DNA of 64,000 bases from Macrostomum lignano. Lineage: Eukaryota. The stretch is from NCBI GenBank assembly GCA_002269645.1, contig NIVC01000064.1:1-64000 (forward strand). Direction: 5' to 3'. Below the pieces are notes generated by a model. That model was given only the letters and a program-made list of their open reading frames with translations. It did not search any database and was not told where the DNA came from. How positions within the stretch are numbered: the first letter of the stretch is position 1; every line of letters begins with the position of its first letter. Position numbers and translations under genes: made by a program. Positions 1-64,000 of the stretch are shown piece after piece.

Positions 1-329
1 TGGAATTTAGTTTCTTATTAGATTACTGTAAGTAGTCAGCTGCGATAGCTTTTCAAGTCTGAATTATAGAGTCCAAAAATGCACAAAAAATTTATGCACT
101 GGAACCAAAAAAATTACTAGTTTGAATTGCTTACCATTAAATGCCATGCCTATTCAAAAAATCAACCAAAAAAAATTATAAAATTCAAAAAGCCAGAGCA
201 TATAAAAAAATCAACCCGCACAGATAACTCTCTCAGCTTGATCAGTTATCTAGGCTCTCTGCTTAGTTCTCCAGTTTTGATTTCAGCCAGCTAATTATGC
301 GGAAAATAGAGACTTAGGATATCCCATTA

Positions 330-474
330 GGAGATCCCATGCCCCTAGCGCTCTTTCATGAGCAACGGCAGCTACATATATCGGTGACTCGGCCAGCAAA
401 TTAGCAAGCAGATCAAAATTAAGGACTTGACCAGCACAGAGACAGGGCCCGCAAAAGATGGCGATGAAATTGCG
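330..474 (-). pseudogene. Degenerate relic of an SLC22 exon 8 (opposite strand to the SLC22 cluster)
   Basis: Reverse complement reads ccgcag|cgcaatttcatcgcca...gagtcaccgatatatgtagctgcc, matching the SLC22-B exon 8 acceptor and start (ccgcag|cgcaagttcatcgcca...) and the later gagacactgggcattgagctgcc (copy A) with similar spacing. The frame is decayed. Confidence 0.45.
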
Positions 475-1448
475 CTGCGGATTTTTGGGCGGTTCGAGAG
501 TTAGAGTGCCGATTAGTAGCTATCGTGAAAGATTCAACGTTGAATTATTTCTTTTTAAGCTGAAAGTTAAGTCTCTGAATCTAATTTCTCCAGCATGAAT
601 CTATCTTACACAATCAACAAATAGATCGAAGAATTAAGCATGTTTATGACCTTTGCACGATTTTTTTTATTTTTGTTGATAAATCAAAAGCGTTATTACT
701 GAAATTTAACAAATGGTGTTAACAAAGTAAAATTATCTTTCTGCATTTTGGGTAATTTTGTTTTAATCGAAATACACCGAATAGCATAAATAAGTTTAGA
801 AAATAATAGGTAAATATTAAGTTAGCTATTCTATCAATTTTTAGAATGTGTTTAAGTCACGCGGATAAACAAAATAGCAGCTGCAATTCTGCTGCAAAGA
901 AAAATACTATAAAAGTGAAAAGATTTGACAATGAACAACGGAAATAGTTATTAAGATAGACACGCGCATTTTTACGACAAAGAGATAAAAACTTTGGATA
1001 ATTAAGTAAAGTACTGATAGACGTTGGTTCATGCACGCGAATGCCTTAGATAAAGGATACTGCAGCCTGTAGAATAGATCATTTTTTGCTCAAAAAAATA
1101 AGCTGTTCTTCCGAAAAAATCCACAAAAAGAGAATTACGGTATATAAGTTCAGACAAAACTCAAAGCGTTCGTGAAAAGTTGTGAATTGTTATGTGAATT
1201 AGAAAGTAAGTTGTAATAATATTACTAACGAATAATATCAGAATTATTGCATTTCCAAACCGACATAAAAGCAACAACGGATACTTATTTGTCAGTTAAG
1301 GTACACTTACTGGTATATAACTTGACTATAATATTCGTAGCCTGCATTGTTTGCATGCTTGCATGTTTTGTCTTAGTGTAAACAGATCTCTCGGAAAAAA
1401 TTTCGCATTCATTAAAACAAACGCGAAGCTTCCGTTTTGTTTCAACGC

Positions 1449-3889
1449 TTAGGCCTCGCCTAGAAGAGCCAGCAAATTTTGCGATAGTCGCCAGACGTGT
1501 CGCCGCGTACCATCTCGGCCAGGCTCTTGTTGTGCAAACGCTGGAAAGCGGCCTTCACGGCTGGCAGGTCGGACTCGCACTGGGAGATCACGGTGCGCTG
1601 TAGGCGGCGATCGTTAGTGCCGAGGCCTTTCATACTCTTGTAGAACAGTTCGGCGACGTGAGCAGCCGGTCAATGGCGTAGGAGACGATACTGCGCAGTA
1701 GGCTGCAATAGCTGCCGCTTGTTTCGCTATCGATAACGTCCAATAGGTTCTTTTTGTGACGCTTGCGTATTCGCTGGCCACGGCAGCGATGTGCGGGTAG
1801 GAGCGGCTGCACATCACGCGTTGAAGGTGGACTCGTTCGTACGAGCTTCTTCTCACCGGCCTTGGTAAGTTTATGGAGGTTAATTTGCTAACTTGTATAC
1901 GGGCTCAATACACTAAAGATTTTACGACACAATTCGCGTCAAAATGTATTTGAACGTCTTTCTAGTGTTGATGGACGCTTCTCTAGATCGATGTGAATCA
2001 CAGTAAAAGTTATGTCTTGTACTACTCGAAAACTACATATTTATGCACGTATAGTTAAATCTCTTGATCAATTGTTGACTACATAACCCCCTTTGAGGTG
2101 TAAAGTGCAACTTTATACCTTGCTGCGATGTTGTAATCAAGTTCATTGTGTAAAACTAAAAGTCACTTTACTAACGAAAGAGACTTTTAGACGTTTTAAA
2201 GTTTAGGTGTCGAAGAAGTAGCCAAATTATATCTCTGATTTTTCAATCTACAAATGTTATAATATTCTTCGGGTTTAGAAAATTGATAAAGTGATCGAAT
2301 TGATCAAATAGAGTCATGGCATCCTGGAATATCCGCTCATAGGTAAAATGTCAAGAAAGTTGTAGTGAATTATTTTCCGAATTGATTTTCTTGTAAGAAG
2401 CAACTTTTTGCATGCAAAATAGATCTTAATTACCTGAAACAGAGCCTCAACATCTTGCGCAACCAAGTTGGATCAACATTGGGATTCTCATCCCTGTGGC
2501 GGTCAGGATCCCGACCAGGACACGGCCGAAGTTGCCGCTAACGTCCGACTTGATGTCGGCTTCGAGATCGCGGTGCAGCACCTTCGAATAAGAGGCTTTG
2601 ATGGCCTGAATCTGAGCGTTATTTCTCGAAAGACAAGATGTCGATTATCGCTTCCTCGTCAGTGCCGGCGCCCTTGGGAAAATATTTAGGAACATTTCGT
2701 CTCGCATTAGTATGAGTAAATTTTCTTGATACTTGATGGAAAAAATATGAACATACACCCCACAATCTACAGACCAATGTCTACGACCCATGATAGCAGG
2801 GAGGCTTCACAAGCGCTAATTTTCATAAGCGCTAACTCACCTACTTTCACAAGCGCTAAATTTCACAAACGCTAAACTTCACATTAGCTACGAATTTGTC
2901 ACCTACTTTCACAAGCGCTAAACTTCACAAACGCTAAACTTCACAACCGCTAAAACACAAATGTCGCCTACTTTCACAAGCGCTAAACTTCACATTAGCT
3001 AACCTTTACAATCCCCAAAACACGAATGTCGGTTTCTTTTACAAGCGCTAAAATGTTAATTTACTATATATACTAATATACTAATACTAATATACTATAC
3101 TAATATACTAACTATTTTAGCGCTTGTGAAAGTAGACGACATTCGTGCTTAGCGTTTGTGAAGTTTAGCGTTTGTGAAGTTTAGCGTTTGTGAAGTTTAG
3201 CGCTTGTGAAGTTTAGCGTTTGTGAAGTTTAGCGCTTGTGAAGTTTAGCGTTTGTGAAGTTTAGCGTTTGTGAAGTTTAGCGCTTGTGAAGTTTAGCGTT
3301 TGTGAAGTTTAGCGCTTGTGAAGTTTAGCGCTTGTGAAAGTAGCCGACATTTGTGTTTTAGCGGTTGTGAAGTTTAGCGTTTGTGAAGTTTAGCGCTTGT
3401 GAAGTTTAGCGGTTGTGAAAGTAGGTGGTTTCGCTATTCTGAAGTTTAGCGCTTGTGAAATTTAGCGCTTGTGAAATTTAGCGCTTGTGAAAGCGACCCG
3501 ATAGCAGTACATGTATTTCTACCCCCTCCAAATTGCTGGATAGACAGTGTAAGCAATACCCTTTTAAGCAAAGCGTCAGAGTATACTATCCAAATTCTCA
3601 CCTTGACGGCACTGTAAAGACACTTGGCATCGTACTCGCTCAGACAGTAGCACAAACCTTCGCACACTTCTAGAAAGTCGCCGCTCAACTCTGATTTTAA
3701 CGCGCTGTCCAACTCCTTGCCGTAGGACGTCTTGAATGCTTTAGCAATCTCGGCTCGTTGATGCGACGGACGATGTCCAAGGACGTCGATGATGAGATTT
3801 TCGTTGGTGCCGATGCCCTTCATAGCCTTGTGAAGTCGTTCGGCTTCGGCCAGAGCGTTGAACGGTTGGTCAACTTTGGAGACGGCCAT
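1449..3889 (-). CDS. Annexin (4-repeat core, ~314 aa after indel correction); exons 3889-3602, 2672-2434, 1860-1449; exons 2-3 carry ~8 single-base indels
   Basis: Annexin repeats are readable: MKGIGTNE..SELSGDF, GAGTDE..SDVSGNF, KNLLDVIDSETSGSY, MKGLGTND..GDTSGDY. GT-AG junctions in phase 0. Exon sum 939 nt plus net +6 indel correction gives 945 nt. Confidence 0.93.
2800..3499. mobile_element. Foldback-type non-autonomous DNA transposon (~700 bp) in annexin intron 1
   Basis: Left arm has tandem (caagcgctaaacttca) units and right arm has the inverse (tgaagtttagcgcttg) units, around an AT-rich tactaata spacer. Flanked by the 8-bp direct repeat GATAGCAG (2792-2799, 3500-3507). Confidence 0.8.
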
Positions 3890-4884
3890 TCGTACTGCGG
3901 ATGGAGCAGACTGTAACAGACTGGCTATGCGATAGCTTGGTACAGAAAAAGCGTTGGGAGAGAGAGAGAGCGGAGTAGAACTAAAGGGCGGGGTCTGTAT
4001 AAATATATTTTGCACTGGCTGTGGGAAACCGGCTTATTCCCACCTTGTGCGCACTGCTGGAGAGTTTGAGGGACTGGGGGGAGGGCTAGGAAAGCTGGTT
4101 GGTTTGGACAGAGAATTAGAGAGGCTTAGAGAGGAGAGAGAGAGAGAGAGCAATGGAGGGAGAGAAGGGGAGACCAAAGCTGATTCAAGAACGTACAGTG
4201 CTGGTCTGAATGATATGCACTTTGTGCGCGTGTACTCGCAGATTAGAGTGTACTTGCGTGTACTGCACACAAACAATAATTGAATCAGCTTATAAGAGGC
4301 CGGTTGTCTCTCCCAGACTTTCAATTGTGCAATTCTATGCTTTAATTAAATGTCGCAAAAAATACACGTACACTGTGAGCAGTGAGAGCGGCAGCTTTAG
4401 CTTGAAATGCACGGAGGCTTAAAGAATAGCACAGACCCCGAGATTGAGATGCGTCATAAGATTGAACCAGTTGGATCTAGCTCTCAAGTAACTTTGAACA
4501 AAAGAGCCCATTTAAAATGAGTTGCACGGTGGTCTAGCTCGTTTGTGAGGCATTTATGTTGTAAATTTATTTTTAGGCACCTTTCGTTTTGTGCAGTTGT
4601 GCAGTTATTATGTTTTTTTAATAAGGCTAGATGGTTTCGCTCAAGACATACACATACACTCTGCAACATGTTAAAGTTTTCACCCGAAACCAGTGCGATT
4701 GTCAAAGGGGCATCTTTAATCCATCTCTAGCCATAAACCAGCCTACTCTTGTGACGCAAATTACATCACCCACAGTTGAAGTTGAGACGAGAAGCACGGG
4801 CGTGGTGGAAATTGCGTCACTTGGGGCTGAGATCTGAGAAAAGTAGATCACTTTTTGTATGAGCCTAATGACATGCTACACGTA

Positions 4885-5230
4885 TACTCCAATTTCTGAT
4901 GTCCACTATCATGGCGACGTTCTGCAACACGAAAGCTGCTGTCTCAAAACCGAATGGTCTCTGACTTCTTCGAGGCCGGCCTCTGGGGTTAGGCCGCTTC
5001 GGATCGTCTTGGTGCTTGACTAGATTCCGTGGACTGCCCTTTGAACCAACGAAGAATGCTTTCCGGTGGCAGTGTGATCCCCTACTGTACCTGATCGTTT
5101 AGGGCGCCCAACGAAAGCTGACCAAGCTGATGTGGTCATCCAGTATCATTCGTGCCGAGTTGTACTGCCCTGAGTCAGTACACAGGAGATGCTGTTCTGA
5201 TGCTGGAGGCATCTAAAAGCCTCTTCACAT
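4885..5230 (+). mobile_element. Short RTE-like LINE reverse transcriptase fragment (decayed)
   Basis: Reads IMATFCNTKAAVSKPNGL...IVLVLD, homologous to IMAKYFDTKAAVSITNSL...FVLVLD in the 10.8-11.9 kb element. Confidence 0.6.
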
Positions 5231-5674
5231 TGCGGGTCAAATATTACTCAAATCAATGTATAGTTGGTTCGAATCCATTTTAAAATTGCTTTGAACAATC
5301 TTCGACCCGTGAAGCTACTATAGTGGTAATTTAAACAGGCCCTTACCGGAGCGTTACTTGGTGATTCGTCGACGCTTTCGTCAGTCCTGGATTCTGTTGT
5401 CGGCGCGGCCTATAGTATCCGGCCTCAATGGAGACAAATGCGCGAGATGAAAGACAGTGATAGAGTTGGAGAGCCAGGTTACATGCGTGATTAGAGAGAG
5501 AAATGCATGCATAGCTGCTTTGCAATCAGCGGACTCAGAAAAGTCAACAAAAGGGGAAACCTATCGACATATCATATTCCAACCATTAGCACGGCTGAAT
5601 CAATCATTGGCATATAATTGATCTTCAGTAATGAAAACGTCAGCTGCTACGAGATGAAAACAAGACGTATTGTT

Positions 5675-5744
5675 TTCATATTCATATTCATATTCTGACT
5701 TCTGACTTCTGACTTCTGACTTCATATTCATATTCATATTCATA
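5675..5744. repeat. Compound microsatellite (TTCATA)n(TTCTGAC)n(TTCATA)n
   Basis: Directly visible. Confidence 0.9.
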
Positions 5745-5957
5745 ATACGAATGAAGCCAAATCAATCTCTTAGTCTCGTTTTTGTGCAAAGATTATGCGC
5801 GATCATGTGACGCTTGGAAGTCTTACGTTTGTTATTGATGCAAAGCGAATGATATTCATTGTGTATTTATTTAATACACAATCGCCCGCATGCTGCTTAA
5901 GTGCAGTTTTAAATTTTATCAAGGTTTTAACGTTAAAAAATTAAAACAAAAACTTAT

Positions 5958-6150
5958 TTGAGGTGTCATAGGGCGGTATGTGAGGTATCATAGGGCGGTA
6001 TGTGAAGTATAATAGGGTGGTATGTGAGGTATCATAGGGCGGTATGTGAGGCATCATAGGGTGGTATGTGAGGTATCATAGGGCGGTATGTGAGGCATCA
6101 TAGGGTGGTATGTGAGGTATCATAGGGCGGTATGTGAGGCATCATAGGGT
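5958..6150. repeat. 22-bp minisatellite atgtgaggtatcatagggcggt, ~8 copies
   Basis: Directly visible. Confidence 0.92.
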
Positions 6151-7277
6151 AGAATTAGGGCGCGTCTTGTTTAGTATTAGCCGTGAGAAAATATAAACTA
6201 AATAAACAAATCTCAAGGATAACTTAAGCAACGTATATACTCGTAAACGACGCGACACTCACTTTTCATAGAAAAAAAGTTTTAAAGGCCACTTTTCGCC
6301 GAAATTTCTTATTCTACATAGGTACATTTCCTGTACCCAAAAATCATAAAAACGCTCGAATCTTTCGTTTAATGAATCTATTTTATCATCTCTATAACAC
6401 ATATTGTACACAGTCAGCTAAGAATGACAAAATATATTCATAAAATAAATGAGCCGAGCCGTGTCATTTTAATGGTTTTTAGGCACAGAACATTGCAATT
6501 GCACGTTCAATAAAAAATTAACATAGAACCCTAATTTTCTGAACGAAAAGCTTTATGAATATCGAAAGAACTATCAGATAGACTTAACATATCTAAAGAT
6601 GAACATTGGGTCTGCCTCCAATCGAAAGCAATAACAATTTTTGTGCTGAAAAATGAAAATTTCCTATCTACGAGAACACTATCATTCAGCCACTAGCTCG
6701 TACGAAATTTCAAAATATAATTTTCACAAGCTGTAAATCAAAACAAAACGTTAGCCCTGCGTTGTCTTTTATCGAGACACGAATGCAAGTCAGAGCGCAT
6801 GATTTATGCAACGACAAAACTGCATAGAATCAGATAAAAACAGATAAGAGGGAAAATTCCGTTATACCTTAGAAATAGAAGTGTCAACCAATTTTTATTT
6901 GAAATGTAAATAGAAATTCTGAAAATTCTCAAGCTTTCATTGCCAGCATTGATAAGCGACGCTTAGAGCACTTTATTTGAGAATAAATTTTCTTTATGGA
7001 AAGTTTCAAAAATTGATTAGCTGTGCGTAGCTCGTAAGTATAGAGATCTGCGTTCAAATTTCGAAGCGTACGAAACACGTACAAAATGCGCACTGTGCTT
7101 GAGGGAAAAGTTCCATTTGAAAGAATGCTATTGCTAATGATAATGCAAAAGACGTACTCACTTTTAGCAGTACAGATGCGCGGAGTACTTATAATGTGGA
7201 AGCGTAATCTGTCCGAACTGACTCAATAGCAGCCGGACTAGAGAATATCTGCTTCTTGCATTCAACTGTCTTGAAAA

Positions 7278-10152
7278 ATGTCTCTGGACGATATTATCGA
7301 GAAAATTGGCTCCTTTGGTCGATTTCCAAAGATCCAATATCTGCTGGCCTGCTTTGCCGCCGTCTGTTGCAGTGAGACTCAATTTTTTTGTTATTGGATT
7401 TACATATTCAAGGTGATGCATGTGGCGGGTCTGTAGAGCATTTCGGTGGGTCAAAGAATACAGTGTAGAGTGATGAGTGATGATGTGCGGTGTGATTTTG
7501 TTAGCATGATTTTTTATAGCGATTCTGCGGGATGTTTCAGGTATACATGTACAGGTTTGAAAGCCTTGGATTGGACGTTTAGATTTCGTTACAGTTTCGG
7601 GGCTTACAGTTCAGAACGTAGGGTTCAAATTTTGGGTTCAGGGTGTGTTTAAGTTTACCGGTACAATGGCTCAGAATTAGGCTTTTCTAAAGGTTCTGTT
7701 AGGATTGAGATAGGAAGGTTTTTGGCTCATTGTAGCAGTTATTGACACTGTTTATCTCAATCAAACAAGTGCGAGTTTACTCGTAAAATGCTCACAGGCT
7801 GGGCTGCAATAGTCCCGGTCTACATCCTCAACGTCCCCAAGCATCGCTGTCGGGTGCCTCGTCTCGGCCCAGCCGATCACTGGGGCATCAACTCGAGTCT
7901 GATTGAAGCGGACGTCCCGCTCAAGAGACCCGGATGTGCAGTTCCTGGCGCAGCGGACTGCTTCGAGGCGTGCAGTCTGAACAGTGGCAACGGCACCAAC
8001 TCAACGACCGGCTGCTCAGCAGGATTCGTGTTCGACAAGTCCGAGTTTATTGACACGTTTCCGTCTGAGGTGAGCAGGGAGTGTGGGAGTATGGTTGGTG
8101 TGGAGAGAGAGCAAAGCTAGAGTTAAATTCAGTAAGCTTCACGGAACTATAGTAAATAATATGCATGCTTCAACAAATATCATGCTTCCTTTCGATGCCA
8201 GCTCAATTACGTTTGTGACGCGGGCAGAGAAGTTCTGGTCACCACTCTGGTTCAGAGTCAACTTATTGGCGTCCTGATTGGAGCATGGATGTCCGGGATT
8301 CTGTCGGATCGGTCAGTATAGTCGTCATATTAGAAGGCTTAACAAAAGCGTTTGTCACGCCTTCGCATGCTAATAAATCTTCAACAACATGAATCTGATA
8401 CTGAACAGGTTCGGTAGAAAACCTGTGCTAATTGGATCCATGCTGCTCATGGGCCTGTCGGGTCTGGCGTCCACCGTTTCCTCGGACCCCTATTCGTTCT
8501 GGGTGCTTCGGTGTCTCGTTGGACTTGGCTTTGCTAGCTCTTTAACAACCGGTTTCGTCGTAGGTAAGTAGCAGTCATTCGTTTCATTTCTTCATGTCAT
8601 GCGTCTTAGCCTGCTCTATTCGCTTAAAGGTATCGAGTTCATCGGTCCCCAGGCTCGAATCCACGCTGGCATCGTGATTCAATACGCCTACGCTGTCGGC
8701 TTGATCCTCTTGGTTGGCGTTGCTCATCTGCTGCGCTACTGGCGTTGGCTAAACATTGCGGTCGGCGCTCTGCCACTTTTTTCCATTCTGCTGATTTGGT
8801 GAGAGGTCTAATGAGCCGGCAGTAGGAGAAACCGTTGAATGAGTCTTATTAATCCAGTCCGTCAATCCTTCCGCAGGCTACTGGTCGAGTCGCCGCGCTG
8901 GCTGATCTCAAGAGGCCGGTTGGCTGAGGCCGAGGCTTTGATCAGAAAGGCGGCCAAAGTCAACGGCGTCGAGCTGCCCACGGATTTGGAGCTGAGGCCG
9001 CCAAGCGAGAATGTCTCCAAGACGCCAGACAGCGAGTCCGCTGACGACAGCGACCGCTCGTCACCGACTTCGTCCGCTGCGGACAGCTCCGAGCAGACGA
9101 GCTTCCTTCGAGTTTTCACCAATAAGCAGACAGCGCTGATGACTATGAACATGTTCCTGCAGTGGTGAGCAGCTTGATCATGAGATTCCTTGGCCTCAGT
9201 TCTAAGAACAATAAGTTTATGTCCTTCCCTGTACAAGCGTATTGTAACCGCCTGTCATAGGTGGGTGATCGCTCTAGTGTACTATGGCCTCAGTCTGAGC
9301 TCCGGAAACCTACCTGGCGACATCTACCTGACTTCGTTTCTCAACGCCTTGGCTGAGCTGATCGGCTACGTAGTGCCGCACGCTCTGGCGGGTCGCCTTG
9401 GTCGACGAGTCACTCACGCGGGCAGCATGTTCCTCGCTGCCGCAGCCCTGTGCAGCACCATCTTCGTGGAGCTGTTCGGACCAGCCGACGGCGGCTTGGA
9501 CTGGCTGCTGGTGACGCTCGCGATGCTGGGGAAAATCGGGATCACATCCGCGTTCGGCGTTGCGTACCTGTGGACTGCGGAGATGTTCCACACCGGAGTG
9601 CGGCAGATGGCTGTAGGGAGTTCCAGCACTGCAGGTCGAGCCGGGACGCTACTGGCTCCTTTCCTGGCAGATATGGTGAGGGCTGAGTGAGACTTGCTGG
9701 GTCCCTTCCTGGCAGATATGGTGTAAGGTTTAAAGCATGCTGCTATGCTTTGAAACGTATGGTTTTGAGTGTTGAATGTCCAAGAATCTCGCACCCTTCC
9801 GCAACCTCGCAGCGCAAGTTCATCGCCAGCTCCTTTGGCGCCGCCCTGCCGCTGTTGATCTCCGGCTGCCTCGCCCTGCTGGCCGGCCTGACATCGCTGC
9901 TGTTGCCGGAGACACTGGGCATTGAGCTGCCTGAGACGCTGGAGGACTGCCGGAGGCTGGCGGCTTGGAGGAGGTGAGGCTGCATTGCTCGATTACTCAC
10001 TCACTACTCGTATTTATTCGCTCACTCATTAAAACTTTTAAAAAATCATTTTTTCTCACAGTAGGGCCACCGTTGAGCCACAAGACGTCGGCAAGGAGAT
10101 CAAAGAACAGCAGGCGGTCGACGAAAATGCAAATAGAGATTCGGCGGTTTAG
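7278..10152 (+). CDS. SLC22/OCT-like MFS transporter copy A (583 aa); exons 7278-7371, 7798-8069, 8202-8311, 8409-8563, 8630-8798, 8877-9164, 9261-9675, 9813-9973, 10065-10152
   Basis: Family motifs: IGSFGRF N-terminus, Cys-rich loop 1, [35 protein letters not shown]. Canonical splice sites; exon sum 1752 nt is in frame. Confidence 0.93.
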
Positions 10153-10769
10153 TTCATCGGCTCACAATAACACGATACGGAGAATTCGAGAGAAGATTTG
10201 TTGGAATGTTTCCGCCTTGAGCCATATTCCAAACGAATATATTCTTATCTTGCGCTGTTAAGGATAATGTGCGATGCGGTTAAACAATATTTTAAACTGA
10301 AGCAACTGCTGTGTAAATATTTAGCTGTTCGATTTTTTATGTCGATTGAAACAGTGGCGCGATGAGTGGTCAGTTTAAAAAATACAATCTGCTGGCATAA
10401 TTGAAATTGCCTTACCAATACGAACTATTATCAATACGAGCTACCAATACGGGCATCGTTAATGAAAATCCTCAATTCTGTTGATGGCAAAGGCGTTGAC
10501 GTTAAAATGAAGAAGTCTGAACTTTTTTTCAGAAAAACGGGAAAACGCCCCGGCACGGTGCCTCTTGAAATCTTTACTATGCTTAACGCTGATTAACAGA
10601 TAAGCTCTTGTTTACAGACTGTTGTCAAACACTGTTTAAAACGCTAGAGAATGAATTTTTGAATAGTCGTGATAATTCAGTAGGTGTTCGAGACCTTTTT
10701 AGAGTGTCACTTTATCGGGGTATGCCGTGACATTTGACAGATGATAGTGTCAGTGACCTGAAATTAACA

Positions 10770-11915
10770 GTGAAAACAACATCACAGGGCTTGCCTGAGG
10801 GCTTGAGCGCGAAAACAGGCACAAATGGTGTTGCCTGCCAGCTGGAGCTGCCGTCTGCTTGGACGGACTGTTGCTGGCGCGTCGATGTTAGTGGTTCACT
10901 CGTTCCCATCTTAAAGGCGGCGCACAGCAGGACAGCGTTCGCCGTGTCAACTTGCTGCTCGAGCAAATCCATCAGCATCCAAGTCACACCCTTATAGAGC
11001 AGGACGGTTTCGACAACTACCTGGAACAACGCCGCCCACTGGAGGTCAGGTACATGTAGGGCTTTGACTGCAGGATCGCAATCACAGAAGGAAAGGCAGC
11101 CCTGGCAAGCCCTCGGCGACGCCGCAAATCTTCCCGTGCTTCAGGAACCAGACCGCCGATGTATATCGTGGAAGTTTTGTCAGCGCCTTGGCACAAAATT
11201 GCAGCCTCGAAGTCGCGGCGGGAAGAGCACGACAGTCTTTTGACTGTTAAAAACCAGACCGACACTCGCCGCAACAGCACCAGCCTGTGCAGCTGTCGCT
11301 GGTCGCACTGGATGTTCGAGGACAGCAAGTTGAGATCTTCGGCGTAGCCAAGTACGCTGAGCTGCCTCTCCGGTTAACGTCGACCCACGCGTCGCTGCAG
11401 CAGAAAGCAGTCGTCATTAGAAGGGTGAGCAGTCCGCCGCCCCCCCCCTCCCCAGTCAAGCACCAGAACGAACAGGGACGACTCTGGCGTATCTCCCTGA
11501 AGCGTCTCGGGGATGTCTTGAAGAAGTCCGATAGGCTGTTTGTTATTGACACAGCAGCTTTTGTGTCGAAGTATTTCGCCATTATGGCGGAAATCAGCTG
11601 CTCTAGTGCGTTTTACGCGCGGAGCACGATTTTCAGCACGGCATTGACAACTGAGTCGAATGCCATATTGAAATCAACAAAGATAGCAATCAGGATCGAC
11701 TATCCGCTCCTTGTCGATGGCTCGGCAAACAGCCAGGTTCTGCGCCAATGTGCGGCGATGGGTCCGGAACCCCTTTTGCTCAGGACGCAGGTACGGATCC
11801 AGCACGGGCTTCAACCGCGAGACAGCATCCGGTTGAACGGTTTCGCAGCGAAGGACTGAAGACAGATAGATGCCTTGATGCTCTTTAGCCTTGTGGTGCC
11901 CGGCTTCTTCGGAAC
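10770..11915 (-). mobile_element. Degenerate RTE-clade non-LTR retrotransposon (RT domain and C-terminal region)
   Basis: Across frameshifts: PKKPG...SFAAKPFNRM...EQKGFR...LQGDT..LFVLVLD...LGYAEDLNLLS (YADD-like)...DLRRRRGLARAAF...FQVVVETVLLYKGVTW. Confidence 0.85.
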
Positions 11916-12589
11916 CGAATTAAGACCCACATTACAATTGCAAGACCCACCCAGCCACCATACAAGGATCAAACTTCGGAGAAAAGTTCGGAGTCTTTAA
12001 AAACACGGCTTCAGAAGTTCAAAATAAGATTAAATTTTCTGTTTAGCGATTAAAACAAAAAAATTCCCTAACGATCAGTATGCATAATTCACGAGCACTT
12101 GAGAAAAAAGGCTTAAATAAGCTATTATGAGCATGTGATCATACTAGTAAAAAAGGCAGAATGAAATTGGTTGCTACCACGAATTCGGAATGAATTAGTT
12201 TAGCTGTCAGATAGAAAGATAAGGGAAAAGATCGGTAACTGTGCCCCACCATTTCAATTTCATGTGTCAATGAATTTTTTTAAACGATCAATAGCTGCAT
12301 TGATAAGAGACCGCTTGAGCTGTCGAATTTCGATATACTTTCCTTTATGGAAATTTCCAAAAAATGCTCGACCTCTCAATGAGGAGCTCTGAGCAGTGAA
12401 GTAAAAACTAGAGCCGCGTACATTTTACTTAGCAGAATTCCTTGGAGAATTCCGTTAAAGATATTATTGTCAATGTAATAAATAAAGCTGTTAGCATTGC
12501 AAATATGAACGCACTCGCTATTCTGTCGGGGCAGAACTCCTTGACACCTAAGCTGAATAGTACATTCTTGCATTCAACTGTCTTGAAAA

Positions 12590-15364
12590 ATGTCTCTGGA
12601 CGATATTATCGAAAAGATTGGCTCCTTTGGTCGATTTCAGAAGATCCAATATCTGCTGGCCTGCTATGCCGCCGTCTGTTGCAGTGAGACTCGATTTTAT
12701 TTAAATATTTAGAGTGACCGATATTTTAAGGCATTGAAGTTAGTGAGAGGTTTAATAGTCTTGGTTTGAGGTGTTTAACTGAAGACGTAGTGTGTAGGGT
12801 GTATAGCATGTTTCAGGGTTTTTTATTTCAATTTTACATGTAGGTTTAGGTGCAAAGTAGCTCGGGGTTCAAGGCGTTTCAGCGTCTGCGATTTAGAGTG
12901 TTGCAGTTTTCAGTGAACTTGTTAGGAAACCGTGTTTAGGGTCTTGTGAGGTGGTTCGTAGATTGAATTTTGAGATATTTTTTGTTAATATTCACAAGGT
13001 TTTTCCACAATAATCCTGGTCTACATCCTCAACGTCCCCAAGCATCGCTGTCGGGTGCCTCGTCTCGGCCCAGCCGATCACTGGGGCATCAACTCGAGTC
13101 TGATTGAAGCGGACGTCCCGCTCAAGAGACCCGGATGTGCAGTGCCTGGCGCAGCGGACTGCTTCGAGGCGTGCAGTCTGAACAGTGGCAACGGCACCAA
13201 CTCAACGACCGGCTGCTCAGCAGGATTCGTGTTCGACAAGTCCGAGTTTATTGACACGTTTCCGTCTGAGGTGAGCACGGAATGTTACTGAAGATAGAAC
13301 GGAGAGAGATGGGTGACCGGGCATTCATTCTTCAGGAAAATTAGTCAAAATATTTTACCTTTATTACTAGCTGAACTACGTATGCGACTCGGGCAAGGAG
13401 GTTCTGGTCACCACTCTGGTTCAGAGTCAGCTTATTGGCGTCCTGATTGGAGCATGGATGTCCGGGATTCTGTCGGATCGGTCAGTAAAGTGAACTATCT
13501 ACCTGTCTGTGTTAGTTTCACCTTGTTTAAAAGATACATTGCAATCTGAACAGGTTTGGTAGAAAACCTGTGCTAATTGGATCCATGCTGATCATGGGCC
13601 TGTCGGGTCTGGCGTCCAGCGTTTCCTCGGATCCGTATTCGTTTTGGGTGCTTCGGTTTCTAGTTGGAGTTGGCTGTTCCAGCACTTTCACCACCAGTTT
13701 CGTCGTGGGTAAGTAAATACCGAATGTTTTGCATTAGATGAAGAAAATTGAATGGGCATTAAGTCTTAGCCTGCTCTATCCGCTTAAAGGTGTTGAGTTC
13801 ATCGGTCCCCAGGCTCGAATCCACGCTGGTATTGTTATTGAATACGCGTACGCTTTCGGCTTGATACTCCTGGTCGGCATTGCTTACCTGCTGCGCTACT
13901 GGCGTTGGCTAAACATTGCAGTCAGCGCTTTATCGCTCTTCTCCATTCTTCTTATTTGGTAAGAGGTCTAGACCGACAGGGAAGAGCCAAAGACGGGAAG
14001 TGACGTGGAACCGTTGAATGAGTCTTATTAATCCAGTCCGTCAATCCTTTCGCAGGCTACTGGTCGAGTCGCCGCGCTGGCTGATCTCAAGAGGCCGGTT
14101 GGCTGAGGCCGAGGCTTTGATCAGAAAGGCGGCCAAAGTCAACGGCGTCGAGCTGCCCACGGATCTGGAGCTGAGGCCGCCAAGCGAGAATGTCTCCAAG
14201 ACGCCAGACAGCGAGTCCGCTGACGACAGCGACCGCTCGTCACCAACTTCGTCCGCTGCGGACAGCTCCGAGCAGACGAGCTTCCTTCGAGTTTTCACCA
14301 ATAGGCAGACAGCACTGATGACTATGAACATGTTCCTGCAGTGGTGAGCAGCTTGATCATGAGATTCCTTGGTCTCAGTTCTAAGAACAATAAGTTTATG
14401 TCCTTCCCTGTACAAGCGTATTGTAACCGCCTGTCATAGGTGGGTGATCGCTCTAGTGTACTATGGCCTTAGTCTGAGCTCCGGAAACCTACCTGGCGAC
14501 ATCTACCTGACTTCGTTTCTCAACGCCTTGGCTGAGCTGATCGGCTACGTAGTGCCGCACGCTCTGGCGGGTCGCCTTGGTCGACGAGTCACTCACGCGG
14601 GCAGCATGTTCCTCGCTGCCGCAGCCCTGTGCAGCACCATCTTCGTGGAGCTGTTCGGACCAGCCGACGGCGGCTTGGACTGGCTGCTGGTGACGCTCGC
14701 GATGCTGGGGAAAATCGGAATCACATCCGCGTTCGGCGTTGTGTTTCTTTGGACTGCAGAGATGTTCTACACCGGAGTGCGACAGATGGCTGTGGGGTGT
14801 TCCAGCACTGCGGGCCGAGTTGGGACACTTCTGGCTCCTTTCCTGGCAGATATGGTGAGGCCTGAGTGAGACTTGCTGAGTCCCTTCCTGGCAGATATGG
14901 TAAGGCCTGAGTAAGACCTGCTAGGTCTCCGGTCCAAGGTTTAAAGGCTGCAGTCATGCTTTGAAACGCATAGTTCTGAGTTCCGAATGCCTAAGAATCT
15001 GAAACCTTCGAACACACCCACAACCCCGCAGCGCAAGTTCATCGCCAGCTCCTTTGGCGCCGCCCTGCCGCTGCTGATCTCCGGCTGCCTCGCCTTGCTG
15101 GCCGGCCTGACATCGCTGCTGCTGCCGGAGACGCTGGGCATTGAGCTGCCTGAGACGCTGGAGGACTGCCGGAGGCTGGCGGCTTGGAGGAGGTGAGGCT
15201 GCAGCGCTCGCTTACTCACTCACTACTCACTCGCTTACTCACTCGCATCCTCGAAAATCCCTTGTTCTCACAGTAGGGCCACCGTTGAGCCACAAGACGT
15301 CGGCAAGGAGATCAAAGAGCAGCAGGCGGTCGACGAAAATGCAAATGGAGATTCTGCGTTTTAG
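12590..15364 (+). CDS. SLC22/OCT-like transporter copy B (583 aa); exons 12590-12683, 12999-13270, 13371-13480, 13554-13708, 13790-13958, 14056-14343, 14440-14854, 15032-15192, 15277-15364
   Basis: Same exon sizes and phases as copy A; exon sum 1752 nt; near-identical protein. Confidence 0.93.
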
Positions 15365-16069
15365 TGTAATATCTGCTAATAAATCAGAACCAACTCAGAA
15401 ATATTTTCTAAATGCGTTAAATTAAAGCCAATACTGTATTGTAAATATTTATTATTGACTAAGGAGCCAATGATTGTGCTCCGGGTAATCGAGGAGGCCA
15501 ATCAAGGAAACACATCTTGTGTCAGTAAATTGAAGCCAAAACAACTGCTTTGTAAATTATGCGTTGTGTTTTGTTCTGATTGAAACCGTATCGCTAGCGC
15601 TTTTAGAGTTTGAGTAAGTCAAAGTATTTTATTTTGAATTGATTTCTACTTTTTTCCATGCGTAGAGGGCTTTCAGTGGCGTGATTTGGACGATTGCAAG
15701 ACATGTTACAGAGACAGAGGTTCTGACAGTAACTTTTGTTTAAGTGACTGCGATGGCGACAGTAAACAGTGACAGTGAAAGTGGCGGCGTTGACAGCAGT
15801 AGAAACAGTGACTGACTGTGACGGCAATCGAAGAAATTACGTACGTCGTGGTGAGTGTGAATAAGATTTGTCAATATCGGTAGCAGTGACAGTGGCTCTG
15901 ACACGGAGAGTGACAATATACTGAGCTCCGGAAGGGACAGCAAACGGGCGATTGAGCAGTAGAGGTAACAGTATCAGGGACAGGGGCAGTGGAGGCAATA
16001 GTGATATTGACATTGGTAAGTTACAGACGGGAACTGCGATTTAAAAAATGCTGTGATTTTGTGAAGAAG

Positions 16070-16690
16070 TTACCTTACGGATCCTCCGTCTAATGTTCAT
16101 TTCTTTTGAGGCAAAAGTGCAAAACCAATCTCTTGTGGTGAGCTCAAACGCGTTCGAACGTGATGAAAACACTAATGATTATCGTAGATGAGGATTAGCT
16201 TGCTCTGGAATGCATACCTTTTTACACCTGACGCAACCAATAAACGAAGATCGTCTCCACGCCGATTTGATATTTCATGTAGGAACAGCCACACAACAGT
16301 GCTTTCAATGATGCCTTCCAGATCATGATGCTACCGCCTCTTTGTTATGACGCACTCAGTCAGGAAATGGCTCTAGGAGCCATCCAGCGTGGCGCGAGTC
16401 TCGTCTGTGAACAGGATCACCTTGATCGAAGTTCATCTTGAGGGCTTTGCACGTTGCAGACGCCTGTCACGATTGCTTTTTTGGTCAGCAGCGGCATTGC
16501 GACAGCTGTATGATGCACTTTACCAAAAGAGGGGGCCCTAGCAACCTCTGACGCCGTGATACCAGCTTGAACTTTTGTTGGTGACGACACTTCTTGCTTT
16601 TTTCATACTGGCTGATGATTGTTGGTATCAATTTGCATCAATTCAATTCCAAAATATTAGCCTTAGTCAATTCCAAGAAACAGCGCGTAA
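16070..16690 (-). mobile_element. Decayed Tc1/mariner transposase fragment (DD37E/TRT-like)
   Basis: Reverse strand reads PLLTKK..RDRRLQRAK..KMNF..VILFTDETRATLDG..GGSIMIW..LILIYDN with stops and frameshifts. TIRs not identified. Confidence 0.78.
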
Positions 16691-17166
16691 AGCTAATACT
16701 TGCATAAAAACTTAACAGGCACAGTATTAGGACTCCCAGCTGTATGTCAAAATTTGAGATCTCACTGAAAATAAGTTTGACTTCTAAATTAAACTGTGCA
16801 TGTTACATGTGACACCAGTGGCTAGGGGCAGTCCTGGTATATCAACGTCCACGTTTAAACTTAAACTGAAGCAGAACAGAGCAGAGGACTTGATGTCTCT
16901 TAGTGCACTTTGAGGCCTTTTCCAAAAAAAGATTAGACTATTTTTGGAATGCGAGTTCGGAGCTCGAGCAGGCTAAATTCGTGACCTTTGGACCACCACT
17001 GGGAGACTCAGGCGCAAATTGTTAAGATAGCAATAAACTCTTAGAGAAGTCACATAAAGACAGTACTCGTATTATCCAAAGAAAGCGTGCGGGAGGCTTT
17101 AATTAACCTGAAAAAGACACTGAGAGAAAAAAGAATAAATTTTCGAGTTCAAATTTACCCGATGCA

Positions 17167-20100
17167 ATGAAGTTTGAAGAGATTGTTACCTTGTTAGGTG
17201 ATTTTGGACTTTACCAGAGATTAATGTACATAATTCCTTGCTACGCCGCTATCTGCACTGGTAAGTTCTGCTTGTTAAAGAGCAGTCTATTGTTTAAATT
17301 GCTATAGTTTTATGCATGAAACTCCAAATGAAACCATGCGATTGCGCATTCTGTGTCGCTATTCTTCTTCTGAACAGAATTTAGCCTAGAAATTCTAATA
17401 AAGAAGTGCTTGCGCAAGGATCGCAGTAGAAGAACATGTGTAGAGTAAGATCCAAACAACTATAACCCGAACTTATGAAACATTTGCATCTGAATCGAAG
17501 GTGTAGGACCATCTGAACTGAAGGTGTAGGACCATCTGAACTGAAGGTGTAGGACCATCTGAACTGAAGGTGTAGGACCATCTGAACTGAAGGTGCAAAC
17601 CATCTGAACTGAAGGTGCAAACCATCTGAACTGAAGGTGCAAACCATCTGAACTGAAGGTGCAAACCATCTGAACTGAAGGTGCAAACCATCTGAACTGA
17701 AGGTGCAAACCATCTGAACTGAAGGTGTTGGACCATCTGAATTGCCGAAGATTTAGGACCACTTGTGTCTGAATCGAATCTGAATCGAATGTAGTCCGAA
17801 TAAATCATTATTCGAGCGTACAACTTCAATATCTCATTCGCAATAAAATGTTTATAGTTATACGCTTTACAAAGGTATCTGTGCATATAAATTCAAATGT
17901 AAATGGAAATAAAAATCGATCTTTAGCAATGCGTTACGTAAGCTCATGCCCTCTTCATATGCTGCAGTCTTTTGATCAACCATTAAATTTTGCGCAGCTT
18001 TCAACGGAATCCAGCTGATATACACTCTGTACGTACCCGATCACCGTTGTCGGATACCTGAACTTGGTGCCAACGACTCCTGGGGCATCGATGCAAGCAT
18101 AGTGCGCCAGTTTGTGCCAACCAGACCCTGCGCCGGTGCCGAAGAAGGCGACTGCTTTGATCGGTGCCGCTTGTTTGCAGCCAATTCTACCAACGAGACT
18201 GTGACGTGCAGCGATGGCTGGGTCTACGACACTTCCGATATGATGAGCACGTTCGCTACAGAAGTGAGTTTCTCCGCAATAGAACTGAATCCAGCAATAG
18301 AAAGCTTGGGCCTAAAAAAATCACTTTTTTCAGAACAACTTCGTCTGCAGTCGTGAGCGTCAATTCCTACTGACAACAGTATCGCAGAGCTACTTCTATG
18401 GACTATTGGTTGGCTCACTTGTCACCGGCTTCATATCGGACAAGTGAGCCAGTGATCTGCGAGTGCACATGTCTAAGTGTCTTACAGACATTTTCAAAGA
18501 TGTTTTTTGATTTGTTCCTTTCTTCACCCTTCCCTCATCGACTGTTTATCAAAACAACACCTTCATAAATTTTTGAAGTAGTTCCATAAGTAACAAAAGA
18601 AAGTGCTGTAACAGCTACATGTAGAGTGTTCATTGAGATATCGTCTTGAGACATCATCACCCATCAGTGAAGCTTAAGGTTCTGTACGTTTTTTTATGTT
18701 TGACCGCGCCCGACATCATTAGAGGATGTTTTTGACGTACCAATAAGAAACTGTTCAATTTTGTGTTTTTTCTCTTTTTTGTCCAAAAAAATCCAGATTT
18801 GGCCGCAGGACAACGCTATTCATCTACCTGGCAATCCAAGGATTAAGCAATCTTATCTCCGGCCTAGTTAGCGGCGTTGTCGAGTTCTGGATCAGCCGCT
18901 TCGTTAGCGGAATGGCTTCCACCGGCGTTTTCCCTACCGCGTTTGTCATTGGTTAGTGAGATCCTTGCGCTTAAATTTGCACCATATTTGTTTAACATTA
19001 GCATTCGTTTGTTCATTTTTATTCATTCTCGTTAACTGTTTTCTACGAAATTTCAGGCATTGAGTTCGTTGGTCCTTCAATGCGCCTTCACTCGGGATTC
19101 ATCATTGAGTACACCTTCACCTTAGGGCTGCTGGTCACCGCACTGCTGGCCTTTCTGCTTCAAAACTGGCGATGGATTTCCATAGCGTCTGCATGCATCT
19201 CGTTTGCTTCTCTGCCAGCGGCCTTGTAAGAAGTTCCCCTATCTTATCTCGCATTACCGAATATTCTAATGGTCTACCAATGCAAGGTATTCGTCAATCA
19301 TGCATACACGCAGTTTTAGCTGCAACTAAAGCTGTTTAAAAACCAAGGAACCTAGAGCTGTAACTTTCTTAGAACTCTGAGCTGTAGCTTTCTAAGAAAT
19401 CCAATCTGAAGCGAACTGATTTACTCACCATGTTAAACTATAATCCTCCGATGACTCTTTCAGTTTTCTACCCGAGTCGCCCCGTTGGCTGCTTGCTCTG
19501 GGCCGTCATTCAGAAGCGGAGCTGGTGATCAGAAAAGCCGCCAAAGTTAACGGAGTCCAACTGCCAGACGAGCTCAAGTTAAAACTATCCGATTCTGATC
19601 AATCAAGCGACAGTCCAGGCAGCAGCAAAGAAAATTGTCTGTCTGTATTTCGATATAGACGGCTTGTCTGCCTGTTTGCCAACGTCATCTTTCAATGGTG
19701 AGGGTTGATTGAATCCTCCTTACCGTTTGAGGTTCTAGCAATGTGGGTTCTGTCTGGCTGATATGTTTGCACTGTAGTGCAGGGCTCGGAAAACTCCGGC
19801 TCTCTCTATCCGGCCTCGGGTCCTTTGGAACTCATTTGGAACTGATCTCATCTCTCATCTTTTATCCTGTCTACTTTCCACTCTCATTTCCTATCCAGCA
19901 GCCATGAGCAGGATTTTCAATCTGGCCCTTGAGGTAAAAAGTTTGCCGATCCCCCGCTGTATCGCATACTTTTGCTACCACGAAATCAATTCTGTCTCCA
20001 AACAAAGGCTCGTGGTGGCCCTGGTGTACCAAGGCCTCAGCCTGGGCGCCGGGTCTCTGCCCGGGAGCATCTTTCTTACGTCATCGTTAAACGCCGTCTC

Positions 20101-20980
20101 CGAAGGCTGCGGCTACTTCATGGCGCACCTGTTGTTGAGGTGGCGCGGACGCAAGGCGCCTCACATATTCAGCATGTGCCTCTGCGGCCTGGTACTCATC
20201 GCATGCATCTTCCCGACTGTTCTCGGCTCCGATGGCCTCGGCGGCCTGCTGCTGACTCTGGCACTGCTTGGCAAGGTGGGCGTCTCGGCTTCGTTTGGTA
20301 TTATCTACCTGTGGACAGCGGAACAGGTGCCCACCAGTATGAGGCAAATCGTGCTGGGAGTGGCCGCTCTAGCGTCCAGGGTTGGGTCCGCTCTGGGACC
20401 GCTGATTGTCAACCTGGTGAGTAAGGGGCATTACATACCTTCTCTTGATTGCCTACCCTTCACTCTTCTCCTAAACCCTACCCCGCAGAGCGACTTTGTC
20501 GAAACCTCGCTAGGCAACGCGCTGCCGCTTGTCCTATACGGAGTGTGCTCGTTGGCCGCCGGTCTAGCGGCCTCCCAGATGCCAGAGACCGCGGGCAGAA
20601 CTCTGCCGGAGACGCTGCGCGAGGGCGACGAGTTGATGAAGCTGCAAGGGTGAGTGAGTGAGCAGGATAATTAGAGAAATCAAGAAATCGGTTCCTAGAT
20701 AGCTTTGTCTGATTTTATGAAATACATGTAAGAGCCAAAATACATGTATAACTACGATCGAGAGATACTCGTTTTTGTTCATGCAATTTAGGTTATTAGT
20801 GCAAATATCGAGACGTATAAGGTGCTGGGTAGATGCACAATTTATAACATGTATTATAGGTAAAAACGAACTGATGGACGATTTCTCCGTGATTTTTACA
20901 GGTCCTCGTGCTGTCGTAGTAGCAGCGGTTCGGCTGTGTCACCCAGCTTTCACATCGAGGCTGCTGGAAGTCAAGGATGA
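17167..20980 (+). CDS. SLC22/OCT-like transporter copy C (older paralog, ~558 aa); exons 17167-17260, 17998-18263, 18334-18443, 18797-18951, 19057-19225, 19464-19697, 20008-20416, 20489-20649, 20902-20980
   Basis: [53 protein letters not shown]. Same intron phases as A/B; exon sum 1677 nt in frame. The last exon frame is less certain (an alternative frame ends at 21035). Confidence 0.9.
17487..17760. repeat. 22-bp minisatellite ccatctgaactgaaggtgcaaa, ~11 copies (SLC22-C intron 1)
   Basis: Directly visible. Confidence 0.92.
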
Positions 20981-21387
20981 TGATGCCGCTGATGCTGAAG
21001 ACCAGCAGCTAACCACCCTGCGCAGCGATAAATGATAATGCAATTTTTCTTCAACAGTTTGACATCGCGAGTCGATTAATTGTATAAATATATTTATTTG
21101 AAATTGTCAAGCATTCACTGAACTGTAGAGCTGACTATACTACTGCAGAACGACTTCCAATTCTTGACGAGATGCAGAAATCCACCAACATTTTAGCCCT
21201 GTCAACAGTAAAGTCTATTAAGACCAGTACTGTATGTGAACAAGTTACATGTACTTAGAACTCAAGAGCTGAACTACTAAAGTTGTCCATATGATTCGAG
21301 AAGGCAAGATCGACCTAGAATAAATCGCGGCAGTGAATTTATGAATCGTATGTGCAAAGTATATAGTACATCATCCATGCAGTCAAT

Positions 21388-21735
21388 CAGTGGCGTAGCC
21401 AGGAATTTCAATTGGGGGGGGGGTGGGTTGGCCTGGCTGGCCATGCCTCATGCCATTGCCATTGCCACTTTGCGCATACACCACACGCCACTCGGCATGC
21501 CTTACCATGCATAGTGATGCCACACCATAGTGCATGATGGCCAATGGCCCAATCCCAATGTTATGTTCAATGAGCGTAATCGTATTGTAATGGTATTACA
21601 TTGAATTGCATCATGGTTCCTTGTTCTCTCCAGTTTTGTATCATTTCCTTTCCAGAATTGCTATTCTATTTAAATACCCGCCGCGCCCAATCCCACCCTC
21701 CAGGGGCCCCTCCGGCCCCCCTGGCTACGCCACTG
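21388..21735. mobile_element. hAT-type MITE, 348 bp
   Basis: Perfect 15-bp TIR CAGTGGCGTAGCCAG / CTGGCTACGCCACTG and perfect 8-bp TSD CAGTCAAT (21380-21387, 21736-21743). Confidence 0.92.
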
Positions 21736-23454
21736 CAGTCAATTACATCAATTACAGTTTTGACACCCGTGTCGCATTTCTATACAGCTTGAAAAGCCAA
21801 AAATGCACAGAAAAACGACTTAAAAAGCCAAATCGAGCAGCTCAGCTGCTCTAAATGCATCCATTTTTTGAAAATTAGTTATATTCTTAAGCTCTTCCTT
21901 CTTGATGTAGCAAATGGTGAAAAAATAAAAAAATCAGATTTTCGAGTTTTCATGAGTGGAAAATAATGAGTCGAAAGTATCAATTGACTGAATTTAACTG
22001 ACAAACCAGATTATACGTGTACTGTGATCAATTACAACGAAACTCTTAGCGGTAGTGCTGTTCCTACATGTAAAGCTATTAGTTTTTTAAGTGAACTTAT
22101 AGCATTCTCCAAACTTTTTATAAATCAAAGTATGAAATGCAGTTCAGTATTTAATTGGCTTCTAGTACTATAAATAAGTAACGTTTTGTTAACTTTTATG
22201 CGCTTTTAAATGAGGGCAGCCCCGGTTCGGTAAGCCAGGCGTGCGCACGTGCGCACATTTTTGTTTGCGGGTGTGACACGACGTGTTCCCAGTTATCAAA
22301 CAAATTTGGACTTCATAGATAATAAAACTGACGTATCAGTTCTGAAAAGAAGACGTTGATTTTTACATTTAATTTCGTTCAAGCTTTAATTAATAGGTTT
22401 GCTTGGAGATTGCAACCAATGTGGTCTCAAAAATTAATTACTGCTGTGTCAGAAGTCAAACCATCATTCTTAGACATTAGCGACAGGTATATAAGACTAT
22501 TAAAATATTATGTTTAATTTTTGAGAATTGTGTGAAATTTTTCTCATTCTGTTTTTCTCTGGATATTGGGCGCAGTTTTGCTGCTATAATGCCCTTATGG
22601 TTAAACTTAAATTCAACTTCCTGGGGTGCAATTTAGAAATTTTCAATCAAATCAATAAAGTGGTATTCTACATAAAAAATCAAAAATGCAATTTCGTACT
22701 CAGAATAAGATAACTTTTGGTGCAGTTATGTAATTTTGGATGCTGTTTGCTTGTAATTGCTTGCACTACAATCTAGCTGTCATTTAATAATAGGTCTATA
22801 GACCTATAGATAGGCTCTATTTTCAATTATTAGAAATCCAAATCTAAATCTTGAAGTCATCCAATTTAGCTACATGCAGCCTATGCTGGTCTAGATTATG
22901 TCTAGTTCAAGTCAATGACAAATTCAATAGTGGCCATGGCCTAATTCAGTTGAGGCTAAAAAATTATAGTTTTACCTTGTTCTAAAATATTAGAAGAACT
23001 TTTGCATTTGGAATAACTTATTATTATTATTAAAAGGTTGCAAACAAAAAATGATGTCCAATTGGATACATCTTCTTTTCTACATTAAATGCATGTTGAC
23101 AATACTAAAAAGTGAGTCATTTTTTATATACAATATAATTCCTATTCCTATAAATACATGTAAGGCTTCCATTTTTTCTATGCTTATTTCTAGTAGTTGT
23201 TAAATATTCAAAGTTTCTTGTAGTAGCAAATATTCTTTAAAAATATTTAAATATATTTTAAGATATTTTGTCTTCTTATCTTATAATAGAAAACTATATG
23301 TTTAACTTTAATATTGGTTTTAATTATGCTAATTTATTAATAGCAAATATTCATTGAATCTATACAATCCTAAGATAATGAAGACCTCATAGTGATATTT
23401 GTATTAATTTCTAATTATCTACAAAAGTAAAAAATAAAAATCAGTTTTATAAGC

Positions 23455-23882
23455 AAGCTTCAAAGATTCTTAGTTGCTAAGCTAGTCTCCTAGATCCTTA
23501 GTTGTTGGGCTAATCTCCCAGTGTTAATTGCTAAGACAGTCTCCCAGATCCTTAGTTGCTAGGCCAGCCTTCTAGATCCTCAGTTGTTGGGCCAGCTTCT
23601 CATATCTTCAGTTGCTAGGTCAGGCTCCCAGGTCCTCAGTTGCTAGGCCAGCCTCCCAGATTCTCAGTTGCTAGGCCAGCCTCCCAGAGTGTCAGTTGCT
23701 AGGCCAGCCTCCCAGGCCTCAGTTGTTGGGCCAGCTTCTCATATCTTCAGTTGCTAGGTCAGGCTCCCAGGTCCTCAGTTGCTGGGCCAGCCTCCCAGAT
23801 CCTCAGTTGCTGGGCCAGCCTCCCAGATCCTCAGTTGCTGGGCCAGCCTCCCAGATCCTCATTTGCTGGGCCAGCCTCCCAC
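23455..23882. repeat. 28-bp minisatellite cctcccagatcctcagttgctgggccag, ~15 copies, left copies AT-shifted
   Basis: Directly visible; an inverted perfect array occurs at 53022-53165. Confidence 0.92.
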
Positions 23883-23909
23883 CTTTATTTCGACGCCTTC
23901 CAAACCCAG

Positions 23910-26900
23910 ATTTGTGTCGGCCCTTGATCGTCACGGCCAAGTGCACGTATTCGATGCCGCCTCCTGTGAGCGACTGCACACCTGCGACACCGGCTCGCCT
24001 GAACCAGCCACGGCTGTGGCTGTGCGACCTCCGCATCTGCTGATTGGCATTGAGGCCAAAGTGGAGCTGCGTACACTGCAAGACGACCTGCCAGATGGGC
24101 CGCTGACTCGGTTAGTGACTGACCCACTGGCTGGAATCTTCTGATATCTTCGAATGTGTTTATATAATATCGGTATATGCAGTTTCCACACACAAGTTTG
24201 TACATTAAATATCGATTAACTAAGTAGAATTTTTCGATTTAAGTTTATTCGATCTCAGGTAACAGTGCCAAAGTAGACGAGTAAACCTCCAAGCCAGCTT
24301 CAGATTGCCCCTCTGGGCCAGCTTCAGATTGTCCCTTCAGGCCAGCTTGAGATTTCCCTTCAGACCAGCTTCAGATTATCCCTTCAGGCCAGCTTCAGAT
24401 TATCCCTTCAGGCCAGCTTCAGATTATCCCTTCAGGCCAGCTTCAGATTATCCCTTCAGGCCAGCTTCAGATTATCCCTTCAGGCCAGCTTCAGATTGTC
24501 CCTTCAAGCCAGCTTCAGATTGTCCCTTCAGGCCAGCTTCAGATTATCCCTTCAGGCCAGCTTCAGATTGTCCCTTCAAGCCAGCTTCAGATTGTCCCTT
24601 CAGGCCAGCTTCAGATTATCCCTTCAGGCCAGCTTCAGATCATCCCTTCAGGCCAGCTTCAGATTGCCCTTCAGGCCAGCTTCAGATTGTCCCTTCAGGC
24701 CAGCTTCAGCTTGCTCCAACTCCCGTCTTCAGCTTCACGGCCAATGTTACGTGCATCTCGGCAGCGCAGTCTGGCCGTCTAGTTGGCATCGGTTCGGCCG
24801 ATTTCACCGCCAAAGTTATAGAACTAGACGATGGCGACTGCTACGTTGGCGAGGTGGCCCTCAAGGGTCATTCGGGGCCGCTGCTGTCAGTGGCTTTGGA
24901 TCCCGAAGGCGAGTTTTTTGCCACCTCAGCTTGCGACGGTACGGCCAGAATTTGGCAAGCTGCCAGTGGCAAACAGATCAAATCTTGGCCAGTTGCCAAG
25001 GCCTGTTCAGATCCCGCATTGGCCGCTAGTCCTTGTCCGCTGGTGTGGGAGCCCATGGCTGGCAGGCTGTTGGCTATGCCATTTGATTGCGAGCTGCGAC
25101 TGCTAGCCAGGTTTGACTTCTTTTGTTTGTTTATTGCTTTCTTTCAATAGGCTCGGTTCCAAGTGCAGTCACACTAATCTGGAATCTCGGCTTGGCTCTG
25201 CTCGTGCAATTAACGGCCTTGAGATCCAACCCCAAGGCATAGTGAAGTGTACATGCCTAACGATAAATAAAGTTAGGGCCGCTGTACACTCCTGTGTGTG
25301 TGCCTGTGCGTGTGACTGCGAACGTATCCGCGCGCTTGTGTGCCTGCTTAGGGGAGTCGGCGGAATGGGCGGCAATGCCTGTCGCCGGTTGTGTGACAAT
25401 GTGGCTTAAGGTGCGCCAGGGTGCACCTACTTCCACCTCAGATTCTGTTCAAAGTTTATCTTGTAATTAATTCCTTTTTAAATTATCCAAAATTAACATT
25501 AATTTTAAGACATGCCTAGTTGTTTGCCTAGAACCCTTCTGAAGTTTTTTCCTTTTTTCAACCATATCTTTCAGAGGAAATTCCTGGCCAGTTTCAGCAA
25601 CCTGCTCTAGCGACCAGCTTCGCGGCCCCATCCTCTGCTGCGTGTGGAGCCAGCAGGCCGACTTTATTGCCGCTGGAAGTCGAGATGGTGATTCCAAATT
25701 AATAATATATTTATCTGTTTCTGGAATTCCCCAGAATTCACTGGGTTTCCCCCGAAATCCATAGGGATTCCCCAGAATCTATTGGGATTCCCCAGAATCT
25801 ATTGGGATTCCCAGAATCTATTGGGATTCCCCAGAATCTATTGGGATTCCCAGAATCCATTGGGATTCCCCCAGAATCCATTGGATTCCCCAGAATCCAT
25901 TGGGGATTCCCCAGAATCTATTGGGATTCCCCAGAATCCACTGGGATACCTCCGAATCCACTGGAATTTTTCAGAATCCATTGGGATTCCCCAGAATCCA
26001 TTGGGATTCCCCAGAATCTATTTGGATTCCCCAGAATCCATTGGAATTCCCAGAATCCACTGGGATTCCTCAGAATCCACCCAAACAATTTTTTTCGCGC
26101 GGATTATTTCCCTTTAATTTGCAGTAGATTCTACCCTATCCAATTTAGTTCCATGAAGATGATTTCCATATTAATTGAAGCTATCAAACTCAATCCCAGG
26201 CGCCATCAGTGCCTGGTCAATCGCCTGGTCCGATGCGCCGCTACGCGAGGCCTCCCTACGCCAGGCGGCTCCCTACTTTGCTTTGCGCAGTCCCGGCCTG
26301 TGTCCGGTCAATCAGCTGTGCTGGTGGTGGCGCAGTCCGCAGGCTGGCGCGGCGGTGCAACCGGCTTTGGTCTATCTGGACGCTAAGGGAGACATTCGAA
26401 CTACGGAAGTGAGGAAGAACTGCTCCAGTAGGCCTCTGCAACAGCAGCAACAGCAGCAGCAACAACACCAGAAGCAGCTGACAGATGCGGAACTGCTGGC
26501 TGAAGCTGAGCTAGCCGACATTGATCCGCGCGACTTGGTGGACGAATTCGAAAGCGAAATGATGTCGTCTTCAGCGTCTCCAACAATTGCAGATAAAAAG
26601 CAGCAGAAGGGTGTTGCTTCTGTTGCTGCTACTACAAAAGAAGAAGACAATAGCGACAGCAACGCAGACAATTATGCGGACGATAACTCTTCTCTCAACC
26701 AAGACGAAGAGAAAGAGAATCGTAAAAGCGACGGCAAGAAAAAGAAGAAATCGAAGAAGCAGAAGAAAAAGAAGAAGACGGCCACTATAGGCAGCGATAG
26801 CAGCGGCAGTGAAAGCAGCAGCAGCAGTAGCGGAAGCGAATCCGAAGAGGAGAAAAATCGCCGCAAAGCAGCAGCCGGTTCGCCTCATCGAGCCCGCGCC

Positions 26901-29900
26901 AGCCAGCAGCGCCAACGACCTCTGCAGCCCGGCAGCACCAGCGGCTGTCCTCGCTATCTAGTGTGGAATCGCCTCGGCTGCGTCCTCGAGGCCGCCTCCG
27001 CTATGCCGGACCAGCCGCGGATTCTGTCCGTTGAATTTCACGACTCCGCTCTGCATCACGGCTTGCTCATTCCCAATGCTCACGGCTTCACTTTGGCCGC
27101 GCTCAGTCTGCGACTGCTGGCTTTGGCTGCTCCGTCGACGGCCGAGGCGCTCAGCTTCGTCCGCGTCCGACCGTTAAGCGGCAACGACGGCGGCGAGTAC
27201 GGAGGCGGCGCCGAGTGGACTCAGGCTTTGCCGCGCGGCGAAGATGCTGTTTGCTTGGCTGCTAGCGATAACAGATTGTTTGCCGGCTCCGACAGGTTTG
27301 TGTGTACTTTTGTATTGTTGATTTAAAGTGCATTTGTAATTTTTAAAATGGATTAAGTCCTTTAAAGTGCATTTTTACTTTTTAAAAGTGCATTGAATCT
27401 TCAAAGTGCATTCGTACTTTTTAAAAGTGCATTGAATACTTCAAAGTGCATTCGTACTTTTTAAAAGTGCATTGAATGCTTCAAAGTGCATTCGTACTTT
27501 TTAAAAGTGCATTGAATGCTTCAAAGTGCATTCGTACTTTTTAAAAGTGCATTGAATACTTCAAAGTGCATTCGTACTTTTTAAAAGTGCATTGAATGCT
27601 TCAAAGTGCATTCGTACTTTTTAAAAGTGCATTGAATGCTTCAAAGTGCATTCGTACTTTTTAAATGTGCATTTAATGCTTCAAAGTGCATTCGTACTTT
27701 TTAAAAGTGCATTGAATGCTTCAAAGTGCATTCGTACTTTTTAAAAGTGCATTGAATGCTTCAAAGTGCATTCGTACTTTTTAAAAGTGCATTTAATGCT
27801 TCAAAGTGCATTCGTACTTTTTAAAAGTGCATTGAATACTTCAAAGTGCATTCGTACTTTTTAAAAGTGCATTGAATGCTTCAAAGTGCATTCGTACTTT
27901 TTAAAAGTGCATTGAATACTTCAAAGTGCATTCGTACTTTTTAAAAGTGCATTGAATGCTTCAAAGTGCATTCGTACTTTTTAAAAGTGCATTTAATGCT
28001 TCAAAGTGCATTCGTACTTTTTAAAAGTGCATTTAATGCTTCAAAGTGCATTCGTACTTTTTAAAAGTGCATTGAATGCTTCAAAGTGCATTCGTACTTT
28101 TTAAAAGTGCATTGAATGCTTCAAAGTGCATTCGTACTTTTTAAAAGTGCATTTAATGCTTCAAAGTGCATTCGTACTTTTTAAAAGTGCATTGAATGCT
28201 TCAAAGTGCATTCGTACTTTTTAAAAGTGCATTGAATGCTTCAAAGTGCATTCGTACTTTTTAAAAGTGCATTTAATGCTTCAAAGTGCATTCGTACTTT
28301 TTAAAAGTGCATTGAATGCTTCAAAGTGCGTTCGTACTTTTTAAAAGTGCATTGAAAGCTTCAAAGTGCATTTGTACTTTTTAGAAGTGCATTAGGTCTT
28401 TAAATTGTATTAAATCCTTTAGAGGGCATTTGTACTTTTTAAAGTGCGTTTATTTAAAAGTGAGTTTGTACTTTTTAATGTGCGTTATTTCCTCTAAATG
28501 TACATTTTCACATTTTTGAAGTGCCCTGGTGCTTTTTAAAGGTGCTAGCGTACTTTTATCGAGTTTTAATTGTACTTTTCGGTGTGCGCATGCGCGGGCT
28601 TCGGATTCTGTGGCGTATGTACTATTTAAAAACTGATTTGTACCATCTTTGTCGAAAATGTCGAGTGTACTATTGCATAAGTCATGTATGTATGCTTATA
28701 ATACTTTTTTTTTTGCTTCCCATTTGCTACCTGTACTCATGTACACCATCCAGGCGCACGGTTCGAATTTGGTCCCATCGCGGGCTTCAACTAGCGGTGC
28801 TGTCAGCCCCCGGTCCCCTGATCTCGCTGTCAGCTTGGCCGCGTGGCTTCGCCGTCATCTACAATATCGGCGGAGGCTTCGTTGGGGCTGACGGAGACGA
28901 AGATGAAGATTGTCCAGTGGCTGCTGACCTGTTCGAGATGGCCGAATATCCGACACCTGGGGACTGGCCGGTGCCGAGGTAAATGCTTCGAGAGAGCGCC
29001 CAAGGGGGAGGGTTTCGTGCGATTCACAGCCGGCCAGATGTCAGATGTACTCGCTTGTACAGTCAGAGCTGCCAGAGTTTCATTAATTTATCCTTATTTT
29101 TGTTATGCGTCTTTACTTTTTATCATTTGTTATCCCTACTCACACCCATCTTCTTTTCGCCCCTAAGATAAAAATATTCTCAATTCTCAGCTCTCAGTTC
29201 TCTGGAGAAGGGCAGGCAAGGTCGACCGACTTGTGGAAGGCTGGGTCTAAGCGGCTCACAACACTTGAGGATCGGGCAACCAATCGGAATTGGATAGGCA
29301 AAGGGTACTTTGTGCCTGTGAAGTGTTGAGAGTTTTCATGGGCGGTTTAGGCTTACGTTGGTAGTTTTTGCCACCAGTCCCTTTGGGTCTCAGTCTTTGG
29401 TGAGGTGAGGATCACGTCGGAATGAAATAGCTCGTAAACAAGACGAATAGTCAGCAGATCCTGCCAGGCTCAGTGGGGCGACTGGGAGGACGGTGTTAGC
29501 CTCAGAGCAGACTCAGTCGTCTGGGTTTAGAATGAGAACTGATTCAAGACAATGGTAGGTAGATTTGTAGTTTCAGACACTCGTTGGGAACAGAGAATCT
29601 CAGGACAGAGGGAGAGAGAGAGAGCTGTGACGGAAACACGGCTGAGGGGGTCCGCACTTATAGCCTGGAGGAATCCCATTGCGTCGGAGCACGCAAGATA
29701 TCGCGTTGACGTGGTATCTATTTTTAGCAACTGACGTCAGTTCCTGCTTTAGAGAAGGCACGGACCAAATGTACAGTAAAGGTGTCTGGCTGTAGTGGCT
29801 TACTACATTTGCTACAACTATAATGATTATTACTGCTGTCTGTGCAACATCATTATTCCGAAAAATACCAACTTCAGACTAATGCGGTCCGAGGTTCGAA

Positions 29901-30583
29901 TCCCGCTCACGGCTCGCAGCCGTGTAGCCTGGCTTGGCCACTGCCAGCAGTCCGGTTCGCTCTGCGTCCAAGACAGTCACGGCGTTGTCCGAGCAATCCT
30001 GCCCGGTACGGGACTGGGCGCTTGGTGTCCGGTGTTAAACGGTCGCTCGGTACTTCCGGAACGAACTGACTGGCTGTGGCCGGTCGGCGTCAGCCTGTGT
30101 CCGCCTGCGGATTTCCGTCTAGCCGGCGTTCACTGCAAGAATTCGGCCGAGCCGTCCGCGCTGGCTGCTCGGCCGCCTATCCGCTACTATCCTCTGGCGC
30201 CGTTGCTGTGTCCGACTCCACTGTCCGAGCTGGAATCTCCTCTGTTCATGTCGGCCAGTTTCGGCCAGCTGTCCGGCCTTGGCGAGCAGCAGCTGCGCCT
30301 GTTCGCACAGGCGCTGAAATCTGGGGAAGAGTCCAGAGCTGTTGACGCGGCCGCTTGGATGTCGGAGCGGGTGCTCCGTCTGGCTATTCAATACGCTGTC
30401 AAGGCCAAGCGAGTGAAGCTGGTCGACCGACTGACTGCTATGGGCGAGGCGCTAATCGCTGGTAGAACTGCCGGCCCCGAGTCTGCAGCAGCCGCCGCCT
30501 CGCCCGCTGCTCCGGTAATCCAGCCGACACCTGTGAAACGGCGAAAACGCGAATCCTGCGAGCCGTCGTCTGTTGGCAAGTAG
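23910..30583 (+). CDS. WDHD1: WDHD1/And-1/Ctf4 (WD40 + SepB regions), 5' exon not found; exons 23910-24110, 24733-25110, 25575-25687, 26200-27295, 28754-28978, 29878-30583
   Basis: PDGPLTR|FTANVT matches And-1 PDGILTRFT. Also LKGHSGPLLSVALDPEGEFFATSACDG, LQPGST..RYLVWNRLG..VEFHDSALH, VAWLGH..DSHGVVR, W.PV, LFAQALKSGEESRAVD. Exon chain is frame-consistent (1+2718 nt). Confidence 0.92.
24293..24710. repeat. 24-bp minisatellite gccagcttcagattatcccttcag, ~17 copies (WDHD1 intron)
   Basis: Directly visible; produces the spurious RPASDYPF ORF. Confidence 0.93.
25150..25428 (+). mobile_element. Copy 1 of a SINE-like dispersed element (head- and tail-truncated)
   Basis: Aligns to the reverse complements of 52000-52295 and 37180-37365 (e.g. 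cgataaataaagttagggccgctgtacactcctgtg...ccggttgtgtgacaatgt...gggtgcac). Confidence 0.8.
25725..26075. repeat. ~20-21-bp minisatellite ttgggattccccagaatcta (WDHD1 intron)
   Basis: Directly visible. Confidence 0.9.
27325..28500. repeat. 40-bp dimeric satellite tcaaagtgcattcgtactttttaaaagtgcattgaatgct, ~27 copies (WDHD1 intron)
   Basis: Directly visible; built from two related 20-bp halves. Confidence 0.95.
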
Positions 30584-31314
30584 TTTAACAGGACTAATTT
30601 ATTTAATTATCTTTACTTTAACCTATTTTTTCTAATTTAGTTAGGTTGGTTTATTTTGCTGTACAACAAAAAATCATTCATATTCGTTACTTTCTACTCA
30701 TAAGCATTTTGCTCAGTAGTGCAGTCCGCACATTTTGTTTTAATTGCATTTTTTGCTTTTTTTCTCTGCATACAGTATAAAAATTGGTTGGCTTTGTAAC
30801 TGTGTAAAACAAAATCAATTTTATAACGATTGCAATTATAAAGGACTTTTTCTCAACTATACGATAATTAATGCATTTTTTATTCCTCTGAAATCGAAGC
30901 TGTTAAGCTTATCTGCTATTGTGCCAGTTCGGCAAATACAAGCGGATAATTAAAAAATTAATTGAACTGCTTTGTCAGTTGCTTAATTTAGTCTTTATTA
31001 AATAGCAATAAAATTGTGACTATTAGTGCGTTTGTACTTATTAACTATTAGCATAGATGTATGCAGTGGCTTCTTATAGCCCAGGCCTATAATTATATGT
31101 TGACGTATCTCTACCCAGCCCTACATCCGTGATGTGCGCCCCCCCCCCACCGCATCCCCATGCAAAATATCCGCGATAAAGTGAAGATAAGAAGTGGCTG
31201 CTTTTTTCAGCTCCACATACAGGATGCTACTGCAGGATCTCTACTATTTTTATATCTACCATCCTAATTAATTTTGTTTCTAAAGTTTATGCTTGCTTGG
31301 AGTTGTGAAGCTCG

Positions 31315-32035
31315 GTTAAGGATTGTGACGCTTTGGGGATTGTGACGCTTTGGGGATTGTGAAGCTTTCGGGATTGTGACGCTTTGGGGGAGTGTGAAGC
31401 TTTGGGGATTGTGAAGCTTTTAAGATTGTGAATGTTTGGAAATTGTGAAGCCTTGGGTGTTGTGAAACCTTGGGGATTGTGAAGCTTTGGGGGAGTGTGA
31501 AGCTTTGGGGATTGTGAAGCTTTTAAGATTGTGAATGTTTGGAAATTGTGAAGCCTTGGGTGTTGTGAAACCTTGGGGATTGTGAAGCTTTGAGGATTGT
31601 GAAGCTTTGAGGATTGTGAAGCTTTGGAGGGTTGTGAAGCTTTGAGGATTGTGAAGCTTTGGAGGGTTGTGAAGCTTTGAGGATTGTGAAGCTTTTAAGA
31701 TTGTGAATGTTTGGGAATTGTGAAGCCTTGAGGATTGTGAAGCTTTGAGGATTGTGAAGCTTTGGGGATTGTGAAGCCTTGGGAATTGTGAAGCCTTGGG
31801 TGTTGTGAAACCTTGGGGGTTGTGAAGCCTTGGGAATTGTGAAGCCTTGTGTGTTGTGAAACCTTGGGGGTTGTGAAGCCTTGGGAATTGTGAAGCCTTG
31901 TGTGTTGTGAAACCTTGGGGGTTGTGAAGCCTTGGGAATTGTGAAGCCTTGGGTGTTGTGAAACCTTGGGGTTGTGAAGCCTTGGGAATTGTGAAGCCTT
32001 GGGTGTTGTGAAACCTTGGGGATTGTGAAGCTTTT
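31315..32035. repeat. ~19-20-bp minisatellite ttgtgaagctttggggat
   Basis: Directly visible. Confidence 0.9.
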
Positions 32036-32821
32036 ATCGTAAAGCGTGTCTGATTAATTTATTTAAAATTAACTGATAAAATTGTGTCAAATGTCACAGT
32101 TATTCTTCTGCAGCTAAAGTAAATGTCCTTGTTGTTTCGCGGACAGTGAACGTTTTTTTCATATTTTCCAAGTCGCTATCCTTGATTCCTTGTGGTAATT
32201 TTTTTCTTTTTAGCTAATAAGTACAGGGCTAGTGGTGTACAGATGTTTGTGTATTGTTAAGGTTTTATGGTGTACGTGGAGGCTAAGGGCTGGAACTGGA
32301 GAATCTTTTTAAGTTTCAATTGCTCTTTATATTAGTCTTGTTGCAATGGCTTTAAAGACCTCTTAAAATACGAGTGGAGCCTAATGTAGTTTCCAATCCA
32401 TGTTTTCTTAAGGGTCCCCGGCGCTACCTTTTCAACTGCTGTCGACAATTGGCAACAAGCCGTGGCGCGTTTGCCTCTTCTATTTTCTTCTTTTGGGCTT
32501 ACTTTTGCATTATGAGAATGAATATTATAGGGAAATAGCTTGTTTTTGCTGAGGCAAAATAGCAGTAAATTATAAAATCTTGCAAAGATCCGGTACAAAT
32601 AGGTTACGAAATCTAGGTGCCACTGTTATTGCCTATTTCTTTTTTCCTTTTCTCCAGGGCTCTAGTCTCTGCCCGCCCTCCTAGATACTATGTTAACCTT
32701 CTTAACCTGCCCGTGTAAACCTTTATTGCTTACTCTTATCTCCGCGTCTGTTTCCTGTTTATTTCATTCAGGGTCTTAGGTACTGTCCCCTGTATTCTCT
32801 GTCTCCCTCTCCGTCTCTCCC

Positions 32822-33240
32822 GTAGCCTCCCCTCAGCCTCCTCCCTCCCCTCAGCCTCCCCTCAGCCTCCTCTCTCCCCTCAGCCTCCCCTCAGCCTCCC
32901 CTCAGTCTCCTCCTTCCCTCAGCCTCCCCTCAGCCTCCCCTCAGCCTCCTTCCTCCCCTCAGCCTCCTTCCTCCCCTCAGCCTCCTTCCTCCCCTCAGCC
33001 TCCTTCCTCCCCTCAGCCTCCTCTCTCCCTCAGCCTCCCCTCAGCCTCCCCTCAGTCTCCTCCTTCCCTCAGCCTCCCCTCAGCCTCCCCTCAGCCTCCT
33101 TCCTCCCCTCAGCCTCCTTCCTCCCCTCAGCCTCCTTCCTCCCCTCAGCCTCCTTCCTCCCCTCAGCCTCCTTCCTCCCCTCCGCCTCTTTCCTCCCCTC
33201 AGCCTCCCCTCAGCCTCCTCTCTCCCCTTGGCCTCCTCCC
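32822..33240. repeat. C-rich repeat (cctcccctcagcct)n
   Basis: Directly visible. Confidence 0.9.
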
Positions 33241-34193
33241 TTAGCTAGGGATCTCACCTAGTAAAGCTTTCATGTCCCACCTGTGTATACAATGAAACAG
33301 TAAAGAACGGATGCAAGTGCACCAATGTTTTGGCTAGCAAGTAATAATTATTACACAAAGTCTTTAAAAACCAAGCCAAAGAGAATAGCAGTGAAATGAA
33401 AATCGATAATTTTTTATCATGTCCTGTAAGCTACAGCTGTCTGCGGATATACTGATACTGTATTTAGAAACTCTAGTATGTATGTACATGTACGGTTATT
33501 TCTTTCACTTTAAATTAAAAACAGGACAAGCAGCCAAGGCCAGATAGAAAGGCCCTATGCAGACAGACAAGCCACTACACTACGGTTCTTTTCTGCGAAT
33601 GCAAGTCGAACTCCGAGATTTTGTGCACTCGCGGCGGCGGGTGACATGCGGATATTATTTTAAGAAAAATAAATGCCTCACTCGCTCTGCACCCGCCCCA
33701 GACTACACTCTCCGGCTCCACCCCGTGTGTGTGTATACTTAGTTAAAACTCGTTAACCAAAATTCTCTCTCTCCCTATCCTTCCACACCGAGCTTGGTTT
33801 TGACGCGGACATGAAATTCTCTCTCTCTCTCTCTCTCTCCCTCCTATCTCAGCCGCCTGTGTGTGTGCTTCTTGCAGCAAAAACGAAGCCTTTAGTATTA
33901 TAATACCTTCCTACTTATTAGGCTAGAGTCTCTCTCCTTAGCGCTCGCTCCGCCTTATGCAAACCAGAAACTTGCGAATGTACATACACAGCCACTCGCT
34001 AGAGGTTGGCATCTAATCTTATACCCTTGCTATTTTCTGCCTGCGGCCAACCCCGCCCGCAGCCCAATTGCCATCCGCAATGTAATATAGTATATAATCT
34101 CAGTAGAGAAGGCAGAAACGCAACAGTAAAAGAAAAACTGACTTGAGAACTTGCAGCAACAGTAGAATTCCGTGCTCACAGTTATAAACCACC

Positions 34194-35529
34194 ATGCTAA
34201 GCAACAACAAGCGCTCAACGTCGCTGCTCCAACGAGCTCTGTCCGCCGCTATTGCTGCTTCGGTAAAACGGCGCCGACCAAAACGCCTGTGCTTTCTAAT
34301 AGCCTGTCACTCAGACTCAGCCAAGATATTGAACGAATTAGTTAGCGAGCTCAGGCTCAGTCTACCTGGTTGCCGGCTAGTCTGTGCAACTATTGACGAA
34401 GTGGCGAAAGGGCTGGGCAAGACTGCAAGGCACTACGATGCGGTGTTTGTTGTGCAGGATAAGCCGGACTGGCCTTTGCCTGAGCAATTGCGGCAAGTTC
34501 TGCTCAGGGAGAACTGGCGCTATCATCTGCTGGCTGCCGAGGAGAATGGCTGCGAGCTGAGTAGTGAAACCGAGGACCTGGTGCACTGGCAATTCAAAGA
34601 TTGGAGACAGCTGCAGATTCAATTGGGCGATCTGATGTACGAGAGGGCCAGAGGTGAGTGCTGACTGCGCATATAATCCCGTTCAATCAGTTAGATGCAG
34701 GAGTTAGAAAGTGGTATAGATGAGTTGGGGAAGTGGATAGATGAGTTGGGAAGTGTATTGATGAGTGGGAAAGTGGATAGATGAGTGGGGAAGTGGATAG
34801 ATGAGTGGGGAAGTGGATAGATGAGTGGGGAAGTGGATAGATGAGTGGGGAAGTGGATAGATGAGTGGGGGAAGTGGATAGATGAATGGGGAAGTGGATA
34901 GATGAGGGGGAAGTAGATAGATTAGTTGGGGAAATGGATAGATGTGTGTTGAAGTAGGTAGATTGTGAAAGTGGATAGATGAGTTGGGGAAGTGGAAAGA
35001 TGAGTGGGGAAGTGGATACACGAGTTGTGGAAGTGGATAGATGAATGGGGAAGTGGATAGATGAGGGGGAAGTGGATAGATGAGTGGAGAAGTGGATAGA
35101 TGAGGGGGAAGTGGATAGATAAGCAGGGAAGTAGATAGATGAGTTGGGGAAATGGATAGATGTGTGTTGAAGTAGGTAGATTGTGAAAGTGGATAGATGA
35201 GTTGGGAAGTGGAAAGATGAGTGGGGAAGTGGATACACGAGTTGTGGAAGTGGATAGATGAGTGGGAAAGTGGATAGATGAGTGGGAAAGTGGATAGATG
35301 AGTGAGAAAGTGGATAGATGAGTGTGGAAGTGAATAGATGAGTGGAGAAGTGGATAGATTAGTGGGAAAGTGTATGGATGAGTGAGAAAGTGGATATATT
35401 AGTGGGGAAGTGGATAGATCGCACTACCGCATATACTCGTACATAAATATGATTTATTTTATAAAATCGCCCACAGATGTGCAACAGATTCCTTTTGGCG
35501 GCTCCTTTGATCTCCGAGCTCGCAGCTGA
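34194..35529 (+). CDS. Hypothetical ~170-aa protein with TIR-like alpha/beta pattern; exons 34194-34653, 35477-35529 (further upstream exons possible)
   Basis: Non-repetitive GC-rich ORF ending at an AG|GTGAGT donor. A downstream cacag| acceptor closes the frame at TGA (513 nt). The fold guess rests on hydrophobic periodicity only. Confidence 0.6.
34690..35420. repeat. 20-bp purine-rich minisatellite agtggatagatgagtgggga (intronic)
   Basis: Directly visible. Confidence 0.9.
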
Positions 35530-36059
35530 CGCTAAATCACGTGACCCACAGCGGCAGTGGAGCAGAATTATTGTATAATATTTTCAATAATAGTTTGACA
35601 TTGCTGTGCTAATAGACTCGTATTTCAATGATGTATAAATTGTGAGTAGCTTATTGAAGCATTTTTTCAATAAATATTTCAAACAATTGAAACTTTTCCG
35701 CATAGGAATGTTGACACTTTATGTACTATTAACCTGGAGCTATTTGTTATAAATCAAAGCGTGAATTATGTTCAATAAAGCATTGGTCAGTTTGACCTTT
35801 CAAAGGCACACTATTCCTAACTTTTGCGAAACAGCTTTTTATCTTTATTTCTTTATTAAGCATTAAAGCCTAAGTGCAATTTCTTTATTCCATTTTTATC
35901 TGCTGGGTTTCTCAAACAGATAAGAAACCGACAGCTCTTGCTAGCTGCTTTGACCAGCAATTAGGCAATGACTCATTGGCAACAGTTTGTTATTTATGAT
36001 ATGTTCGTTTATCACGTGTGGGCCGGTTCAATCATCAGCTTCAAGGGAAATTGAACAGT

Positions 36060-37135
36060 CATGAGTCATTAGTGATTGTATATGAGCTCATTAAACACTT
36101 TTAGCTACATAAATGAGTCATTAGTGATTTTATAAGCTCATTACACACTTTTAGCTACAGAAATGAGTCATTAGTGATTTTGTGAGCTCATTACACTTTT
36201 AGCTACAGAAATAAGTCATTAGTGATTGTATATGAGCTCATTAAACACTTTTAGCTACAGAAATGATGCATTAGTGATTTTTATGAGCTCATTACACACT
36301 TTTAGCTACATAAATGAGTCATTAGTGATTTTATGAGCCCATTAAACACTTTTAGCTACAGAAATGATGCATTGGTGATTTTTATGAGCTTATTACACAC
36401 TTTTAGCTACATAAATGAGTCATTACTGGTTTGTGAGCTCATTACACTTTTAGCTACAGAAATGAGTCATTAGTGATTTGTGAGCTCATTACACTTTTAG
36501 CTACATAAATGAGTCATTACTGATTTTATGAACTCATTACACACTTTTAGCTACATAAATGAGTCATTACTGATTTTATGAACTAATTACACACTTTTAG
36601 CTACATAAATGAGTCATTAGTGATTTGTGAGCTCATTACACTTTTAGCTACATAAATGAGCCATTAGTGATTTTGTGAGCTCATTACACTTTTAGCTACA
36701 TAAATGAGTCATTAGTGATTTTGTGAGCTCATTACACTTTTAGCTACAGAAACGAGTCATTAGTGATTTGTGAGCTCATTACACTTTTAGCTACAGAAAT
36801 GAGTCATTAGTGATTTGTGAGCTCATTACACATTTTTAGCTACATAAATGAGTCATTAGTAATTTTATGAGCTCATTACACACTTTTAGCTACATAAATG
36901 AGTCATTAGTGATTTTATGAGCTCATTACACACTTTTAGCTACATAAATGAGTCAGTACTGATTTTGTGAGCTCATTACACTTTTAGCTACAGAAATGAG
37001 TCTTTAGTGATTTTTTGATCTCATTAAACTGTTAGCCACAGAAAATAAGTCATTTTTTTATCTTATTACAATTAGCTACAAAAGTGTCATTAGTGATAGT
37101 ATGATCTCATTATAGTTTTAACTATTTGTGAGTCA
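36060..37135. repeat. ~46-48-bp satellite gctacagaaatgagtcattagtgattttgtgagctcattacactttta, ~22 copies
   Basis: Directly visible; a short array of the same unit occurs at 51810-51965. Confidence 0.93.
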
Positions 37136-37375
37136 TTTGCCATATCTATGTTTATTTTCATTATCAGAGACAGTAGCTGTGTGCACCCCGGCGGCGCACT
37201 TTAAGCGACATTGTCACACAACCGGCGAGAGGCATTACTGCTCATTCCGCAGACTCCCCTGAGCAGGCACACAAGCTCACGGATACGTACGCAGTCACAC
37301 GCACAGGCACACACTCACACAGGAGTGCACAGCGGCCCTGACTTTATTTATCGTTAGGCATTTACACTTTGCGGC
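37135..37375 (-). mobile_element. Copy 2 of the SINE-like element (head-truncated, joined to the satellite)
   Basis: Near-identical to 51965-52190, including the linker tgtgagtcatttgccat. Confidence 0.8.
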
Positions 37376-37804
37376 AGCACTCACCCTAGAATGACATGAC
37401 TATTCACTACCGACTACTGATACATGTAAGTAGAGATGTAAGTGTTTAAATTAAAATATATACAATAACCTGATAAGTGGAATAAAACAATTCAAATGAT
37501 GCGTACATATAACTATAACAAACTTCTTCAACAAGGTTAAAGAATATGTCACCAACAAGGTCGGGAGTACCTAACACACAAAGGTTACGGTTTTATTTTG
37601 TGACGAATGAGTTTCTAAACAGGCCAGCGCCATAAATAATTAAAACGCATTGCTTAGTATGAGAAAAATAAAATATATCAGTCTCCAGAATATAGCGTAA
37701 GTGTACATTGTTTTGAAAAAAGACATGCATTTTACTGACCACCACCTAGAACACTTACTTTGGCTCAAGAACAGTTCTCGTTCCATTCCTAGATGCAGGC
37801 TAAG

Positions 37805-38320
37805 ATCCTCGGACACATTCCTTCAGATTCTCGGACATTCCCTCAGATCCTCGGACACATTCTCTCAGATTCTCGGACACATTTCCTCAGATTCTTGGAC
37901 ACATTTCCTCAGATCCTCGGACACATTCCCTCAGATTCTCGGACACATTCCCTCAGATTCCCGGACACATTCTCCTAAGATTCTCGGACAAAACCCCCTT
38001 CAGATTCTCGGACACAACCCTCAGATTCTCGGAGACACCCCGTGAGATTCTCGGACACATCCCCCTTCAGATTCTCTGACACTTCCCTCAGATTCTTGGA
38101 CGCATGCCCCCAGATTCTCGGACACACCTCCTCAGATTCTCTGACACATCCCTCCTCAAATCTCCGGACACCGTTCTCAAACTGTCGAACATCCTTAGGA
38201 TTCTTGAGCTTTCAGTATCTCGGACACCTTCAGAACCTCAAACACACGGTTATAACTGTAAGATTCTCGGACGAATTGCCTTTAAATCCTCGGACAACTC
38301 TTTAGATAGTTTCTTAGATA
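37805..38320. repeat. ~20-22-bp minisatellite ctcagattctcggacacatt
   Basis: Directly visible. Confidence 0.88.
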
Positions 38321-38391
38321 CACCTCACACACCTGCTCTACAAGCTTCCTTAGAGCCTCGGACACCCCAAACAACTCCCCATGATCCACAC

Positions 38392-40930
<2,539 letters not shown>

Positions 40931-41039
40931 TTTGGTAGAATCTGTTTAACTGGAGCGGCTCGTGTTGAATTCCTAGAAATGAAGTACATGTAGGTAAGGG
41001 TGAACTAGTTTATATAGACATATCTAGCACCTTACTTTT

Positions 41040-43060
41040 AGATTTGGACACTAATCTAGTTGATTTAGGCGCTAATCTATTCGATTTAAGCGCTAATCTA
41101 GTTGACTCAGGCGCTAATCTATTAGATTCAGGCGCTAATCTAGTTGATTTAGGCGCTAATCTATTAGATTTAGGCGCTAATCTATTAGATTTAGGCGCTA
41201 ATCTATTAGATTTAGGCGCTAATCTATTAGATTTAGGCGCTAATCTATTAGATTTAGGCGCTAATCTAGTTGACTCAGGCGCTAATCTATTAGATTTAGG
41301 CGCTAATCTATTAGATTTAGGCGCTAATCTATTAGATTTAGGCGCTAATCTATTAGATTTAGGCGCTAATCTAGTTGATTTAGGCGCTAATCTATTAGAT
41401 TTAGGCGCTAATCTAGTTGATTTAGGCGCTAATCTATTCGATTTAAGCGCTAATCTAGTTGACTCAGGCGCTAATCTATTAGATTCAGGCGCTAATCTAT
41501 TAGATTTAGGCGCTAATCTATTAGATTTAGGCGCTAATCTATTAGATTTAGGCGCTAATCTATTAGATTTAGGCGCTAATCTATTAGATTTAGGCGCTAA
41601 TCTAGTTGATTTAGGCGCTAATCTATTAGATTTAGGCGCTAATCTATTAGATTTGGACACTAATCTAGTTGATTTAGGCGCTAATCTATTCGATTTAAGC
41701 GCTAATCTAGTTGACTCAGGCGCTAATCTATTAGATTCAGGCGCTAATCTATTAGATTTAGGCGCTAATCTATTAGATTTAGGCGCTAATCTATTAGATT
41801 TAGGCGCTAATCTATTAGATTTAGGCGCTAATCTAGTTGATTTAGGCGCTAATCTATTAGATTTAGGCGCTAATCTATTAGATTTAGGCGCTAATCTATT
41901 AGATTTAGGCGCTAATCTATTAGATTTAGGCGCTAATCTAGTTGATTTAGGCGCTAATCTATTAGATTTAGGCGCTAATCTATTAGATTTAGGCGCTAAT
42001 CTAGTTGACTCAGGCGCTAATCTAGTTGACTCAGGCGCTAATCCATTTGATTTAGGCGCAAATCTATTAGATTCAGGCGCTAATCTAGTTGATTTAGGCG
42101 CTAATCTAGTTGATTTAGGCGCTAATCTATTAGATTTAGGCGCTAATCTATTAGATTTAGGCGCTAATCTATTAGATTTAGGCGCTAATCTATTAGATTT
42201 AGGCGCTAATCTAGTTGACTCAGGCGCTAATCTAGTTGACTCAGGCGCTAATCCATTTGATTTAGGCGCAAATCTATTAGATTCAGGCGCTAATCTAGTT
42301 GATTTAGGCGCTAATCTAGTTGATTTAGGCGCTAATCTATTAGATTTAGGCGCTAATCTATTAGATTTAGGCGCTAATCTATTAGATTTATGCGCTAATC
42401 TAGTTGACTCAGGCGCTAATCTAGTTGACTCAGGCGCTAATCTAGTTGACTCAGGCGCTAATCCATTTGATTTAGGCGCAAATCTATTAGATTCAGGCGC
42501 TAATCTATTAGATTTAGGCGCTAATCTATTAGATTTAGGCGCTAATCTAGTTGATTTAGGCGCTAATCTATTAGATTTAGGCGCTAATCTATTAGATTTA
42601 GGCGCTAATCTATTAGATTTAGGCGCTAATCTAGTTGACTCAGGCGCTAATCTAGTTGACTCAGGCGCTAATCCATTTGATTTAGGCGCAAATCTATTAG
42701 ATTCAGGCGCTAATCTAGTTGATTTAGGCGCTAATCTAGTTGATTTAGGCGCTAATCTATTAGATTTAGGCGCTAATCTATTAGATTTAGGCGCTAATCT
42801 ATTAGATTTATGCGCTAATCTAGTTGACTCAGGCGCTAATCTAGTTGACTCAGGCGCTAATCTAGTTGACTCAGGCGCTAATCCATTTGATTTAGGCGCA
42901 AATCTATTAGATTCAGGCACTAATCTAGTTGATTTAGGCGCTAATCTAGTTGATTTAGGCGCTAATCTAGTTGATTTAGGCGCTAATCTATTAGATTTAG
43001 GCGCTAATCTAGTTGACTCAGGCGCTAATCTATTAGATTTAGGCACTAATCTATTAGACA
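41040..43060. repeat. 21-bp minisatellite gcgctaatctattagatttag, ~96 copies with higher-order blocks
   Basis: Directly visible; source of the 689-aa and 739-aa repeat ORFs. Confidence 0.96.
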
Positions 43061-43574
43061 TACCAAACAATAGATACATTTACGTACCTTTCTTAAAACG
43101 AACTCTATACCTTTATTATGGAACAATTGCAAGAATAGTCTTCAACTACATTAATAAGCCAAACTTGACGCGTTCTTTCAAGATTGCAGGCAATTTTTTG
43201 GCAAATACATTTATTCTGCCCTCGAATTCCAAAGCTCTATTAAGCAAACAGTCTCAGCTATAGAAACACTGGCTGACTGTTTGCAAAAAACTGTCTGGTA
43301 GAATGTGTTACATACCAGAATAGATATATAGAGGACAGAGGGAGAACGCGAGTACGAAACTCTGCTGTCGCCTGTCATGTTGGGTAGGAAATTGAAATAA
43401 AGCAGGTGGTCAAAGTTGACTTCGGGTTTGCTGTAGGGGGTGGGCGGCGTCCAAATATTGCTGGGCCAACTTCATGCGAGTTTTGCTCTATTGAATTTTC
43501 CTACTCCTAGTGGCGAATAAGTACGCGTTGCGATCTTCATCTGTTCAAGCCTCTACCCGTTGGAACTCGCCTGT

Positions 43575-44045
43575 TAGGAATCTCATCCGATAGAATCTCA
43601 ATCTTGGAATCTAACCCACTAGAATCTCAATCTTTGGAATCCCACCTGCTAGAATCTCAATCTTTGGAATCTCACCCGTTAAAATCTCAATCTTTGGAAT
43701 CTAACCCAGTAGAATCTCAATCTTTGGAATCCCACCTGCTAGAATCTCAATCTTTGGAATCTCATCCGATAGAATCTTAATCTTGGAATCTCACCTGCTA
43801 GAATCTCAATCTTTGGAATCTTATTCGATAGAATTTTAATCTTGGAATCTCACCCAGTAGAATCTCTATCTTTGGAATCTTATCCAATAGAATCTTAATC
43901 TTGGAATCTCACCCAGTAGAATCTCAATCCTTGGAATCTCACCCGAGAGGATCTCAATCTTTGGAATCTCACGCGATAGGATCTCAGTCTTTGGAATCTC
44001 ATCCGCTAAAGTCTTAATCTTTGGAATCTCACCCATTAGAATCTC
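43575..44045. repeat. ~30-bp minisatellite tagaatctcaatctttggaatctcacc, ~16 copies
   Basis: Directly visible. Confidence 0.9.
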
Positions 44046-44654
44046 ACACGCGATAGAACCCAACCCAAATTAGGCAACAGAATATTATTAAGTATAGCTT
44101 GTAAAATACTCACTGTTGCAGTGGCTCAGTACCTGCAGGCAAGCTGTGAAACAAACACAGCAGAATATGATGAGAGGCCCCGCCTTGGCCGGCACGTGTC
44201 TGCTCTCTATGCGAGCGAAGCTAAACTCAATCTTTAATAGATGACAAAGTGAGCCATTGTTTGTTAGGGACACAGTCCAAACTCCAGAGCCCTCGTGTGC
44301 TGGGGGTCTCGTATGGCATCTAGCTGATATTTCTCAGCCTCTTGATGCACACCTATGCAAACTTGTACAAATTTACCGCGAAGTTGAATGTACATACAGA
44401 GCCATTGAGAATTTGTGTGCGTGTTGGTCTTTCGCGTGTTGGCTCTGTGACGCCTCTGTGACGCTAGTAGAGTGTTAGACGGACACAATGTATTGTATTT
44501 ACTGAAGCCATTGTGCACGTGTGTTCTCTATATTGGGTGATGCTAGAGGTGAGTTTAAAAATATTTATTATGAGGCGGGACTACCTACTCGTAGTAGCAG
44601 TAGACAAATGGCTCATTTAAAATTAGACACCTGCCTCTATTGATTGTCTCAGTA

Positions 44655-45980
44655 GACATTGAGTGACTCTTGATTTTCTGAGTATGGACACCTGAGTGAC
44701 TCTTGACTGTCTGAGTAGACTCCTGAGTGACTCTTGATTGCCTGAGTAGACTCCTGAGTGACTCTTGATTGTCTGAGTAGACTCCTGAGTGACTCTTGAT
44801 TGTCTGAGTAGACTCCTGAGTGACTCTTGATTGTCTGAGTAGACTCCTGAGTGACTCTTGATTGTCTGAGTAGACTCCTGAGTGACTCTTGATTGTCTGA
44901 GTAGACACCTGAGTGACTCTTGATTGCCTGAGTAGACACCTGAGTGACTCTTGATTGTCTGAGTAGACACCTGAGTGACTCTTGACTGTCTGAGTATGGA
45001 CAGTTGAGTGACTCTTGATTGTCTGATTAGACACCTGAGTGACTCTTGATTGCCTGAGTAGACACCTGAGTGACTCTTGATTGTCTGAGTAGACTCCTGA
45101 GTGACTCTTGATTGTCTGATTAGACACCTGAGTGACTCTTGATTGTCTGAGTAGACACCTGAGTGACTCTTGATTGCCTGAGTAGACACCTGAGTGACTC
45201 TTGATTGTCTGAGTAGACACCTGAGTGACTCTTGATTGTCTGAGTAGACACCTGAGTGACTCTTGATTGCCTGAGTAGACACCTGAGTGACTCTTGACTG
45301 TCTGAGTATGGACAGTTGAGTGACTCTTGATTGTCTGATTAGACACCTGAGTGACTCTTGTTGTCTGAGTAGACTCCTGAGTGACTCTTGATTGCCTGAG
45401 TAGACACCTGAGTGACTCTTGACTGTCTGAGTATGGACAGTTGAGTGACTCTTGATTGTCTGATTAGACACCTGAGTGACTCTTGATTGCCTGAGTAGAC
45501 TCCTGAGTGACTCTTGATTGCCTGAGTAGACTCCTGAGTGACTCTTGATTGCCTGAGTAGACTCCTGAGTGACTCTTGATTGCCTGAGTAGACATCTGAG
45601 TGACTCTTACTTGTCTGAGTAGACACCTGAGTGACTCTTGATTGTCTGAGTAGACTCCTGAGTGACTCTTGATTGTCTGAGTAGACTCCTGAGTGACTCT
45701 TGATTGTCTGAGTAGACTCCTGAGTGACTCTTGATTGCCTGAGTAGACATCTGAGTGACTCTTGATTGCCTGAGTAGACATCTGAGTGACTCTTACTTGT
45801 CTGAGTAGACACCTGAGTGACTCTTGATTGTCTGAGTATGGACACTGAGTGACTCTTGACTGTCTGAGTATGGACACTCCTGAGTGACTCTTGACTGTCT
45901 GAGTATGGACACTCCTGAGTGACTCTTGACTGTCTGAGTATGGACACTCCTGAGTGACTCTTGACTGTCTGAGTAGACAG
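44655..45980. repeat. 31-bp minisatellite ctgagtgactcttgattgtctgagtagacac, ~43 copies
   Basis: Directly visible. Confidence 0.95.
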
Positions 45981-46336
45981 CTGATTAATTCTCGGGGCTC
46001 CGAGTAAAAGGGCATATTTTTATATTAACAGCCTGTGAATATAAATCAACCGAAAAGTATTAAGGGTAAAGTAAAGGTAAAAGGAACAACGGTATTTTTG
46101 CCATTGTATTGTAATAAACTGGTCCGAATCTATAGATAAAAAATTTACAATGCCAAGTTAGAAAACATTTTTTCAGTACAATTTTATAGAGAAACCGCCG
46201 TTTTCCTTTATAAAACAAAGAATGTTTCTTGTTAGTCAGAGATGCTACTCATCATATGAATTATTTGTCACACACTGAAAAAACAACTATTAAAATCCTC
46301 CCAACTCAAAGGCAGCCTCTATCGATCTATCGATGG

Positions 46337-49300
46337 CTACTTGTTCTGTCGTTTCTCCCTCCTCTCCTGGTTCTTCTCCAGCACCTGGGAGATGCGGTAC
46401 TCGGATTCCTGGCCGCACTCGGTGAAGCGCAGGTCCATCTCCAGCAAGGTGTGGTTCCGCTCCATGCCCTCCTGCAGCTGCTTGCCGCCGTCAGCTCCCA
46501 GACGGTTGTTGCACAGGTTCAGCCGTTGCAGCGTCTTGTTCTGGACGATCACCTGAGCCAGCACGGTTGCCGTCGGCTCTGTCAACTCGTTGCTGGAGAT
46601 GTCGACGTCTTCCAGGATGTCGTTGCGGATCAGCGCCTTGCCGATGGCCTGGCCGCCATCGTCGCCCATCCGGTTGAGGCGGAGGCTGAGCTGTCGCAGA
46701 GTGCGGTTCTTGAGCAGCGCGTGGGCGAGAGCCTGGGCGCCCTGAGCTCGCACCAGATTGTCCGTGACATCCAAGCGGACCAGCTTGCTGTGGCCATTCA
46801 GGAATTTGCCGAGCGCACGGGCCCCCGATCTCCGATGCTGTTGTGCGACAGGTCCAGCTCCTCCAGTCCCGGATGGTCCAGCAGCCGGCTGATGAGGATG
46901 CGGCACCGGTCGCAGTCCACTTTGCTGCGGCTGAGCTGCAACACTCGCAGCTGACGACAAGCGGCCACAGCTTCGGCGAGTTTCAGGCAGTCTTTGGCGG
47001 TGAAGTTGAAGAGGCTCCATTCGAAGTTCATGCCGCAGTCGCGGACGGTGTAGCAGAGTCGCAGCTCCGTGAGGTTCGGCAGCTGTGGAAGCAGCGGTCC
47101 GAAGTCCAGGTGGCTGTTGTCCAGCTCGTTCTCCGCGTCAGAGCCGTGGTCGCTGCCGGCGTCGTCGCCCTGACCGGCGGTGTCGTCGGCGACCGGCGGC
47201 AGCAGCTGGTTGATGACGAGCCGGCGGACGAACGGGCCGGCCAGGATGAGCGACTCGCTGAGCTGAGTGGGGTCAGTGCTGCCCGGCACGAAGAATTCGA
47301 TCACTTCCTGTGGAATTGGGAATGTTGTGATTTGTTTAAATGCTTCTTTTCAATTTGGATTCTGCTGTCAACTTGGAGCAGAAAAAAGTTAATATAAATC
47401 AATTTAAATTCCGGTGGTTTCAATTCTATGCTTGGGCATCAAATAAAAATGAAATGAAAAAGTGGAAATAAAATCATAGCAATTACTGTATTGCATGAAA
47501 TTGAAAAAAAATTAATTCCTGATATACTCGTAGGTATAAGACTATGTTGTATATTAATGCACTTTTTTGTTGATATTAATTTTTATAGATATTCTATTTA
47601 TTATTGTTTATGACAATATTGCGCAATACGAGTTCGTAGATTTTTATTGCGTTTTATTTATAAACAAATTTTATTTTAAAAATCATTTCTATTAAGATTA
47701 TTAGGATTAATCGGTGTTTTTAGTTTTTAAGTAGAAAACTAGCAATCTTCGCCCCCCGATGAGGGACTTCTGGATAGAATCCTTGTTATTTAGAAATAAC
47801 AAATAGACAGCGAAATAAAGCCTTCATAAAAAAACAACAGACGTTCCCTCTAAAAACAGAACATCCCCCAGATTGCAAGCATCCCCCAGATTGCAAGCAT
47901 CCCCCAGATAGCAAGCATCCCCCAGATTGCAAGCATCCCCCAGATTGCAAGCATCCCCCCAGATAGCAAGCATCCCCCAGATTGCAAGCATCCCCCCAGA
48001 TAGCAAGCATCCCCCCAGATAGCAAGCATCCACCAGATAGCAAGCATCCACCAGATAGCAAGCATCCCCCAGATAGCAAGCATCCCCCAGATAGCAAGCA
48101 TCCACCAGATAGCAAGCATCCCTCAAATAGCAAGCATCCCCCCAGATAGCAAGCATCCCCCAGATAGCAAGCATCCACCAGATAGCAAGCATCCACCAGA
48201 TAGCAAGCATCCACCAGATAGCAAGCATCCACCAGATAGCAAGCATCCCCAGATAGCAAGCATCCACCAGATAGCAAGCATCCACCAGATAGCAAGCATC
48301 CCCCAGATAGCAAGCATCCCCCAGATAGCAAGCATCCCCCAGATAGCAAGCATCCACCAGATAGCAAGCATCCACCAGATAGCAAGCATCCCCCAGATAG
48401 CAAGCATCCACCAGATAGCAAGCATCCACCAGATAGCAAGCATCCACCAGATAGCAAGCATCCACCAGATAGCAAGCATCCCCCAGATAGCAAGCATCCC
48501 CCAGATAGCAAGCATCCACCAGATAGCAAGCATCCCTCAAATAGCAAGCATCCCCCCAGATAGCAAGCATCCCCCAGATAGCAAGCATCCACCAGATAGC
48601 AAGCATCCACCAGATAGCAAGCATCCACCAGATAGCAAGCATCCACCAGATAGCAAGCATCCCCCAGATAGCAAGCATCCACCAGATAGCAAGCATCCAC
48701 CAGATAGCAAGCATCCCCCAGATAGCAAGCATCCCCCAGATAGCAAGCATCCCCCAGATAGCAAGCATCCACCAGATAGCAAGCATCCACCAGATAGCAA
48801 GCATCCCCCAGATAGCAAGCATCCACCAGATAGCAAGCATCCACCAGATAGCAAGCATCCACCAGATAGCAAGCATCCCCCAGATAGCAAGCATCCACCA
48901 GATAGCAAGCATCCCCCAGATAGCAAGCATCCCCCAGATAGCAAGCATCCCCCAGATAGCAAGCATCCCCCCAGATAGCAAGCATCCACCAGATAGCAAG
49001 CATCCCCCAGATAGCAAGCATCCCACAGATAGCAAGCATCCCACAGACTCTACTACAGTTTTTAGGTAGAAAATTTGTTAACATTTTCCCTAGATTAAAT
49101 TAAAAATAAACTGTAGTAAATTATAATTATATAGCAACTTTAAGTATGATATGCGTAAAACGAAATTAAAACTATTTTTTTAGAAACGATTTAAAATGAA
49201 TACTCTTTAATGTCAACTACTCAACAGGCTCTAGTTTTTCTCTAGTCATTAAAAATTGAGCAAGTTAAAAAGGTGTTAGAAAACTACCTGCAAATCGCGC

Positions 49301-49908
49301 TCAAAGTGCATCCGCTTCCAGCTTCCGTCGTACTGGCTGACGTCGCAGACGGGCCACCGCGCTTTGCACACGCGACGCCAATAGCTTTCGTCGCGAATTA
49401 GCGGCCCGGTGACCTTCTTTGACACGTCAACTGGCAGCCGCTTCAGCAGCTTAGCCTGTTGAGCAGGATCGACTCGGTTGAGCACGTCTGAGTTGTACTC
49501 AAAATTGGCCACGAGGCCTTTGAGACTGAGCTCGGCCAGTCCCGGCACCGTGGCCAGGTTCCACTCCGGATCCTCCGCGATGATTTTGCGGATGTTGCGC
49601 CGGTCCAGTGCCGGGTCCTCTTGAACCTCCTGCTCCGGCAGGTCCTCATCTTCGGCGGCGGCATCTGGATCGCCTCCTGCAGCGTCCTCGGCATCGCCAG
49701 CCACCGCGTCAGCCTCTTCGGCGTCTTCGTTGGCCCCGGCCTCCGTCTGCTGTCGCGTGGAACCTGCGGCCTGGCTCTGGCTCTTCTTGGAACGGCCGGA
49801 GGCGCGGGACGGCGGCGCCTCATCGCCTTCTGCTGCTGCTTCAGCGGCCGCCGCCGTCTGGTCCGCCTCCTCGCCACCGGGAGCCGGAGTCTGCGGTTTC
49901 GACGACAT
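46337..49908 (-). CDS. TCTE1: TCTE1/DRC5 dynein regulatory complex LRR protein (~530 aa); exons 49908-49288, 47307-46337; one -1 indel at ~46824
   Basis: RKIIAEDPEWNLATVP...YWRRVCKARWPVC..GSWKRMHFER..FVPGSTDP...DCGMNFEWSLFNF...LRLNRMGDDGG, followed by RI-like LRRs. Exon sum 1592 nt, in frame after +1. Confidence 0.95.
47862..49045. repeat. 18-bp minisatellite gatagcaagcatcc(c/a)cca, ~65 copies (TCTE1 intron)
   Basis: Directly visible. Confidence 0.95.
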
Positions 49909-50659
49909 GCTGTTTTGTTCTTTGGTGGGGAAAATTCTAGCTCTTAAAAAATGCTTGAAATCTAGTCGGATGACAAGATGAAATAGAAAAGCCTGCTTAA
50001 AATTGCTAAAAAATTGTCAAGCTTGTTTGCAGTTTGAATTTGGCGCGCGCCGCGTTGCTAATGGTAACCCTTATTTTGCTTGCACTGGGGAGAGAGAGGG
50101 TATGAGAGTGGTCTGAGCGGGGCCGAGAGGGAGTGGAAGACTGGAAGACTTTGAGTGCATGAATGTACACTGGGCTTGGTAGATAAAGCGCCAGTGTACA
50201 CTGCCAGCCCGTTTGAAGCATTAAATATAATTTGACAATACATTCTCATTCGATTCATTCTACTAATAGTAAGTAGCTGAGGAATCTAGATACAAAAGTT
50301 ACTGCGATTATTATTAGTTTTGCATGCTGTAGTGCCTTAGTTTTTTAAGTGTTTTTCTCGAAATGTACTTTGAGCTTTAATTAAGCATTCTAATTAGCTT
50401 AATCAGCTTCCATATACGTATGTAAAATTGTAGGCGAGGTACATTGTTTATTTTGTCAGGTTGCCCTGAATTTTGTGATGAAATTTTTATCGCACACACA
50501 CGCCAGCCAATGGCATGGCTACATCTGCTTGCAACCAACCATAATCATTCGAGAACCAATTTTTTTAATCAATTTTCCATTATTTATATCTTCATCATAT
50601 CAAGCTACAGGAAGATAATTCGCTTCGTCAAATTTTAGCTGCAAAACGTCAGAAAAATC

Positions 50660-51136
50660 ATGCTAGCTCTGATGAAGCTGCTTCTAATAGCAGAAATTCT
50701 TGCCGTAAACACTGTTCAATGCGTAGATAACAATCTTACCTACACCAACGTTGGTTGCTATGCCGACACGTCCAAGCGAGATCTAGACGGCCTTGTTGGA
50801 ATTTCCCGGCTGGGTCCGTATGCTGTGAAAAGTTTTGGCGCAGTCAAAGACTCCGCAGCAATGACCATTGAGCTGTGCTACAGAATCTGCTCAATTGGAG
50901 CTGTAGCAGGATTGGGATTCAAATATTTCTCTTTGCAATCGACAGATGAATGCTTCTGCGGATCGGGCTACGGCCTCTATGGAGCTGCGGATACTGAGGC
51001 GCAGTGCAGTGCAGCTTGCCCAGGCAATGCCAGCCAGATCTGTGGCGGAGCTTGGCGAAACTCTGTGTACAGATTCAACAGTCAGACTGAAGCTGCTGGC
51101 GATGACATCGAAGGTAATTCTGGTAGCCCCGTATAG
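50660..51136 (+). CDS. Secreted single-WSC-domain protein, 158 aa, intronless
   Basis: Hydrophobic signal peptide; WSC Cys pattern Y..VGCY.D...MTIELC..IC...YF.LQ..ECFCG...C...CPG..QICGG..RNSVY. Confidence 0.85.
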   Translation: MLALMKLLLIAEILAVNTVQCVDNNLTYTNVGCYADTSKRDLDGLVGISRLGPYAVKSFGAVKDSAAMTIELCYRICSIGAVAGLGFKYFSLQSTDECFCGSGYGLYGAADTEAQCSAACPGNASQICGGAWRNSVYRFNSQTEAAGDDIEGNSGSPV

Positions 51137-51759
51137 ATGATAAGCTTACTGACTTAATGATCTATTAATCAGCTTTGATGTTTGATTGATTGATAGTTGA
51201 TGGGATCTATAAATCAGCTTTGATCGTTGATTAACTGATTAATTTATGATTGATTGGTGGGATTTAGGAATATTTTTGATGGTGTATCGGTGGACTAGCA
51301 ATCTGCATCCCCCCGTTGGGGAGGCCAACATTTTTCGAAGAAACTACATGTAGGTGTAGCATGCGCATGCAGTGAGGCAGTTCGCACTCTGTGACCCCAC
51401 CCAGCCTCAGCGACCCCCCCCCCCCTATGAGCCACAGCGTTTCAGCAACCCCCATGAGTCTTGACATCTCAGCAATCCCCCCCATGAACCACAGCATTTC
51501 ACAGGGTCCCAGTGCCGTTCAGGCAACGAATCTATGTAACTAATGAAGACGTCGACTTAGTCAGAAAACAGCAATATACAAAATGTCGGAGCGCTTATCA
51601 GAATATCTTATAGCCTATAGCTTATAGGCTGACGAGTGAATAATCTGAATTTCGATCAAACAATGAAGCCTAACCTAGGTTTGGATAGGGAACACGTAAT
51701 CTCTAAAGAGTTTTGAAGATCCTTCCTTGTCATTTAGTGCGAGTAAATCGCTTTGCCAA

Positions 51760-52345
51760 TGGCATTACTGCACATTCCTCAGACTCCTTTGAGCAGGCAA
51801 ACAAGCTACAGAAACGAGTCATTAGTGATTTTATGAGCTCATTACACTTTTAGCTACAGAAATGAGTCATTAGTGATTTTGTGAGCTCATTACACTTTAG
51901 CTACAGAAATGAGTCATTAGTGATTGTATGATCGCATTTTTGTTTTAACTAGTTGTGAGTCATTTGCCATGTTTATTTTGATTTTTAGTGGCAGGGGCTG
52001 TGTGCACCCTGGCGCACTTTCAGCGACATTGTCACACAACCGGCGAGAGGCATTACTGCCCATTCCGCCGACTCCCCTGAGCAGGCACACGAGCGCGCGG
52101 ATACGTACGCAGTCACACGCACAGGCACACACTCACACAGGAGTGTACAGCGGCCCTGACTTTATTTATCGTTAGGCATGTACACTTCCCTGTGCCTGGG
52201 GGTTGGCGCTCAAGGCCGTTAATTGCACGAGCAGAGCCAAGCCGAGATTCCAATTTAGCCTCAAAATTAATGTGACTGCACTGGGAATCGAGCCTGGGAC
52301 CGCTGGCACACCAGAGCGGCCCAAGATACAAGCTATCAGCCACGC
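51760..52345 (-). mobile_element. Copy 3 (most complete) of the SINE-like element: tRNA-like head ~52345-52275, body, ~47-bp satellite tail, extra body fragment
   Basis: Minus strand has GGCTGATAGC...GGTCCCAGGCTCGATTCCCAG (B-box-like), then the body shared with copies 1 and 2, then ~3 satellite units. Confidence 0.7.
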
Positions 52346-53021
52346 CTTAACTCCAACTCTTCCTTTGATGCTTGGACTACCAACAACTCCCAACTGACCC
52401 TTGGTATCTGAGCACCTCCCCCCGCTATGAGCCACAGCATTTCAGCGACCCCCGTGAGCTTTGACATCTCAGCAATTCTCGAAATAAAGAAAAACTCGAA
52501 AAAGCTACTAGTTAGTTTTGCACTTTTAGTATAATCGCATCAACTGGTAGTTTGATATATAGAGCTGAGTCTTTCAATTATGAGTATTGCTGTTGTCAGT
52601 GGAGCTGAGTGGAGTATCAGGTGGATCAAGTGGAGCATCCCCGTTCGCTGCATCAGCAGCCACTTGCCACAGAGCTGCACTCGACCAGAGCCAAAAAGCC
52701 TGTCAAGTGGAAAATTCCATTAAAAATGGGCACTTAGTGTCAAATATGAATTTCTGTGGCCAGAATTCTCCACTTAATTGGTTTTTAATGTATTAGAGAG
52801 CAGAGCCCTCAACAGCTTGGATTCAACCTAAACGCGTAAATAAATCCACTTAACTAAGAAAAGCAATGGATAAAACAATCAGTAGGGAGAAAGTTTTTAA
52901 TATATTTTAGTCTGGTTAATATCGATTAAGCATCGCAAACACCATTTTTAGATGCAAAAAGAACTTAAAATCACAGAGCTTGCACAGAATCTTCAATTGG
53001 CCTTTATTTAGAACTGAAAAC

Positions 53022-53165
53022 AGAGGATCTGGGAGGCTGGCCCAGCAACTGAGGATCTGGGAGGCTGGCCCAGCAACTGAGGATCTGGGAGGCTGGCCCA
53101 GCAACTGAGGATCTGGGAGGCTGGCCCAGCAACTGAGGATCTGGGAGGCTGGCCCAGCAACTGAT
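53022..53165. repeat. 28-bp minisatellite (inverse of 23455-23882), ~5 perfect copies just downstream of the ASCC1 stop
   Basis: gaggatctgggaggctggcccagcaact repeated. Confidence 0.93.
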
Positions 53166-53280
53166 GATAACTCTAAAAAATCAATACAGATAGAGAATTG
53201 TGCACAAGCTGTATGCAAAAATCGATCAAAACAAAAGACTGGAGCACAACTGCCAAATCATGGGCTACTCGGTCAGAATG

Positions 53281-55809
53281 TCAGCTAGGCAAAATAGGAA
53301 TCCGGTGCTCGCAAGCATAGTAAGAGTCCTTAGAAGTGCCAGAGGAGGACTTTGACAATTGGATACTGTCTGGCTGACAGCTGCCGAAATCAAAATTAGA
53401 AAATTTGCTAAGCAGATGAGCGGCATCGAAACTTAGCGATCGATTCTGACGATTGTCCGATGAGTCTGCGGCGTACCTGTCCGGGGATGGTGGGATTTAA
53501 TTGCTAACGGACAGTGATTACTCATGCTAACTGGATTCTTCAAGGCACTTAAGTCCTACTATTTGTACCATAATTCTTTGCAGAGGGGGCGCCAGCTACA
53601 CAGGAGACGCCAGCTACAGAGGGGGCGCCAGCTAAAGAGGGGCGCCAGCTACAGAGGGGGCGCCAGTTACAGAGGGGGCGCCAGTTACAGAGGGGGCGCC
53701 AGCTACAGAGGGGGCGCCAGTTACAGAGGGGGCGCCAGCTACAGAGGGGGCGCCAGCTACAGAGGGGGCGCCAGCTACAGAGGAGCGCCAGCTACAGAGG
53801 GGACGACAGCTACAGAGGGGCGCCAGCTACAGAGGGGCGCCAGCTACAGAGGGGGCGCCAGCTACAGAGGGGCGCCAGCTACAGAGGGCACACCAGCTAT
53901 ACAGAAGCGGCGCCGGCTACAGAGGGCACACCAGCTATACAGAAGCGGCGCCGGCTACAGAGGGCACACCAGCTATACAGAAGCGGCGCCGGCTACAGAG
54001 GGCACACCAGCTATACAGAAGCGGCGCCGGCTACAGAGGGCACACCAGCTATACAGAAGCGGCGCCGGCTACAGAGGGCACACCAGCTATACAGAAGCGG
54101 CGCCGGCTACAGAGGGCTTTGATAAAGCATGAATGATCACCTGGCATTCATCAGAGTGACGTGCAGTTTCACCCCCTCCCTGCCTGGCTGGGCCCTGGCC
54201 AATGACTGGAACTGGTCAGCCAGAGCATTAGCAATAGCCTGCAGTCTGCCTGTGGGCTCACACAGCTGAGCGTAGAGCACTTTAGTGTCACTCGTGTCGT
54301 CGTTCATGATTTCTAGGCCGCTCAGGCTCACGGTTAGAGGGCCGCTGGATGTTTCAATGCGAGGTGTGTCAATGATGTAGCTTAAATTCACTCTTTTAAA
54401 ATGGCATATTGCTAATCTATCTAAAAATGGCATCGCTAATTTATCTAAAAATGGCATATTGCTAATCTATCTGAAAATGGCATCGCTAATTTATCTAAAA
54501 ATGGCATATTGCTAATCTATCTAAAAATGGCATCGCTAATTTATCTAAAAATGGCATATTGCTAATCTATCTGAAAATGGCATCGCTAATTTATCTAAAA
54601 ATGGCATACTGCTAATCTATCTAAAAATGGCATATTGCTAATCTATCTAAAAATGGCATATTGCTAATCTATCTAAAAAAGGCATATTGCTAATCTATCT
54701 AAAAAAGGCATATTGCTAATCTATCTAAAAATGGCATATTGCTTATCTATCTAAAAATGGCATACTGCTAATCTATCTAAAAATGGCATACTGCTAATCT
54801 ATCTAAAAATGGCATATTGCTAATCTATCTAAAAATGGCATACTGCTAATCTATCTAAAAATGGCATATTGCTAATCTATCTAAAAAAGGCATATTGCTA
54901 ATCTATCTAAAAAAGGCATATTGCTAATCTATCTAAAAAAGGCATATTGCTAATCTATCTAAAAATGGCATATTGCTAATCTATCTAAAAATGGCATATT
55001 GCTTATCTATCTAAAAATGACAAGATCTCGCACCTATCCACTCGCATCAGCTCGGGCAGTCTGTCCCGACCAAACTCGTCCAGCAGCCGCTTGGCCCTGG
55101 CCACCTCCTGGCTGGTAAGCAGGAGCAGCGGAGCGCAGGTCACGTGCAGCCTAGCGGCACCCTGGAACACTCCATCGTTAATGCCGCGATCTCCGCCGCA
55201 CCATTTCAAGGCGCTGTCGCGGAACTGCTCGTACCGATGCCTCACCGACTCCGCGGCCAAACTGATGGATAAGAAATGCGTAATTGGCAGCCGGTCTCTC
55301 GCGTCGGCTAGCAACAATTCGATTCGAGTTTTAGCCGAAGCCAGCTGAGCTTTAGTCCTGCCCAGAGCCAGCACGGGAGACTCGGTATCTCCCATTCGGG
55401 GAATTATCAACTCTACGCCAGTTTCCGCTTCTAAGCGTCGTTTCGCGTCGCCATGACGACCGATTAGAAATTTGTGAAACGCCGACGGAATCGGCAGTCG
55501 CAGCCGGTAGCGGCCAGTCCGATTGTCGCTGTCAATCTGACAGCCGGATAGTTGCTCCTCAATTTCGTCGCATTTTACAGCGGCAGCGGCGACTCTACAG
55601 GTGGCCGCTTCAGCCGCGTCGTCGCCATAGCAACTATCTGGCATAGATTCGGATTCTAGCTGACCAACTGGTCGGATATTTTGATGCTGACGAGGCTGAT
55701 TTACACTGGACAAATTGTTGCTAGGGGAAGAGTCGGCTAACGGGTTTAACCTGTAGCAATATTCTGCACCGATCCAGAGCAGTTCGGGATTCAGGGTTGC
55801 GCGACTCAT
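53281..55809 (-). CDS. ASCC1: ASCC1 (KH + 2H phosphoesterase-like), 391 aa; exons 55809-55034, 54344-54141, 53476-53281
   Basis: LNPELLWI..YRLNP, KH GxxG (IGRHGD), ITHFLS, two H.T motifs (LHVTC, KLHVTLMN), FDA..L..F..FDFG, YYAC. Exon sum 1176 nt. Confidence 0.93.
53578..54117. repeat. Compound minisatellite: 18-bp gggggcgccagctacaga then 38-bp derivative x6 (ASCC1 intron 2)
   Basis: Directly visible. Confidence 0.92.
54395..55020. repeat. 26-bp minisatellite gctaatctatctaaaaatggcatatt, ~24 copies (ASCC1 intron 1)
   Basis: Directly visible. Confidence 0.95.
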
Positions 55810-55894
55810 TCCGGCTTTTGGCAGCAAGTTGTGAGTGGGCAGCTAAATAAGTAGATTTATTGAGCCCTGCGAGCAATCAGCAGACACTTGTCTG

Positions 55895-58010
55895 CCGCGT
55901 AACATTGTCCATTGAGTATCCTTGTCCATTGGGCATCCCTGTCCATTGGGTATCCTTGTCCATTGGGTATCCTTGTCCATTGGGAATCCCTGTCCATTGG
56001 GTATCCTTGTCCATTGGGTATCCTTGTCCATTGGGTATCCTTGTCCATTGGGTAACCTTGTCCATTGGGTAATCTTGTCCATTGGGTAACCTTGTCCACT
56101 GGGTATCCTTGTCCATTGGGTAATCTTGTCCATTGGGTAATCTTGTCAATTGGGTAACCTTGTCTATTGGGTACCTGGTCTATTGGGTGACATTGTCCAT
56201 TGATAACATTGTCCATTGAGTAACATTGTCCAATGGGTAATCTTTTCCATTGGGTGACATTGTCCATTGGGTAATCTTGTCCATTGGGTAATCTTGTCCA
56301 TTGGGTAATCTTGTCCATTGGGTATCCTTGTCCATTGGGTATCATTGTCCATTGGGTAACCTTGTCCATTGGGTAACCTTGTCCATTGGGTAACCCTGTC
56401 CATTGGGTATCATTGTCCATTGGGTATCCTTGTCCATTGGGTAATCTTGTCCATTGGGTAATCTTGTCCATTGGGTAACCTTGTCTATTGGGTACCTGGT
56501 CTATTGGGTGACATTGTCCATTGAGTAACATTGTCCAATGGGTAATCTTTTCCATTGGGTGACATTGTCCATTGGGTATCCTTGTCCATTGGGTACCTTG
56601 TCCATTGGATAATATTGTCTATTGGCATGGGGTGACATTGTTAATTGGGTAATCTTGTCCATTGGGTAATCTTGTCCATTGGGTATCATTGTGCATTGGG
56701 TAACATTGTCCATTGGGTATCCTTGTCCATTGGGTAATCTTGTCCATTGGGTATCCTTGTCCATTGGGTAATCTTGTCCATTGGGTAATCTTGTCCATTG
56801 GGTAACCTTGTCTATTGGGTACCTGGTCTATTGGGTGACATTGTCCATTGATAACATTGTCCATTGAGTAACATTGTCCAATGGGTAATCTTTTCCATTG
56901 GGTGACATTGTCCATTGGGTATCCTTGTCCATTGGGTATCATTGTCCATTGGGTAACCTTGTCCATTGGGTAACCCTGTCCATTGGGTATCATTGTCCAT
57001 TGGGTAACCTTGTCCATTGGGTATCATTGTCCATTGGGTAATCTTGTCCATTGGGTAATCTTGTCCATTGGGTAATCTTGTCCATTGGGTAACCTTGTCC
57101 ACTGGGTAACCTTGTCCATTGGGTATCCTTGTCCATTGGGTATCCTTGTCCATTGGGTATCCTTGTCCATTGGGTATCCTTGTCTATTGAGTATCCTTGT
57201 CCATTGGGTATCCTTGTCCATTGGGTAATCTTGTCCATTGGGTAATCTTGTCAATTGGGTAACCTTGTCTATTGGGTACCTGGTCTATTGGGTGACATTG
57301 TCCATTGATAACATTGTCCATTGAGTAACATTGTCCAATGGGTAATCTTTTCCATTGGGTATCCTTGTCCATTGGGTACCTTGTCCATTGGATAATATTG
57401 TCTATTGGCATGGGGTGACATTGTTAATTGGGTAATCTTGTCCATTGGGTAATCTTGTCCATTGGGTATCATTGTGCATTGGGTAACATTGTCCACTGGG
57501 TATCCTTGTCCATTGGGTAATCTTGTCCATTGGGTATCCTTGTCCATTGGGTAATCTTGTCCATTGGGTAATCTTGTCCATTGGGTAATCTTGTCCATTG
57601 GGTAATCTTGTCCATTGGGTAACCTTGTCTATTGGGTACCTGGTCTATTGGGTGACATTGTCCATTGAGTAACATTGTCCATTGGGTAATCTTTTCCATT
57701 GGGTGACGTTGTCCATTGGGTATCCTTGTCCATTGGGTAACCTTGTCGGTAATCTTGACCATCCTTGTCTATTGGTACCTTGTCCATTGGATAATATTGT
57801 CTATTGGCATTGGGTGACATTGTTAATTGGGTAATCTTGTCCATTGGGTATTTGTCCATTGGGTACCTTGTCGAGTGTTTGCTGGGTAAATTTTATTGGG
57901 TAGCCTTAACTGGGTAATCTTGGCCATTGGGTATTTGTCCATTGGGTACCTTGTCCAGTGTTTGCTGGGTAAATTTTATTGGGTAGCCTTAACTGGGTAA
58001 CCTCGTCTGT
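55895..58010. repeat. 17-bp minisatellite tgtccattgggtatcct, ~120 copies with higher-order blocks
   Basis: Directly visible. Confidence 0.95.
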
Positions 58011-58314
58011 AGCCTTGTCTATTAGGCGTAGGCACCTGCTTTTTATTTTTTTTGTATATCAAGTAAAATACAAAATATTTTATTTTTCATGATTAGCATC
58101 AAAGCTAAAACTTTTTTTAAAAACAAACAAGAACAGAATTTATATTTGAGCATCAGCTGTCCTGTCAGTCAATTGAGCAATAAATACACTTGATAGTTTT
58201 CATGAAATGAGCGGTGACTAAATCGAGATTATTTATTAAAGTTGTGCGCTTATGTACTCTTTCAGTAGAAAAATTAGCCTTCTGTATGCCTTTATTTATT
58301 TATATAGCTCGTAG

Positions 58315-59105
58315 ATTGGGACTGCCCCAGGCTGAGTTTCGTCCGTCTGACTTTGAACTCTCTCCTTACTGCTCTCTCATTGGCTGAGCGAGATTGGGCC
58401 TGCCCCAGGCTGAGTTTCGTCCGTCTGACTTTGAACTCTCTCCTTACTGCTCTCTCATTGGCTGAGCGAGATTGGGCCTGCCCCAGGCTGAGTTTCGTCC
58501 GTCTGACTTTGAACTCTCTCCTTACTGCTCTCTCATTGGCTGAGCGAGATTGGGCCTGCCCCAGGCTGAGTTTCGTCCGTCTGACTTTGAACTCTCTCCT
58601 TACTGCTCTCTCATTGGCTGAGCGAGATTGGGCCTGCCCAGGCTGAGTTTCGTCCGTCTGACATTTACCTCTCTTCTTACTGCTCTCTCATTGGCTGAGC
58701 GAGATTGGGCCTGCCCCAGGCTGAGTTTCGTCCGTCTGACTTTGAACTCTCTCCTTACTGCTCTCTCATTGGCTGAGCGAGATTGGGCCTGCCCCAGGCT
58801 GAGTTTCGTCCGTCTGACTTTGAACTCTCTCCTTACTGCTCTCTCATTGGCTGAGCGAGATTGGGCCTGCCCAGGCTGAGTTTCGTCCGTCTGACATTTA
58901 CCTCTCTTCTTACTGCTCTCTCATTGGCTGAGCGAGATTGGGCCTGCCCCAGGCTGAGTTTCGTCCGTCTGACTTTGAACTCTCTCCTTACTGCTCTCTC
59001 ATTGGCTGAGCGAGATTGGGCCTGCCCCAGGCTGAGTTTCGTCCGTCTGACTTTGAACTCTCTCCTTACTGCATGCTCTCTCATTGGCTGAGCTAGATTG
59101 GACCT
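58315..59105. repeat. 78-bp tandem repeat, ~10 copies, two CCAAT boxes per unit
   Basis: Directly visible; each unit contains cattggctga and gattgggc. Confidence 0.95.
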
Positions 59106-59894
59106 GCACCCTAGGCTTGAGTTTTGTCCGTAGACAAACAACAGAAAAATGTTCTACTTTTTCACAATTTGAATTGCAAGTGACAAACTTAGTTTGCCTT
59201 GTATCTAACATTCAAATGGGTGATAAAAGTACATTACAGCGAAATTGATTCACTAACATAGGACAACAAGATAACAAATGAAGTGAATTCGTATTAACAG
59301 CAGTTGCTCAATATCGGAAGACAATTCATTCATTTCAACGCGTTAGATTATACTCGTAGGCCTAATGAAAATAGCAGGTGACGTAAATTTTTTTATGACA
59401 CATTGATTAAGTCACAATTGTATTACTACTCCAAACATTACCACTAATATCAAATACTATTCAATGAATGAAATTCCCATTTGCTTCAATTGAGCAAAAC
59501 TTTCAACAAAAATTATAATTACACAGACGTTCCATCAAAACAATAAAATAACCAGCCTAAACTGTTTAAATATATTACGCTATTATTAACACAAATCAAA
59601 TTAACATTATGAATAATTTTGACAGCAGAAGTTAGCGCTTACTATGATCTGTTATGGGACTTGAAATTTGATATTGATTGCACACGACCATCCCACAAAC
59701 AATGTATCAGTATCAGTCATAAATTAACAGTTTTCTTATTACGATTCATCACAAGACTCGCTACATGAAAATGCTGTTGGTTCTTAATTAACTGACTCCA
59801 ATAGACGCCGATTAAATTCTCGTATTGAATAGTCAAAAGTAAAAAAAAACATGGGAGATGAAATCAGAACACTTCGGCGATAGATTTAAAGATA

Positions 59895-59944
59895 AAGATG
59901 TAGATAGATAGACAGATAGATAGATGGATAGATAGATAGATGGA

Positions 59945-60016
<72 letters not shown>

Positions 60017-60029
60017 TAGATAGATAGAT

Positions 60030-60061
<32 letters not shown>

Positions 60062-60103
60062 TCAGACAGACAGACAGTCAGACAGACAGACAGACAGACA
60101 GTC

Positions 60104-60136
<33 letters not shown>

Positions 60137-60163
60137 GTCAGACAGACAGACAGACAGACAGTC

Positions 60164-60200
<37 letters not shown>
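59895..60200. repeat. (GATA)n/(GACA)n microsatellite
   Basis: Directly visible. Confidence 0.95.
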
Positions 60201-60202
<2 letters not shown>

Positions 60203-60341
60203 TCTCTACCAGAATCAGAAATCAGGCACAGGGCATACAGAGGTGCAGAGAAAGGCCAGAAGTTACCTAACAAGGTCAACACGGGCTGGGCTCACAAAAC
60301 AGAAAAATTAGAAACAAACATAATTAAAACAAACAAATCAA

Positions 60342-63338
60342 TTAAAACCCTACGCCCACTCCTCCGGCAGCCGATCCCAGCAGGTTACTTCCGCTTCCGC
60401 CGCTACCACCTCGACCCCGGCCGAAACCAAACGACGGCAATGACGAATGATTCGGCGTCAAACTTCCGACAGTAGAATTCGCTGTCGATGATGTGATTGG
60501 CGAGCACGGCGACTGCTGCTGCCGCTGCTGCAGAGCAGCTGACGAACCGCCGCGACACCTGCCGCGACTTTGCTGGGCGCTATCAGCCTGCGGTATACGC
60601 AGACAGCTGGTAGCCGCACTCTCGTCGCTGCAGCCTGGTGCTATGTCGAATTCCAGCTCGGCTGATCGTCTAATTCCGCGGCCCCGACCGCTGTAACCGC
60701 CGCCGCCGCCAATGCTGCTGCTGGCAGTGCTGTAGCAGCTGACTGTGCTGTTGCTCCCGCTGGCATGATGAACTTCTGCTGGTTTTGAAACCGAGTTGCA
60801 GTGATTGTATCCTCTCCTGTCTCTGCCCTTCCCTCTCCTGTCTCTGCCTTTATCTCTCCTGTCTCTGCCTTTATCTCTCCTGTCTCTGCCCTTCCCTCTC
60901 CTGTCTCTGCCCTTCCCTCTCCTGTCTCTGCCTTTATCTCTCCTGTCTCTGCCTTTATCTCTCCTGTCTCTGCCCTTCCCTCTCCTGTCTCTGCCTTTCC
61001 CTCTCCTGTCTCTGCCTTTCCCTCTCCTGTCTCTGCCTTTCCCTCTCCTGTCTCTGCCTTTCCCTCTCCTGTCTCTGCCTTTCCCTCTCCTGTCTATGTC
61101 CTTCCCTCTCCTGTCTCTGCCTTTCCCTCTCCTGTCTCTGCCTTTCCCTCTCCTGTCTCTGCCTTTCCAAGTTTCCCTCTCCTGTCTCTGCCTTTCCCTC
61201 TCCTGTCTCTGCCTTTCCCTCTCCTGTCTCTGTCCTTCCCTATCACGTCTCTACCCCTCTCTCTCCTCCTTCTACCTGTCCCTTCCCTGCCCCCCTCTAT
61301 ATACCCCACCTATAGCAGATTTACCATCAGGTTGTTTCACAGCGTCTCCCTTGACGCGCAGGTTGCGCATCTGATCCAGTGCAGCCTGGCTAGGAATAGA
61401 GCAGAAATAGTCGCTAGGCAGGCCGCTTTCTTCAGCTTTAGCCAACTGACTAACAAAATCTACTGATGAAATCAGGGTGTCCTTAGATACACCCAGGGTG
61501 ACGTCACTTGGTAGCCTAGGCGATTTCGGAGCAGGAGCAGCAACAGAAGCAGCAACCGGAGCAGCAGAAGCAGCAACAGTCTGTTGATCTAATTTAGCGG
61601 CTGCAGATTTAGCGTGGCGCAATTTTCTACTAGTATTACTAGCAGTAGCAGCATCAGCAACAGTAGTAGCGCCAAGAAAATTTGACCAAGGCGCAAACAG
61701 ATTGCAATAGCGATGCTGCACATGTCTAGGATTATCTAGCACATCTTTGGCTTGCTGTTCGGCTAACATCCGATCTTTACTAGCCCGATAGACAGGGTTG
61801 AGCAGAGCTGAGAGCATCTCATTGTACAGCGGCAATACTTGTCTGCTTTTGTCGTAGGAAGCAACAAGCAGAGCCGGGTGTAATGGCCGTCGGCGCCAGA
61901 CGGCGGAGTCTTCGACTAGAAAGTCCTCCCGAGCTCGAGGCTCCTTGTAGGGATCCGGCTTGCCCAGGTAGGTCTGCATCAGACAGTAGAGACCGCGGCA
62001 GGCGTGGCTGCACTTGCCATCGCTGTATAACTGCTGCAGGGTGGTTGACAGCACCTGTTGGGCGGGTGGCGGATGGGATCGGGTTAGATGGGCATTTTTC
62101 TGCCTGAATTTGGGAGCTATTTTCCGATCTGAGTCTGGGGCGATTCTCCGATCTGAGTCTGGGGCGATTCTCTCCGATTTGAGTCTGGGGCGATTCTCCG
62201 AACTGAGCCTGGGGCGATTCTCTCCGATTTAAGTCTGGGACGATTCTCAGATCTGAGTCTGGGGCGATTCTCTCCGATCTGAGTCTGGGGCGATTCTCTC
62301 AGATCTGAGTCTGGGGCGATTTTTCTCCGATCTGAGTCTGGGGCGATTCTCCGATCTGAGTCTGGGGCGATTCTCCGATTTGAGTCTGGGGCGATTCTCC
62401 GATCTGAGCCTGGGGCGATTCTCTCCGATTTGAGTCTGGGGCGATTCTCTCCGATCTCAGTCTGGGGCGATTCTCTGATCTGAGTCTGGGGCGATTCTCT
62501 GATCTGAGTCTGGGGCGATTCTCAGATCTGAGTCTGGGGCGATTCTCAGATCTGAGTCTGGGGCGATTTTTCTTGTCTTGTCTAAAGCAAATATAAGAAA
62601 CGAATTACTAAACAAACCTGCAAGTCAACAAATTTAACGTTAGCATCATTGGCGCTGCAATCAAGCATGGGCAGGTGCCGTTTCAACAGCCTACAATCGT
62701 AGCTAACAACAACTAGATGTCGGTTGTAGGGCTCCCGACAAGAGCTCAGCAACTTAGCTAGACCGCTCATAACAGCAGCCGTGCAGGAGTCTAAATCAAA
62801 GAGAAATACTCGACTATTAATATCGTTAATTGGCATAGCAACCGAGATTAGGCTAGGCCGGGAGCTGGTTTTAGCTTGGCCTCGCAGATTGGCGCCATGG
62901 CACAGCACAGCTAGTAGATCTGCGGTAGCTAACGCGGCTAGGGCCCGTTCAACGCCAATTGCCGTGGTAACTAGGACGCAATTAGCGTTTGTTGCTTCGT
63001 TGAAATTCGCGTCTGCAATGTAAAAAGAACAGCGCAAATGTAACTCAGACTTTCTTATAAAATAAATTAAAACCAACACTATAACATTTCAATGATTGAA
63101 AACTACTAACAGTAGTGTAACGCAAAATGCATCCCTGATTTTAATCAATGCATTTTTACGAGGGGTGTCCCAGAAGTAGTGTCGCTTTTGCTTGCTTCCA
63201 CAAGTATTAATGCGTGTTAAAAAAATCATATGCCTTAAAAGTTAGCGGCTTATTTTAGCTTTCATGCCACGAAAGTCCGATTTTTATAAGTGCTTCCTGC
63301 TGAAAGTAGCATGAATTTGTTCGCATACCCTTAGCCAT
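60342..63338 (-). CDS. EXD1/Egalitarian-like 3'-5' exonuclease-domain protein (~528 aa); exons 63338-63329 (tentative), 63012-62618, 62054-61310, 60778-60342
   Basis: Exo-fold landmarks: LISVA..RVFLFDL, VSYDCR, FVDLQV, WRRRPLHPALL..YDK..LPLYNEM. Low-complexity tail with GRGRG motifs. Exon sum 1587 nt in frame. Confidence 0.78.
60812..61240. repeat. 21-bp pyrimidine-rich minisatellite ctctcctgtctctgcctttcc (intronic)
   Basis: Directly visible. Confidence 0.93.
62105..62570. repeat. ~26-28-bp minisatellite ggggcgattctc(tc)cgatctgagtct (intronic)
   Basis: Directly visible. Confidence 0.92.
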
Positions 63339-63464
63339 AGAAATGCACACCGCATAGTGCTTCTATGCTCACTCAGAAGAAAGCCACAAGTACAGCAATA
63401 ATAAAAACAGACATTAATGAAGCACATTTTAAGTCACAAATTGAAACCATTAAATACAAAAAGG

Positions 63465-63612
63465 TCAATTCTTTTCTTTATCGTATTCGCTTCTGGCGTC
63501 GACATCCATCCCATTGGTAGCAAGTTTGATCGTAAAGAGCAAACCATCCATTTCTCGATCAATTGTTTTAAGGCTCACATGCGGCTTGTCAGAAAAGCTT
63601 CCAACTTCGCCT
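63465..63612 (-). CDS. Probable terminal exon of an unidentified gene extending beyond the window (GEVGSFSDKPHVSLKTIDREMDGLLFTIKLATNGMDVDARSEYDKEKN*)
   Basis: ttttcacag| acceptor followed by an open 48-codon frame ending in TGA; a minisatellite-filled intron lies upstream, as for other genes here. Confidence 0.5.
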
Positions 63613-63634
63613 CTGTGAAAAGCTCAAATCGTTC

Positions 63635-64000
63635 CTTCTATTTTGGCTCACCGTTCTTTCTATTTTGGCTCACCGTTCCTTCTATTTTGGCTCACCGTTC
63701 TTTCTATTTTGGCTCACCGTTCCTTCTATTTTGGCTCACCGTTCCTTCTATTTTGGCTCACCGTTCCTTCTATTTTGGCTCACCATTCCTTCTATTTTGG
63801 CTCACCGTTCCTTCTATTTTGGCTCACCGTTCTTTCTATTTTGGCTCACCGTTCTTTCTATTTTGGCTCACCGTTCCTTCTATTTTGGCTCACCGTTCCT
63901 TCTATTTTGGCTCACCGTTTCTTCTATTTTGGCTCACCGTTCCTTCTATTTTGGCTCACTGTTCCTTCTATTTTGGCTCACTGTTCCTTCTATTTTGGCT
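63635..64000. repeat. 22-bp minisatellite tattttggctcaccgttccttc, runs off the window
   Basis: Directly visible. Confidence 0.93.

What the first reader, a model, noticed from the sequence alone, without database searches (positions are those of the whole stretch)
22697..23890. 1.2-kb CpG-free tract ending in a repeat with a gradient of non-CpG C>T/G>A changes: RIP-like or deamination footprint
Seen: no CG dinucleotide from 22697 to 23890, although flanking intergenic DNA has them regularly; GC falls to ~14% at 23221-23340. The 28-bp array (consensus has no CpG) decays leftward almost only by C>T and G>A: unit 1 cttcaaagattcttagttgctaagctag, unit 2 tctcctagatccttagttgttgggctaa (6 changes, all C>T/G>A), versus perfect cctcccagatcctcagttgctgggccag on the right and at 53022-53165. 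Known: RIP in fungi and cytidine deaminases leave such two-strand transition footprints; RIP is not established in animals. Inference: a localised, directional hypermutation process. Ordinary AT-biased decay of array edges is the null model.
Basis: partly seen in the sequence, partly recalled or inferred. Interest (0 to 1): 0.75.

Follow-up and report, generated by a model that had tools for sequence, protein, structure and literature searches.

The report
CpG-free flatworm intron with ageing minisatellite
The CpG-free 1.2 kb is two unrelated things lying side by side in the first intron of the flatworm Macrostomum lignano WDHD1 gene: a 28-bp tandem repeat whose older end has drifted towards A/T, and an unusually A/T-rich stretch that has lost almost all its CpGs. 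Neither part passes the tests for a fungal-style (RIP) or deaminase hypermutation.

Summary
In detail: there is no CG from 22696 to 23891, GC is 14% at 23221-23340, and the 28-bp array decays leftward. The window is Macrostomum lignano, and the tract lies inside WDHD1 intron 1 (22487-23909).

The tract has two parts.

- **The array (23458-23881).** Its unit has no CpG, so it is CpG-free by construction, like three longer arrays in the window.
- **The unique DNA (22487-23457).** GC is 26% and it holds 2 CpG against about 16 expected (P about 2e-5). Unique DNA elsewhere in the window has CpG o/e of about 0.94, even where it is AT-rich. This depletion is the real anomaly.

A purine/pyrimidine test shows the AT-rich DNA is not a decayed extension of the array.

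In the array, 39 of 53 substitutions are C>T or G>A. Variants shared by neighbouring units and a duplicated 5-unit block point to gradual ageing of one end. The GC-to-AT bias is only nominally stronger than in other GC-rich arrays (p 0.01-0.3, depending on how ancestral states are assigned).

The RIP tests fail: there is no CpA/TpG depletion and CpA dominance is 0.35-0.70. 29% of the window is intact homogeneous repeats, and other arrays' flanks look normal. The only context-specific loss is CpG, which fits 5mC deamination in a locally methylated patch. M. lignano keeps DNMT1 and DNMT3. That step is inferred, not shown. Interest is low to moderate.

The parts
22419..22486 (+). WDHD1 (AND-1/Ctf4) exon 1 coding part, ATG at 22419, GT donor at 22487
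   Evidence: Spliced exon 1 plus exon 2 is identical to the first 90 residues of UniRef A0A1I8HEU4 (Macrostomum lignano) except S21N. The sequence was read.
22487..23909 (+). WDHD1 intron 1 (1423 nt). The whole finding lies inside it.
   Evidence: GT at 22487-8 and AG at 23908-9. The exon junction is confirmed by P0001. Pfam WD40_WDHD1_1st, Mcl1_mid and Ctf4_C match the downstream exons.
22487..23457 (.). Unique, AT-rich, CpG-depleted segment: GC 26%, 2 CpGs (22571, 22695) against 16.6 expected, CpG o/e 0.12, GpC o/e 1.81. This is the real anomaly.
   Evidence: There is no second copy in the window, no Pfam relic in six frames, no Rfam hit reaching a family's gathering score (one chance-level match outside the tract), no 28-nt periodicity, and no phage or plasmid match beyond chance hits of 53-73 nt, all within the AT-richest core.
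23221..23340 (.). GC minimum (14.2%), with overlapping AT-rich palindromes at 23227-23270
   Evidence: I1, I3.
23458..23881 (+). 28-bp minisatellite: 15 units plus a 7-nt partial unit. The family unit is CCTCCCAGATCCTCAGTTGCTGGGCCAG (64% GC, no CpG).
   Evidence: TRF; unit parsing.
23458..23539 (+). The three most decayed units (8, 6 and 9 differences; GC 36-43%). Units 1-4 share T14 and units 2-4 share T1.
23568..23846 (+). Duplicated 5-unit block (139-nt period): units 5-9 and units 10-14. Units 6 and 11 are identical, including 6 variant positions.
   Evidence: TRF period 139, 89% matches.
23791..23846 (+). Two perfect family units at the homogenised, exon-proximal end
23910..24110 (+). WDHD1 exon 2. 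CpGs resume at 23891, 19 nt before the acceptor.
53019..53168 (-). Second array of the same 28-bp family (5.4 units, 4 of them perfect). It has different phase boundaries and non-homologous flanks.

Best explanation
The 1.2-kb CpG-free run is a juxtaposition of two features inside intron 1 of Macrostomum lignano WDHD1. (a) The first is a 28-bp minisatellite from a dispersed family whose unit has no CpG. It turns over at its exon-proximal end through unit and 5-unit block duplication, which keeps that end uniform and GC-rich. The distal (left) units have dropped out of homogenisation and evolve like single-copy DNA under the genome's AT-biased mutation. A 64%-GC unit therefore ages mainly by C>T and G>A. 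(b) The second is an unrelated, old, AT-rich single-copy intron segment that has lost its CpGs and no other cytosine context. The most likely cause is spontaneous deamination of 5-methylcytosine in a small patch that is methylated in the germline, in a genome that is otherwise barely methylated. Shown: the anatomy, the statistics, and the failure of the RIP and deaminase signatures. Inferred: polar turnover as the cause of the gradient, and methylation as the cause of the CpG loss.
For: Two components: purine/pyrimidine identity to the unit falls from 26/28 to chance level at 23458, and there is no 28-nt periodicity upstream. Array turnover: units 13-14 are perfect, units 5-9 are duplicated as 10-14, and units 6 and 11 are identical. 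Gradual ageing rather than one burst: T14 is shared by units 1-4 and T1 by units 2-4, on top of private changes numbering 6, 4, 6 and 0 in units 1-4. The spectrum of the three left units (17 C>T/G>A against 6 other) does not differ from the rest of the array (22 against 11, p = 0.77). Decayed ends are common in the window's other arrays. AT-biased background: rare, and so probably derived, variants in the other 23 arrays give a per-site GC>AT to AT>GC ratio of 2.2. That predicts 80% GC>AT for this unit; the observed 20 of 22 distinct events gives p = 0.15. The share of C>T/G>A among distinct variants is 0.56, against 0.39 in the other arrays with unit GC of 0.5 or more (p = 0.14). CpG-specific loss: symmetrised odds ratios in the tract versus the rest of the unique DNA are CpG 0.12 vs 0.94, CpA/TpG 1.14 vs 1.09, CpC/GpG 1.11 vs 0.89, GpC 1.81 vs 1.33. 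The CpG/(TpG+CpA) index is 0-0.02 against 0.17-0.27 in six control segments, five of them AT-rich. AT-rich unique DNA elsewhere keeps its CpGs (o/e 1.0-1.35 at GC 0.30-0.35). M. lignano retains DNMT1 and DNMT3 and has low-level 5mC of unknown pattern (PMC11292947, PMC9246332, PMC10658182).
Against: No methylation data and no orthologous or paralogous intron could be reached, so neither the age of the tract nor the direction of its substitutions is shown. The expected TpG/CpA excess from CpG decay is not detectable (1.14 vs 1.09). A methylated patch 65 nt downstream of the start codon of an essential replication gene is not where invertebrate gene-body methylation usually sits. If the array is polarised on its GC-richest unit, its GC>AT bias is nominally stronger than in the other GC-rich arrays (S>W to W>S of 23:2 against 71:36, p = 0.013; transitions 15:1 against 51:25, p = 0.034). 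All 11 C sites are hit but only 4 of 7 G sites (p = 0.04). A locally raised AT bias that also affects non-CpG cytosines is therefore not excluded.
Confidence: 0.55

Rival explanations
1. One reading: a localised RIP-like or cytidine-deaminase hypermutation is triggered by the repeat, spreads into flanking unique DNA, and converts C>T and G>A on both strands.
For: 74% of array substitutions are C>T or G>A, and these drive the gradient (rho -0.85). The window's most AT-rich unique DNA abuts the decayed end. In the fungus S. nodorum the terminal unit of the rDNA array is the one hit by RIP (PMC2621366), so an edge effect has a precedent. The array's GC>AT bias is nominally above that of other GC-rich arrays (p 0.013-0.034).
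Against: The RIP indices are negative (substrate index 1.34-1.49). CpA dominance is 0.35-0.70 and there is no TpC bias. Mutations of both strands are intermixed within units. Shared variants show that mutation was interleaved with unit duplication. The AT-rich tract is not mutated array. The homogeneous units, the 53-kb copy and the other 22 arrays analysed (29% of the window is tandem arrays) are untouched, and their flanks are normal. Context-blind deamination predicts about 12 surviving CpGs, not 0.
Confidence: 0.07
2. The AT-rich segment is an insertion, such as a degraded transposable element or other transferred DNA, that was already AT-rich and CpG-poor when it arrived. Its position next to the array is coincidental.
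For: It stands apart from all other unique DNA in both GC and CpG. The window holds dispersed TE-like repeats and a MITE-like element.
Against: There is no second copy in the window, and no terminal repeats were found around it. There is no protein-domain relic, no Rfam hit reaching a family's gathering score and no open reading frame under the flatworm mitochondrial code. There is no phage or plasmid match beyond chance hits of 53-73 nt, all within the AT-richest core. Apart from CpG and GpC, its dinucleotide signature resembles the rest of the window.
Confidence: 0.18
3. A patch methylated in all cytosine contexts: dense CpG plus non-CpG methylation over roughly 22.5-23.6 kb. Deamination of 5mC removed every CpG, lowered GC in the unique DNA, and also drove the C>T and G>A changes in the adjacent old array units.
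For: One mechanism would cover the CpG loss, the low GC and the nominal excess of GC>AT changes in the array. DNMT1 and DNMT3 are present in the species (PMC9246332). One study, as summarised in the review PMC10658182, describes non-CpG as the dominant methylation context in another flatworm, Taenia solium.
Against: No non-CpG context is depleted in the tract. The array excess depends on polarisation (p 0.15-0.33 with the rare-variant expectation). There are no methylation data.
Confidence: 0.1
4. No special process: ordinary AT-rich neutral intron DNA in which CpGs are absent by chance or through functional constraint (for example an AT-rich regulatory or structural element).
For: The region was picked after the fact from a scan. 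AT-rich DNA has few CpGs anyway.
Against: P = 9e-6 to 2e-5 per segment, which is about 1e-3 after allowing for roughly 60 independent segments. Other AT-rich segments have CpG o/e of 1.0-1.35.
Confidence: 0.07

Closest known systems
Minisatellites with polar turnover and degenerate terminal repeats (variant repeats in blocks, activity biased to one end)
   Same: Head-to-tail 28-bp units, block and higher-order duplication, a uniform end and a diverged end, and a dispersed family with a second array 30 kb away. Block organisation of variant repeats and a suggested end bias (not statistically significant there) are described for the human MSY1 minisatellite (PMC2599865). Polarity at the GC-rich human minisatellites rests on my own knowledge of the classic literature. 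Several other arrays in this window show the same one-sided decay.
   Different: No population or germline instability data are available here. The decay is more AT-directed than the window average if it is polarised on the GC-richest unit.
CpG depletion by 5-methylcytosine deamination in methylated DNA (vertebrate bulk DNA; methylated compartments of mosaic invertebrate genomes)
   Same: Only CpG is depleted (o/e 0.12), while GpC and the other cytosine dinucleotides are not. The host has DNMT1 and DNMT3 and low-level 5mC (PMC11292947).
   Different: It is an isolated patch of about 1 kb in the first intron rather than a whole gene body or a recognisable transposon. Methylation of the locus has not been shown, and the TpG/CpA excess is not measurable.
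Fungal repeat-induced point mutation (RIP), including leakage into flanks and RIP of the terminal rDNA unit (PMC2621366, PMC3105345)
   Same: G:C to A:T transitions on both strands of a repeat copy at an array end, next to AT-rich DNA.
   Different: There is no CpA>TpA preference and the indices are negative. Homogeneous repeats are abundant and intact. The flanking AT-rich DNA is not derived from the repeat. The host is an animal with no known RID-type pathway.
APOBEC/AID-type clustered deamination (kataegis)
   Same: A local excess of C>T and G>A.
   Different: The changes are not strand-coordinated, there is no TpC or WRC preference, and the changes are nested with unit duplications, so they accumulated over time.

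Membership tests
RIP (repeat-induced point mutation) | Differences between repeat copies are dominated by C:G to T:A transitions | tested here: met
   39 of 53 substitutions against the family unit. The share among distinct variants (0.56) does not differ significantly from other GC-rich arrays (0.39, p = 0.14).
RIP (repeat-induced point mutation) | Dinucleotide preference (CpA>TpA in most fungi): TpA/ApT of 0.89 or more together with (CpA+TpG)/(ApC+GpT) of 1.03 or less; CpA dominance above 1.2 | tested here: not met
   The substrate index is 1.34-1.49 in the tract and 2.21 in the array. TpA/ApT is 0.95-1.0, the same as AT-rich controls. CpA dominance is 0.70, or 0.35 without site 22 (criteria from PMC2621366).
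RIP (repeat-induced point mutation) | Acts on all sizeable duplicated DNA (about 400 bp or more, about 80% identity or more), mutating every copy | tested here: not met
   24 arrays were analysed (29% of the window is tandem arrays), and in most of them TRF reports 90-98% matches between adjacent units (range 77-98%). They include CpG-containing units, the right end of this array and its 53-kb copy. Other arrays' flanks have normal GC and CpG.
RIP (repeat-induced point mutation) | RID-type cytosine methyltransferase homologue acting before meiosis | not testable with these tools
   No M. lignano genome or proteome was reachable beyond one UniRef entry.
APOBEC/AID clustered deamination | Strand-coordinated clusters (runs of C>T or of G>A) in a TpC or WRC context | tested here: not met
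   Units 1-3 carry C>T and G>A counts of 4 and 2, 5 and 1, and 2 and 3, intermixed. TpC sites make up 3 of 18 sites and carry 8 of 39 mutated cells (p = 0.52).
5mC-deamination footprint (germline-methylated DNA) | CpG observed/expected far below the local background while GpC and other C dinucleotides are not depleted | tested here: met
   CpG 0.12 against 0.94, GpC 1.81 against 1.33, CpA/TpG 1.14 against 1.09. P = 2e-5.
5mC-deamination footprint (germline-methylated DNA) | Compensating excess of TpG/CpA | tested here: inconclusive
   1.14 against 1.09. About 16 lost CpGs are too few to detect against about 90 TpG/CpA.
5mC-deamination footprint (germline-methylated DNA) | The organism has DNMT1 and DNMT3, and the locus is methylated in the germline | not testable with these tools
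   The enzymes and low-level 5mC are reported in the literature (PMC11292947, PMC9246332, PMC10658182). Methylation of this locus is unknown.
Minisatellite with polar turnover / edge decay | Tandem units with evidence of recent duplication or homogenisation at one end and increasing divergence towards the other | tested here: met
   Perfect units 13-14, a duplicated 5-unit block, and rho -0.77 (p = 8e-4) for divergence against position.
Minisatellite with polar turnover / edge decay | Germline length instability or polymorphism | not testable with these tools
   No reads, alleles or paralogues were available.

The most novel reading that the evidence does not exclude
The tract marks one of the rare germline-methylated islands of the sparsely methylated M. 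lignano genome. Cytosine methylation there, possibly in non-CpG contexts too, would have erased every CpG and pulled both the unique DNA and the adjoining old minisatellite units towards A/T. That would be a methylation-driven local mutational sink in an animal, similar in outcome to fungal RIP or MIP but not in mechanism.
Probability: 0.12. Interest if true: 0.55.

Novelty: new member of a known kind. Interest (0 to 1): 0.2.

Why it matters
For the claim as filed, RIP-like hypermutation in an animal, the result is negative, and that removes what would have been a striking finding. What remains is modest but concrete. The genome-wide methylation pattern of M. lignano had not been described as of the 2022 review PMC9246332, although the species keeps DNMT1 and DNMT3. 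A 1-kb segment with CpG o/e of 0.12, set in DNA at about 0.94, is a sequence-level candidate for where that methylation sits, or once sat. A genome-wide scan for such tracts would be a cheap predictor to compare with bisulfite or long-read methylation calls. The analysis also gives a first local estimate of the AT-biased mutation spectrum, from rare variants in minisatellites (GC>AT to AT>GC of about 2.2 per site).

Tried and rejected
- **Hidden decayed array in the AT-rich tract.** A scan in the purine/pyrimidine alphabet, both in register and in any phase, plus autocorrelation, gave nothing above shuffles.
- **Shared transposon carrying both 28-bp arrays.** Only the array itself is shared. 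The flanks are not homologous, even at word size 7. A separate 290-bp dispersed repeat lies 0.7-1.3 kb away at both loci, but the intervening DNA is unrelated.
- **Other copies of the AT-rich tract in the window.** There are none.
- **Mitochondrial or transposon coding relic.** Each frame has 19-38 stops and the longest ORF under the flatworm mitochondrial code is 69 codons. There are no Pfam hits in six frames.
- **Structured RNA or SINE head.** No Rfam hit reached a family's gathering score (one chance-level snoRNA match at E = 1, upstream of the tract).
- **Phage or plasmid origin.** Only chance hits of 53-73 nt, all within the AT-richest core of the tract.
- **Reaching paralogous or orthologous introns.** Two searches of the protein database returned one M. 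lignano UniRef entry and no genomic context. The encoding-contig look-up found nothing.
- **Wasik et al. 2015, the primary methylation data.** The paper is not held in the library.
- **Array-linked AT-rich flanks as a general phenomenon.** This is not seen at the other 23 arrays.
- **Transcription-coupled strand asymmetry.** C>T at 27/165 against G>A at 12/105 is not significant (p = 0.29). G and C are equal in the tract (128 against 126).
Full report
**What and where**

[quoted passage not shown] ORFs downstream carry the Pfam domains WD40_WDHD1_1st, Mcl1_mid and Ctf4_C.

- Exon 1 coding sequence is 22419-22486.
- Intron 1 is 22487-23909.
- Exon 2 is 23910-24110.

The whole finding lies inside intron 1, which begins 68 nt after the first base of the start codon.

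**Checking the observation**

- No CG occurs from 22696 to 23891.
- GC is 14.2% at 23221-23340.
- The flanks carry CpGs at o/e of 0.8-1.0.
- The 28-bp array (23458-23881) has 15 units. Their differences from the right-end unit run 8,6,9,3,3,6,3,2,4,3,6,2,0,0,1 (rho -0.77, p = 8e-4).
- The same perfect unit occurs four times on the minus strand at 53037-53148.

A CpG-free run of 1.2 kb is not in itself unusual here. It is the fourth longest, and the three longer ones are arrays whose unit lacks CpG. 29% of the window is tandem arrays. Simple and tandem repeats together make up 15% of the M. lignano genome (PMC5730564).

**The tract has two unrelated parts**

The array is CpG-free by construction. 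Left of 23458 the sequence is not a decayed array. In a purine/pyrimidine alphabet, which transitions cannot change, identity to the unit falls from 26/28 in unit 1 to 14-19/28. The best any-phase score does not exceed shuffles, and there is no 28-nt periodicity.

The unique part is the real anomaly.

- 22697-23455 has 0 CpG against 12.4 expected, and 22487-23457 has 2 against 16.6 (P = 9e-6 and 2e-5).
- It is the only one of 593 unmasked 759-nt windows with 2 or fewer CpGs, and also the lowest in GC.
- Elsewhere, unique DNA has CpG o/e of 0.9-1.0 in every GC class. AT-rich segments (GC 0.30-0.35) have 1.0-1.35. AT-richness alone therefore does not explain the loss.

**What kind of loss it is**

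Symmetrised dinucleotide odds ratios, tract against the rest of the unique DNA:

| Dinucleotide | Tract | Rest of unique DNA |
|---|---|---|
| CpG | 0.12 | 0.94 |
| CpA/TpG | 1.14 | 1.09 |
| CpC/GpG | 1.11 | 0.89 |
| GpC | 1.81 | 1.33 |
| TpA | 0.92 | 0.79 |

Only CpG is depleted. The two classical RIP indices are negative. (CpA+TpG)/(ApC+GpT) is 1.34-1.49, whereas RIP requires 1.03 or less. TpA/ApT is 0.95-1.0, the same as AT-rich control segments at 0.77-1.05 (thresholds and CpA preference from PMC2621366).

A context-blind deaminase that lowered GC to 26% would still leave about 12 CpGs at the present composition.

**The array**

Against the family unit, 39 of 53 substitutions are C>T or G>A. 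There are 2 A>G changes, 12 transversions and 3 indels. Several observations argue for slow ageing rather than a burst.

- T14 is shared by units 1-4 and T1 by units 2-4, so these changes predate unit duplications.
- Units 5-9 are duplicated as units 10-14. Units 6 and 11 are identical, including six variant sites.
- The spectrum of the three left units (17:6) matches the rest of the array (22:11, p = 0.77).
- C>T and G>A are intermixed within each unit.
- 15 of the 18 G/C sites are hit without context preference. CpA dominance is 0.70, or 0.35 without site 22. That site is A in 8 of 15 units and may be ancestral in this array. There is no TpC enrichment.

**Comparison with the null**

One-sided or two-sided terminal decay is common among the window's other arrays. 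Rare variants in the other 23 arrays give a per-site GC>AT to AT>GC ratio of 2.2. For a 64%-GC unit this predicts 80% GC>AT. The observed 20 of 22 distinct events gives p = 0.15, or 0.33 if site 22 is polarised by majority.

The comparison with other arrays of unit GC 0.5 or more is mixed.

- The share of C>T and G>A among distinct variants is 0.56 against 0.39 (p = 0.14).
- The strong-to-weak against weak-to-strong contrast is nominally significant (23:2 against 71:36, p = 0.013; transitions 15:1 against 51:25, p = 0.034).

With TRF's own consensus the array even shows 25 GC>AT against 31 AT>GC transitions, so the direction depends on polarisation. The 53-kb copy supports a GC-rich ancestor. 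It is itself young (98% matches between its units), however, and could derive from the same recently expanded variant.

My reading is that the array is an ordinary ageing edge. It may be ageing in a locally more AT-biased neighbourhood. There is no evidence for hypermutation.

**Is the process repeat-linked?**

No. The homogeneous units of this array, its second copy and the other 22 arrays analysed are intact, including several with CpG in the unit. The 300-nt flanks of the other arrays have GC of 0.26-0.61 and normal CpG counts, also next to decayed ends.

**What the AT-rich tract is not**

- It has no second copy in the window and no terminal repeats.
- It has no ORF or Pfam relic and no Rfam hit reaching a family's gathering score (one chance-level match outside the tract).
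- It has no phage or plasmid similarity beyond chance hits of 53-73 nt, all within the AT-richest core of the tract.

**Most likely mechanism**

1. **The gradient.** Polar minisatellite turnover keeps the exon-proximal end uniform, while the distal units age under AT-biased mutation. The anatomy is shown; the process is inferred. It is a known kind of behaviour. PMC2599865 describes block structure in a human minisatellite, with a suggested but non-significant end bias. The classic polarity literature I cite from my own knowledge.
2. **The CpG loss.** CpG-specific loss in the unique segment most likely reflects 5mC deamination in a small germline-methylated patch. M. lignano, unlike planarians and parasitic flatworms, retains DNMT1 and DNMT3 and has low-level 5mC, and its methylation pattern had not been described as of the 2022 review (PMC11292947, PMC9246332, PMC10658182). 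This step is inferred. Methylation of the locus, and the age and direction of change in the tract, could not be tested. No M. lignano genomic DNA other than the window was reachable.

**Rivals**

- Insertion of DNA that was already CpG-poor: 0.18.
- A patch methylated in all cytosine contexts that also drives the array's decay: 0.10. This is the most novel reading not excluded.
- RIP-like or deaminase hypermutation: 0.07.
- Chance or functional constraint: 0.07.

**Verdict**

It is a new instance of known kinds of feature. Interest is low to moderate. Its main value is as a sequence-level pointer to where the uncharted M. lignano methylation may act.

Noticed in passing
window 22238-22256: A palindromic GGCGTGCGCACGTGCGCAC motif (NRF1-site-like, by my recollection of the consensus) sits in a short GC-rich island about 165 nt upstream of the WDHD1 start codon. 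It is a candidate core promoter element.
   Followed up: no
window 21388-21735: Perfect 16-nt inverted repeats (CAGTGGCGTAGCCAGG / CCTGGCTACGCCACTG) lie 316 nt apart in the intergenic DNA between the SLC22-like transporter gene and WDHD1. This looks like a MITE-like element (I5).
   Followed up: no
window 25149-25426 (-), 52002-52295, 37121-37369; arrays 36061-37054 and 51804-51938: A dispersed repeat of about 290 bp (88-92% identity) is joined, at two of its three copies, to a 49/50-bp minisatellite. It looks like a TE-like element carrying its own array. At both loci holding the 28-bp array, this repeat lies 0.7-1.3 kb away in the same relative order and orientation, although the DNA between them is not homologous.
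   Followed up: partly
window 22487-34000 (WDHD1 introns) and the whole window: Several successive WDHD1 introns in this stretch each carry a different minisatellite, with units of 28, 24, 20, 40 and 17 bp. Tandem arrays cover 29% of the window, against 15% for simple plus tandem repeats genome-wide (PMC5730564). There is also a 990-bp (TAAC)n tract at 39647-40636.
   Followed up: partly
window 23458-23909: Each array unit contains pyrimidine-rich stretches ending in CAG (CCTCCCAG, CCTCAG, GGCCAG), and the array ends 28 nt before the true intron 1 acceptor. This gives dozens of acceptor-like decoy sites just upstream of exon 2.
   Followed up: no
window 24111 onwards, against UniRef A0A1I8HEU4: After exon 2, the public 137-aa protein model no longer matches the exon 3 inferred here. 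Its tail instead matches the start of the frame at about 26200-26340. It also differs by S21N. It is probably a mis-spliced or truncated model from another copy or allele of the gene.
   Followed up: partly
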